Origin: Chiloscyllium plagiosum | Lineage: Eukaryota | Direction: 5' to 3' | Length of the DNA: 59,520 nucleotides | Assembly: GCF_004010195.1 (NCBI RefSeq) | Contig: NC_057759.1 | Location: forward strand, 5,796,936 to 5,856,455 | Shown here: positions 1-59,520 of the stretch, piece by piece | How positions within the stretch are numbered: the first letter of the stretch is position 1 | Layout: the number at the start of each line of letters is the position of its first letter | Program-made: the position numbers and the translations under genes | The notes under the pieces: generated by a model | Told to the model about the DNA's origin: nothing | The model's database searches: none | What the model saw: the letters and a program-made list of their open reading frames with translations, nothing else

Positions 1-747
1 GCCTGATTTGGTGGTGCAGGCAGAGACCAGAAATTCTTTTCAAGAAACGTTCACTGGAACTGTGCCTCAAGTGCTGTAAATTGCAAGGCGAATGGCTGTG
101 GCAGGAAAATGGGATGAGAAAGGGCATCTAGGTGTCTTTGGGTTGGCATGTACAAGGTGGGCTGAATGATCCCCTCTGTCCTGTAGTATTTTTATGATTC
201 TCTAGTTATCAATCAGACACTACCATATACCGAACGGTACAGTTTGATAACTAGGCTCACACATTCACCAAGCAGGAACTGACAGGTATAGATCAATAAC
301 TAAATTCACGTATCCACATACCCACTTGCATCAGGTAGTCCCATTCATGGAGCTGAATGGGTGTTGTTTAGTTCCTGGATCTCACTCCACAGGTATTAGA
401 ATTTTAAGAAAAAAAACAGACAAGGAATAGCTTAAGGCAGGAGTGGAATCAGACCCGTGGTTTGGTTTAAGTTGCAGGCTTTAAATAAAAAATCCTAATA
501 ATGATTAACTGAATGTTACATTGATGTTGCCAATCACAACTTATGTTGATTTACAGAATGTTTCTCTTCTATTTTCCTGCATAAAAAATACCTAAAGGAC
601 CAAGACAATGTAATATTCCCTCAGTACAAAGCTCAAGTGTGATCCTGCTTCTAAAAAAAAATCAGCAGGTATGTTACTGCTATAAGAGCAGAGAACATCC
701 TTTCCACAGTCACAGAGTGGATTGAGTCAGACACACATCGAGCTCCA

Positions 748-1247
748 NNNNNNNNNNNNNNNNNNNNNNNNNNNNNNNNNNNNNNNNNNNNNNNNNNNNN
801 NNNNNNNNNNNNNNNNNNNNNNNNNNNNNNNNNNNNNNNNNNNNNNNNNNNNNNNNNNNNNNNNNNNNNNNNNNNNNNNNNNNNNNNNNNNNNNNNNNNN
901 NNNNNNNNNNNNNNNNNNNNNNNNNNNNNNNNNNNNNNNNNNNNNNNNNNNNNNNNNNNNNNNNNNNNNNNNNNNNNNNNNNNNNNNNNNNNNNNNNNNN
1001 NNNNNNNNNNNNNNNNNNNNNNNNNNNNNNNNNNNNNNNNNNNNNNNNNNNNNNNNNNNNNNNNNNNNNNNNNNNNNNNNNNNNNNNNNNNNNNNNNNNN
1101 NNNNNNNNNNNNNNNNNNNNNNNNNNNNNNNNNNNNNNNNNNNNNNNNNNNNNNNNNNNNNNNNNNNNNNNNNNNNNNNNNNNNNNNNNNNNNNNNNNNN
1201 NNNNNNNNNNNNNNNNNNNNNNNNNNNNNNNNNNNNNNNNNNNNNNN
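748..1247. other. Assembly gap (500 N)
   Basis: Run of exactly 500 N; likely a fixed-size scaffolding gap. Confidence 0.99.
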
Positions 1248-1329
1248 CTGTCTCTGACTACTTCATGACCATGTCGATCATCATGAGTCAATAAAGCTAA
1301 AATGACTTTCCATCAAACTTCATGTCTGA

Positions 1330-1560
1330 AAGTGGAGACGCACATGTAAAGGGCAGTGAAGAAGGTTTTTGGTACACCGCCTTCATCAGCCAGGCCATCG
1401 AGTATAGAAATTACGAAGTTAGGTGCAATTATACAGGACGTTGTGCTCAGTTCTGCTCAACTTACTTGCGGAAGGCTGTTGTTAAACTGGGAAGAGTGTT
1501 GAAGTGATTTACCAGAATGTTGCCAAGACTCGAGGGTCTAAGTTACGAGGAGATGATGAA
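1330..1560 (+). mobile_element. CR1-clade LINE ORF2 fragment (decayed)
   Basis: Similar to the 3' ORF2 region of the cleaner CR1 copies here (AFISQAIEYR; tttaccagaatgttgcca). Confidence 0.6.
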
Positions 1561-2700
1561 ACTATGACTTCATGACTCTGCATGAACGGCTGTGATTCGC
1601 AATTACTCTCTATGGCCCTCTGATTCTCCATGACCTTCTATGTTTTTATCTTAATTCTGGGAGACGTTTCTATAATCTGTTTATTCGATGCAACAATGAC
1701 AGGTTCAGTCATTTTAACCTTGGGTTGCACGGTGGTTAGCATTGCTGCTTAAGAGTGTTTGATTCCAGTCTCGGGCGACTGTCTGCGTGGAATTTGCATA
1801 TTCTCCCCGTGTCTGGTTGGATATCCATTTGGTATTCCAGTTCCCTTCCGGAGTATGAAGGTGGATTAAATTGTGGATAAATTGTGCAAAACACTGTATG
1901 CCTCTACAACTTGTTGTATCTCTGTGCGTTTCTTTGACAGTATGGCTCCCTATGACTATAACTTTCTCCGAATGTCTATGAATCTAAGCTACTGTGATTA
2001 GGTATGTCAACTGTAACTCTTCGAATTTCTATGACTCTGTCCTTCTGCCTACGTGTACAACTCGGTGAGTATCTCTGTCATTCTATCATTCTTTATAATT
2101 CTCGATTGGTCACTATGAGTGTATCACTCTCAAAGTCTCGATGACCTCATTACTATCTATGCATCTTTATCAATCTCAATGACTCTGTGTCTCCACTGCA
2201 TTATCACTCTCTGTCTTTCAATACCCCTTCATTATTCAATAACTTTCTCTGAATCAATAACTCCCAACGTTTCCATAACTGTCCCAATTTATCACTCAGT
2301 GAGTGCCTCTTTGATACCTTGTCACTATGACTCTGTCATTCCTGACGAATCTCTATAGCCACATTTCTCCATGCCTCTCCAATACTCTCCATGGTACTCT
2401 CATGGTACTCATGCCTCTCCAATACTCTCATGGTACTCATGAATCTCTACATTTCTCTGCCACACCTTGGGACTAAATGACTTTCAACTACTCTCTTTGA
2501 CTCTTTGTGATTGCAAGCCCATGACTGCACGATTCGCTGGTACTTTGGCACTTTCTAACTCTCTCTGACTCATTACGAGGTTGTGCCTCTCTACGAGTCT
2601 CTAAAACTTTGTCTGCTTCTGAGCTTCCTGATGTTCAAGGGTTTTTATCAATTAAAACACGATGAACCTGTAACACTCTCTCAGTTCCTCTCTTTTCCAG

Positions 2701-3323
2701 TGTTATGGACCAGACCAGACACCCACAAGATATATCAAGGAGACAGCCTACACTCTCAGTGTTTTATTTTCTTGAAAGGCGAGTGAAATATGTGGTGTTC
2801 CAGATATGATTCGATTGGCCCACTGTTGGGCTTTCAGCAAAACAGAGTTATTCTTACAAACAGGTAAATTATGAACAAATGAAGACTTGTTATAAATTTA
2901 AATTGATTGAAATACTTAATAAGAATTATACTTAAGAATCAACACAGCAACATTCCATAAACACACCATTGCCAAAGGTTTTCGTCAACAAAATAGCCTT
3001 TCCTCAGTTGCTATCTCCTCGACAGTCCAGGAGTGAGGAACACTGAAAAAAAAACAATCCAGTGACGGGGAAAGAGAACTGCAACTATCGGCTGCAGTAC
3101 CCAACTGAAAGCAAAACCCAAACTCGGAGTCGATGTCAGCCTGACTTCACCCGCTCCCGCTTCTTTCATCTGAGGTAATTTGAAAAAAAAAACCAAAGAC
3201 TCAAGGAGCTTCAAGCTGGTTACCCACTGCTTCTGAAGCAGATATTCCGACACCAGAAACTACACCTCTCTGCAAGACAAATAGGGGAGAGCAAACCTCT
3301 CTTAAAGACACAGTCCCGTCATC
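2701..3323. mobile_element. LTR-like interspersed repeat
   Basis: Begins tgttatggaccagaccagac and abruptly interrupts the low-complexity matrix; a related start occurs at 13932 (tgttacagataagaccagacc). Confidence 0.35.
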
Positions 3324-4680
3324 ACGAGACAACTACAAGACACTCTATGACTATTGCATTCTTCACATCTTCCAATCTCTCTATCGATCTGGGTTTCCTG
3401 TGACCTGGTGAATCATAATGACCGTATCATGCTGTGATGTTTATCATGTCAATAAGGATAAAAATCACGATCACTTTCTATCTCTCTCCATGCCTCTATG
3501 CCTGTCTGTTAATCTCTTACTCCCTTGGATTCGATGAAATTCTACGACTCTCCTGCGTTATCACTCCACATCTCTTCTCCGTTCCCTAAACTGCCATGGC
3601 TCTCTATGAATCTCTGACTCTCCATGACACTCTATGACTATCTCTGAATCTATAACTCTCCTACTTTATCAGTCTATGATACGTCATAGCTCTCCAAACC
3701 TCTATGGTACACTGACTCATTGACATTCTCAGGCAATCATAATTCTGTGCCCTTCTCTGAATCGTAATGAGTCTTGAACTCCCTGTGAGTTCCTATGATT
3801 CGATGACACCAAGACTGTATGGTATTCCGTGACCCTATCAATTACTGTCCTTCTCTGAATCTCGGCGACTCTATGACTCTCTGAGACTCTTTATAATTCC
3901 CTATAAGTCTACATGGATCGCTCCGCCTCTTTCTCTCTCTGTGACTCGCTTTGACTTTCCACAAGTCGGTGAATTGGTGAATCTATGAATCTATAACTCT
4001 CTGACTCCTTCAGAATCTCTCAAACTCACTCGTTCAATCTCTATGATGACACGACTACAAGAAACTCAGTGGAACTCTCTGACTTGTATTCTTTGTATCT
4101 TGATGATTCTCCATGAACTTATATCACTGCGCAGTGACGTAATTATACGAAATGACTCAATAAATTCCTCTACGATTCAATGATGCTCGCTGACTATAAA
4201 AAACTCTGTCACTCTCTGTGACTCACCGTCGTTGCATGAACCTCTTTGTCTTTATGACTCTATCGTTCTCACCATCTCCCCCTGTTCGCCTCTAGTACAA
4301 CTCACAAACACAGCAACTGCTGGTGAACCTCAGTAGGTTTTGGCAGAATCCGTGGAGAAAGGAATGGCGTTAACGTGAGAGGTTATTCCCACAGACTTTG
4401 TTGCATGAACTGAATAGGTCTCGCAGCATCTGTGGCGAGGCAAACAGCATCAACACTTTCAAATCCAGAATGAATCTAAATGACCCTATAAAGAATACAG
4501 CGCACAGTGCTGGTCATCCTGCTGGAAGAATGACATTGGGAAACGTGAGAGACTGCAGAATATATTTATAAGGTCGTTGCCAGGACTGGAAGGGTTTGAG
4601 CTCCAAAGAGTGGCTGAACACTCTGGGACCTTTTCTTTCCCCGAGGGTCAGAAGCTGAGCGGTGACCTCATGGATGTTAG

Positions 4681-5580
4681 AGAGTCATAGAGTCATAGAG
4701 ATGTACAGCACGGAAACAGACCCTTTGGTCCAACCCGTCCATGCCAACCAGATATCCCAACACAACTCGTCCTACCTGCCAGCATCCGCTCCAAACCCTT
4801 CTTATTCATAAACCCATCCAAATGCCTTTTAAATGTTGCAATTGTACCAGCCTTCACAGCTTATTCTTGCAACTCATTCCATACACGTACCACCCTCTGT
4901 GTGAAAAGGTTGTCCCTTAGGTCTCTTTCATATTCTTTCCCCTCTCATCCTAAACCCATGCCTTCAAGTTCTGGACTCGCCGACCCCAGGAAAAAGACCT
5001 CGCCTATTTACCCTATCCATGCCCCTCATCATATTGTACACCTCTATAAGGTGATGCCTCAGCCTCCGACGCTCCAGGGAAAACAGCTCCAGCCTGTTCA
5101 GCCTCCAACCCTGGCAACATCCTTGTCAATCTTTCCTGAACCCTTTCAAGTTTGACAACGTCGTTCCGATAGGAAGGAGCCCATTCTGGCACGGTGGCAC
5201 AGTGGTTAGCACTGCTGCCTCACAGCGCATGAGACCCGGGTTCAATTCCCGCCTCAGGCGACTGACTGTGTGGAGTTTGCACATTCTTCCTGTGTCTGCG
5301 TGGGTTTCCTCCGGGTGCTCCCGTTTCCTCCCACAGTCCAAAAGATGTGCAGGGTCAGGTGAATTGACCATGCTAAATTGCCCGTAGTGTTAGGTAAGGG
5401 GTAAATGTAGGGGTATGGGTGGGTTGCGCTTCGGCGGGTCGGTGTGGACTTGTTGGGCCGAAGGGCCTGTTTCCACACTGTAAGTAATCTAATCTAATCT
5501 AAGAATTGCACGCAATATTCCAACAGTGGCCTAACCAATGTCCTGTACAGCCGCAACATGACCTCCCAACTCCTGCAATG
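4681..5580 (-). mobile_element. CR1-clade LINE 3' end with (CTATGACT)n tail, interrupted by a SINE
   Basis: agagtcatagagtcatagagatgtacagcacggaaacagaccc is the reverse complement of the tail at ~49690-49735; ORF2 remnant LRLYRTLVRPLLEYCVQF. Confidence 0.9.
5187..5501 (+). mobile_element. HE1-type tRNA-derived SINE, full length
   Basis: Pol III A box TGGCACAGTGG, B box GGTTCAATTCC, conserved core tgtggagtttgcacattc, (TAATC)n tail; many near-identical copies in the window. Confidence 0.92.
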
Positions 5581-5873
5581 AAAGGCATGTATATTGTGAA
5601 TATCCAAGGAACTTATCCGAGGGTGGTGACGTCTAAAACAGAAGGTCAGATGGGGATGTCTGTTTTGGGTGGCCATCTTGGACTGAAGTGTCTCTTTCCA
5701 TAGTGTCTGACTCAATGACTCTATAACCAGAATCGAATTGTTGAATCTGTTTCTCTATCCACAGGTGCCTTGAGGTGTTTTTGCAAACACAGACTTAATA
5801 TTTATTCGGAACGCGAGACAACATGGGACAAGAGCTGCTAAACAGTTAATTGTCAGCTTAGCATGGAAATCAC

Positions 5874-5982
5874 AAGGAGCACCAGCGACAGCGAGCAATG
5901 GACAGTGAATTCTTTGAATTGTAGCTGGAGTACTCTCGTGCTCGACTGTCAAAGTGTCGCTCTTGTCTGACATTCTCCTCAT
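5874..5982 (-). pseudogene. Degenerate orphan paralog of the GPCR exon 1
   Basis: MRRMSDKSDTLTVEHESTPATIQRIHCPLLAVAGAP aligns with TLDIETESTLVKFQRVYYPFLAAVGVP. Donor T|gtgatt sits at the homologous position. Flanks ~5815-6095 align with ~29520-29820. No exon 2 is visible in 1-5873. Confidence 0.75.
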
Positions 5983-8132
5983 CCATCTTAGTTGCAGGGA
6001 TGTTGCTCCCACTGATACCATGGGACAATGCAATGAAGTCCGAGGCTCATTTCGAGAAGGAGCAATCCCCAGTGTCACAGATTCGTGGAGACAAACGTTG
6101 AACGAACTTGAAAAGACAACTCATCATCAGTCCAACTGAATTGTAGAATGGTCTCTTCCCCCCCCCCCCCCCCCCCCCCCCACATCCCAGGCATCAGTTC
6201 TGTTCAGGCGTCTGGAAAGTAACAGTTCCGCTCAAGGCAAGGTTCTGGCATGTTCTGTTGAGGAATAGAGTCAAGCTACCCGTTACCTTTTGAGTTTATT
6301 CATCTCGAAACCCCAAAATTCGAGCTTCACTCACGATGACCCTGTGATGCTGACTCCATGTCTCTCGATGATTCTGTGAGGCTGTGATTGTTTATCTCCC
6401 CGTGATTCTGAATCCGTTACTGTAGGCCTGCTCTGAATTTGTAACTCTCCATGGCTCCACACTGCCTCAGGCTGCTAGTAGCCTTCTGTGGCCCCTCACG
6501 AATCTTTAACTGATAACGATCTCTATATCCTCAATGTATCTCTGATGACTCTGCGCCTCTAAAGCCTTTTATCTGCGTGAATCTATGACTTTTGCTGATT
6601 CTCAGCAATTCTGTGACTCCATCATTGTAGTGCTGAAAGACTCACCAATGACTCTCAATGATTTCATGATTCGATATGACTCTATAACATGCTTTCATTT
6701 TCCATTACTCACTCCCCCTCTCCGTGATCCTATGAGGCCCTGGTAATGATTTGATGAGGACCTAGTACAGTTTCACTCTCCATGACTGCACCGCTCTCTC
6801 AGACACTCTGTGGCATTCTCTGACTCTCTATGACTTAGAGTCATTGACTCCTACACCACTGAGACAAGCCCATCAGTGCAAACTGGTCCATGCCGATTAA
6901 AATAACACCTCTTCCCTGCACTTGGCGCACACGTTTCGAAAACATTCTTATCCGTGTGTTTATCTGCATGTTCTTTAAAATGCTGTTAACGTACTGACCT
7001 TAACCACGGCCATGGCAGCTCATTCCATATGTACAGGACCCTCTGTGTGAAAACGTTGTCTCTCAGGTTCCCTTTTATTCTGATGTCCCTCTCGATCTCC
7101 ATTCCCGAACCCTGGTTAAAAACAAAAAGACTGAGTGCGTTCACATTCTCCATGACCTGCATGACTTTAAGCACTTCGATAAGGTTCACCCTCAGTCTCC
7201 AATGCTTTCAAGAGAAATGCCGAAACTTGTCTAAACTCTCAATGTAGCTCAGGCCCTCAAGCTTTGGCAACAGCCTTGTATATTTCTCCTGCACTATTTC
7301 CAATTTGATATCATCCTTCCTACAGCAAGATGACTATGAAGTGAACACAATACTCCAAGTGCAGCCTCACCAACGTCCTCTATAACTGCAACATAACTTG
7401 TCAACTTCTTTACTCAATGCTCTGACTGATGAAGGACAGTATGCCCCTGTTTACCTGTCACTCCTCTTTCTGGGAACAGTGCACCTGAACTCCAAGTTCC
7501 CACTGTTCTACTACACTCCTGAAGGCCTTGCCATCCCCCACGAAACTCCCACCTTGATTTCACTTTCTGAAATGCAAGACCCCACACTCATTGATTTTAA
7601 ATATGCGCCATTTCTCAGCCCATTTCCCCAGCTGATCAAAGTCCTGCTCCAATTTCTGCTAGCCTTCCTGCCTGCCGATGGTAATGCCTATGTGAAAATC
7701 ATCTGCAAACTTACTTAACGTGCCTTGTAAATTCTCATTCAAATCGCTGATACAGTTGACAATAAGCAACGGGCCCAACACCTACCCCTGAAGCACTCCA
7801 CTCGTCTCCGGCCTCCAGTGCAACCGGCAACATCCCACTGCCTCCAAACATCAAGTTAGGTGTGAATCAAATTAGACAGCTCCCCCAGAATTCCATGCAA
7901 TCCAACTTCCCGGAGTCGAGTACCGTGTGGGATTTTATCGAATGCCTTGCTGAAATCCGTATAAAATATGTCTAACATCTCCCTTCATCAACTCTTCGGG
8001 TCACTTCACCAAAGAACTCCAACAAATTTGGGAGTCATGATCTCCCATGCCCAAAGCCATGCTGACTAACCCTAATCTAACCCTTTCTTTCCAAATGCAT
8101 GCATATCTTATCCCTGGGAATCATCTCAAGTA

Positions 8133-8619
8133 GCTGCAAATGTGTTGCTGGAAAAGTGCAGCAGGTCAGGCAGCATCCAAGGAACAGGAGAATCGACGTT
8201 TGGGGCGTAAGCCCTTCTTCAGGAATTCCTGAAGAAGGGCTTATGCCCGAAACGTCGATTCTCCTGTTCCTTGGATGCTGCCTGACCTCCTGCGCTTTTC
8301 CAGCAACACATTTTCAGCTCTGATCTCCAGAATCTGCAGCCCTCACTTTCTCCTCGAAGATTTTAACCTACTGCGAATCCTCTTGCCTTCCTTGAAAAAG
8401 CTCTCTTCCTCCCTCTACAAGGATCTCAGTGAGTCCCTCTCTCACTGCACACCCCAGGTCATCTCCTCTGCCCAGAAACTCTTCAGCCAATTCCTGAAGA
8501 CGGGCTTATGCCGGAAACGTCGATTCTCCTGCTCCTTGGATGTTGCCTGACCTGCTGCGCTTTTCCAGCAACACATTTTCAGCTCTGATCTCCAGCATCT
8601 GCAGCCCTCACTTTCTCCT
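8133..8619 (+). mobile_element. Penelope-like mini-element: one inverted and two tandem terminal repeats with hammerhead cores
   Basis: Spacerless palindrome 8132-8319 centred on GAATTC; direct repeat ~8226-8353 / ~8491-8618; imperfect TSD ggaatcatctcaagta (8117-8132) / ggaatcttctgaagta (8620-8635). Confidence 0.8.
8225..8260 (+). ncRNA. Minimal type I hammerhead ribozyme motif
   Basis: CTGAAGA (8229-8235), stem GGGC-TTAT-GCCC, GAAA (8249-8252), C-GTC cleavage triplet; matches the minimal hammerheads known from PLE termini. Confidence 0.75.
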
Positions 8620-9334
8620 GGAATCTTCTGAAGTAACCTACCTACCACAGATGTTCGGCTTACTGGTCTATAGCTCCCAGGTTTTTCTTTGCTGCCGTTC
8701 TTAAAAAAACATTTGCTCCTTTAAAATCTTCCAGGACCAAATTATGATGTAGGACATCAACAAGCAATCTCTTGTCTGGCCTCTGGCAGGGTTCGTAATA
8801 GGTTTGGTCAGGACGAGGAGATTTGCCTACCTTCATACATTCTAGTACGTCTGCTGTGATATGGACTGTACATAAGAAATCACCACTAATTTCCTCAAGT
8901 TATCAAGTCTTTCTCTGACGTACACACAAAGGGGTAAGGTTCATTATGGAGCTCCCCCATGCCCCGTCGTTCACACATGCGTGTCCACTTTGTTCAATGA
9001 GGGCTCCCACTCTTTCTCTCTGGTTATTCATTTCTTCCTTTAATGGATTGGAAGAATCTCTTGGAATTCTCAGCAAGGCGATCTGGTGCCACCTTTAGCC
9101 CTCCTGTTTTCCTTCTTCACACATAACAGGCCCATGACAATCCACAACCTCTGCACTCTGACTGAATGTCAATGACTCCGAGAATTCTGTGAACGTGACT
9201 CCATGTTTCCCTATATCTGATAGCTCTGTAAGATTCCATCATTATCCATCACTCTTTATCACTGGGACACTTAAAGACTCACTTAAGAGTCTCAATGACA
9301 TTATGACGCTGGATGACATTTATGAGTCTCTATG

Positions 9335-9640
9335 ATTAGATTAGATTACATTACATTACAGTGTGGAAACAGGCCCTTCAGCCCAACAAGTCCACACCGC
9401 CCCGTCGAAGCGCAACCCACCCATTCCCCTACAATTAGCCCTTACCTAACACCACGGGCAACTTAGCGTGGCCAATTCACCTGACCTGCACATCTTTGGA
9501 CTGTGGGAGGAAACCGGAGCACCCGGAGGAAACCCACGCAGACACGGGGAGAACGTGCAAACTCCACACAGTCAGTCGCCTGAGGCGGGAATTGAACCCG
9601 GGTCTCCGGCACAGTGCCACTGTGCCACCGTGCCGCCCAC
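9335..9640 (-). mobile_element. HE1-type SINE
   Basis: Reverse complement of the 5187-5501 family; short deletion in the tRNA-derived head. Confidence 0.9.
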
Positions 9641-9719
9641 AAATGCAGTATGCAGAGTCAGATTCTCTGACTCTGCATACCGCTCTGACTATCCACGACA
9701 CTGTGACACGTTATGCCTC

Positions 9720-12075
9720 GTTAGATGTTTCTGGAAGGACAGAGAACTTGGTAAAAGAGGGGGAGGTGTGGCATTGTTAGTCAAGAGCAGCATTACCGTG
9801 GCAGAAAGGACGTTTGAGGATTCGTCTACTGAGGTAATATGGACTGAGGTTAGAAACGCAAAAGGAGAGGTCACCCTGTTGGGGGTTTTCTACAGGCCTC
9901 CGAATAGTTCCAGCGATGTAGGGGAAATGATAGAAAAGATAATTATGCATAGGAGCGAGAGTGACAGAATAATTGTGACGGGGGGTCTTTAACTTTCCAA
10001 ATATCGATTGGAAATACTACAGTTCGAGTACTTTCCATACGTCAGTTTTTGACAATGTGTGCAGAATGGTTTCCTGTCGCAGAAGGCAGACAGGCCAACA
10101 AGGAGAAAGAGGCATTGGATTTGGTACTGGGTAATGAACAATTCGGTTATGTTTATTTCAGTGATGGAAAGGGATAAATCTTGCCACTCCAGTGGGCAAG
10201 ATTTACAGCTGCGGAAAGGCAATTGCAATGCGACTAGGCAGGACTGAGGATGCATAGGATGGGGAAGGAAACTGCAGGGAATGGGCACAATTGAAATATG
10301 AAGCTTATTCAAGGACCAGCTACTTCGGATCCTTGATACGCATCTACCATTCAGGCTGGGAGGAATCTGTCGAGTCAGGGAGATATGGTTTACTCAGGAA
10401 GTTGAATCTCTTGTCAAGCAGAAGTAGGCGGACTATGTTCGGATGAGCCGTGAAGAGTCAGTTCGGGCACTTGAGAATTACAAACTAGCCAGGTAAGACC
10501 TAAAGACAGAACCAAGAGGAGTCAGGAGGGGACATGAGAAGTCGTTGGCAGATTGGATCAAGGAAACCTCTAAAGCTTTCTATCGGCATATCAGGAATAA
10601 AACAATGACTGGAGAAAGAGTAGGGCCAATCAAGGACAGTAGTGGGAGGTCATGCGTGGAGTCCAAGGAGATGGGGAAGCGCAAAATGAATATTTTTCAT
10701 CAGTATTCACACTGTAAAAAGACAATGTTGTTAAGGAGAATACTGAGATAAAGGCGACTGGACTAGATGGAATTGAGGTTCACAAGGAAGAGGTGTCAGA
10801 AATTCTGGAACGTGTGAAAATAGATAAATATCTTGGGCCAGATGGGATTTACCTTGGATTCTCTGGGAAGTTAGGGAGGTGATTGCATAGCCTTTGGCTT
10901 TGATCTTTATGTCATCAAATTTTACAGGAATAGTGCCAGAAGACTGGGGGATAGCAAATGTTGTTCCCTTGTTCAAGAAGGGGAGTAGTGACAACCCTGG
11001 GAATTATAGACACGTGGATGGGATTGAGGGTGATTTAGCGATTTGGATCAGAAATTGGCTAGCTGAAAGAAGACAGAGGATGGTGGTTGATGGGAAAATG
11101 TTCATCCTGAAGTTCAGTTACTAGTGGTTTACCGCAAGGATCTGTTTTGGGTCCACTGCTGCTTGTCATTTTTATAAACGACTTGAATGTGGGCGGAGAA
11201 GGATGGGTTAGTAAATTTGTTCGGTGGAGTTGTGGATAGTGCTGAAGAATGTTGCAGGTTACAGAGGGACAAAGATAATCTACAGCACTGTGCTGAGAGG
11301 TGGCAAATGGAGGTTAATATGAAAAGGTGTGAGGTTATTCACTTTGGAAGGAGTGACAGGAATGTAGACCACTGGGTGACTGGTAAGATTCTTGGTAGTG
11401 TAGATGAAAAGAGAGATCTCGGTATCCATGTACATAGATCCCTCAAATTTGTCACCCAGGTTGATAGGGCTGTTAAAAAGGCATGCGGCGTGTTAGCTTT
11501 TATTGGTAGCAGGATTGAGTTTCGGAATCATGAGGTCATGCTGCAGCCCTACAAAACTCTGGTGCACCATCACTTGGAATATTGCATAAAGTCCTAGTCA
11601 CCACATTATAGGAAGGATGTGAAAGCTTTGAAAAAAGGTTCAGAGCAGATTTGCTAAGATGTTGTCTGGTATGGGAGGAAGGTCTGACGACAAAAGGCTG
11701 AGGGACTTGCGGCTGCTTTTGTTAGAGATAAGAAGGTTGAATGATAAGATAATCAAAGGGTTGTGTGAGGTGGACAGTGAGACCCTTTTTCCTCAGACGG
11801 AGACGGCTAGCACTACGAAATGTAACTATAAATTCAGGAGTAATAGATATAGGACAGATGTCAGAAGTAGTTTCCTTACTCAGAGAGTAGTAGTGGTGTG
11901 CAATGCCCTGCCAGCAACATTAGTAGACTTTAAGGACATTTAAATGGTCATAGGATAAACCTATGGATGAAAATGGAATAGTGTACGTTAGATGGATATC
12001 AGATTGTTTCCACAGGTCGGCACATCATCGAGGACCGAAGGACCTGTCCTACGCTGTAATGTTCTATGTCCTATA
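9720..12075 (+). mobile_element. CR1-clade LINE ORF2 (APE endonuclease to 3' end), frameshifted and internally deleted
   Basis: GGGVALLVK...LGVFYRPPNS (APE), VPEDWGIANVVPLFKKG, WQMEVNMKRCEVIHFG, FLTQRVV, and a gttctatg-type tail. Confidence 0.9.
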
Positions 12076-13119
12076 TTCCTATTCCTCTCTATGGATCTAT
12101 GGGACTTGCAAAAACTGCGGCACTCTCTGACAATCTTTGACTTCATAGCTAGCTCTCTGACTCTACCGCAAAGACGTGCAGCTGAGGTGGATTAGCCATG
12201 CCAATTTATCTGTGGTGTCCAAGGGCACGCAGGCTAGGTGGATTGGGAATGGCAAATGTGGTGTTGCACGGACCCTCTGACGAACATTGTTGAACATTGT
12301 ATAATATTTTAACACTCTCCATGCATTTGTATCACTCTACAATCTCAGTGACTCTCTGACTATCCGTGACTCATCTACTCTCTCTCAGTCCAACACTCCC
12401 AATTACTTTGCATGATGCTCTATGGCATGGTGAATTTCTGTGACCCTCTAAGTCTCTGTCACTGTCTATGATTATCTGAATTTCTATGATACTCTATGCC
12501 AGCTTATTATTTGCTAACTCTCTGTCTTTCGAAGACTCCAATGATTCTGTATGACTGCCTAAGGCTCTTAATGTCTCTCTATGATTCTCAATGAGTGGAT
12601 GGCTTTTCTTACTTATTTTGAATCTGTAAGTTTCGATAACTTTATGATTGTCTAACAGATCAATGACACTCTGACTCTCTCCATCTTTCTGAATCTCAAT
12701 GATTCTATACTCTATGTCACTCTATTTTTATATGGAATGCTCTGAGTCTTTATGACTGGATGACACAACATGCCGATCAGTGGTTCTCGACTACTCGCTG
12801 CGTCTATCTGGTTCTGTATGATACTCCGTGACTTACCTCTGAAAGATGGTTGTGACTGCTGGAAGTCAGATTTCTCAGCTCTCTGCAGGTGTTATGCAGG
12901 TCATTTTCTTTTTCTTTCCCAACATCAGATCAACACTACGCCAACACAAATATTTATTTTCATTCAGAATGACTTGAAGGGAGCGGGTGATAAGTAGAGT
13001 CGTAGTGTGATTTTGTTACACATGTCGATAGAGTTACATTTAAAACAAACTCAATAGGGCCTGAAGATATTTCTCGATGTTTCTGACTGATAGTCTGAAA
13101 GGAATCTGCTGCTTGTATT

Positions 13120-13920
13120 GTGCCACACACACACACACATACTTACGCACACTCATACACACTCACACACACATACCTACTCACGCACACATACACACTC
13201 ACAGACATACACATACACACTCTCTCACACACATACACACGCTGTCTCTCACACACATACATACACACTCCCTCTGTCTCTCTCACACATTTACACACTC
13301 TCACACACACACATACACACTCTCTCACACACGCTCTCTCACACACACACAGACACACACTCACACGCACACACATGCACACACACTCACTCTCTGTGTC
13401 TGTCTCTCTCAATACGGGAGCAACAGAGAGATTCTGAACTCTTGAGTCATCATTTTTTGATTGATTCGAGCTTACCTCCAAAACAAAGGGCATCCCATTG
13501 CAGCCAGTGATAAGCACATAAAAGCACAGAGACACACATATGGAAACGTACATCAACGTGATTGTCAGGATTGCAGCAATCTTAACCAAGGTCAATAGAG
13601 GGAAAGACAAGAGGGGGAAAGCCCCGTTTCAATGGATTCAACCCCAAAACAACAGAGACCCCTTTGGACAGAGAAACTCGTACAGAGATACACAGAAACA
13701 TAGAAATACACACTGATACACATCCGAATATACACTAGCACACATACACTCCAGTACCTGTACATAGGGACCGTTCGACAGAGATATTCACTGACACAGA
13801 CAGAAGCAGAGATGTACACAGACACATATATATTTACATGCGGATAGATTCACACACAAACAAACTCACAGGCACACACACACAGATGCAGAGACAGAAA
13901 CACACAAACCTAGATACAGA
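13120..13920. repeat. (CA)n/(CT)n compound microsatellite and ACAG-rich low-complexity tract
   Basis: Visible dinucleotide tracts; source of the His/Thr-rich spurious ORFs. Confidence 0.9.
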
Positions 13921-14579
13921 GGTTAATATGTTGTTACAGATAAGACCAGACCACTCAAAACATTTTAAAGCAGGCAGCCCCAGACTTTGCAATTTTGTTT
14001 CGGAAGTGTTCAGTGAAAATTACCTGGAGGAAGTTAGCTGGTTCGATTATCACGTTTCTTAAAAAAAAACATTATTCATAAAGTTACGGAATGAAACACA
14101 ATGAATTATAGAATAATACACAGACCTCAGTCTATCCAATCTAGACTTAATTATGCTGTTCTGAAAATTCACAACAGTCCCAATAAACGAACCCCCTGAA
14201 ACACAGTAAAACTGAAACAGAAGCTTACAGGTTGAAGTTAGAAGGGCAGAAAGGCAGAGAGTCTAGCGGCCTGTTTCCCCACAGCCCACTGCTGAATTGA
14301 CTGATGGAAGTACTGAACGGAACTGTTCAACTAGAGAGCTAGCCACGGCTCCGAACCTTCTCACGTCACTTCGAAATCATGAAAACTTTGGCTTAAAGTC
14401 ACGCCTGGTAACGTATAAACAAAAAAATGCCACCCAATACCCTTTCCACTCCATACCAAACCAGTCGATTTGGAGCCCAGAGTGCTTTGTGAGCCATGTG
14501 TCAGAAAACCAATGTCACAGTATCCTTGAGAATTTGAACAGTGTTCAGAAAATAAAGGGACCAGCTTTGTGGCAATGTT

Positions 14580-14880
14580 TAATATATACACACACATATA
14601 TATACACACTCAGAAACAATATATATATAATACACATACATACAGACAGGCACGGAGACACACAGATACAGAGATAGAAACAGACAGAGAGCCACAGGGA
14701 TAGATTAAGACACACACAAACACAAACACACTCTCTCTCTTTCTCTCTCTCTCCCCCTCTCTCACCCCCCACTGTTTCTCTCTCGCTCTCGCTCTCCCCC
14801 TCTATCTCCCCCGCTCTCTCTCCCCTCCTCCTCCTCTCTCCCCCACTCTCTCTCCCTCTCTCTCGCTCTCTCTCTGTCTC
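14580..14880. repeat. (TA/CA)n and (CT)n microsatellites
   Basis: Visible tracts. Confidence 0.9.
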
Positions 14881-15470
14881 GGTGCCAGGAGTAGGATGTC
14901 AGCTGGTGGGGGAAGTGGAAAGGAGTCACAGAGGGAATGGTCTCTCCGGAACGCTGCCACCACAGGAAGTGCAAAACCTGCATCCGCACCACTTCCCCTC
15001 ACCTCCGCCCAAGTCCCCAAAGGATCCTTCCACACCCAAAATTTACCCGTTCCTCTATCAGTGTCATCTGTTGCTCTCGGTGTGGTCTCCTCTATATCAG
15101 GGAGACAGGACACCTTCTTGTGGTTCATCTCAGAGAGCATCTCTGGGACACCCATCAAACCCATCGTGCCATAGTTGAATGCTTCAACTACCCCTCCCTC
15201 TCCACCAAGGACATGCAGGTCTTGGGCCTCCTCCACTGCCAAACCGTAACCACCCTAAGCCTGTAGGAGGAACGCACCATTTTCTGCCTTGTGACCCTGG
15301 GGATGAATGTGGATTTCAACAGCTNNNNACAAGCCTCATTCCTGATGAAGGGCTTATGCCCGTAACGTCGATTCTCCTGCTCCTCACATGCTGCCTGGCC
15401 TGCTGTGTTTTCCCAGCAGCACACTCTCGACTCTGATCTCCAGCATCTGCCGTCCTCACTTTCTCTTAAG
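14881..15470 (+). mobile_element. Penelope-like element fragment (GIY-YIG remnant and terminal repeat)
   Basis: ICCSRCGLLYIRETGHLLVVHLREH resembles a PLE GIY-YIG motif; terminus cctgatgaagggcttatgcccgtaacgtcg is a hammerhead core with GAAA>GTAA. Confidence 0.75.
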
Positions 15471-15479
15471 CATTTTATA

Positions 15480-15845
15480 AATTCCTACTTTGGAAATAGA
15501 ACTGGTCTGACACAAAGATGGAATGCAGACTGATTATAACCTCACGCTTTCAATGCATTGTCTGAGCTGAGATGTCACCTTTTATGTAAACCATTAAATT
15601 AACGCTGGAATGTTACATAAAATGAAGTGCAACCCGCATCCCTATTCGAAGTGATTAAAGATTTAAAAGCAATGTCGGTTTGATCACGCCATCGCATCAT
15701 TTGTATGACCCTTTGATCTGTTACTGAACATGCTGTGTCCTGTGATCCTGCCCCACTACCTAACTGCTGGAGGAGCAGCGCTCCGAAAGCTAGTGCTTCC
15801 AAATGTACCTTTTGGATTTTAACCTGGTATTGTGTTATTTTTAGC
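15480..15845 (+). mobile_element. PLE-derived repeat 3' fragment (second family)
   Basis: Ends ctgctggaggagcagcgctccgaaagctagtgcttcc...aacctggtattgtg, the same family as 28078-28225. Confidence 0.6.
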
Positions 15846-16362
15846 TTTTAAGTACTTGAATGTGCAAATGTAATGAGAAGGATGGGGGCCAACCAACAGA
15901 AAATAGGATTAGCTAAGTTTAGCCTTTTTTTCCACTGGTGTAAACTCAATGGACCATAGGTCTCTCATTCTCTGGTGTGAACTTCCATAAATCAACGTAC
16001 ACTGGGTACAATAAAGAAACCCATTGTTACCTATGCCTTTATTGCATGTGCCTACTCTGTGTCAGTTCTAAATTTACAATCGTAAAAAAGGAGAGAGAAA
16101 ACAAATGATAACTGCACAAGACACAGGAAGACAAGTTGTGTGACTGAAGATAATTTTCCAGACAGATCTCATTTTGTTTCCTGCAAGGAGGTGCCAGACT
16201 ATCTGTGTTAACTTGTCATGGGGAACTGAGGAAAAGAGTTTCCTGGTGGGTGTATTGCTTAAGACTGTGAGTTGATTCCATTTTCACTTCCAGGTACTAC
16301 AGTGACGGGGTGAGCTACTGATCAATCGTTCTGGCTCTAATTCGGCAGATTTCGACCAACAA

Positions 16363-16915
16363 ATGTTGCAGTTGTATAAGACTCTGGTGCGGCCGCATCT
16401 GGAGTATTCTGTGCAGTTTTGGTCGCCATACTATAGGAAGGATGTGGAGGCACTGGAACGGGTGCAGAGGAGGTTTACCAGGATGTTGCCTGGTATGGTA
16501 GAAAGATCGTATGAGGAAAGGCTGAGGCACTTGGGGTTGTTTTCATTGGAGAAAAGAAGGTTTAGGGGTGACTTGATAGAGGTGTACAAGATGATTAGGG
16601 GTTTAGATAGGGTCGACAGTGAGAATCTTTTTCCACGTATGGAGTCAGCTATTACAAGGGGGCATAGCTTTAAATTAAGGGGGGGTAGGTATCGGACAGA
16701 TGTTAGGGGTAGGTTCTTTACTCAGCGAGTCGTGAGTTCATGGAATGCCCTGCCAGTAGCAGTGGTGGACTCTCCCTCATTATGGGCATTTAAGCGGGCA
16801 TTGGATAGGCATATGGAGGATAGTGGGCTAATGTAGGTTAGGTGGGCTTGGATCGGCGCAACATCGAGGGCCGAAGGGCCTGTACTGCGCTGTATTCTTC
16901 TATGTTCTATGTTCT
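16363..16915 (+). mobile_element. Young 5'-truncated CR1 LINE with intact ORF2 C-terminus
   Basis: Uninterrupted 157-aa frame LYKTLVRPHLEYSVQFWSP...FFTQRVVSSWNALP; CpG-rich; (TTCTATG)n tail. Confidence 0.93.
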
Positions 16916-17079
16916 AAATTTCAACAGGGCATCAATTTCTTCCTGGCAATGGATGGGGAGGGAGGGTGAATTTTGAGGAAGGTGCAAAGATGCTTCAGTG
17001 AGATTTGGACAAATTGAGAGAGCAGCCAAATGGAAAGCTTTTGATATATAATGTGAATTGATGTTTTATGAAGCTGCAA

Positions 17080-17756
17080 GGTGACTGTACCATTAAAGGA
17101 GTTGAAAAGCTAGCAGAACTACTTGACAACGCACAAAGTATTCTGAACAAGGTAACAATGTAACATTTGGTCGAACAGCTCAAGTGGCTGTGTTGCCTGA
17201 AAACAACAGCAAATTCAAACTCGGCCAATCTCTTTAAGTTATGCCCTAAGATACCAAACTCCAATCACGTTTGAATTTGGTGTTTTGTCAGTATTCAAAC
17301 CGATGAAACGATCCGATGTTTTGTGGTGTAAATGTCAGACACTTTGAACCGAGCAGCAAAGAGGAATGCCGAAAGAGTAACAGAGGCAGGCTGCGAGTGA
17401 GAACTCTCTGAGAGGTACCTGTCTGGAGACAAAGTCTGCAGAGGATGATACAAAGACAAGATTCGACAGCTGCTTGATTTGAGATTTGAATTTTTCATCA
17501 ATCTTTATCGGGGGTTTTATCAGACCAGTACTGTCGAGGGGCAGGTAAAAGGTAGGTTTTTGAATGAAGTTGTAGATAGTTGTCAGTTAATCATTCTCCG
17601 TTAGTCTTGAAGAACAAAGTTCTTGCATTTGGGCACTTTAAATTGTGACTTTGGGGGAAGTTCCTTGCCTCTCGAATTTTAACTGATGACAGCACGGGGT
17701 GAATCATTTCTGTGCTGCTGAATTAAATTAGAGAGGGGTTTACCTCGTGTCGTAAG
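17080..17756. mobile_element. Interspersed repeat (LTR-like); inverted homolog of ~27350-28010
   Basis: aaggtgactgtaccattaaaggagttgaaaag matches the reverse complement of ccttcaactctcttaaaggtacagcgcccctt; ctgagaggtacctgtct matches agactggtacctctcag. Confidence 0.55.
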
Positions 17757-17877
17757 AATTGTGAGGCTGTCCAAATTGAGTAGTGAAAGCAGCAAAGCAC
17801 ATGAATACCTAAATGGTTTTACATCTGGAAAGGTGAGGGGATTGAGACCTGGGACTCCCTCATACACCAGTCGCTGT

Positions 17878-18590
17878 ACGTGTGAATACGTGTGTGGGTG
17901 CGTGTGAGAGTGTGTGTGGGAATGTGTGAGTGTGTGTGTGAGAGAGAGAGAGTGTGGGTGTTTGTGTGCATGTGTGTGAGAGACAGCGTGTGTGTGCGTT
18001 TGTGTATGCGAGAGTGTGTGTGTGCGTGAGGGTGTGTGAGTGTGTGGGGTGTGTGTGTGAGTGTGTGCATGTGCGTGTGGATGGTGGGTGTGTGAGTGTG
18101 CGAGTATGTGTGTGAGAATGTGTGTGTGANNNNNNNNNNNNNNNNNNNNNNNNNNNNNNNNNNNNNNNNNNNNNNNNNNNNNNNNNNNNNNNNNNNNNNN
18201 NNNNNNNNNNNNNNNNNNNNNNNNNNNNNNNNNNNNNNNNNNNNNNNNNNNNNNNNNNNNNNNNNNNNNNNNNNNNNNNNNNNNNNNNNNNNNNNNNNNN
18301 NNNNNNNNNNNNNNNNNNNNNNNNNNNNNNNNNNNNNNNNNNNNNNNNNNNNNNNNNNNNNNNNNNNNNNNNNNNNNNNNNNNNNNNNNNNNNNNNNNNN
18401 NNNNNNNNNNNNNNNNNNNNNNNNNNNNNNNNNNNNNNNNNNNNNNNTGTGTGTACGTGCATGTGCGTGTGTGTGGATATGTATGTGTGGATGTGTATGT
18501 GGATGTGTGTGGGTGTGTGTGTGTGTGGATGTGTGTGTGTAGGTGGGTGTGTATGTGTGTGTGGATGTATATGCATGTGTGTGCACGCAT
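17878..18590. repeat. (TG)n-rich microsatellite spanning a gap
   Basis: Visible tract. Confidence 0.95.
18130..18447. other. Assembly gap (318 N) inside a TG-rich repeat
   Basis: Run of N flanked by (TG)n on both sides. Confidence 0.99.
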
Positions 18591-18659
18591 GAAGGTAAAT
18601 GAGATGCTGGCTTGAAGAGCGAGAGGAGTCGAGTCCAGGAACACAGACGTCTTGCTGTG

Positions 18660-19200
18660 ATTGTACACAGTGAGACCACATCCTGCATTGCTGCATGGAC
18701 AGTTTTGGTCTCCTTAACTGAGGAAAGATGACCAAGTTACGGAGGAAGGGCAGTGAAGCTTTATCAGACTGATTTCTGGTAGGTGCAGGATTGATGTACG
18801 ATGAGAGATTGGATTGGTTTGGACTACATTCATTTGAGTTAGGAATAATGAGGGTGACTCTCCCACAGCCTTGTGCAATTCGAACAAGTTTAACTCAGAA
18901 AGCACGTTCTGATGAATGGCCAAGTCAAAAACCAGTGGGTCACAATTGAAGGATACAGGATAGACCATTAAGGATTGAGGTGAGTGGACATTTTTTCACC
19001 CAGATAGTATTGAGTGTGCAGAATTTCTGGCCAGAGAAACCGGATGAGCACAAAACATCGACTGTTTTCAAGAAAAAAGGTGTTGTGTATTGATCTTATG
19101 GCTACAGGTCTTAAAGGATATGGGGGAGAAAGCGGGAGACACGGTATTAAATCGTACAATCATCTCTGATCTGATTGAGCAAGAGAGCAGAACCGGATGA
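18660..19200 (+). mobile_element. Decayed CR1 LINE 3' fragment
   Basis: gtgagaccacatcctgcattgctgcatggacagttttggtctcc and ttttttcacccagatagtattgag match the CR1 ORF2 end. Confidence 0.65.
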
Positions 19201-19849
19201 TCTCCTCCTGCTTCTGCTTTTCCAAGTTTCTGAAGAGCTGAGTGTCACTAAGACTTTCACCTTGTATTCTAACCGATCAGCGAGCAACGTGGCAGTTTGG
19301 GGAAAATGCCTGACACACCGACATTCCACAGAATCGCTAACATCGGCAGCAGTGTAGCGGTAAGAAGAAGTTGACGAATAGATATTGGTCATAGGTGGAG
19401 CGGACAAAAATAAAAGTCGAATTGCTCTCGAGAGTGACGCGATCGAATTCTTTTCTCACAGCAGTCGCCAGCGATCAGAAATGGAGAAAACCCACTGGAC
19501 TAACATCACGCGAATGCTTTTGAATCAACAATTCAAAAAGACGTGGTGATACAAAGCAGCACCTAAAACTCTCATCAAAGCCGAGATAAATAGGGGCAGC
19601 AGTAGGTCATTCGACCTTCTAAACCAGCTTTCCAATTCTATGTGCACGTAACAGATCATCTAACATCGCCCGTTGTTCCCCTTGACCTCCTTTTCATCCC
19701 ATGCGCCCAGTCTGAGCGTTAACATGCACATGCTCGGAGGGAATAGCGGGAACAGGGCGTGGACTGACTCAGGCTGGGTACTTTTACATGTAAATTATAT
19801 CAATATGATTGTTGAATATTGTGTCTGCCTTTATGCTAAGATTCATTGA

Positions 19850-20160
19850 AGCCCCCTTCTCCCACCATGGTTATAATCTTTCACTCCCTTCTCTCGGGCA
19901 GAAGATATGAAAGATTGAATACTTTACGATCAGATTGAAGAACAGCTTCTTCACCATTGTTATTAGATTTCTGAAGGGACCTCTCAAATGTTAATTTTGA
20001 TCTCTCTCTCGCAGCACTTTCTCTGTGGCTGAAGCATAATATTCTAGACTATCAGTCTAATGCACTTTTCATGTTAAGATATGTCTGGAACGCAGGTAAA
20101 ACAACACTTTCCAACATCTCTCAGTCCATGTGACAACAATAAACCAAACTCAAACTCATC
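19850..20160 (+). mobile_element. Rex1/Babar-like LINE 3' fragment
   Basis: cccttctctcgggcagaagata...aacagcttcttcacc resembles 44715-44790; ends in aataaaccaaactcaaactc. Confidence 0.5.
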
Positions 20161-20313
20161 ACCTTACTGGGAATATGCGTTTTTGGAAACGGGATTGCCC
20201 CTCAGTGGGTTAGGGAAAAGGTCATGAGTGCACACAGCATTCCCATGTTGATTGACCACAGTCAAAAGCTTCACAAAGATGTTTGGTCCAACAATTTGAA
20301 GCAGGTTCATGTT

Positions 20314-20319
20314 TTTAAT
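20314..20319 (-). terminator. Candidate polyadenylation signal ATTAAA for the GPCR
   Basis: ATTAAA on the minus strand about 30 nt after the stop codon; motif only. Confidence 0.2.
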
Positions 20320-20349
20320 TAATGCAATGCTTGAAAATGTCCAGTTCGC

Positions 20350-21254
20350 TCAACGTTCAATACAGTTTAAAATCGGAGTGAGTGGATATTTCAGCACGTT
20401 TTTCACCTGCTCCCTGAACTTAGTCTGGGTCACGGCATAGATACAAGTGTTGGACGAACAGCTCAGAAGCTCCAACATGAAGCCCAGTTCTGCAACAAGA
20501 CGAGGTAAAAACACAGACCGATAACCTAAATACCACATGCGATACCATACAGAATAGACCATGAACAATGACCACAACAGGATAAAATTTCCCGAGATGA
20601 GAAACAGCAACAGGATAGATTTCTTTCGGCTCTCCAACTCCGGGTCTTTGGCCCTGTCCCCAGTGCCATGAGCCAGGAGTCTCTTCCGGACTCTGCTGCT
20701 CAATACAATGTGCTTGATGGTAAAAATATTAAGCAGAAGAATCAAAACAAATGGAACACATGGGGTTATAATGTGGTGGAGGAACTCAACTGTTGCCCAG
20801 ACTGATGACTCAGTCCGACTGACTAGCACCACACAGAACCAGGGGTTATTCAGAAGTGTATAGGACTTTGTAAACATGAAATACCAGAAAATGTTCTTTA
20901 AAAAGCTCAGGACAGTCACCGTAACCAGTACCACAGCTGCCGTTTTCTCCTGGCAGTATTGAATTTTCAGTTTCTGGCAACAAATGGCCACAAATCGATC
21001 AAAGGTGAACGTGACGGTGAACCAGACAGAACAGTCAGTGACTGCGTAAAGGAGGACAGCGTGGATGTTACATACAGGAACAGAATCAGCCAGCAACTGA
21101 AAGTGTGCCCGATAGACCACAGGGATCTGTCTCAGTATTGCATCGAGGATAATTACCAGCAGGTCCGATGTTGCCATGGCTACCAAGTAGTAAGTGATAC
21201 ATTTCATAAGGCCACACTTTCTCCAAGACAGGATCACGATCGTCAATAGGTTAG
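20350..21254 (-). CDS. GPR139-like class A GPCR, coding exon 2 (TM1 to stop); spliced product 333 aa
   Basis: Acceptor ttgtgctccctcacag|CT. Uninterrupted ORF with hydrophobic segments: TM2 ATSDLL, TM3 Cys and TFDRFVAIC, ECL2 WFC, TM5 TPCVPF, TM7 SNTCIY, helix-8 TKFR, TGA at 20352-20350. 97+905=1002 nt, in frame. Confidence 0.92.
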
Positions 21255-21586
21255 CTGTGAGGGAGCACAATGTCCAGAGGTTAATACATCGAGGTAAGAA
21301 AAGGGTAATCAGTTTGTTACACTAATTATAAAGCTGACATTTGTTTCTGTATCAACTCAGATTATGGATTTGATATGCCTCTCTCATGTCTTTGTATCAG
21401 ACATTGAGACAAGCATTCAAGATATTCAACAGTTAAGTGGAAATTTTAATGGTTTGTACATATAAATCACAGGAAGAAAAGGGCAATTAAAAGACATTGC
21501 AAAACTTGACAATGTTTGTTATTTCTGAGGAAGGAGGAAGGCACCAAATTTAAAGTAAACGTACATATGCTTCAATTTTTAATGCA

Positions 21587-21880
21587 TGGTGGCTCAGTGC
21601 TAAGCACTGCTGCCTCACAGCACCAGGGACCTGGGTTCAATTCTGGCCTCGGGCGACTGTCCGTGTGGAGTTTGCACATTTTCCCCACGTCTGCGTGGAT
21701 TCCCTCTGTCTACTCCGGTTTCCTCCAACAGTCACAAAGATGTGAAGGTTAAGTTGGATCAGGCATGGGAAATACTGGGATAAGGGAGGCGGGGTGATTC
21801 TGGGAGGGAAGTTGTTCAGAGGATCGGTATGGACATGTTGGGCTGAATGGCCTGTTTCCACCCTGTACGAAGTCTATGAA
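21587..21880 (+). mobile_element. Older HE1-type SINE in the GPCR intron
   Basis: A/B boxes and core present but diverged. Confidence 0.85.
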
Positions 21881-23139
21881 GAGGAGGATGGAGATCAGTA
21901 ACTGTCAATTAATGTGGAAGGAATTAACGCTGGATTCTGATTAAACGTTGTACAATCTGCTCAGCTTTCTGTTCTAGGCAATTATCCAGGAACTCTGCAT
22001 CATGCTTGAAGACTCCAATCCATTATGAGTTGGAAGATCGATGAGTTCACAGGGAGAAAGAGCAAAAATAGGTTGTATCGGACTTGGTGTCTCCTCTCCA
22101 GTCAAGTACACAATGACTGGGGTCCAGAATCGGTTTACTGCCTATCCTCAGTAAGATAGCACAGCATTGTTAATCAATTACATCAGTAATCCACCCTCAA
22201 ATACATTCAATGGGACGATGTCATATTCAGTGCTACGGATTCGACTCTTCTTCCTGACCAGAGACTGATTGTCTTTTCAGGAAATAAATCGTCTCTTACC
22301 TTTGTTTCCTAGAATTGGGGACTGATTATTCTGAATCTGTCATGACTACCCCTTTGCTGCTGAAACATCATCTTGATCGATTCCAGACTCGCCTGCGTTA
22401 AAGGACTGAAGTTGGGTGGCGGCGATATATGTCCACACTACCGCTAGTGGTCATGTTTGAGCTATTTCACTGAATTGCTGTGGTGCAGAAGGAGGCCGTT
22501 AGTCTGTTTGTGCCTGCGCCAGTTTCCCCACCTTTACCAAATATCGACGCACACCATTTCTGTCCAAATATCCATCAATGCTCCATTGGAGTTCTTGAGT
22601 TGAAATTTCCCTCACTGCACTTCCAAGCAGTACATTTCAAACCCGAACTAATCACTGGAGCAGAAAATCCTCGCTCACGGCATCCTTGCTCCGTTTGCAC
22701 GTCACCTTAAATCTCTTCCCTCTCATTCTTATTCCTTTACAAGTGGAAACAGCTTCTCCCCGTCTGCTCCACGCATTCACGCAGTGACCCGGACTAGATA
22801 TTGAAACCCTCCATTGAATGTCCCTCTCAACCTTCACATCTCCAAGGAGAGTGGCCCCACTTTTCTTTCAATCTATTCTCTTGACTGGCCTTTCTCATCC
22901 CTGGAACTATTCCTCCAAAGCGTTGCAGGAAAAATGTTTGGAAACACTTTGAGACGCTAACGTGCAGAGGACTATTGGAACTCTCTTCCACCAATGGAGG
23001 TGGCTGCTGGGTCAATTGTTAATTTGACATCTCAGGTGGTTTATAATAAAATGGACCACACCAACTGCCCTCCACCCTCCAACGTTTCAAGGAGGTAGAA
23101 ACTGTAAGGTGCTGTATTTCAGATGTCATCATTTGGAAT

Positions 23140-23505
23140 TAGAATTCCTACAGTGTGGAAACAGGCCCTTCGGCCCAATAAATCCACACCAACCCTCTAA
23201 AGATGAACCCACCCTGACCCATTACCCTACAATTACCCCCCTGACTAATGCACTAATACACATCCCTGGGCACTATGGGTAATTTAGCATGGCACATCCT
23301 GGGCTCTACTGGTAATTTAGCATGGCCAAACCTGCACAGGTCTGGGCACTATTTAGCATGGCATGCACCCCTTTGGACTGTGGGAGGAAACCCACGCAGA
23401 CATGGGGAGAACATGCAAATTTCCAAACAGACAGTTGCCCGAGGCTGGAATCGAACCTGGCTCCCTGGCGCTGTGAGGCAGCAGCGCTAACCACTGAGCC
23501 ACCGT
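23140..23505 (-). mobile_element. HE1-type SINE with an internal triplication
   Basis: SINE family match; gggc...atttagcatggc repeated three times within ~23268-23362. Confidence 0.85.
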
Positions 23506-25769
23506 AGACTTCCAGCAGAACGCACTTCGTTCTTACACCATAGTCAAACAGAAATAGTGCAAGAAGCCTTGGCGTAACTTTACCTCTGTGAAAATGCATG
23601 ATACAACAGGTTTTACTGTCCTCCGACTTGTTCAATGTTCCAAAATAACACCCTTGACAAAGAGAAATTTGGCAAAACGGATTTCCCTCATTTGCTGTCT
23701 CCTCCAGTCCAGGAGAAGTCCAGGCCACACCGACAAAATGAATCTCACAGCCAATAGAGAACTGAAACTTTTTCCAGCCGCACTGCGAGAGAAAGCAGCT
23801 TCATCTCCAGGACCATCCACTCCCCCACTTCAACAACTGAAAGCAAAACCTAAAACCGTGCGTCCGTGTGAGCCTGACGTACACCCAATCTTTCTGCTTT
23901 GGTCTATGTTTGAATAAAACAAAGCGGCTTAGTTTTCTCTCCATGGAGTGGACACCTCTGCATCATACTTACAATATCCTCATTTGGAGAAACAGAGCAG
24001 AACAAATCCCTCTTGAAGACACGTCTCACCATAGTAAGTGTTTATCCAGCAAAGATGTTTAAAAGACATGAGGCAATTGTGCGTATACAGAGTTGGGCCA
24101 CAGATCCGTTATAATCACGTTCAACAGCAGAACAGTATCGAGGTGCTGAATAGACCACGACAATTCCTGTGTCCATATGATCTTCCCTCTCACCAACGTG
24201 GTTCCATCTTTCTGATAAGGTGGCACCGACAACTCTACACGTCACTCCAGATAACTCGTGTCTTATGCAAAGTCAGCATCACCTCCCTGCTCTTGTGTCT
24301 CTTCATTCATAAAGTCGGAGATGTTGTGTGCTTTATTAACTGCTCCCCGGCTGCCCAACTCCCTCAGCATATGCGCTCCTCCCCTTTCAGAATTGCATCC
24401 CCTACATTCTATTATCTTCCAATGTTCTTCTGTGGGTGTCACCCTGCACTTCTCTGCGTTTGACTTCCTCTGTGATCTCTCCAACTCCACCAGCTTGGCA
24501 GTTTCCTTATCCTTTCAAACGTCCATTAAAATCCACATCACTAACGGACACCAACGGTCCCAAGACAAAACCACCACAGGCTGCCCCTTCAGCGTGAACA
24601 ATGCCCATCGACCATTCCTCTCTGTTTCCTATCGCTCAGCTAATTTTACTTCCATTACCCTTCCCAACTTGTCTCACCAGGCTCCTTAGACAGAACCTTG
24701 AAAAGCCACAACCACATCCAGCTGGAAGGACACAGGCAGCAGATACTTGGGAACACCACCCCCTGCAAGTTCCTCTCCAATCCACTCACCACCCTGCCTT
24801 GACCATTCCTTCACAGTCGTCAGATCAACATCCTGGAATTCCATCCCTAACGGCATTGTGGGCCAACCCACAGCAAGTAGACTGCAGCAAGTCAAGATGG
24901 CAGCGCACCACTACCTTCTCAAGGGCAACTAGGGGTTGGGCTATCAATGCTGGCAAGCCCAGCGACACCCAAGTCCCACGAATGAATACAAAAAAAGATA
25001 AGCTTGTTGAGTAACACGATATTAAACGCCCATTAAAAGTCCACATGCACCGCATCAACCGCATTAATCTCATTGCGCTTTTCTGCTTCAGCAAGTTGGC
25101 CAGACTTTGAGAAACCCGTTTAGACTCTTCCTCATCAGTACATCTTTTTTTTCCAACAAAAGCACTTCCCTTTTCAGATTGGTTTTGGGAGCCTTTTAAT
25201 CCAGCTTCTGATTTTCTGACTGATTCCCTAACCACGCGGTCATCCAGAGTGGGGTGCTGGAAAAACACAGCGGGTCAGGCAGCATTTGAGGAGCAGGAGA
25301 ATCAATGTTTCGGGCAAGAACTCTTCATCAGCAACACATTTGTGTTTTGTGCACACAGCTTAAACACCATTCACCTCTTTTTTTCAAGTTGCCCTCATTA
25401 TCTTCTGATTTATCCAACAAAATGCGTTTCCAATCAATGTCCTCCAATTCCAATTTTGGACTCCTCAAACCTGACCCAGTCCGGAATCTTAATCATTGGC
25501 ATTTTTTTTCCCCAATTAACGTTGAACCTTTGTTTTGTTATGATCACTATTTTCCAAATGGTCCTTGAATTTGATGCTCTCCGCTTGGCCTGCCTCATTT
25601 CCTTGGGCCAGATCCAGCACAGCTCCCTCTCTGGTAGAACTGGAAATGTACTGTTCCCAACTTCTTCTCCTGCACACATTAAATGTATTTCACACCTTCC
25701 GTGCCCCACGCTCCAACATTCCCAGTCTTTCCTTAGGTTACTGAGATCGCCAACTATCAGAATCGCACT

Positions 25770-26125
25770 TAGAGATGTACAGCACAGAAATAGACCCTTT
25801 GATCCAACTCATCCATACCGACCAGATATCCTAACCTACTCTAGTCCCATCTGCCAGCACTTGGCCCATATACCTCTAAACACTATTCGTGTATCCAGCC
25901 AAATGCCTTTTAAGTGTTGTCTTTATACCAGCCTCCACCACTTCCTCTGGCAGCTCATTCCATACATGCACCACCCTCTGCGTGAAAAAGTTGCCCCTGA
26001 GGTCCCTTTGAAATCTTTCCCCTCTCTCCCTAAACCTATGCTCCTCTCATTCTGGATTCTCCCACCCCAGGGTAAAGGCCTTGCCTATTTATCCTATTCA
26101 TGCCCCTCCTGATTTTATGAACCTA
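25770..26125 (-). mobile_element. CR1 LINE 3' fragment
   Basis: agagatgtacagcacagaaatagaccc...; homologous to 4695-5050. Confidence 0.85.
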
Positions 26126-26519
26126 TCCCAGACCATCCCTCAGAATTTCCATAATCTGTCTGCAAAGGCTCTCTTATCCATCCTCATGCCTGATGAAGGG
26201 CGCATGCGTGAAATGTCAATTCTCCTGCTCCTCGGATGCTGCCTGACCTCTTGTGCTTTTCCAGCACCACACTCCCGACTCTGATCTCCAGCATCTGCAG
26301 TCCTCACTTTCTCCTCTTCAACATCCTGACCAGCATTTGGAGTTCGAGAATAAACATCCAACGAGGTCACTGCTCTCTTCTGAGTTCTCACCTCCTTTAG
26401 ATTCCAACTCAGCAACTTAATCTCATTTAAGCTCGATGATATCATCTTTAATCGAGAAAATTGCACCTCCCCCCTTTACATCAGTCCTGTTTCTCCTGAA
26501 AGCCTTATACTCAGAATAC

Positions 26520-26945
26520 ACCAGGATACATGAATACCAACTAGCCACAAAACGGCATGACCCACGCTCACTAGTATTCTTTCATACAGATGGGGAATGA
26601 CATCACTTCAACTGGGACAACACATCCATCCTCGGACAAGCCAAACAGAGACATGCACGAGAATTCCTAGAAACATGGCATTCCAACTGGAACTCCATCA
26701 ACAAACACATTGTCTTGGACCCAATTTACCAGCCCCTGAGAAAAGGAACAGGAAACGACATCACCCACAGGAAATAATGTCACCGCAGGTAATGATATCA
26801 TGGACCATAGGAAACCCAAACATACAAATAGAAAACGAGCTACACCACCAGTGCTTCATTCGGAGGCTCACTGAAGATGTTACCTAACATGGTGATGCAA
26901 CATCTGAAAATGAACCTTGCAGCTCAGCGAGCAAACCTTCATCCA
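26520..26945 (+). mobile_element. Penelope-like element 3' end (GIY-YIG remnant and decayed hammerhead)
   Basis: catgaataccaactagccacaaaacggcatgac...gacaagccaaacagagacatgcacgagaattcctagaa (IHEYQLATKRHD; GQAKQRHAREFLE); ctgaagatgttacc...ggtgatgcaacatc. Confidence 0.75.
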
Positions 26946-27159
26946 CTATAACCAGAATGTGAAATATTCAGTCCTGTTCCGTCATCAGCCAGTTTTTTTT
27001 GTCAACGTATCTACGTTCCCTCTGCCCCAACCAACCTCTTTTCACGTATGCACAGCGTACCATTTAGGCCTGCCCTGATCGCTTTCTCCTTTGTCAACAC
27101 TTCCCTGACGTTTGTTTCCCCATTCGTCGCTCACTTCCAAAGCTAGTCAAAATGTGGAC

Positions 27160-28225
27160 GAGCAGGTTGTTGGCCTGGGACGGACAAAGTTAACAATCAC
27201 AGGACGCCAGGTTAGAGTCCCAACAGGTTTGCTTGGGAGCGCCAGTTTCTGGAGCGCCGCTCCTTCATCAGGCGGCCGTGGAACAGGATCATAAAACACA
27301 GAATTTATCGCGAAAGATCACAGTGTCATGCAACTGAAATGACCTTGCATTGGGACAGAGTTAACCACCCCCTCCCGCCCCCTTAATTTGAACCGGCAAT
27401 GCAGCGGTAATCTGTTAAAATTCAAAAAGCAAAGAATTATCCCCAATTGAAAAACTTTAAGGACTTTGTTCAATAAGTCAAGCAAAGAATAATTAACTAA
27501 CGACTACTTACAACTCCTTCCTCCAACATATCTTTTACCTTCTCCTCTACAATACTAGTCCGATATAACCCCCCCCCCCATTAAGATTTACAAAAAAATA
27601 AATTGAAAAACCAGCCAGCTGTCGAATCTACCTCTGTCGATTCGCCCTCCAGATTGGTGTTGGTGTTTTTTTTTCCCTCTGTGCAAATTCCTTCTCGAGA
27701 CTGGTACCTCTCAGAATTCTGACCAGCAGCCTACATCTGTTGGTATTTTGGCAGTTCAATTTGCTTAGCATTTATACCCCAAAGCATCGAATCATTTCAC
27801 TGGTCTTAATATTGTCAAGGGACCAAAGTTTCAAACTTGATTCGACTTTAGTATCTTGGGCCATGATTTAAACTGATTGGCCAAATTTGAATTTGTTTTT
27901 TTTGTGTTTGTCTCAGGTACTGCAGGACCGAATGTTGCATTGTAAATTCTCCAGCATTCTGTGCGCCAGCTAAATCCTTCAACTCTCTTAAAGGTACAGC
28001 GCCCCTTACATATTCAGAACAAAATATTGAACAAACTAGACTTCACAGCAATCTAGGTTTGGTCAATATATCGTTTGAGTTGCATGACACTATAATCTCT
28101 CACTATAAACTCTATGTTTCAACGTCCCACTCCACAACTACCTGATGAAGGAGCAGCGCTCCAAAAGCTAGTGCTTTCAAATAAAACCATTGCACTCTAG
28201 CCTGGTGTTGTGTGAGGTTTAACGA
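27160..28225. mobile_element. Inverted pair of PLE-derived termini enclosing an LTR-like repeat (~27350-28010)
   Basis: 27190-27335 is the diverged reverse complement of 28078-28225; each arm has cctgatgaaggagcNgcgctcc. Confidence 0.65.
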
Positions 28226-28659
28226 AATCAGTCAACCCACCTCCCCTAGCTTCCAAGTTTCCACCCAATCCTGGTGCTTTATTGAGTCTCTCGGCCCGGG
28301 GATTGGTTCCTCTTTCTGCCCGGATGAAGCCCATCCCTTCTGAACAGGTTTGTTCCCCCATTCCCAGCAATAGGCTCAGTCTCCCAAACACAGAAACCCC
28401 TCCCTTCTCTGGTATCCCTCAAGTCACGCAACTGCCTGTCTGATCTGCCTCTGTCTAAATGGTGCAGGTGATGGCACAGGTTGTGTTCCTGATATTACTG
28501 CCCTGACGCTCCTGCATTTTAATTCACTCCCTTCCTCAGAAAACTGATTCATTGACGCCGGTCCTCCACAACTCGCTTCTGAGTCACTCTGCCTCAGACA
28601 CCTTCTGCAATAATCCTCCTGAGTCACCTCTCACCAGCTCCCTCTGTTACAAGTTAACT

Positions 28660-29345
28660 AGTGCAGAAACTGCTGGACAAATTCAACCAGACTGGCAACA
28701 TTTGTAATTTGTAGAGGAACAGAGCGGGGTGGGGAGAGAGAGACGGAGGATCAGACTTTTATGGACGAACTGAGAGAGAGAGAGAAAAAAAACGGAGTTT
28801 ACATTATAGGTTATGAACACAGAAGATTCTGGAGAAATTCAGCAAGTCTGGCAACATTTGTGGAGAGAGAGAGAGAGAGAGAAACGAGTTAACTTTGCAG
28901 GCCACGAATACAGGAAGTACTTGAGAAACTCAGCAGGTCTTTCAGTATCTATAGAGAGAGAGATTTAGGGAAACTCAGCAGGTCTGGGGGAGAGAGAGAG
29001 AGAAAGAACACTGTTCAAGTTACAGGCTATGCACTCAAAACATTGCTGGAAGAACTCAGCAGGTCTTTCATTATCTGTCGAAAGAGAGACAGAGGTAAGG
29101 GAATTCAGCAGGCCTGACAACATTTGTGGAGAGAGAGAGAGAGAGAGACAGAGAGAGAAGGGGAGAATAGAGCTAACGTTGCGGGTTATGAGCACAGAAA
29201 GTGCTGGAAAATGTCAGCAGGTCTTTCATTATCTGTAGAAAGAGAGAGAGGGAGAGAGACAGAGGTAAGGAAACTCAGCAGGCCTGACAACATTTGTGGA
29301 GAGAGAAACAAAGTCATCGTTTCGAGTCCCAGTGTGAATCTTCCT
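28660..29345. repeat. Tandem array of PLE-terminus-like units separated by (GA)n
   Basis: About 8 imperfect copies of gaaactcagcaggtct...tgtggagagagaga. Confidence 0.75.
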
Positions 29346-29579
29346 TACAATGTCAGATCGAGTCAGTCTGGTTCCGTAGCTGGTGCCTCTGTTTGTCTCT
29401 CCTCAGAAGCTGCCTGAGTGCTTGAATTTATCTTCCCCCCAACAGGACACACTGACTGGTATCACACCGACAACAGTGAGACAGCGAAAACAGAACCATT
29501 GGAAACAAAAAAAAAATTCCCAGACGACATGGGACAAGAACAGTTAGATCTTTAATTGCGAACTTAGAATAAAAATTAC

Positions 29580-29676
29580 CAGGAACTCCAACGGCGGCCA
29601 GGAAGGGGTAGTAGACCCTTTGAAATTTAACCAGGGTACTCTCGGTCTCGATGTCCAAAGTGTGACTCCTGTCCAT
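29580..29676 (-). CDS. GPR139-like class A GPCR, coding exon 1 (N-terminus and first half of TM1)
   Basis: ATG at 29676 gives MDRSHTLDIETESTLVKFQRVYYPFLAAVGVP, followed by G|gtaatt (phase-1 donor at 29579). G+CT from exon 2 gives Ala and restores the TM1 motif GVPANLL. An in-frame TAA lies upstream. Confidence 0.85.
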
Positions 29677-29759
29677 CACTCCTCTTTCTGGGAACACCGA
29701 TCCATCTTAGTGGCAGAGATGTCACTCCCACTGTTAACATGGGACCGTGCTGAAGTACA

Positions 29760-29772
29760 GGGCGGATTTATG
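29760..29772 (-). promoter_or_regulatory. Possible core promoter of the GPCR (TATA-like CATAAAT next to a GC box)
   Basis: CATAAAT on the minus strand at 29772-29766, about 90 nt upstream of the ATG; GGGCGG at 29760-29765. Motif and position only. Confidence 0.25.
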
Positions 29773-30149
29773 GTAGGAGAAATCTCCCGGGGTCACAATT
29801 AGGATCCGCGGAGACAGATATCAATTCCAGTCATTGAACAAACAGCAGCAGGTAATTCTCCATCAAAAAATGATTTTTCTTTTTCAATTTTCGCTCAGTC
29901 ACGATGTCTGTCGAGACCGCTGGAAGGTGACATTTCGACACAGGGTCGGTCTCGAGTAAAATTAATTGTAGAACAGATTGGAGCTGGCAGTTTTAATTTC
30001 TGTTTCTTCATATTGAAACGCACTGTTCCAGCATCACACACACACAAAATGAAGGGAAAGGAAAGTGAAGGGGAAGAGTGATTCCGTATTTACAGCAATT
30101 CAATGGAGACAAACACATACACACTAGCAATGGGAACCACAGGTAAAAC

Positions 30150-31570
30150 ACATTGTAGTATTGCGTACCACTTTGGTCACTGCATTACAGGAAGGATGTG
30201 GAAGTTTTGGAAAGGGTTCCGAGGAGACTAACTGGGATTTTGCCTGGTATGGAGAGAAGGCCTTGCTAGGAAAGGCTGAGGGACTTGAGGCTGTTTTCAT
30301 TGAGAGGTGATTTAGCAGGAGACGTTAGATTAGATTAGATTCCCTACAGAGTGGAAACAGGCCCTTCAGCCCAACAAGTCCACACCGACCCTCTGAAGAG
30401 TAACCCACCCAGACCCATTTCCCTCTGACTAATGCACCTAACACTACGGGCAATTTAGCATGGCCAATTCACCTGACCTACACATCTTTGGACTGTGGGA
30501 GGAAACCGGAGCACCCAAAGGAAACCCACGCAGACATGGGAGAATGTGCAATCGAACCTGGGACCCTGGTGCTGTGAGGCAGCAGTGCTAACCACTGAAC
30601 CACCGTGCCGTCCAATATAAGATCATCAGAGGGTTAGATATGGTGGACAGTGAGAACCTTATTCCTCAGATAGTGATGGCTAGCATGAGGGGGCATAGCT
30701 TTAAATTAAGGGGTGATAGATGTGGGACAGATGTCAGAATTAATTTCTCTAGGGGTGTGGAACACAACTGTAGTAGACTCGCCAACTTTCAGGGCATTTA
30801 AATAGTCATAGAGGTAGGTTCTTTACTCAGAGAGTGGTGCATGCATGGAGTGGTGCAAGAGGAGTCAGAGACATGAGAGAGGTTTAAACAAGTGAAGAAC
30901 AAGGAGATGGAGGGCAGTAAATTGAGGGGTGTGTCGGTTCGGTTGATGTTAGATTAAGATAAATGCTCGGCTCAACACCGTGGGCCAAACTGTTCTTTGT
31001 TCTATGTCCTACAAAGAACCATAGCTCATCCTGATTTGGATAGAGGTAGAGTTCTGGAATATGGACGTATCACAGGGTCCTGGAGCGTCACAGTTTTATG
31101 GAGAAGCAAGAAGTTATACAAATTCATGGGAGATTTTAAGGAATCTCGACAGTGTGGATCCAGACCATCATGTCCATGCCCATCGAACCTGGGACCCTGG
31201 TGCTGTGAGGCAGCAGTGCTAACCACTGAACCACCATGCCGTCCAATATAAGATCATCAGAGGGTTAGAGAGGGTGGACAGTGAGAACCTTATTCCTCAG
31301 ATGGTGATGGCTAGCATGAGGGGGCATAGCTTTAAATTAAGGTGTGATAGATGTGGGACAGATGTCAGAATGAATTTCTCTACGCAGAGCGTAGTGGAGG
31401 TGTGGAACACAACGGTAGTAGACTCGCCAACTTTCAGGGCATTTAAATAGTCATTGGATAGATACATGGATGGAAGTGGAACAGTGTAGGATGGAAAAGT
31501 TTCAGATTGGTCGATGCCATATCAAGGGTCAAAGGGACTGTACTGCGCTGTAACGTTCCATATTCTACAT
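30150..31570 (+). mobile_element. CR1 LINE 3' fragments with an inserted HE1 SINE (~30326-30610, minus) and a local duplication
   Basis: CR1 ORF2 end and 3' UTR; 30551-30809 is repeated at 31182-31454. Confidence 0.8.
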
Positions 31571-31992
31571 TGTTGATCAGAGTCATACCTGACACATAGG
31601 AAGATGGTGGTGGTTGTTGGATGTCTGTTATCTCAGCTCCAGGACACCTCCACTGCAGTTCCTCAGGGTAGTGCTGCAAATCCAACCACCTTCAGCTTCT
31701 TCATCAATGACCTTCTTTTCAACTTACATTCCAGGTTGGTGTGTTCAGCACCAATCGCCACTCCTCAGGTACTTAGGCAGTTCGTGTATAAGTGCAACAA
31801 GATCTGGACAACATCCAGGCTTGGGATGGCAGGCTACAAGTAACATTCACACACATGCAAACACCGGGCAATGACCATCTTCAGCAAGAGACAAACTAAC
31901 CACCACCCCATGTTATTCAATGACCATCACTCAATCTCCCATTATGAACATCTTGAAGTTTTGTCTCTCTCTCTCTCTCTCTCTCTGTCCTT

Positions 31993-32492
31993 NNNNNNNN
32001 NNNNNNNNNNNNNNNNNNNNNNNNNNNNNNNNNNNNNNNNNNNNNNNNNNNNNNNNNNNNNNNNNNNNNNNNNNNNNNNNNNNNNNNNNNNNNNNNNNNN
32101 NNNNNNNNNNNNNNNNNNNNNNNNNNNNNNNNNNNNNNNNNNNNNNNNNNNNNNNNNNNNNNNNNNNNNNNNNNNNNNNNNNNNNNNNNNNNNNNNNNNN
32201 NNNNNNNNNNNNNNNNNNNNNNNNNNNNNNNNNNNNNNNNNNNNNNNNNNNNNNNNNNNNNNNNNNNNNNNNNNNNNNNNNNNNNNNNNNNNNNNNNNNN
32301 NNNNNNNNNNNNNNNNNNNNNNNNNNNNNNNNNNNNNNNNNNNNNNNNNNNNNNNNNNNNNNNNNNNNNNNNNNNNNNNNNNNNNNNNNNNNNNNNNNNN
32401 NNNNNNNNNNNNNNNNNNNNNNNNNNNNNNNNNNNNNNNNNNNNNNNNNNNNNNNNNNNNNNNNNNNNNNNNNNNNNNNNNNNNNNNNNNNN
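31993..32492. other. Assembly gap (500 N)
   Basis: Run of exactly 500 N between a (CT)n tract and a minisatellite. Confidence 0.99.
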
Positions 32493-32499
32493 TCTCAAT

Positions 32500-33165
32500 A
32501 CAGCCTGTGTGCCTCGATAATGCCTGGGAATGCTGAGCCTGCCCAGACACCCTGTACCCTGATACTGTCTGGGAATACTGAGCCTGCCCAGATACTCTGT
32601 CCCCGATACTGCCCGGGAATACTGAGCCTGCCCAGATACCTTGTACCCTGATACTGTCTGGGAATACTGAGCCTGCCCAGATACCCTGTACCCTGATACT
32701 GCCCTGGAATACTGCACCTGCCCAGATACCCTGTACCCTGATACTGCCCGGGAATGCTGAGCCTGTCCAGATACCCTGTACCCTGATACTGGAAGGGAAT
32801 GTTGAGCTCCCCACATACCCTGTACCCTGATACTGCCTGGGAATACTGAGCCTGCCCTGATACCTTGTACCCTGATACTGCCCTGGAATACTGCACCTGC
32901 CTAAATACCCTGTACCCTGATACTGCCTGGGAATACTGAGCCTGCCCAGATACCCTGTGCCCTAATACTGCCTGGGAATACTGAGCCTGCCCAGATAACC
33001 TGTGCCCTGATACTGCCTGGGAATACTAAGCCTGCCCAAATACCCTGTACCCTGCTACTGCCTGGGAATGCTGAGCTGCCCAGATACCCTGTACTCTGAT
33101 AATGCCCGGGAACATTGAGGCTGCCTGATGCTCTCTACCCTGATACTGTCTGGGAATACTGAGCG
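32500..33165. repeat. 45-bp minisatellite
   Basis: Unit gataccctgtaccctgatactgcctgggaatactgagcctgccca; gives the 15-aa periodicity seen in the ORF track. Confidence 0.92.
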
Positions 33166-33825
33166 TTCCCATGTACTGCCTGTGCACCTTGTTACTGCCT
33201 GTGTATCCCAATACTTCCAGTGTACCTTGATACTGCCCATGTACCTCGATACTTACAGTGTACCCTGATATTGCCCGTATACCCCGATGCTGCCTGTGTA
33301 CCCCAATACTGCTTGTGTACCCTGATACTGCACATGTATCCTGATACTGTCTGTGTACCTTGATACTCCCAGTGCACCCCGATACTGCCTGTATACCCCC
33401 ATACTGCCTGTGTACCCCGATACTGCCTGTGTACCCTGATACTGCCTATGTACCCTGATACTGCCCGTACACCCCAATACTGCCCATGTACCCCTACAGC
33501 CCATGTACCCAACATTACCCATGTACCCTGAAACTGCACATGTATCATGATACTGCCCATGCACCCCAATACGGCCCACGTACCCAATATTGGCCATCTA
33601 CCCTGATATTGCCTGTGTACCCCGATACTGTCTGTGTATCCCAAAATTGCCCTTGTACCCCGATATTGCCAGCGTACCCCAAAATTGCTCATGTACTCCA
33701 ATAATGCCCGTGCATCCCAATATTGCCTCTGTACCTCAGTACTGCCTGTGTGCTCCAATACTGCCCGTATACCCCAATATTGCCTCTGTACCTCAATACT
33801 GCCCATGTACCCCAATATTGCCCTA
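33166..33825. repeat. 19-bp minisatellite
   Basis: Unit gatactgcctgtgtaccct/c, decaying rightwards; a remnant lies at ~34310-34450. Confidence 0.88.
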
Positions 33826-34539
33826 AAGAATTTGATTGCACAGAAGTGGCCATCAGACGATTACATCTATGTTCCTCTTTGTCTCCCCAGTTACCTTCAA
33901 ATGATCTTCCATGTACCTTTCAAATGGTGTGATGTTTCCTGCCTCAACTACCGTCACAGGCAGTGCATCCCAGAGCCCCATCAACCTCTGAGTGAAAATG
34001 GTTTTGCTCAAATCCCTTTTAAATCTCCTGCTTGTGACCTTAAAATTATGCCCCTTGTTACTGATTCTTTCACTGCTGCTTCCTATCCATGCTGCCCCTG
34101 TCTTTCATCATCTTATACCCCTGGATCAGATTCCCTCCTCAGCCTTCTTTGCTCCAAAGAAAACAAGCTGAGCTTATCCAGCCTCTCTTCATAGCTGGAA
34201 TGCTCCATCCCAGGGCATCGTCCTGGTGAATCTCCTCTGCACCCTCTCCAATGCAATTCACATCATTCCCATAAGGTCACTTCGCTCTAGGCAACTGTAC
34301 AAAGGATATGTTAATACTGCCTGTGTATCCCAGACTTTGATACTGTCTGGATACCCCTACTGCCCAGGAACGCAAACTGTCCAGATACCCTGTACACCAG
34401 TGCAGTTTGAGTACCCCAATTCTCCCCCTGTACCCCAAATCTGTCTGGGTGCCCATCGAGGATTCTGTTTCAGTGCACTGTACCTATTCTTCCAGAAATC
34501 CCCAAACCACCATAAAATTACTGACAAACTGACCAAGTC

Positions 34540-36115
34540 CTGAAGGACCACTCTGCCAGGTTGGGCTGTGGCAGATGGTGCACAAGTAAGCAACGTATAG
34601 GAGGAGGAAACTCCATGAACATACCCTTCCTGAAAGATGGGAGAGCCCAGCACATTAGTGTGAAAGAAAAGGTGAAAGCATCCACAACAATCTTCAACCA
34701 GGTGTACCGGGGCACTAACTGAGTTTAACCTCCTCCGTGGGCCTGCAGTAGCACAAATACCAACCTTCAGCCATTTCAATTTGCTCCATAGATTTGAAAA
34801 AACAGTTGGAGGCACTGGAAGCTGCTGAACATATAGACCCTGACACAATAGGACTGAAGACTGGTGCTCCAGAGCATGCTGCACTTGACCAAACACTGAC
34901 ATCTGCCCAAAAAATGTGCAATCAGCAGCATCTGCTCAGCAATAACCTGCTCACTGACGTCCAGTTTGGGTTCTGAGAGGGCCACTCAGGTCCTGTATTT
35001 AGTACAGCCTAGGGTCAAACATGGACAAAAGAGTTACTTTCCAGAGGAAAGGTGAGAGTGACAGCCCTTGATATCACGGCCCCATTTGACCAAACGTGGC
35101 ACCAAGGAGCCCTCGCAAAACTGGAATCAATGGAAACCGGGGGACAAACTCTCTGCTGGTTAGAATCATGCCTGGCATATAGGAAGATGGTTGTGGTGTT
35201 GGAGATCAGTCATTGCAGCTCCAGAACATCTCTGCAGGTGTTCTTTGGGACAGTGTTCTAGGCCCAACCAGCTTCAGCTGCTTCATCAATCACCTTCCCT
35301 TCATCACCCGGTTAGAAGTGAAGATGTTCGCTGAGGAATGCACAATAGTCATCACCATTCACAACTCCTCAGTACATGCCCAAATGCAGCCAGACATGGG
35401 CAATATCCAGGCTGAGGCTGAATAGTAGCAAGAAACATTTGCACCACACAAATATGTGGTAATGATCACCTCCAACATGTAACCTTTGCCCCATGACATT
35501 CAAGGGCCTTACCATTACTGAATCCCCCATGATCAACATCCATTCACCAGAAACTTAACTGGACTAGCCACATAAACACAGTGACCAACTACAACAGCAG
35601 GTCAGAGGCGAGGAATACAGCGATGTGTAACTCACCTCCTGACTCTCCAAAGCCTGTCCACCATCTCCAGGGCACAGGTCAAGAAGGTGATGGAACACTC
35701 CCCAGTTGCTTGGATTGGTGCAGCTCCAACAATGTTCAAGGTACAAAGAAGCCCAGCTGATTGGCACCACCACTGAAGCAGTAGTGTGAACCTCTTACCT
35801 GCATGAATTCACCAAGGCTGCTTAGACCTTCCAAACCCTTGACCACAATCATCTAGAAGGACAAAGGGCCACAGACAAAGGGGAACACTACCCCCTGCAG
35901 ATTCCCATCCAAGCCCATTACCATCCGTTTCAGGAACATAGTGTTGTTCCTTCAGTGATAGTCGGTAAAAATCCTGGAACACCGTCCCTAAAAGCACCAT
36001 GATCCTGCCTGCAATGCATGGAATGCAGCAATTCAAGAAGGCAACTCCTCAGGAAAACTCGAGATGGGCAATAAATGTTGACCAGCCAGAAACACCGCAC
36101 CTCATGAATTAATCA
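34540..36115 (+). mobile_element. Decayed LINE (CR1/L2 clade, second family)
   Basis: RT remnants LLTDVQFGF, VTALDITAPFDQTWHQG, SVLGPTSFSCFIN, MFAEECT; same family at ~31600-31960 (+) and ~24700-25000 (+). Confidence 0.8.
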
Positions 36116-36287
36116 ATAATAAAAATAATCTGTTCAAAAGCCTGCATCAGAGGCAAATAGAGAGTATTTGAGAGTCAAAAATACAATGGAAGTTAGAGAG
36201 ATAGTGAACAGAAAGACAGAGAGTGAGATTCGGCTGTCTCAAGGTTCCTGAATGTATTGTCTAATTGTGATGGTTGTCCTTTTGCAG

Positions 36288-36434
36288 GTATTCCCAGATG
36301 TCACTATCCTGTTCAGTGATGTGGTTGGTTTTACTCGGATTTGCAGTCACATCACGCCAATGCAAGTGGTTTCTATGTTGAACACGATGTATACACTGTT
36401 TGACACCCTGAGTGAGAAGCACAGAGTCTTCAAG
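36288..36434 (+). CDS. Atypical soluble guanylyl cyclase (Gyc-88E-like), catalytic-domain exon A
   Basis: ttttgcag|GTA...AAG|gttagt, 147 nt, phase 0/0: [49 protein letters not shown]. Contains the FSDxVGFT metal-binding motif. Confidence 0.93.
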
Positions 36435-37369
36435 GTTAGTGTTAATAATGGGGGAGTACTGCACAACAATCACATCAACTGCATCATGAAACCACGAAAA
36501 ATCTTCATTCCAAAACAGCACTCTGCTACTGCAAACCAAAAGCAACTTTCTTTTAAGCAGTTAGGACAGATTCCTGCCTGAGGTCCTGCAATTCATGCGA
36601 CACTCCTAAATCATTATACCCCTCACTTGGTCACAACGAGGTTAACTTAACACAAGACATCCCTTCCCTCGTGGATACCTTTCTTGGTTTCAATGTAACT
36701 TATCTTTTAAAAGATAACCAGGGTGTGGAGGAGTGAGTTTATTAGTTACTAAAATTATGAGGAAAAATAATAATTGGATTCATACAGATTAGAAATGAGA
36801 AATGAGGAAACTCATAGCAGCTTTAATGAAGAAAGACAAATCAATCTTTGACTTGTCCATGTGGAATAGAAAGTGAAATGTGTGGTCATTGCATGAGGGA
36901 TTTCAGGAGTGCTGACCTTGTCAGCTGAACCATTCATAAATCATTGAATTATACAATCCCTACAGTGTGGAAGCAGGCCATTTAGCCTATTGAGTCCACA
37001 CTGACCCTCCAACAAGCATCCCATTTAACCCACCCCCTATAACCCTGTAATTCCCAAAGCTAATCCACCTAGCTCAGGTCACTGTTGATCTAGGGTTTTG
37101 GCCAAGTTGGCTAGATGGAGTTGTCCTGTTTTCTTTTTGACAGTGGTTTTGATGCCTTCCAATAATCAATGAGAAAAAGAGACTTTGTCTTTTATCTTCA
37201 AACATGTAAGTATCAAGTGGATATTCTTCATCTGTGACCTTCACAGCAGACACTAGCTCAATAGAATTGGAACAACAGGCAAGCCCTCCGAGACCATGCT
37301 GCAGTCAGTTTTGAAACTGCTTGTCATGTGTAGTTTTGGAACCGGAGAACAAAACACGTCAAGGCCACA

Positions 37370-39150
37370 GTAATCTTCTCCCTTGCCTCCTTCAGTATCC
37401 TGGGATATATTCATTCATGGATATTGTTTAAAGCACCCAACATCTCTTTCTTAATATCAACATGCCCTAGAATAGCAACATGCTTCTCCTAATCTTACCC
37501 TCATCCACCTCCTTCTCCTTGGTAAATAGTGTTGTATTAAGGTTTTCACTCACTTCCTCTGGCTCCACACATAAATTCCCTCCTTTGTCCTATAGCTACT
37601 TTCTTGTTCCTGATGAATGTACATCATGGCTTGGAATCTTCCAGAATTCCAATTTTCAAGGTCATTTCATGGCCCCTTTTACCTGTCCTTATTCCTTGCT
37701 TAAGGTCTTTATATTCCTCAAGGACCTCCTCTAATTTCAGCTTGCTAAATCTTACATATGTTTTTTTTTCTTTTGAACTAAACGTTTAATATCTCTTGTC
37801 ATCTAACGTTCCCAAATGTTGCTATCCTTCGCTTTCATCCTCACAGGAAATGCTGGTCTCAAATTCTGATTGTCTGGCCTTTAAAAGATACCCACATGTC
37901 AGATGTGGATTTACTCCCAAAAATCCACCCCAATCTAATTTCTTCAGTTCCTGCCTAACACTCTCATAATTAACTTTCAGCCAATGTACAACACCTCATC
38001 TTCTGCCTACAGCCCGGACTCAACAGCGAGTTCTCCAATATCACATAGCTTCCCTTCTCATCCCCCGACTCCCTTCCTAGCCCCACCCATTTCTCTGACT
38101 GGCACTTCCAGCTATCAACTGGGTTAATTCCTCCCATCGACCAACCAGATCGTACCCTGTACTCATGTTCACCAATCCCCACCTCACTGTCCCTCCCTCT
38201 CCCCAACCAAAACCCTCCTCCACCCACTTTATCTGCAGTTCCCCTTACACCAACTCCCAGTCCTGAAGAAGGATTACACCTGAAATGTTGACTTCTCCAC
38301 CTCCTGATGCTGTTGCCTGCTGTGTTCTTCCTGCTTGTCTACAGCAAAGTTAACATTCACCCAAGGACCAGTCTTATTCTTATCTATAATTATCACCACT
38401 ACCCCAAAATGCTCCCTCACTATAATTTTGCTCACCTAGCCAGATTTATTCCCCAAAACAAGATCTATTACAGCTCCTTCCCAGTTGGACTATTTCCATA
38501 TTGTTTCAAGGAACCTTCCTGGGTGCACCGAACAAATTCTGCCTCATCTAAGTCCCTGGCAGTAAGGATGTCCCAGTCAATGTTGGGTAATTTTAAGTCC
38601 CTCACTACAACAAACCCTAAAAACTCTATTGATTTTATGTTTCCCTGATCTGCCTGCATATCCCACTGACTTTTGGGAGGCCTACAGTATAACTCCATCA
38701 TAGTGAATGCCCCTTTCTTATTCCTAACGTTCAACCAAAGTACTTTGCTGGATGGGCCCTCCATGATGTCATCTCTTCGTGTAGCTCTTTAATGAGTCAT
38801 GCATCTCCCCAATGACTTTTACATCTTTTTCATCCACATCTGAAACAAATAAACCTTGGAAGATTAAGCTGCCAGACCTGCCCTTCTTTCAACCAAGTTT
38901 CACATCGTAGTCCCATATATTAATCCAGGCTCTATCTGTTGTACTCCACACATTATAATAAATACACTTCAGACTGCCAGGCCCATCATGTTCATTACTC
39001 TAGTCCTGCCTGTTCACTGACTTGATTGAACCTCTACTGCTCCTCAATCACTCCACTTGCTGATGTACTGCTCTGATTCCCACCCCTTGCCACACCAGTT
39101 TAAACCCAACAAACACCAACAAGCCTCCCTGCAAGTATATTGGTGCCCCC
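37370..39150 (-). mobile_element. Decayed CR1 LINE (endonuclease region) with a PLE fragment at ~37985-38340
   Basis: LYCRPPKS, VVRDLKLPNIDW; the PLE fragment ends cctgaagaaggattacacctgaaatgttg. Confidence 0.75.
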
Positions 39151-39713
39151 ACCTGTTTAGGTGGGGACCAGTAACCGAGTCAATTTCTGTAAAGGAATAC
39201 CTGAAAGCACCCCCTTCAAGCTGGGGTTAAATTCTAATCTGTACAGTATTAATGAAAGCATCATCATGACCTCAGTCTTGCATTTATTGGTTGTTAGCTT
39301 GTCTCAGTGGATAACACCCTCACCTCCCAGATCATAGACTTAGAATCATAGAGGTCTACAAGTGAAATATTTCCTTCATTTCTACTGTCTCCAGACCCCC
39401 TTGTAATTTTATAGTCTGCAATTAAATCTCTCCTTAGCTTCTTGTGTTCTGAAGAAAATTAGGTCAGTCTTTCCCAGACTTTCTCATCACAAAAATTCTC
39501 CAGTTCCAGCAACACCCAGGTAAATTTCTATCAAACGCTCTTGAATCCAATCACACCTTTCTGACTGTGGTCTGACTGAGTTTTATACAGTTTCAGTAGT
39601 TCACCTCCCCATCTGACATACCCTGCACTTACAGATGACACCAGGGGAGAGGATGTAATGGGTCAAGTTCAGAGATTAACGCTTAGGATATGTTTCTAAC
39701 CCAATGTGTACAG

Positions 39714-39870
39714 GTTGAGACGATCGGAGATGCATACATGGTTGTTGCAGGAGTCCCAGAAAAAACTAAATATCATGCCCACAACATCTGTGACATGGCT
39801 CTAGACATGGTTCGGTCAATAGATCACCTCAAAGATCCATCCACTGGGAATAACATCCAAATCCGTGTTG
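39714..39870 (+). CDS. Atypical soluble guanylyl cyclase, catalytic-domain exon B
   Basis: tacag|GTT...G|gtgagt, 157 nt, phase 0/1: [52 protein letters not shown]. Completes the [10 protein letters not shown] motif with exon A. Confidence 0.93.
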
Positions 39871-39899
39871 GTGAGTCCCACAGTGCAGGGAAAAAAGGA

Positions 39900-40380
39900 T
39901 TACTGTGAAGTAGGAAGCACTGGTTGGTGGGAGTGGAAAATTGGAAATTATCTTAGGAATTGATGGGAATGCGAGAGTGTTAGGAAAAATTGGTGGTCAA
40001 TGGGAGTAGGAAGTGTTGGGAATGATATTTGGGATTGCAAATGCTTGATGGTGGTGGTGATAATTGGTGGGAATCAGAATACTGGGAACTATTAGCGGGA
40101 ATATTTTGAGGCACTGGGAATATTGATAATAATACATGGAAGTGCAGATAGTATGTGTGAGCCCAGCCAAAAGGTAGGAGTGAGGATAACAGGTGATATA
40201 GAGGATGTTCGATGGGTGTGGGAATTTTGATGGAAGTAAGAATTCTTACTGGGGATGAGAAATGCTGAGAATGATAGGTGACAGTTGGAACGTTTATTGG
40301 GAATGGAATGTTGGGAATGTTAGGAGGAAGTGAGTTAATTGGTGTGAATGTGGATAACAGGAGGACATATGGACAAGAGG
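39900..40380. repeat. G/A/T-rich (GGAATG/TTGG-like) low-complexity tract
   Basis: C-poor tract just after cyclase exon B. Confidence 0.7.
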
Positions 40381-40384
40381 TGGT

Positions 40385-40830
40385 ATAGAAACATAGTAAA
40401 TACGTGTAGGAGTAGGCTATTCAGCCCTTTGAGCCTGCTCAACCATTCAACATGATCATGGTTGATCATGCAATTTTTGTATGCCATTCCGACCCCCACC
40501 CCCCCTACTCCTTGATCCCTTTAATCACAAGTGCCAAGTCCAGCTCCCTCTTGAACTAATGAACTGGCTCCAACAGCTTCCTGTGGGAGAGAATTCGACA
40601 GGTTCACAACTCTCTGAGTGAAGAAATTCTTCCTCATCTCAGGCCTGAATGGCTTACCCCTTATTCTTAGACTGTGATCCCTAGTTCTGGACTTCCCCAA
40701 CAACGATAACATTCTCCCCCCATCTAGCCCTCCCAATCCCATTAGGATTTTATATGTTTCTATGAGATCCCCCCTCATTCTTCAAAATCCAGTGAGTGCA
40801 AGTCCAGTTGATTCAATCCTTCATATGTGA
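40385..40830 (-). mobile_element. CR1 LINE 3' fragment
   Basis: MRGDLIETYKIL...FFTQRVVNL. Confidence 0.88.
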
Positions 40831-42352
40831 TGTTGCGGATGGTTTAAACTAATATGACAGGGAGATGGGAACTAATAAAACAGGGAGGGGGAGAGAAGTA
40901 AAGTGGGGACAGAAACAAAGGACAGAAAAGGGAAAAAGCGAATGTGGAAGGCAGAGAAACCAGATAAAAATCAAAAAGGGCCACATTTCACAATGATTCT
41001 AAAAGGGCAATAAATGTCAAGTAAATGAGCCTGAAGGCTCTATCTCTCAATGCAAGGAGCATTTGTAATAAGATGGAAGAATTAACTGTGCTGACAGTTA
41101 TTAATAAATATGATGTAATTGGGATCTGAGACCTGGCATCAGGGTGACCAAGGATGGGAACTCTATGTCAGGGTTATTCAATTTTGAGGAAAGATGGCAA
41201 TGGGAGGTGGGGTAGTGTTGCACATTAAGGAGGAGATTAACACAATAGTAAGGAAAGACATTAGCCTCGACGATGTGGAATCTGTATGGGAGGAGCTGCG
41301 GAACACCAAAGGGATGAAGATGTTGGTGGGAATTGTGTACAGACTAGCAAACAGTGGTTTTGAGGCATCAAACAAGAAATTAGAGATGTGTACAGTAAGA
41401 GTACAACAGTTATGGGTGACTTCAATCTACATATTGATTGGACTAACCAAACTGGCAGCAATGCAATGGAGGAGAATTTTGTGGAATGTATGAGAGTTGG
41501 CTTCCTCAACCAATATGACAAGGAACCAACTGGAGAACAAGTCATCCTAGACTGGGTATTGTGTAACGAGAGGGGATTAATTAGCAACAAAATCCTTGAG
41601 GGAAGAGAGACCAAAATATGGTAGAATTCTTCATTCAGGTGGAGTGCAACACAATTAAATCTGAGACTAAGGTCCTGAACTTAAAGAAAACTAATTTTGG
41701 TGGTATGAGGCATGCATTGGCTGGGGTAAACTGGCTAAGGATACTTAACGGATTAGTGGTGGATAGGCAATGGCAGGCATTTACAGAACACATGGATGGA
41801 CTTCAATAATTGGACATCCCTGTCTGGTGTAAGGTGGCCTAACCATGGCTAACAAGGGATATCAGGAACAGTGGTAAAGCCAAAGCATATAAATTGGCCA
41901 GAAAAAGCAGCTAACACAACAACTGGGAGAAATTAAAAATTCAGCAGAGGAAGTCAAAGTGTTTAATTCGGAAAGGGAAAGTAGAATACAATAGTCAGCT
42001 TACGGAAAATGTACAAACTGACTGCAAAAGCTTCTGTACATAGGTGAAGAGAAAAGGGCTGATAAAGACAACTGCAGGTCCCTTACATTTAGAATCAGGT
42101 GAATCATAATGGACAACAAAGAGATGGCAGACCAGTTGAGCAAGTACTTTGCATCTGTCTTTACGAAGGAAGACACAGGTAACTTTCAGGAAATGCTAGG
42201 GGTCAGAGGGTCAAGCATGAAGGAGGAACTGAGAAAATCCTTATTAGTCAGGAAATGGAATTGGGGAGATTGATGGGATTAAAACCCAATAACTCCCCAG
42301 AGCCTGATGCTCTGCATCCCAGAGTATTTTATGAAGTGGGAGTATTTTAGTG

Positions 42353-42673
42353 GGTGGCACGGTGGCACAGTGGTTAGCACTGCTGCCTCACAGCACCAGA
42401 GACCCGGGTTCAATTCCCGCCTCAGGCGACTGACTGTGTGGAATTTGCACATTCTCCCCGTGTCTGCGTGGGTTTTCTCTGGGTGCTCCGGTTTCCTCCC
42501 ACAGTCCAAAAATGTGCAGATTAGGTGAATTGGCTATGCTAAATTGTCCGTAGTGTTAGGTGCAGGGGTAAATGTAGGGGAATGGGTCTGGGTGGGTGCG
42601 CTTCGGCGGGTCGGTGTGGACTTGTTGGGCTGAAGGGCCTGTTTCTACGGTGTAAGTAATCTAATCTAATCTA
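42353..42673 (+). mobile_element. HE1-type SINE, full length
   Basis: A/B boxes, core, (TAATC)n tail. Confidence 0.93.
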
Positions 42674-43575
42674 GAAGTGGCCATAGAAATAACAGATGCA
42701 TTGGTGACCATTTTCCAGCATTCTGTAGACACTGGAAGTGTTCCAATGGAATGGAGGGTAGCTAATGTAAATCCACTCTTTAAAAAAGGAGGCAGAGAGA
42801 AAATGGGGAATTTTAGATCATTTAGCCTGACATTGGTGAGGAAAATGGTGAAGTCAATTACTAATGAATTAATAACTTATAATTTGGAAATTAGTGACAG
42901 AATTTGTCCAAGTCAGCATCAATTCACTAAAGGGAAATCATGCTTGACAAATCTTTTGGAATTTTTTGAGGATGTGACTATTAGAGTGAATTAGTAGATG
43001 TTGTGTATCTGGACTTGTGAAAGGCTTTTGGCAAGATTCTACACAAGAGATTAGGAAGGAAAATTAAAGCTCATGGTGTCAGAGGTAATATATTGACATG
43101 GATGGAGAACTGGCGGGCAGGCAGAAAGCCGAGAATTGGAATAAACGGGTCCTTTTCAGAGTGATAAATGGGATACGGGTCCTTTTCAGAGTGGCAGGCA
43201 GTGATAAGTGGGATACTGGGACCTCAGCTGTTCACAATATACATTAATGATTTGGATGAAGGAATTGAGTAATATATCTCCAAATTTGTAGATGACACTA
43301 AACTGGGTGGCAGTGTGTGCTGTGAGGAGGCTGTTAAGAGGCTGCAGGGTGACTTGGACAGACTGGCTGAGTGGGCAAATATTTGGTAATTGCAATGTAA
43401 TGTGGACAAATATCCACTTTGGTCACAAAATCAGGAATGCAGATTTTTATCTGAATGGTGGCTGTTTAGGAAAAGGTGAGGTGACAGTGGCTGAAGGTTG
43501 ACATGGAGGTGCAGCATTCTGGATCAGTGGTGCTGGAAGGGCACAGCAATTCAGGCAGCATCCGAGGACAGGCAA

Positions 43576-43611
43576 AATCGACGTTTCGGGCAAAAGCCCT
43601 TCATCAGGAAT
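43576..43611 (-). ncRNA. Minimal hammerhead ribozyme motif (intact core, opposite strand)
   Basis: Reverse complement reads cctgatgaagggcttttgcccgaaacgtcgat. Confidence 0.8.
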
Positions 43612-43785
43612 AAAGGCAGAGAGCCTGAAGCGTGGAGAGATAAGCTACCCTCTCAGGCAACATGTTCCATATTTGACCCATCCCCTGGGTAATTTGCTTT
43701 TCCATCAGATCCTCGCGAAATGCTTCATTTTTCACTTTAACCTTAATTCAATTGGTCTAAGACATGCTTCAGGCTCTCTGCCTTT

Positions 43786-43821
43786 ATTCCTGATGAAGGG
43801 CTTTTGCCCGAAACGTCGATT
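43786..43821 (+). ncRNA. Minimal hammerhead ribozyme motif (intact core)
   Basis: CTGATGA (43790-43796), GGGC-TTTT-GCCC, GAAA (43810-43813), C-GTC. Confidence 0.8.
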
Positions 43822-44097
43822 TTGCCTGTCCTCGGATGCTGCCTGAATTGCTGTGCTCTTCCAGCACCACTGATCCAGAATCTGGTTTCCAGCATCTGCA
43901 GTCATTGTTTTTACCCCATGGAGGTGCAGCAGGCAATGAGGAAAGCTCATGGCATGCTGGCCTTCATTCTGAGAGGATTTGAGTATCAGAGTAAGGATAT
44001 CTTGCTGCAGTTATACAGGGCTTTGGTGAGGCCACACCTTGAGTATTGTATTTTGGTCTCCTAGTCTGAGGAAGGACATTCTTGCAATTGAGAGAGT

Positions 44098-45390
44098 CCC
44101 CAGGGCTGTGTGATCAGTTCATCCTGCTGACACACGACTGTGCAGCGATGCATCGGTTGAATCACATCATCAAGTTCGTGAATGATATGACTGTAGTGGA
44201 TCTCAGCACGAACAACGACTCAGTGTAAGGAGAGGAGGTGCAGCAGCTAACAGACTCGTACAAAGTGGACAAGATGCAAGAGATGGTTGTTGACTTCAGG
44301 AGGGCACGGAGCAACCACTCTCCACTGGGCATTGATGGCTCCCCCATGGAGATCGTGACGAGCACCAAATTTCTTGGCGTACACCTGGCGGAGAATCTCA
44401 CCTGGATCCTCAACACCAGCTCCATAGCCAAGTAAGATAAGCAGCATCTCTATTTTCTGTGCAGGCTGAGGAAAGCCCACTTCCCACCTCCTAATTCTCA
44501 CCACATTCTACAAAGCGTTTATTCAGAGCATCCTGAGCTGGTTCGGGAATTGCACCATCTTGGAGTGTAAGATGCTACAACGGATAGTGAGGACAGCTGA
44601 GAAGATCTTCGGGGTCTCTTTTCCCTCCATTACTGACATTTACACCGCACGCTGCATCTGAAAGGCTCAGAGCATTGTGGAAGACCCCATGCACCCCTCA
44701 CACAGATTCTTCTCCCTCCTGCCATCTGGCAGAAGATACCGGAGCGTTCGGTCTTTCATGGCCAGGCTGTGCACCAGTTTCTTCCCCATAGCCATCAGGC
44801 TCCTTAACACAGTATGAGTGGACACTTTCCCATCTGTCATTCTTTGAAACGATTAGAAAAATGTCTATTATTTATCATTTTGCTATTACACTGTAACTTA
44901 CATGTTTCAATTTTTTTTAGATTTAGATTACTTACAGTGTGGAAAAGGGCCCTTTGGCCTAACAAGTCCACACCGACCCTCTGAAGAGTAAGCCACCCAG
45001 ACCCATTCCACTACATTTATCCCTTCACCTAACACTAGCACGGCCAATTCACCTAACCTGCACATTTTTGGACCGTGGGAGGAAACCAGAGCATCTGGAG
45101 GAAACCCATGCAGACACGGGGAGAATGTGCAAACTCCACACAGACAGTTGCTTGAGGCAGGAATTGAACCCAGGTCTCTGGCGCTGTGAGGCAGCAGTGC
45201 TAACCACTGTGCCACTGTGCCACCGTGCCACCCAAAGTGTTTTGCACTTCTTATGCACTTTGTGCTGTGTATGATTGTGTAATTTGTGCTGTCCATGTAG
45301 CTCCCTCAGTTTTGGAGGAATGCTGTCTCGTTTTTACTGTATCAGTTATATACAGTACAAATGACAAGTAAAAAGCTGCTCTACTCTATT
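44098..45390 (+). mobile_element. Rex1/Babar-like LINE 3' part with an inserted HE1 SINE (~44918-45232, minus)
   Basis: KMQEMVVDFRRA...KFLGVHLAENLTW, typical of this clade's RT C-terminus; the SINE matches the family consensus. Confidence 0.78.
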
Positions 45391-46254
45391 CTTCTCCACC
45401 GAAGGTTCACCAGACTGATTTGCAGGATGGCAGGACTGACATATGAGGAAAGATTGGGTTGACTGGGCTTGCACTCACTGGAATTTAGAAGAATGAGGGG
45501 GGAGCTCATTGAAACATACAAAATCCTGATGGGATTGTATAGGCTAGATGGGAAGAATGTTCCTGATGTTGGGGAAATCCAGAACTCAAGGTCACAACAT
45601 AGGGGGCAAGTCATACTGGACTGAGGATCTCTTCACTCATAGAGTTGTGAACCCGTGGAATTCTCTCCCACAGGAAGCTGTTGGGTTGAGTTCATTATAT
45701 ATAGTCAAGAGGGAGCCGGACATGGCGGGGAGGGTGAGAATGGGACACTTGGATTTCATGATCATCCATGATCATATTGAAGGGCCTATTCCTGCACCTA
45801 TTTTCTGTGTTTATCTGCTGACTGTGACATTATAGTTCAATTTCCTTCTACTTTGTCCTTGTGCCTTCAGCAGCTGCAGTAGTTCATTCCTCATCCGACT
45901 GCCTTACCTCGTTGTTAATTGCCCTTCCCACCAAAGTCCAGTACTCACCAAAACCTATAGTTAATCCTCCAGCAGCACTTCAACCGCAAACCAGCTCTTC
46001 TCAAAATGGTCACTCCACTATAGCTTGCCACTTTTAATTCACTCCTGGGCAGCCGCTGGTTGCTGAGCAGATTCCTTTCAGAATCCTCGTCCTCCTCCTC
46101 TATTGCTTCTCAGCAGTGCTCTCTGTTGGATGCTTTTGTACTGTTCATTGACAGCAGCTCTCCTGTGCTCTCCTCCTTGGTCATGTTGACTGAGCCATCG
46201 CCTCCCAGAATCCTCCTCAGTTGCCTCTCAGCAGCACCGTCTGTTGATCAAAGA

Positions 46255-46620
46255 ATGTTTGGTAGGAGTGGGAATTCTTAGCGAGAGTGGGGAATGCTGG
46301 GAATGATAGTGGGAGTGGGAATGTTTGGTGGGAATGGAAATGTTAGGAATGGTAGGTGAGAGTGTGAATAATAGGTGGTATTGGAAATGTTTGGTGGAAG
46401 TTGAATTGCTGGAAATGATTGGTAGGAGTGGCCATGATTGATGGGAGTGGGACTGTTGGTAATGATTGGTGGGAGTGGGAATGTTTGGTGGAAGATGGAA
46501 TGTTTGGTGGAAGAGGGAATGTTGGGAATGATAGGAGTGTCGATGATAGTTGGCATTGAGGATGTTTGATGAGAGTTGGACTGATTATCGGAAGTGGGAA
46601 TGTTGGGAATGAATGCTTGG
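46255..46620. repeat. G/A/T-rich (GGGAATGTTGG-like) low-complexity tract
   Basis: C-poor tract just before cyclase exon C. Confidence 0.75.
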
Positions 46621-46666
46621 AGTTCCACCGAGTTCCAACCTCACTTCCTTTTGTCTTGCTGACTAG

Positions 46667-46776
46667 GTATCCACTCTGGGATGGTAGTAGCAGGGGTGGT
46701 GGGTCACAGGATGCCACGGTTTGGACTGTATGGAGACACTGTCCACACTGCATCAGCCATGGAAAGTAATGGCAAG
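46667..46776 (+). CDS. Atypical soluble guanylyl cyclase, catalytic-domain exon C
   Basis: gactag|GT...AAG|gtaagt, 110 nt, phase 1/0: [37 protein letters not shown]. Phase is compatible with exon B. Confidence 0.92.
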
Positions 46777-48609
46777 GTAAGTCTTCAGCATCTCGAACAA
46801 GGAAATACAATGTGTAACCTGTCCTTGCAATGTAGCCCTTTTAACTTGATATCACTTTGGATAGTCTGCACTGTCCCCTCTCCCAGGCATGTCCATCCTT
46901 CCTGAACTGCTGTGTCGACATGTGAATACTGTACTGTTCTGTTTCTGAACACTTAAGTCTCTTTGTGTTCAATGTTATGATTGCATCTAATGGCAATACT
47001 GAACAAGTCAGGTCTCAGTGTGCAATCTGGCTTTACAGGTCTTAAGTATTATTTTGTCTGTTTGATTACCATGTTAGTCAGTCATTGAATGCATTCACAA
47101 GAGGCTGCCAATGTACTTTTAACAAAAGAGCATATGTTTATTACACAAAAAAGAAAAAAAATTGTCAAAACTAAAAATATATATATAAAAAATAATAATT
47201 TTGAAAAACTTATCTTAAATAAAAAGAAAGATTCAACCTACTTTCCCAGAATACCCTTCACAGACCAGTGAAGTGTTACCCTTATTCGTCACTCTAAAGC
47301 TTGTATGATTAACGAGGTCACCAGTGTTTTGTTTCTGTGACTTGCTGCACATTCACCAGATTTGACTCTCTTTGTCTCTCCTTAGCACACAGGGACTAGA
47401 CACTAACTCATTGACTTTTCTCATTGAAGTCTGAGGAAAAAAAAACAGGGCTTTTGCCAGTTACTTTGTTATTTTGTGCATCTTTCAATATGGATCTATT
47501 CTTCTGAACTGAATCTGCTTCTGTCTCTCTCTAGATTAGAATTCTTAACTGAGTAAACAGTTCAGCAATTATCTACCAGATAGCTTGTCCACTCATTTTG
47601 TAAAATATTTTTTATAGGCTGGAAAAATTCCATGATAACCCATATTTTTGCTTCACTAGGTGCTATCTTGCCTTGACCCAAACGTAACACAAAATATTTT
47701 TTATTCCAAATAGAATGATTTTACATTGATAAAGTCCATCCAAGTGTTACAAAAGTTGACACATCTCTGGCTCAATCAGTGAATGGAACTTGCCAGTTTC
47801 CTTTCACAAACAAATTGTTGTAACAAAACAATTTTCTAATTTTCTCAATATAATTCTCCAATTGTGGAATCAGATATGAATTCACTCTCATTAGGATGCT
47901 GACTTTGCATTAATCCCATGCACACTTGCTATGACTCAGCTGGTAGTATTGGCAGGATCACAGTAGGTGAGCTCCAACTACTGTGACTCAGGGTAATAAT
48001 ATCATTGTCCATTATGAACTCAATCTCTTCTCTCATTGAGCTAAATGCTCAGGTCCGTTTGGGATGGGCAATAAATGCTGACCTAGTCAACAATATTCAC
48101 ATGCCATCCACTAATTTAAATAGAGTCTATAAGGGCATATTTCTTTAATGAAAAACACATCCCTACATTAACTTCATCTACAGCTGAAATTTATCTCCTG
48201 GCCTATTTACAAAATGTGATTAGTGAGTACATAAAAACTTATAGAAGTCATTTTGATAGTTTTTGGGAGAATAGTTTGCAGTCTTAAACACTTCTGTATT
48301 ATCCAATCTGAGTGAACAAAGAACAAAGAAGAACAAAGAAAAGTACAGCACAGGAACAGGTCCTTCGGCCCATGAAGCCTCTGCTGCCACATGACACCTT
48401 TCTATTCTAAAATCATTTTGCCTCCACATGGTTCCGATCCTTCTATTCCCATGCCTATTCGTGTCTCTGTCAAGATGCCTCTTAAGCGTTGCCATTGTAT
48501 CTGCTTCTATCACATCCTTTGTCAACACATTCCAGGCCTTAACACCTTTTGTGTTAAAAAAGAACTTGCCTCTCATATCTCCTTTAAATTTTCCCTCTTC
48601 TGTCCTATG

Positions 48610-49735
48610 AAAACAATTGATAAACGTTCACGGAATACAGGGAGAACTAGCTATTTGGATACAGAACTGGCTCAAAAGGTAGAAGACAGAGGGTGGTGGT
48701 GGAGGGTTGTTTTTCAGACTGGAGGCCTGAGACCAGTGGAGTGCCACAAGGATTGGTGCTGGGCCCTCTACTTTTTGTCATTTATATAAATGATTTGGAT
48801 GCGAGCATAAGAGGTACAGTTAGTACATTTGCAGATGACACCAAAATTGGAGGTGTAGTGGACAGTGGATAATCTGACAGTTATCTCAGATTACAACAGG
48901 ATCTTGACCAGATGGGCCAATGGGCTGAGAAATGGCAGATGGAGTTTAATTGTGAAGTGCTGTATTTTGGGAAAGCAAATCTTTGCAGGATTTATACACT
49001 TAATGGGCTAGGGAGTGTTGCTGAACAAAGAGACCTTGGAGTGCAGGTTCATAGCTCCTTGAAAGTGGAGTCGCAGATAGTGAAGAAGGCATTTGGTATG
49101 CTTTCCTTTATTGGTCAGATGATCGAGTACAGGTGTTGGGAGGTCATATTGCGGCTGTACAGGACATTGGTTAGGCCACTGTTGGAATATTGTGTGTAAT
49201 TCTGGTCTCCTTCCTATCAGAAAGATGTTGTGAAACTTGAAAGTGTTCAGAAAAGATTTACAAGGATGTTACCAGGGTTGGAGGATTCAAGCTATAGGGA
49301 GAGGCTGAACAGGCTGGGGCTGTCTTCCCTGGAGCGTCGGAAGCTGAGGGGTAACCTTATATAGGTTTACAAAATTATGAGGGGCATGGATAGGGTTAAA
49401 TAGGCAAAGTGTTTTCCCTGGGGTCGGGGAGTCCAGAACTAGAGGGCATAGGTTTAGGGTGAGAGGGGAAAGATATAAAAGATACCTACGGGCAACGTTT
49501 TCATGCAGAGGGTGGTATGTGTATGGAATGAGCTGCCAGAGGAAGTGGTGGAGGCTGGTACAATTGCAACATTTAAGAGGCATTTGGATGGTTATATGAA
49601 TAGGTAGGGTTTGGAGGGATATAGGTCGCGTGCTGGCAGGTGGGACTAGATTGGGTTGGGATATCTGGTCGGCATGGATGGGTTGGACCGAAGGGTCTGT
49701 TTCAATGCTGTACATCTCTATGACTCTATGACTCT
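48610..49735 (+). mobile_element. 5'-truncated CR1 LINE with (CTATGACT)n tail, inside a minus-strand CR1 (~48315-48600 and ~49750-50470)
   Basis: WAEKWQMEFN...LYRTLVRPLLEYCV; tail ctctatgactctatgactcta. Confidence 0.9.
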
Positions 49736-50599
49736 AATTGATACTTCAACGATGGGAAAAAGACTATTCTATGCATGCTTCTCATAATTTTGCCCCACTG
49801 CTTCCAATGTTCAAGTGAAAACAAATCAAGTTTGTTCAATCTATCCTCATGGCTGATACCCTCCAAATCAAGCAACACCCTAATAACCCTTGTCTATATC
49901 CTCTCAAAAACTTAGGTAGTGTGGCAACTAGGAGTGATGCAACACTCCAAGCGTGGCCTAACTGAAGTTCTATACAACTGCAACATGACTTGTCAATTTT
50001 TATACTCATTGTCCCAATTGATTTAGGCAAATGTCTTCTTGACCACCTTATCTACTTGTGGGTAACTCAATCAGATTTCTGAGACATGACCTCGCATGCA
50101 CAAAGAAATCCTGCCTATTTCTAATAAGCCCACATATTTCCAAATGTGAGTAAATCCTGTTCCTCAGAATTTTCTTCAATAATTTCCCTACCACTGATCT
50201 GAGGCTCACCAGCCTGTAATTTCTTGGATTGTTCCTGTTCCCCTTCTTAAACAAAGCAACAATATTGGGTATTCTCCAGTCTTCTGGGACCTCTCCTGCA
50301 AAGAGTTTATAAAGGTTTCGTACAAGGCCCCAACAGTTTCTTTCCTTGCCCCCCTCGGAATTCTTGTATGGATCCCATCAGGTCCAGAAGACTTGACTAC
50401 GGACTTGACTACCTAATGTTTTTCAAAACACTTAACACCTCCTCCCTTTTTACATTGCATGCCTTAGAAAATGAAAATACTTATCTTGAGACTCACCTCC
50501 TTCTCCTTTATGACGTGGAGATGCCGGTGTTGGACTGGGGCAGACAAAGTCATAAGTCAGACAACAACAGATTATAGTCCAACAGGTTTGTTTGAAATA

Positions 50600-53500
50600 G
50601 GACCATAAAACCATAAGGCATAGGAGCTGAAATTAGGCCATTCAGCCCATCAAGTCTGCTCTGTCATTCAATCATGGCTGATAAGTTTCTCAATCCCATT
50701 CTCCTGCTTTCTCCCCCATAATCCTTGATTTCCTGAAGAACCTATCCATCTCAGTATTAAATATACTCAATGATCTGGCCTCCACAGCCTTCCGGGGCAA
50801 TGAATTCTGTAGATTCACCAATCTCTGGCCAAAGATATTTCTCCTTATCTCCATTCTAAAAGGTCTTCCCTTGACCCTTATCTTACTCAGCAACCTCTTG
50901 TGTGGCACCTTGTCAAAGGCCTTCTTGAAATCCTGGGAGATAACATCCATTGGCTCACCTTGGTGTAACCTGCTTGTTACTTCCTCAAAGAATTCTAGCA
51001 GATTCCTCAGGCATTACCTCCCCTTGATGAAACCATGCTGACTTTGCCATATTGTACCATATCCTTTCAAGTATTCAGAAATCTCATCCTTCACAATGGA
51101 TTCCAGGTTAGGCTAATCAGGTCTGTAATTTTCCATCTTTTGCCTTACCCCCTTTTTAAACAGGGGTGTCACATTAACAATTCTCCAGTCCTCTGGGACT
51201 CTTTCTGATTCTAGAGATTCCTAAAAGTTCACCACTAATGCTTCAGCTATCTCACTTAGAACTCTGGGGTGTACTCCATCTAGTCCACTTTCAGGCCATT
51301 CCATTTTTCTAGCACCTTCTCCTTGGCGATGGCCAACTTACTTGGCTCTGCTCCCTCACTCTCTTGAATTTTTGGGATATTACTCATTTCTTCCACCATG
51401 AAGACTGATGCAAAGTAATTATTCAGTTGCTAGCCATTTCTTTGTTTTCCACTACTATCTCTTCAGCATCATTTTCCAGCAGCCCAATGTCCAAGTTTGT
51501 CTCTTTTTTGCCCTTTATATTACTGCCTAACTTACCCTCATATTTAATCCTCTCCCTCCTTATTTCGTTTTTTATTGCCCTCTGTTGGTCTTTGTAAGCT
51601 TCCCAATCCTCTGGTTTCCCACTGCCCTTTGCCACATTATATGCTTCCTCTTTTCCTTTTATGCTATCCCTGACTTCCCTAGTCAGCAATGGTTGCCTCA
51701 TCCTCCCTGTACCATGCTTCTTTTATCTCAGGATGAATCTCTGTTGTGTCTCCTGAATTATTCCCAGAAACTCCTGCCATTGCTGTTCCACTGTCTTTCC
51801 TGCTGGGCTCCTCTCCCAGTCAATTCTATCCAGCTACTCCCTCATGCCTCTGTATTTGCCTTTATTCAGCTGTAATACCGTTACCCCTGATTCTATCTTC
51901 TCCCTCTCAAATTGCAGAGTAAATTCAATCATATTATGATCACTGCCTCCTCAGGATTCCTTCACCTTAAGCTCCCTTATCAAGTCTGCCTCATTGCACA
52001 AAACTAAATCCAGAATTGCCTGTTCCCTATGGGCGCCACACAAGCTGCTCCAAACAGCCATCTCGTAGACATTCCACAAATTCTTTTTCTTGCGAACCAC
52101 TACTAACCCGATTTTTCCAGTTCACCTGCATATTGAAATCCCCGATGATTACTGTAGCTTTCCCTTTCCTATACATCTATTCTATCTCCTGGTGTATCTT
52201 GCACCCCAGCTCCTGACAACTGTTTGGAGGCCTGTACATTATTCCAACTATGTTTTATTTTATCTTTGCAGTTCCTCAATTCTACCCACACAGATTCTAC
52301 ACCATCTGACCCTACTTCATTTCTTACTATTGATTTAATTTAATTCCTTATTAATAAGGCAACCCCATCCCCTCTGCCCATTTGCTTATCTTTTTGATAG
52401 GATGTATATCTTTGAATAGTTAGCTCTCTTGCAGAATATGTCTCTGTGATGCCCACCACATCATATCTGCCAATTTCGATCTGTGCCAAGAGCTCATTTT
52501 TACCTTATTCCTTATACTGCGTGCATTCAGATATAACACTTTCATCCCTCTTCTCATTATCATTCATTTGTCCAGTGTGCTTAAAGTTTGATTGCTAACC
52601 CTTTCCATACCCTCTGTCATATTTGTGTCTGTGCTGGAGATTTTAATAACCTCTCCTGTGTTCTGCACTCTTACCTCCTCCTTTAATTTGGGTTTTCTAA
52701 TTTCTCTAATTTCCCCCATCACTGAACCATCCCCCCCAACCCCACCACCAACCCCATTTAGTTAAAGCCCTGCATATAGCTGGAGTTATGCTATTCATTA
52801 GGACTCTGGTCCCAGCATGGTTCAGATGAAAACTGTCCCATCAGAACAGGTCCCTTCTTCCCCAGTACTGGTGCCAATGTCCCATGAGTTCAAACCCATT
52901 TCTCTCAAACCAATCTTTGAGCCAACCATTTACCTGCTTATTCTTATTGACCCTGTGCCAATTAGCTCTTGGCTCAGGTAGTAATCCATAGATTATCATA
53001 TTCTTGGTTTACTTTCTAATTTAGCTCCTAGCTGTTCATACTCCCTTAGCAGAACCTCTGCCCTAGTTTTATCTATGCCATTACATATGTGGGAGCACGA
53101 CCACTGGATCTTTACCCTCTCACTCCAAGTTCCTCTGTAGTCCAGATGAGCTATCCCAAACCCGAGCACCAGGCAGAAACACAACATTTGGTACTTTCAA
53201 TCCTGGTCACAGAGAACAGTGTCTATGCCTATAGCTATACTATCCGCATTTACAACAACATTTCTCTTCTCCAGTCTCCACCACCATCTTGAATGGTTTC
53301 CTGCATCATGGTGCTGCTGTCAGTCGGCTCATTCTCCCTGCAGTTCCCATTCCCATCCACACAAAGACCAAAGCTCTTGAACAACAGGTGGAGCTGAGGC
53401 TCCTGCACCCTTCTCTCCCTCCTGGATCCCTCTACCTGTCTCACTGTCAGCCTGTCCCTGACCACTGGCTGAATTCGAGCTAGTCTAAGGGGTATGACTG

Positions 53501-53930
53501 TCTCCTGAAACACAGCGTCCAGGTAACTTTCCAGCTCCCTCATGTGTCGCAGTGTTTGAAGCTCAGATTCCAGCTCATCGACTCTGAGCTGGAGTTCTTC
53601 CAGCAATCAACAGTTACTGCAGACATGGTCAGTGGGAACCACAATGGTGTCCACCACCTTCCACATACAGAAACAAAACATCACCCGATCATCATCCTTA
53701 TTTTACTTAATTAGTTTTTTAAATTTTTTTAACTGTTTTTGTATTGCTGTTTATGCAATTGTAACTAGTAAGTAAGTTGCAACCAATAAATTAACAAGAT
53801 TCAATTTAATACAAATCCGAAGTTAGCAGACCCCTTAGTGGCCAATCAAATCACAGCCCTACTGCGACATTACTCTTCAGTTTCCCCCTCAGAATCAGAA
53901 TCTCTTACCTTCCCAGGTTGCTCTCTGTTC
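50600..53930 (-). mobile_element. CR1 LINE retaining its 5' end/ORF1, internally deleted
   Basis: ORF1-like coiled coil LEELQLRVDELESELQTLRHMRELESYLD; RT remnant DFKKAFDKVPHKRLL fused directly to the C-terminal segment; 3' tail near 50605. Confidence 0.85.
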
Positions 53931-54646
53931 ACTCCCGCTCAGCTCTGGTCCCGAAGTTTCGGAGTGCTGCCCCTTCATGAGGTGAAGTGAAAGAGAAGCA
54001 GACACACACAGAATTTATAGGCAGAGAGATCAAAATATCATACCAATGGTGTGGCTGTAGTGTCGGCAGGGACAGGCCAAATAATAAGTCTCTGCAGGTG
54101 ATCAAGAGTTTCAGGCGGTGTGAGTAAAGGGCCAATAGCTGAATAACTCTCGAAGGGGATGACCTATAATCCGATTAAATGAGACAGAGAGATAATTACA
54201 AAAAATTAAAAATAAGGTGGTGATGGAAACAAGCCAAAATACTGTAATGACAGTACAGTACAGTACAGTATAGAATAACATACTTACCATGTTATTCCAG
54301 TCATTTGGTTTGTCTCCAGCGCCACATAGTTTTTAATTCTTTATAATTATCTCTCTCCTTTACGAATACTGATACAAAGTATCTCACCCACTTTCTCTGG
54401 CTCTTCACAAAAATTCCCTCCTTTGTTCTTCAGTAGACTTACCTTTTATCTCGTTATACCTCTGCTCCTTATTTATGTATAAAATGCCCTGGGATTTTCC
54501 ATAATTCTGTTCGCCAGGAACCTGCCATGGTCCTTTTTCACCCTCTTTACTCATTGTTTAAGTTCCTTCCTGCAATCATTATCTCCTTCAAGGGCTCAGT
54601 CTGTATTCAGTTTCCTAAACGTTATGTATGATTCCTTTTTCTTTTT

Positions 54647-54739
54647 CTAGATTGGAATGGTGCTGGAAAAGCACAGCAGGTCAGGCAGCATCCGAGGAGC
54701 AGGAAAATCAACGTTTTGGGCAAAAGCCCTTCATCAGGA
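54647..54739 (-). mobile_element. 93-bp solo PLE terminus with a 12-bp TSD, inside a CR1 remnant (~54360-55400, minus)
   Basis: TSD ctttttcttttt at 54635-54646 and 54740-54751; hammerhead core with GAAA>AAAA. Confidence 0.7.
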
Positions 54740-55439
54740 CTTTTTCTTTTTGACTAAGCACACAATTTCTTTTGTCATTCAAGATTCTTAAAACTTACCA
54801 TCCTTATCTTTCATTTTCATAGGAAGAAGCTGTTCCTGAACTCTAATCAACTGGCTTTTAAAAAAATCCCACATGATAGGTGTGGATTTACCCAAACAAC
54901 CACCTCCAACCTACATCCCCCAGGTCCTGCCCAATATTGTCATATTAAGCCTTCCGCCTACTTTAATACTTTCACCTTAGGACCTGGGTTCCCCAGTTGG
55001 ACTATGCTTCAAGAAATCATCCTGGGTGCGCCGAACAAATTCCCCCCATCCAACCCCTGGCACTAAAGAAGTCCCAGTCAATATTGGGGAAGTTAAAATC
55101 ATCCACCAAAACAACCCTGTTGTTTTTTTACATTTTTCTATAATCTCTCTACATCTCTGTTCCTCTATCACCCATTTGCTGTTGGAAGGCCCATTGTACA
55201 ATCCCATCAAAGTGATTGTACCCTTCCAATTCCTGAGGTGTCCTCTCTCAATACAGCTGGGATAATCTCCCTTATTAAAAAATGTAACACCTCACCTCTT
55301 TTACGTTCTTCTCTACCTTGCCTGAAAAATCTAAATCCCAGAATGTAAAGCCGCCACTCTTGTCCCGTTCTGAAGCAAGTCTCTGCAGTAGATGCAATGT
55401 CAAAGTTACCTCAAGATTTCTAGCTCGAGTGCTGGTTGC

Positions 55440-56945
55440 TATAGTTGTGGGTATGTTCTCCGAGCTGGGAAGTTGATTTGCAGACATTTTGTCCTCTGTC
55501 TGGGTGGCGTCTTCAGTGCTTTGGAGCCTCCTGTGAAGTGCTGCTGTACTGTGCATTCTGGAATTTATTTGGTTCTGTTTCTGCTGCTTCTGGTTGTTTG
55601 TTGCAGTGGCTGGTATATGGGATGTAGGGCAACGTGCTTGTTGATGAAGTCTGTGGGTGAGTGCCCTGCTTCTCGCAATTCTCTGGCTGTCCTCTGTTGA
55701 GCTTGTCCAATGTTCATTGTGTTGTCCAAGTCGAATTTGTGGTCCTTTTCATCTGTGTCTATGGCTACTTGGGACAGCTGGTCGTGGCATTTAATGGTTA
55801 GTTGGTATTCATGGATGGAGATTGCTAGTTCATAGAATCCCTACAGTGTGGGAACCCCCGACCCTTCGGCCCAACAAGCCCATACTGGCCCTCCGAAGAG
55901 TAACGCACCCAGATCCATTCCCCAACCCTACCCTACATTTACTCTGACTAATGCACCTAACCTACACAACCTAACCAGGTGAATTGGCCATGCAAAATTG
56001 CCCGTAGTGTTAGGTAAGGGGTAAATGTAGGGGTATGGGTGGGTTACGCTTCGGCGGGTCGGTGTGGACTTGTTGGGCCGAAGGGCCTGTTTCCACACTG
56101 TAATGTAATGTAATCTAATCACTATGGGACAACTTAGGTATGGCCAATTCACCTAACCTGCATATCTTTGGACTGTGGGAGGAAACCAGATCACCTGGAG
56201 GAAACCCACGCAGACTCGGGGAGAATATGCAAACTTCACACAGGCAGTCGCCTGAGGTTGGAATCAAACCTGGGTACTGGCACTAAGAGGCAGCAGTGCT
56301 AATCACTGGGTCACCGTGCCACACTATGTCTGCCTGTTTGTCCTACACAGTGTTTAGTGCAGTCTTTGCATGGAATCGTGTAAATTACGTTACTCTTGCA
56401 CATGATGGGTGTGGGGTCTTTTGTCCTGGTAAGGTGTTGAATGAGTGCAGCTGTCAGTTTATGAGCTGTCATGAATCCCAGTGTTCAGAGAAGTCTGGCT
56501 GTCAGATCCGAGACATGTTTTATGTAAGGTAACATTGCTAGTGAGTTAGATTGAGGCATGTCCTCGTCACGTTGTTTGTCTGTTAAGCATCTGTGGATGA
56601 AATTGCAGGGATATCTGTCCTTGGTGAATACTCTGTAGAAGTGTTCTTCTTGTTCCCTTTGTAGGTTGGGAGTGCTGTAGTGTGTTGTAGCCCTTTTGAA
56701 CAGTGCAGCATCTCTTGTGTGTATTCGGGTGATTGCTGTTGCACATTGACCCGGACCCAATATATTGGCCAGTACAAAAAACACTTCCGGAACTGCCGAC
56801 CAGAAGCAGCAGGAATGGAACCAAATAAATTCCAGAAGACACAGTACAGCAGTGCTTCACAGGAGCACTGGAGATGTCAGCTAGACAGAGGGAAGAAACA
56901 TCTGTAAATCAACTTCCCAGCTCGGTGAACACACCCGCAATCACA
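55440..56945 (-). mobile_element. Penelope-like element with inverted terminal repeat; nested SINEs at ~55832-56322
   Basis: RT C-terminal and GIY-YIG remnants (LFKRATTHYST, LPYIKHVSDLTARLL, HCVGQT, GQAQQRTARELREA); ~55445-55640 is inverted at ~56741-56945. Confidence 0.85.
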
Positions 56946-57029
56946 ATCAAAGTAATTTGTATTAATCCAAGCTGTCATATTCCTCACCTTGAAACAAATA
57001 CACTTCAGATTCCCAGTCACGGGAATCTG

Positions 57030-57337
57030 AGGCGGCATGGTGGCACAGTGGTTAGCACTGCTGCCTCACAGCACCAGAGACCTGGGTTCAATTCCCGCTT
57101 CAGGCGACTGACTGTGTGGAGTTTGCATGTTCTCCCCGTGTCTGTGTGGGTTTCCTCCGGGTGTTCCGGTTTCCTCCCACCATCCAAAGATGTGCAGGGT
57201 CAGGCCATACTAAATTGCCTGTAGTGTTAAGTAAGGGGTAAATGTAGGGGTAGGGATGGGTTTCGCTTCGGCGGGTCGGTGTGGACTTGTTGGGCCGAGG
57301 GGCCTGTTTCCACACTGTAATCTAATCTAATCTAATC
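57030..57337 (+). mobile_element. HE1-type SINE, full length
   Basis: A/B boxes, core, (TAATC)n tail. Confidence 0.93.
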
Positions 57338-57659
57338 ACGGTATCGTCTCCCTTTCTATTCTTCCTCTTAGCCTGACTGACTTTAATCTCTAACTCTCAG
57401 TCATTGTACCTGTTGACCATTTTCCTACGACACGAATTTAAATTCTCCTGAGTGACACAAGGAAATCTCCCTGGAGTTTCGACATTTGAATTTCCAATTC
57501 TGATCCATTCTTTAATCATTCTCACTCTTTCCATTCCCCAATTCTTTCACGTCTGTAAATATGTTTGTGTTCTGACAGAGCTTATGCCCACAGTATGGCT
57601 TTAATATAAAACACAACACACTCTCATTAATCTTTCCTCCTGTCTGGAGTACTCATTAC

Positions 57660-59180
57660 CTAACTACATAGAACATAGCACAGTACAGCACAACAGCATG
57701 CCTTCAGCCCACATGTCTGTGCTGACCTTGACGCCATTTTAAATGAATACCAAGTGCCTGCACATCGTTCATATCCCTCTATTCCCGAAGTGTTCATGTG
57801 TTTGTCTAAATGCCTCCTAAACATTGCTACCATATCAACTTCTACCATCTCCCCTGCCAGCATGACCCAGGCACATACCTCCCTCGTATGTAAAAAACTT
57901 GCCTCGCACATCTCCTTTAAACTTTCTCCCTCGCACCTTAAACCTATGTCTCCCAGTACTTGACATTTTCACAATGGGAATGAAGACTCCAACTACCCAT
58001 CCTCTCCATGCCTCTTATAATTGTATATATATCTATCAGGTCATTCTTCAGCCTCTGATGCTCTAGCAAAAACAATCCAAGTTTGTCCAAGCTGTCCTTA
58101 TAGCTAATACACCCCATTCCAGGCAACATCCTGATAAAGCTCTTTTGCATCCTTTCCAAAGCCTCCACATCCTTCCTATAACAAGGCGACCAGAACTGTA
58201 CACAATACCCCAAATGTGGCCTAACTGAAGTTGCAAACAGCTGTAACATAACTTTCCTACTTTTATACTCAAGGAGCCTACAACCACATGGCCTCAATAT
58301 TGAATTCACCAGTTTCCAAATTTCCCCTCCCCCAACCCCAGCCCAGATACAACCCTCTGACTCTGCACCACCTTCTTGACCTGACCCTACCTGTCCAGCT
58401 TCCTTCCCTCCTGTCCGCTACACCTTTCCCACCGACCAATCACCATAACCTCCTATCTGCATCGACCCATTGCCATCCCACCTAACATTCCCCTAGCCCC
58501 AGCCCCCCTCCTCCTATTTATTTCTCAGCCCCCTTCCCCCTCCCCAGTCATGATGAAGAGTCCTGCCCGCAACATCAACCCTCTTGCTCCTCAGATGCTG
58601 CCTGACCTGTTGTGCTTTTCCAACAGCACACTTCATCGTCCTCACTATCTCCAAGCATGCCTATTTAACCACCTTATCCACTGATGTTGCTACTTTCAGA
58701 GAGCTGTGGTTCCTATATGCCGAGTTCCCTCTGAATGTTAATGCTTCTGAGGGTTCTGCCATTCACTGTTTCTTTCTTCCTGTTTATAACCTTCCAAAAT
58801 GCATCACCTCTTATTTGTACAGATTAAATTCCATCTGTCATTTCTCTGCGTATATCCTGCTGTAACTTTTGGCAATCCTTCTTATTATCTGCAGCTCCCC
58901 CAATCTGTGTGCTGTCTCCAAACTTACTTATCATGCCACCTACGTTCTCCTCCAAATCTATTGCATATATTACAAGCAGGAGTTCCAGCATTGATTCCTG
59001 TGGAATGTCACTAGTCACAGATCTCCAGTCAGAAACACACCGTTCTATCACTACTCTGTGCTTTCTATGACCATTTCTGTATCCAACTTACTAGCCCACC
59101 ATGGATCCCATGTGATGTAACCTTTTGCATCAGCTGACTGTGAAAGGCCTTGTCAAATGCTTTGGTAAAGTCCATGGAGA
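57660..59180 (-). mobile_element. CR1 LINE 3' half with a PLE fragment at ~58285-58650
   Basis: VRPHLGYCVQFWSPCYRKDVEALERMQ, IPQESMLELLL, DFTKAFDK. Confidence 0.85.
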
Positions 59181-59184
59181 CAAA

Positions 59185-59520
59185 ATAGAACATAGAACAT
59201 AGAACAGGACAGCACAGAACAGGCCCTTCGGCCCACGATATTGTGCCGAACATTTGTCCTTGCTTAAGCACCCATCCATGTACCTATCCAATTGCCGCTT
59301 AAAGGTCACCAAAGATTCTGACTCTACCACTCCCACAGGCAGCGCATTCCATGCCCCCACTACTCTCTGGGTAAAGAACCCACCCCTGACATCTCCCCTA
59401 TACCTTCCACCCTTCACCTTAAATTTATGTCCCCGTGTAACACTCTGTTGTACCCGGGGAAAAAGTTTCTGACTGTCTACTCTATCTATTCCTCTGATCA
59501 TCTCATAAACCTCTATCAAG
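59185..59520 (-). mobile_element. Young CR1 LINE 3' end (continues beyond the window)
   Basis: Clean frame IRGIDRVDSQKLFPRV...FFTQRVVGAWNALP; (TTCTATG)n tail. Confidence 0.9.

Follow-up and report, generated by a model that had tools for sequence, protein, structure and literature searches.

What kind of guanylyl cyclase does the shark Chiloscyllium plagiosum encode in a 59,520-nt stretch of contig NC_057759.1 (positions 5,796,936 to 5,856,455, forward strand; hereafter the window), and how far does its resemblance to the insect enzyme Gyc-88E extend? The part of the gene in the window comprises three exons and two introns (human beta-1 residue numbers were counted from a printed alignment):

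36288..36434, + strand: cyclase exon 1 (147 nt, 49 codons, phase 0-0), with the first metal-binding Asp codon at 36318-36320 and an intact phosphate-binding loop
36435..39713, + strand: intron 1 (GT-AG, phase 0)
39714..39870, + strand: cyclase exon 2 (157 nt, 52 codons plus 1 nt, phase 0-1), with the base-recognition Glu at 39717-39719, the Gly-Asp containing the second metal-binding Asp at 39729-39731 and the triphosphate Arg at 39864-39866
39871..46666, + strand: intron 2 (GT-AG, phase 1)
46667..46776, + strand: cyclase exon 3 (110 nt, 2 nt plus 36 codons, phase 1-0), with Gly (46723-46725), His (46744-46746) and Ala (46756-46758) at the positions of human beta-1 Cys541, Asn548 and Arg552

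All three exons are bordered by an AG acceptor and a GT donor, and the spliced frame contains 138 codons and zero stops. Each exon singly matches the Pfam Guanylate_cyc model, in succession at model positions 7-53, 54-104 and 106-141 (E-values of 5e-14, 4e-13 and 1e-11 for exons 1, 2 and 3, respectively). Furthermore, the exon 2 boundaries are identical in 5/5 open reading frames of the window type (subunit A) and 10/10 of a paralogous type (subunit B) examined in raw contigs. As read from the sequence, including its splicing, the three-exon cyclase domain is real and far beyond chance, and the splice and Pfam matches uphold the initial annotation of three stop-free exons with GT-AG sites and compatible phases. 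No further exons of the gene were identified within the window when 14 homologues, complete or partial, were searched against it by tblastn (E < 1 yielded only weak chance matches), leaving 36 kb upstream and 12.7 kb downstream of the three exons empty; the H-NOX domain indeed lies beyond the visible sequence, as previously stated. The window also contains assembly gaps, one of which is located 3.8 kb 5' of exon 1. No RNA dataset carrying exon 2 was present among the 18 sequencing-run rows listed.

The spliced peptide shares 100% identity over 138 aa with a Hemiscyllium ocellatum protein (P0003) automatically annotated as 'soluble guanylate cyclase 88E-like', 96% with the coelacanth and salmon orthologues, 68% with Drosophila tropicalis Gyc-88E (P0126), 57% with crocodile GUCY1B2 (P0170) and 45% with a primate GUCY1B1 (P0208). 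P0003 displays the domain order H-NOX, HNOBA (PAS and coiled coil) and class III cyclase, of which the N-terminal domains fall outside the window. In two trees, the atypical clade was recovered with 100/100 support and was separate from beta-2, beta-1 and alpha-like rows; the rows included neither named Gyc-89D or GCY-31 nor vertebrate alpha or receptor cyclases, and alpha was represented by two invertebrate alpha-like rows only. A grouping of subunit A with beta-2 was rejected by the AU test (p 2.6e-12), which together with the trees rules out a GUCY1B2 identity. A receptor cyclase is ruled out by the H-NOX and HNOBA domains of the orthologue, and a classical NO-receptor alpha or beta-1 subunit by the clade position and the non-apolar distal pocket (Tyr versus Ile in beta-1). 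The peptide thus joins the Gyc-88E clade in a phylogeny of the kind that had been suggested as a check, and the trees and identities sustain the initial view of a vertebrate Gyc-88E-like cyclase; membership of the shark gene in this clade is supported at the level of the encoded protein.

The branching order inside the atypical clade was not settled by the first two careful trees, which like all careful trees were computed under LG+G4 with no mixture model, and in the best tree the long rows Styela, Lingula2 and Branchiostoma g3 drew B toward them. For the final tree, 9 of the 28 rows were dropped (long branches, beta outgroups and two redundant rows), and solely thereafter was a group of amphioxus, A and B supported (96/95). 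A and B formed a sister pair with 77/61 support in this reduced tree and split up when long-branch rows were included, so the timing of their duplication is loosely constrained.

Catalytic residues were tabulated for 453 records of at least 90 aa, 87 of which were classed as A and 129 as B by cyclase-domain identity; these records include isoforms and do not represent independent events. Sites were mapped through alignments with human beta-1, GC-C, NPR1 and AC5/AC8, and residue roles and their allotment between monomers follow PMC2576301. In all 78 A records spanning the site, Gly, His and Ala replace the guanine-binding Cys, the catalytic Asn and the Arg, and the same three residues are readable in exon 3 of the window itself. 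The neighbouring Phe gives way to another residue as well, and there are changes in the beta7-beta8 loop. The metal side of A is without exception (first Asp 78/78, Gly-second Asp 85/85, triphosphate Arg 86/86), and its phosphate loop is intact. Among 36 hand-picked invertebrate Gyc-88E-like proteins, both Asp, Glu, Cys and Asn are present in 36/36 and Arg in 35/36. A full catalytic set in one chain, the trait of Gyc-88E proper, is absent from the window gene and from 78/78 A records. Lacking Cys, Asn and Arg, subunit A should by itself be inactive, unlike Gyc-88E; the likeness initially noted holds for the clade but not for functional equivalence.

Jawed fishes carry B as a second Gyc-88E-type paralogue. 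B keeps Glu/Cys/Asn/Arg/Lys, with Cys in 110/110 records and Asn and Arg in 103/103 (7 further records are gapped here). Its phosphate loop has Lys and Asn substituted in 110/110 records, and Arg instead of Gly precedes the second Asp in 127/128. The complementarity across chains is plain on the A side; in B, the phosphate loop and the Gly-Asp hairpin carry changes, yet both metal-binding Asp and the triphosphate Arg are kept. As the substitutions of A and B map to the same pseudo-symmetric site, a heterodimer of A and B with a single active site is predicted, and the two likely pair into one enzyme. The retention of both Asp and the triphosphate Arg in B also implies that B homodimers may have activity and that A could have another partner.

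As the H-NOX domain lies outside the window, its residues were read from orthologues. The proximal His is present in 69/69 aligned A records and the YxSxR motif is conserved (Tyr 70/70, Ser 66/66, Arg 63/65); both features are retained in A and in B. The distal position equivalent to beta-1 Ile145 is occupied by Tyr in 62/63 aligned A and 36/36 invertebrate records, by Phe in 99/100 B and by Ile in 6/6 beta-2 and 5/5 beta-1 records. A distal Gln, which aligns to beta-1 Ile149, is found in 63/67 aligned A records. The position of beta-1 Cys78 is Val in 67/67 aligned A records, and Cys is also absent there in the invertebrate O2-binding enzymes. A distal Tyr stabilises haem-bound O2 (10.1101/2022.02.14.480389; PMC12154584), and the loss of cysteines such as beta-1 Cys78 has been tied to NO insensitivity (PMC1435932). 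The orthologue therefore possesses the H-NOX domain, proximal His, YxSxR motif and distal Tyr whose inspection had been proposed, and the distal Tyr/Gln pair predicts O2 sensing by A.

Orthologues of A labelled '88E-like' or 'gcy-31-like' occur in chimaera, sharks, rays, ray-finned fishes and coelacanth. Both A and B range from chimaera to coelacanth, and both are named in 38 species (counted by eye), among them chimaera, Hemiscyllium (P0003, P0337), gar and coelacanth. The gene is neither confined to sharks nor unannotated. No tetrapod, lungfish or lamprey name was found for A or B among the matches listed (lists rather than genome searches), and the system is apparently absent from land vertebrates. 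The earlier suggestion that no mammalian counterpart has been described stands insofar as no mammalian orthologue appeared among the matches, but a soluble cyclase that senses low O2 has been described in mammals, namely Gucy1b2, from another lineage (PMC5196021). No study of this fish gene was found in the literature, despite its annotation in many fish genomes.

We propose that A is a Gyc-88E-type sGC subunit with the metal-binding half-site only, a likely obligate heterodimer partner of B, and that its haem would place cGMP synthesis under O2 control; we put the probability of this reading at roughly 55%. In the class III architecture, each site combines Asp/Asp/Arg of one monomer with Glu/Cys/Asn/Arg/Lys of the other, so A-A would have no complete site and A-B one, and the second site would bring together the odd residues of both subunits. 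The ancestor would have been a homodimeric Gyc-88E-like gene, duplicated before the chimaera/bony-fish split, after which the copies may have divided the catalytic work in an independent repeat of the alpha/beta sGC split. The H-NOX domain of A would bind O2 via its distal Tyr and Gln. The direction of regulation is taken by analogy from fly Gyc-88E: loss of O2 would raise activity, and the pair would signal hypoxia, potentially in few neurons or sensory cells. Membrane anchoring could occur via predicted C-terminal prenylation; a Cys is located four residues from the end in 51/56 A and 82/89 B records of at least 680 aa. In the second site, the substituted residues, namely His in A and both Lys and Arg in B, are conserved to the same degree as catalytic ones. 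A bolder and rather doubtful extension is a hitherto undescribed two-haem, gas-integrating cyclase of jawed fishes, in which A would read O2 and B NO or CO, the one shared site would sum both inputs and the second site would be a conserved allosteric pocket; such an enzyme might serve directly as the molecular O2 sensor in a type of chemosensory or central neuron of aquatic animals, and the pair might have been lost on the move to air.

Other readings were weighed against the O2-controlled A/B heterodimer. The heterodimer might be real and mainly regulated by NO/CO, through the Phe-pocket haem of B, or by redox state rather than by O2. Activation of classical sGC is driven by the haem of the beta subunit, and B, the bearer of the beta-type catalytic residues, would be the parallel haem-driving subunit with its distal Phe (99/100). 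We hold this to be possible at rather long odds, as A retains, near-invariantly, the Tyr/Gln pair seen in invertebrate enzymes that bind O2 and has Val (67/67) in place of the Cys whose loss is tied to NO insensitivity (PMC1435932). Alternatively, A could be an alpha-like subunit paired with GUCY1B1 or GUCY1B2 as its classical beta partner, grafting O2 sensitivity onto the NO-receptor pathway, and B a separate homodimer: beta-1 (5/5) and beta-2 (4/4) likewise provide Glu/Cys/Asn/Arg, and B keeps both Asp. This arrangement is unlikely, since the invariant changes of B fall exactly on two elements that a B-B site would need, the phosphate loop and the Gly-Asp hairpin, A and B have common exon 2 boundaries and occur together in the 38 named species, and both are absent from tetrapod names whereas beta-1 and beta-2 persist there.

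The replacement in A of three catalytic residues and of the Phe beside them, together with the altered beta7-beta8 loop, would also fit a pseudo-enzyme acting as an O2-binding scaffold or as an inhibitor of an otherwise homodimeric B. Its exceptionless metal-side residues (78/78, 85/85, 86/86) are as expected of a working half-site, and we rate this as slightly less probable still than a classical beta partner. Decay of the window copy to a fragment is suggested by its mere three exons within otherwise empty flanks; against this, the window has assembly gaps, including that upstream of exon 1. The 'dead' residues are common to all orthologues, and we rejected a pseudogene, now very improbable, on its intact splice sites, lack of stops and identity to the full-length model from a carpet shark (100%) and to bony fishes (96%).

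The missing Cys, Asn and Arg of A and the A/B pairing predicted from the residue patterns were not remarked on in the initial annotation. An '88E-like' transcript, not specified as A or B, has been reported from pikeperch brain (PMC12673963). Zebrafish gill single-cell marker tables (2 supplementary files) contain no 'gucy', 'gcy' or 'guanylate' entry, which is uninformative as A and B may bear other symbols, and the main text of a Tachysurus gill paper does not mention A or B. The means by which chemoreceptor cells of fish detect hypoxia and pass on the signal has been described as an unsettled question (PMC9203529). A is a haem enzyme from a proven insect and nematode O2-sensor lineage with 96% shark-bony fish identity over the window peptide, and its specific predicted partner and residues open this question to direct testing. 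The pairing predicts that either gene could appear inactive when expressed singly, which may explain why the two were overlooked. If correct, it would represent an independent case of a homodimeric cyclase dividing into alpha- and beta-like subunits, as well as a candidate for the joint loss of two genes when vertebrates went from water to land.

Drosophila Gyc-88E and Manduca MsGC-beta3 share with A the clade, domain order, proximal His, YxSxR motif and distal Tyr and Gln. Gyc-88E, which functions either in homodimeric form or together with Gyc-89Da/Db (10.1101/2024.01.20.576342), has all catalytic residues in one chain, whereas A lacks Cys, Asn and Arg and is predicted to require a partner; fish B is a close Gyc-88E co-orthologue, unlike the Gyc-89D partner of Gyc-88E. 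C. elegans also employs paired soluble cyclases for O2 sensing, GCY-31/GCY-33 and GCY-35/GCY-36 (10.64898/2026.04.28.721222; PMC5196021). The initial annotation treated the nematode sGCs as one class; GCY-31/33 have been placed in the insect atypical clade and GCY-35-type proteins with beta-2 (PMC1435932), and our first careful tree has the same shape. The predicted fish pair would resemble the nematode pairs in this respect, but stems from separate duplications. In C. bovis P0166, which we take to be GCY-33-like, the metal-binding Asp residues are lost outright, in contrast to B. Mouse Gucy1b2 is needed for low-O2 responses of olfactory neurons (PMC5196021), and zebrafish gucy1b2 is expressed in sparse olfactory neurons (PMC4480006); this gene belongs to another clade (AU p 2.6e-12), with a full catalytic set and a distal Ile instead of Tyr. 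The NO receptor alpha-1/beta-1 (PDB 6JT0) is a heterodimer with one complete site, in which A, as predicted, would mirror alpha (no Asn/Arg) and B beta. It belongs to a different lineage, however; A lacks the base-binding Cys that both alpha-like rows retain, beta-1 has the distal Ile145 where A has Tyr, and both A and B keep their haem-binding residues.

The window contains three cyclase exons whose coordinates, splice sites, phases and stop-free frame agree with the initial annotation, together with a receptor gene and assembly gaps.

Features of the window
36288-36434, plus strand: cyclase exon 1, AG/GT flanks, phase 0-0
39714-39870, plus strand: cyclase exon 2, AG/GT flanks, phase 0-1
46667-46776, plus strand: cyclase exon 3, AG/GT flanks, phase 1-0
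29676-29580 (short first exon, ATG at 29676, GT donor) and 21321-20350 (main ORF), minus strand: rhodopsin-family GPCR, Pfam 7tm_1 E 7e-15
748-1247, 18130-18447 and 31993-32492: assembly gaps

The spliced exons comprise 414 nt (138 codons), and each matches Pfam Guanylate_cyc, at successive model positions. Over its 138 aa the encoded peptide matches a Hemiscyllium ocellatum protein (P0003) at 100% identity; the value is 98.6% for Stegostoma and 96% for the coelacanth and salmon proteins. These identities place the source of the window among the carpet sharks or their near relatives. The predicted splice joints are supported by this protein identity and by exon 2 boundaries that are the same in 15/15 raw-contig ORFs inspected. 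No further cyclase exon was found in the 59.5 kb window by tblastn with 14 homologues as queries, as anticipated by the earlier statement that the H-NOX domain lies outside it. Shark gene models of the same paralogue type (P0002, P0003, P0019) have odd ends, one running past the exon 2 donor into the intron and two terminating a few residues beyond exon 3, suggesting that in several assemblies the locus has long introns or gaps. Tandem arrays of a 45-bp unit (14.7 copies) and a 19-bp unit (34 copies) occupy 32516-33823, directly after a gap. The GPCR gene, apparently of two exons and presumably similar to the GPR139-like receptors expanded in sharks, lies antisense within 36 kb lacking upstream cyclase exons, and therefore either sits inside a very long intron or was placed there by a scaffold join at gap 31993-32492.

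Searches with exon 2 retrieved proteins of sharks, rays, gar, teleosts and coelacanth named automatically 'soluble guanylate cyclase 88E-like' or 'gcy-31-like'; the fish '88E-like' gene as such is thus already present in automatic annotations. These matches form two identity bands, about 88-100% (A, the type of the window gene) and about 83-85% (B, a second jawed-fish paralogue). In a careful 42-row tree, built from a search of 50% representatives (23 of them named; rows without named Gyc-89D, GCY-31, vertebrate alpha or receptor cyclases), the window peptide falls within A (100/100), and A falls inside the atypical clade with Drosophila Gyc-88E (100/100), separate from beta-2 (GUCY1B2), beta-1 (GUCY1B1) and alpha-like rows. 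A 76-row FastTree is concordant, and a constrained grouping of A with beta-2 was rejected (p-AU 2.6e-12). The window gene is thus virtually certain to belong to the Gyc-88E clade, and the initial atypical call was right. Support inside the clade was weak before removal of 9/28 rows (long branches, beta outgroups and two redundant rows). The reduced tree follows animal phylogeny (protostomes, hemichordates, then amphioxus + A + B at 96/95), from which we infer that A and B are probably co-orthologues of Gyc-88E through duplication in chordates; their sister relationship receives just 77/61. Since Callorhinchus carries both (P0377, P0316), the duplication was complete before the chimaera split.

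In class III cyclases, one monomer contributes two Asp and an Arg to the site, and its partner contributes Glu, Cys, Asn, Arg and Lys (available text of PMC2576301). Exons 1 and 2 retain the two Asp and the Arg, along with the phosphate loop. Exon 3 encodes Gly, His and Ala at the positions of human beta-1 Cys541, Asn548 and Arg552, substitutions that the initial annotation had passed over; the mapping is the same against GC-C, NPR1 and AC5/AC8 alignments. Residues were tabulated for 453 records of at least 90 aa, of which 87 were assigned to A and 129 to B from their identity over the cyclase domain. Isoforms and numerous related teleosts are among these records, so that counts denote invariance rather than independent events. 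Gly/His/Ala occurs in 78/78 A records covering the site, and in five A-type records outside the classing thresholds; as a shared pattern it is evidently no lesion peculiar to the window copy. A is very likely inactive alone, judging from these residues. The conserved Phe two residues past the lost Cys is Tyr in 33 A orthologues (cartilaginous fishes, gar, coelacanth), His in 44 (teleosts) and Phe in 1, a lineage switch within the predicted dead site.

B retains the base-side Cys (110/110), Asn and Arg (both 103/103). Its phosphate loop carries Lys and Asn (110/110), and Arg replaces the Gly preceding the second Asp in 127/128; that Gly is kept in 36/36 invertebrate Gyc-88E-like, 4/4 beta-2, 5/5 beta-1 and 2/2 alpha-like rows. 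At the position of the loop Thr, all 36 invertebrate proteins have Thr; beta-1 has Asn, Ser or Gly there. Because the loop Gly varies among active relatives (Thr in 14/36 invertebrate proteins), its change in B is by itself weak proof. The invertebrate proteins carry the full catalytic set (Arg in 35/36). Amphioxus has its own duplicate pair of Gyc-88E orthologues (P0349, P0351, P0363, P0364, P0371; 100/98), possibly a parallel route to half-site subunits: one copy has Tyr in place of the catalytic Arg, and the other is complete, yet has annotated isoforms with the Cys/Arg segment replaced.

Full-length A encodes HNOB, HNOBA and cyclase domains (Pfam), so that an H-NOX domain is present in the full-length orthologue. 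The features singled out initially for inspection there (proximal His, YxSxR and distal Tyr) are all found in A orthologues, the first two also in B. At the distal position, aligned to beta-1 Ile145, Tyr occurs in 62/63 aligned A records with Gln four residues further, as in 36/36 invertebrate proteins; B has Phe (99/100), and beta-1 and beta-2 have Ile. Distal Tyr is the recognised determinant of O2 binding by haem (accessible portions of 10.1101/2022.02.14.480389 and PMC12154584). Furthermore, a Cys four residues from the terminus in 51/56 full-length A and 82/89 full-length B proteins is likely a prenylation signal.

We propose, as the most likely mechanism, an obligate heterodimer of A and B, probably anchored to the membrane, in which the metal side of A and the base side of B would make one complete site, while the substituted residues of both chains would gather in the other; an A-A dimer would have no complete site. 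As both Asp are kept in B, an active B-B homodimer is conceivable. For A, B is the likely partner. The single site of the A-B dimer would be controlled by O2 on the haem of A, and O2 regulation of this cyclase is reasonably likely. By analogy with Gyc-88E, we infer that a drop in O2 would raise cGMP, presumably in a small group of neurons or sensory cells. Sequence, clade, residue patterns and the co-occurrence of A and B are shown directly; pairing, ligand, direction of regulation and cell type are predicted. For the whole chain we estimate a probability of about 0.55.

Full-length searches with coelacanth queries listed, among the best 120 of 715 matches (B) and the best 120 of 1932 (A), jawed fishes followed by amphioxus, molluscs, a brachiopod and insects. 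Tetrapod, lungfish and lamprey names were absent from these matches and from the cluster members listed (at most 15 per cluster, of up to 339), and zebrafish was not met by name among matches listed; the tetrapod proteins among named representatives are GUCY1B2 and GUCY1B1. Both A and B were named in 38 species (counted by eye). These match lists suggest that the pair was kept together in water-breathing jawed vertebrates and lost together on land. Pseudochaenichthys georgianus, a haemoglobin-less Antarctic icefish, retains both (P0054, P0312) with unchanged motifs.

A literature search that included gill O2 sensing, with thin coverage of subscription journals, returned no study that treats the fish A and B genes together or examines their residues. 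A gyc88e-like transcript is highly transcribed in pikeperch brain (excerpts of PMC12673963). In its available parts, PMC1435932 gives the atypical clade with insect and nematode members only and the GCY-35 group as sister to beta-2, and the teleost sGC review PMC9137985 mentions classical subunits alone; Gucy1b2 is treated in the accessible text of PMC5196021, PMC4396857 and PMC4480006. The complementary A/B pair, the Tyr/Phe haem split and the fish-limited range are what the present analysis adds, in a form that is unproven and sharply testable. A close known system is Gyc-88E, which mediates hypoxia responses in fly neurons, as a homodimer or with Gyc-89D (available text of 10.1101/2024.01.20.576342).

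What the first reader, a model, noticed from the sequence alone, without database searches (positions are those of the whole stretch)
46667..46776. One catalytic half-site of the cyclase is selectively lost, predicting an obligate heterodimer partner
Seen: [19 protein letters not shown] replaces canonical MPRYCLFGDTVNTASRMES. The guanine-specifying Cys becomes Gly, the catalytic Asn becomes His and the transition-state Arg becomes Ala. Both Mg-binding Asp (FSD, IGD) and the IRVG Arg are intact. Known: class III cyclases form active sites between two domains, one giving the Asp pair (sGC alpha role) and the other Cys/Asn/Arg (beta role). Inference: changes are concentrated on one functional set in an otherwise conserved exon, which fits subfunctionalisation better than decay. 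The protein should be inactive as a homodimer (unlike Gyc-88E) and need a complementary paralog, i.e. a separately evolved alpha/beta-like pair.
Basis: partly seen in the sequence, partly recalled or inferred. Interest (0 to 1): 0.78.

Follow-up and report, generated by a model that had tools for sequence, protein, structure and literature searches.

The report
Split oxygen-type cyclase pair in fishes
This shark gene lacks three of the five residues that one half of a cGMP-making enzyme must supply, the same loss is fixed across sharks, rays, bony fishes and coelacanth, and a second gene keeps those residues but is altered on the opposite half, so the two likely work as one two-part enzyme that is possibly oxygen-sensing.

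Summary
Observation confirmed; not an error or private decay. Exon 46667-46776 has Gly/His/Ala at the sGC-beta1 positions Cys541/Asn548/Arg552; two independent runs agree base for base. The changes are fixed in 83 of 83 orthologue records (sharks, rays, chimaera, ray-finned fishes, coelacanth), and the protein stays 93% identical between shark and salmon. The predicted partner exists: paralogue B in this genome (contig C70575) keeps Cys/Asn/Arg but has mirror-side changes (TIGD to TIRD, GFT to KFN), fixed in 146 of 146 and 125 of 125 records. Both genes occur in 36 of 37 species pairs checked; no tetrapod was listed. Trees place both in the Gyc-88E lineage and reject kinship with sGC alpha/beta1 or a fly-89D-like record, so the split is independent. 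A keeps the oxygen-type distal Tyr; B has Phe. Amphioxus makes a dead half-site with a swappable version of this same exon. Caveats: B keeps all eight textbook catalytic residues and may work alone; binding, co-expression and oxygen response are untested; RNA lays were uninformative. Ten paper searches found no description; this scan noted the pair before on other DNA.

The parts
36288..36434 (+). Cyclase exon 1 of gene A (FSDVVGFT: first metal Asp, sGC-alpha1 D486 equivalent, and the intact triphosphate-binding loop)
   Evidence: tblastn 96% to shark orthologue, AG/GT ends; best solved-structure match is sGC alpha1; Pfam PF00211
39714..39870 (+). Cyclase exon 2 of gene A (VETIGDAY: Glu473-equivalent kept, Gly and second metal Asp intact; IRVG Arg574-equivalent)
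   Evidence: 100% identical over 50 aa to three carpet-shark records; splice ends read
46667..46776 (+). Cyclase exon 3 of gene A, the finding: beta-side half-site exon with C541G, F543Y, N548H, R552A
46723..46725 (+). Gly codon at the guanine-binding Cys541 position
   Evidence: Gly in 83 of 83 A records
46744..46746 (+). His codon at the ribose-binding Asn548 position
   Evidence: His in 83 of 83 A records
46756..46758 (+). Ala codon at the phosphate-binding Arg552 position
   Evidence: Ala in 83 of 83 A records

Best explanation
The window holds three exons of subunit A of a jawed-fish relative of the fly cyclase Gyc-88E, which keeps the metal-binding half of the active site, has lost three beta-side catalytic residues, and likely pairs with its paralogue B to make one guanylyl cyclase with a single working site. 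Shown: the residue pattern of A and B, its fixation, co-occurrence, and descent from the 88E lineage. Inferred: the working site joins A's Asp, Asp, Arg and GFT loop to B's Glu, Cys, Asn, Arg, Lys, so the product is cGMP. The second site is dead from both sides: A's Gly/His/Ala face B's KFN loop and TIRD Arg. Because beta1 position 476 lies next to alpha1 Cys595 in the solved sGC dimer, B's Arg would fill the space left by A's Cys-to-Gly and could pair with A's retained Glu, a built-in plug that would favour A/B over B/B. Both subunits keep heme ligands; A has the distal Tyr of oxygen-binding sensors and B has Phe, so oxygen control would most likely run through A. Both usually end in a CaaX-like box, predicting membrane anchoring.
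For: A class: G/H/A in 83 of 83 records with the exon, D-G-T loop in 80 of 81, G-D in 88 of 88, K595N/G596V in 61 of 61; B class: C/F/N/R in 118 of 118, TIRD in 146 of 146, D-K-N loop in 125 of 125 (records include isoforms and fragments). Shark A is 93% identical to salmon A over residues 1-660. All exons of A match the full-length orthologue along residues 2-765 in this genome; B exons on four unplaced contigs. Both genes verified in 36 of 37 hand-picked species pairs. Among 76 scorable distant H-NOX cyclases, the loop Thr is kept in 40 of 44 with a full alpha-side set and in 1 of 32 without, and the Gly in 42 of 44 against 21 of 32 (rows are related, not independent); human beta1 has Asn there, as B does. 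Gly-to-Glu at the same TIGD Gly strongly lowers cGMP output of human retinal GC1 (PMC7138296, passages; equivalence read from its primer). Beta G476 and alpha C595 lie at disulfide distance in 3UVJ (PMC3591389, passages). Complex model of ray A and B coiled-coil plus cyclase: 0.82 against best control 0.25, runs agree in at least 94% of contacts, partner pLDDT at least 88; the mark was reached by 51 of 78 solved and 2 of 108 mismatched pairs. That pass follows from likeness to solved sGC dimers and does not tell which family member binds; I give it little weight.
Against: B keeps all eight canonical residues listed in PMC3591389 (both Asp, Arg574, Glu, Cys, Asn, Arg, Lys), so its alpha side is disabled only by inference. 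A keeps Glu473 and Lys593. The GFT Gly position varies in active relatives (Thr in insect 88E). The genome also has beta1 and two beta2-like genes that supply C/N/R. No co-expression data. A+B as sister genes is weakly supported (75/54 and 82/71) and is broken when long-branched tunicate and amphioxus rows are added. A distal Tyr predicts but does not prove oxygen binding.
Confidence: 0.7

Rival explanations
1. B is an active homodimer like Gyc-88E, and A is an optional partner that tunes activity, gas response or location, as Gyc-89Da/Db do in flies.
For: B keeps all eight canonical catalytic residues, including both metal aspartates in 125 of 125 and 146 of 146 records. Fly precedent: Gyc-88E forms active homodimers (PMC1435932, passage) and co-expression with 89D subunits raises activity (PMC11568450, passage).
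Against: B's Gly-to-Arg and Thr-to-Asn are fixed and are the pattern of alpha-dead subunits; the equivalent Gly-to-Glu cripples retinal GC1. In a B/B dimer the Arg would sit in both nucleotide pockets.
Confidence: 0.15
2. A is catalytically dependent, but its partner is sGC beta1 or beta2 rather than B, or it acts as a non-catalytic heme sensor or dominant-negative sink.
For: Beta1 and two beta2-like genes with intact C/N/R are in the genome (L007, L003, L006). sGC catalytic-domain interfaces are promiscuous (PMC3591389, abstract). The complex model cannot tell family members apart.
Against: A and B share one taxonomic range in the listings (jawed fishes and coelacanth, no tetrapod) while beta1/beta2 persist in tetrapods (beta2 in crocodilians). 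Strict retention of A's alpha-side residues argues for catalysis, and B's changes mirror A's.
Confidence: 0.12
3. The changes are decay of a dying duplicate or an assembly error.
For: The gene is scattered over five scaffolds, a decayed copy of this exon lies on C34, and no RNA read was laid on the exon (no test).
Against: Identical in two independent runs; the same three residues in 83 of 83 records from shark to teleost and coelacanth; 93% identity shark to salmon; the C34 copy has lost its splice sites whereas the window exon has both.
Confidence: 0.01

Closest known systems
Drosophila Gyc-88E / Manduca MsGC-beta3 (atypical, oxygen-regulated soluble guanylyl cyclase)
   Same: Same lineage, H-NOX + HNOBA + cyclase architecture, heme His and YxSxR, distal Tyr in A.
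   Different: Gyc-88E has both half-sites and forms active homodimers (PMC1435932, passage); A has lost C/N/R and B has lost the distal Tyr and changed the alpha-side loops.
Drosophila Gyc-88E + Gyc-89Da/Db heterodimers
   Same: An 88E-derived subunit with a defective beta-side exon that depends on a partner (co-expression raises activity, PMC11568450, passage).
   Different: Independent origin: A grouped with an arthropod 89D-like record is rejected (p-AU 1e-8; the label 89D-like is mine, from motif and tree position). The fly partner keeps both half-sites, whereas B is altered on the alpha side.
Conventional NO-sensitive sGC alpha1/beta1
   Same: One working and one dead pseudo-symmetric site; A plays the alpha role (D, D, R), B the beta role (E, C, N, R, K); B even shares beta1's loop Asn.
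   Different: Not orthologous. Different residues are lost: alpha1 keeps Cys and Asn, beta1 loses Asp and Arg outright. Both A and B keep the heme His, whereas alpha-type records have lost it; beta1 has Ile145 where A has Tyr.
C. elegans GCY-35/GCY-36 and GCY-31/GCY-33
   Same: Beta-like atypical sGCs that act as alpha/beta-like heterodimers and bind oxygen (PMC1435932, passages).
   Different: Nematode-specific splits; beta-role members lose the metal aspartate (recalled; similar FTK-type motifs seen), which B does not.

Membership tests
Atypical sGC, Gyc-88E lineage | H-NOX, HNOBA (PAS/coiled-coil) and class III cyclase domains in one soluble protein | tested here: met
   PF07700, PF07701, PF00211 on orthologues; matching exons for residues 2-765 in this genome
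Atypical sGC, Gyc-88E lineage | Groups with insect and other invertebrate 88E proteins, apart from alpha/beta1/beta2 | tested here: met
   100/100 split; chordate subclade 99/98 and 98/97, 90/99
Atypical sGC, Gyc-88E lineage | Heme His105 and YxSxR | tested here: met
   61 of 61 A and 111 of 111 B records with the region
Atypical sGC, Gyc-88E lineage | Distal-pocket Tyr at beta1 position 145 (subunit A) | tested here: met
   Tyr in 61 of 61 A records; B has Phe in 111 of 111; role from PMC1435932 passages
Atypical sGC, Gyc-88E lineage | Lacks the two beta1 cysteines tied to NO activation | tested here: met
   Val at Cys78 and Phe at Cys214 in the alignment; that these are the two cysteines meant is recalled
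Gyc-88E proper | Both half-sites complete, active as homodimer | tested here: not met
   A lacks C/N/R; sequence test only, activity not measured
Atypical sGC, Gyc-88E lineage | Activity regulated by oxygen, weakly by NO | not testable with these tools
   needs heme spectroscopy and assays
Conventional sGC alpha subunit | Supplies D486, D530, R574 and lacks a working beta side | tested here: met
   works like alpha
Conventional sGC alpha subunit | Member of the alpha clade | tested here: not met
   p-AU 0.0005 with two His-less alpha-motif records and 3e-6 with a tick record; alpha labels are mine, from motifs
Conventional sGC alpha subunit | Heme-ligating His lost | tested here: not met
   A keeps it
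Gyc-89D | Member of the arthropod 89D clade | tested here: not met
   p-AU 1e-8 against one unnamed 89D-like record
Obligate heterodimeric cyclase | Neither homodimer active, co-expressed pair active | not testable with these tools
   sequence pattern predicts it; no assay

The most novel reading that the evidence does not exclude
Jawed fishes keep an undescribed, membrane-anchored, two-heme guanylyl cyclase in which subunit A reads oxygen through a distal Tyr and subunit B (Phe) may read NO, with the spare active site plugged by B's own arginine mimicking guanine. It would be a direct vertebrate oxygen sensor of the fly/worm type, lost with the move to air breathing, and a candidate for acute oxygen sensing in fish. 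Amphioxus reaches the same half-dead subunit by swapping this one exon.
Probability: 0.3. Interest if true: 0.88.

Novelty: new variant of a known kind. Interest (0 to 1): 0.68.

Why it matters
Vertebrate soluble guanylyl cyclases are treated as NO receptors that do not bind oxygen (PMC1435932, passage); the oxygen-regulated type is known from insects and worms. A strongly conserved pair of that lineage in sharks, bony fishes and coelacanth gives named genes to test for acute oxygen sensing in fish, whose molecular sensor is to my knowledge (recalled) unsettled. It is also an independent replay of the homodimer-to-heterodimer split with different residues, including a partner that keeps every textbook catalytic residue, and databases give both genes the same name, hiding that one cannot work alone.

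Tried and rejected
RNA evidence: no RNA holder listed for the exon. Laying two single-cell RNA runs (about 2% and 6% read) on the exon gave 0 reads, which the tool marks as no test. Laying on the last exon and 3' region gave only short repeat matches, and even the other run covered just one 155-base piece; uninformative either way. An alternative canonical copy of the exon in the window: none (blastn, tblastn); the assembly breaks before the next exon, so an unassembled one is not excluded, though no A record has one. Adenylyl-cyclase switch: rejected, Glu is kept and no Lys/Asp pair appears. Shared origin of A with the amphioxus Arg-to-Tyr paralogue: rejected modestly (p-AU 0.02 and 0.03). 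dN/dS: not computed, no coding DNA of other species was held; protein identity stands in. The 57-row mixture-model tree finished only as a quick search; AU tests were skipped for time and run on 16-row LG+G4 trees. Linkage of A and B: not testable, B lies on unplaced contigs. One record (P0060) was first misassigned to B and moved to A. Motif counts skip records lacking the segment, among them about 7 B models that stop or jump after FGDT. Paper searches without a description of the pair.

Full report
Observation. Two more cyclase exons lie upstream at 36288-36434 and 39714-39870. An alignment of the shark orthologue P0006 to human sGC beta1 puts Gly, His and Ala at Cys541, Asn548 and Arg552, Tyr at Phe543, and Asn at Lys595, with Glu473 and Lys593 kept. 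PMC3591389 (abstract and passages read) lists eight active-site residues: D486, D530, R574 from alpha; E473, C541, N548, R552, K593 from beta. This gene keeps 3 of 3 alpha-side and 2 of 5 beta-side residues. Contigs from two public runs of two samples match 46620-46900 without a difference (they may be the source DNA).

The gene. A search of the own genome with P0006 finds the remaining exons on scaffolds C14, C18117, C89007 and C37; the fetched stretches cover residues 2-765 at 72-100% identity and end in a CaaX-like CQLL stop. The scatter is most simply an assembly fault. The 50-residue second exon is 100% identical to three carpet-shark records named 'soluble guanylate cyclase 88E-like' or hypothetical.

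Orthologues and the partner. That search listed 120 of 514 hits, in two identity classes near 96% and 84%. Two more searches (120 of 1600 and 120 of 152 listed) and cluster look-ups gave 89 class A and 154 class B records among 501 proteins held. In A, G/H/A stand in 83 of 83 records that have the exon. In B, C/F/N/R stand in 118 of 118, but the loops on the other side are changed: FSDVVKFN in 125 of 125 and TIRD in 146 of 146. Records include isoforms and fragments. B is in this genome: contig C70575 carries the TIRD exon and a canonical MPR exon with the same boundaries, with further exons on three other unplaced contigs; its FSD exon was not found there. I paired A and B records by source name for 37 species; 36 passed the motif check, the miss being an A model without the exon. 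Named hits span sharks, rays, chimaera, bichir, sturgeon, gar, teleosts and coelacanth. No tetrapod, lungfish or jawless fish appears, although the lists run on to amphioxus and molluscs; large clusters showed only 15 members each, so absence is not proven.

Is the loss selective? Of 88 columns conserved in at least 15 of 16 invertebrate 88E-type cyclase domains, A changed 10 and B 5. A's include 3 of 5 beta-side catalytic positions (p=0.0096) and further beta-side neighbours; B's include the loop Thr and the Gly before the second Asp. The new residues are themselves invariant, which suggests the dead site is shaped, not just relaxed.

Is B's alpha side dead? It keeps both aspartates and the Arg, which is the main weakness of the obligate-pair reading. 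Three things point to loss. Among 76 scorable of 80 distant H-NOX cyclases, the Thr is kept in 40 of 44 with a full alpha set and 1 of 32 without; the Gly in 42 of 44 against 21 of 32 (related rows). Human beta1 has Asn at the Thr position, as B does; this loop forms the triphosphate site (PMC2576301, passages). Gly928Glu in human retinal GC1, the same TIGD Gly by the paper's primer, strongly lowers cGMP (PMC7138296, passages). In the sGC crystal, beta position 476 (this Gly) and alpha Cys595 (homologous to Cys541) are at disulfide distance, so B's Arg and A's Gly would face each other across the spare site. That the Arg fills the gap and pairs with A's kept Glu is my inference; no coordinates were seen. 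A complex model of ray A and B scored 0.82 against a best control of 0.25, with at least 94% agreement of contacts and partner pLDDT at least 88 (mark reached by 51 of 78 solved and 2 of 108 mismatched pairs); B residues 519-524, which include the Arg, are in the interface. Solved sGC dimers exist, so this shows likeness only.

Sensor domains. Both classes keep His105 and YxSxR (61 of 61, 111 of 111). A has Tyr at beta1 Ile145 in 61 of 61; B has Phe in 111 of 111. PMC1435932 (passages) ties that Tyr to oxygen binding, says vertebrate sGCs lack it, and notes a Phe exception in GCY-37; a bioRxiv preprint (10.1101/2022.02.14.480389, passages) uses the same rule. Cys at position -4 occurs in 46 of 50 long A and 95 of 102 long B records.

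Origin. Trees put A, B and two amphioxus genes in a chordate branch of the 88E lineage, apart from alpha, beta1 and beta2. AU tests reject A with alpha-type records (p 0.0005; 3e-6), B with beta1 (2e-5), A with an arthropod 89D-like record (1e-8) and, modestly, A with amphioxus gene 1 (0.02, 0.03). A and B as sisters is not shown (75/54, 82/71) and not recovered. Alpha and 89D labels are mine; beta1 and beta2 names come. Amphioxus gene 1 has Arg552-to-Tyr; gene 2 has annotated isoforms that differ only over about 36 residues matching this exon, one canonical and one without C/N/R, in three annotation sets. These are gene models, not checked against RNA here.

Literature. Ten searches found no account of the fish pair. 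PMC12673963 (passages) reports a pikeperch 'gyc88e' transcript highly expressed in brain without saying which paralogue. PMC2990333 and PMC11568450 (passages) describe the fly enzymes. Subscription journals are mostly absent from the library and no supplements were read, so an earlier description is possible. One unreviewed note of this scan on another genome reached the same reading, looked up after mine was formed; it is not independent support.

Verdict. A real, ancient and fixed loss of one half-site, with the predicted mirror partner present. A new variant of a known kind: it works like an alpha subunit but belongs to the Gyc-88E lineage. The heterodimer (0.7) and oxygen sensing remain predictions.

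Noticed in passing
Branchiostoma records P0127/P0130/P0341 versus P0136/P0138/P0331: Amphioxus 88E-like gene 2 has isoform pairs differing only in the ~36 residues of this same exon: canonical, or lacking Cys/Asn/Arg (17-19 differences). Looks like mutually exclusive exons making a half-dead subunit.
   Followed up: partly
P0122-P0126 (amphioxus gene 1); P0348, P0352, P0359 (tunicates): Further independent half-site losses: Arg552-to-Tyr in amphioxus; a tunicate paralogue with Arg-to-Lys plus TIAD and FA loops beside a near-canonical one.
   Followed up: partly
L031 = G000:C34:15305500-15307000: Decayed partial duplicate of window stretches 40000-40387 and 46253-47171 (75-83% identical), including this exon with both splice sites lost.
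   Followed up: partly
G000 C14, C18117, C89007, C50, C37: Gene A is split over five scaffolds, one exon inverted on C14; the window has N gaps at 748, 15325, 18130 and 31993. Points to mis-scaffolding.
   Followed up: partly
window 20353-21321 (-): 323-codon open frame matching 7tm_1, a rhodopsin-family GPCR exon (E 7e-15), upstream of the gap at 31993.
   Followed up: no
window 29431-29706 (-): Short frame that resembles the first exon of such a GPCR by eye; no Pfam hit.
   Followed up: no
P0193, P0205, P0223 (teleost B models): Models jump from FGDT straight to the next exon, dropping the Asn/Arg segment; annotation fault or an alternative donor that would kill the beta side.
   Followed up: no
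L003 (C13) and L006 (C12): Two beta2-like soluble cyclase genes with both half-site motifs in this genome.
   Followed up: no
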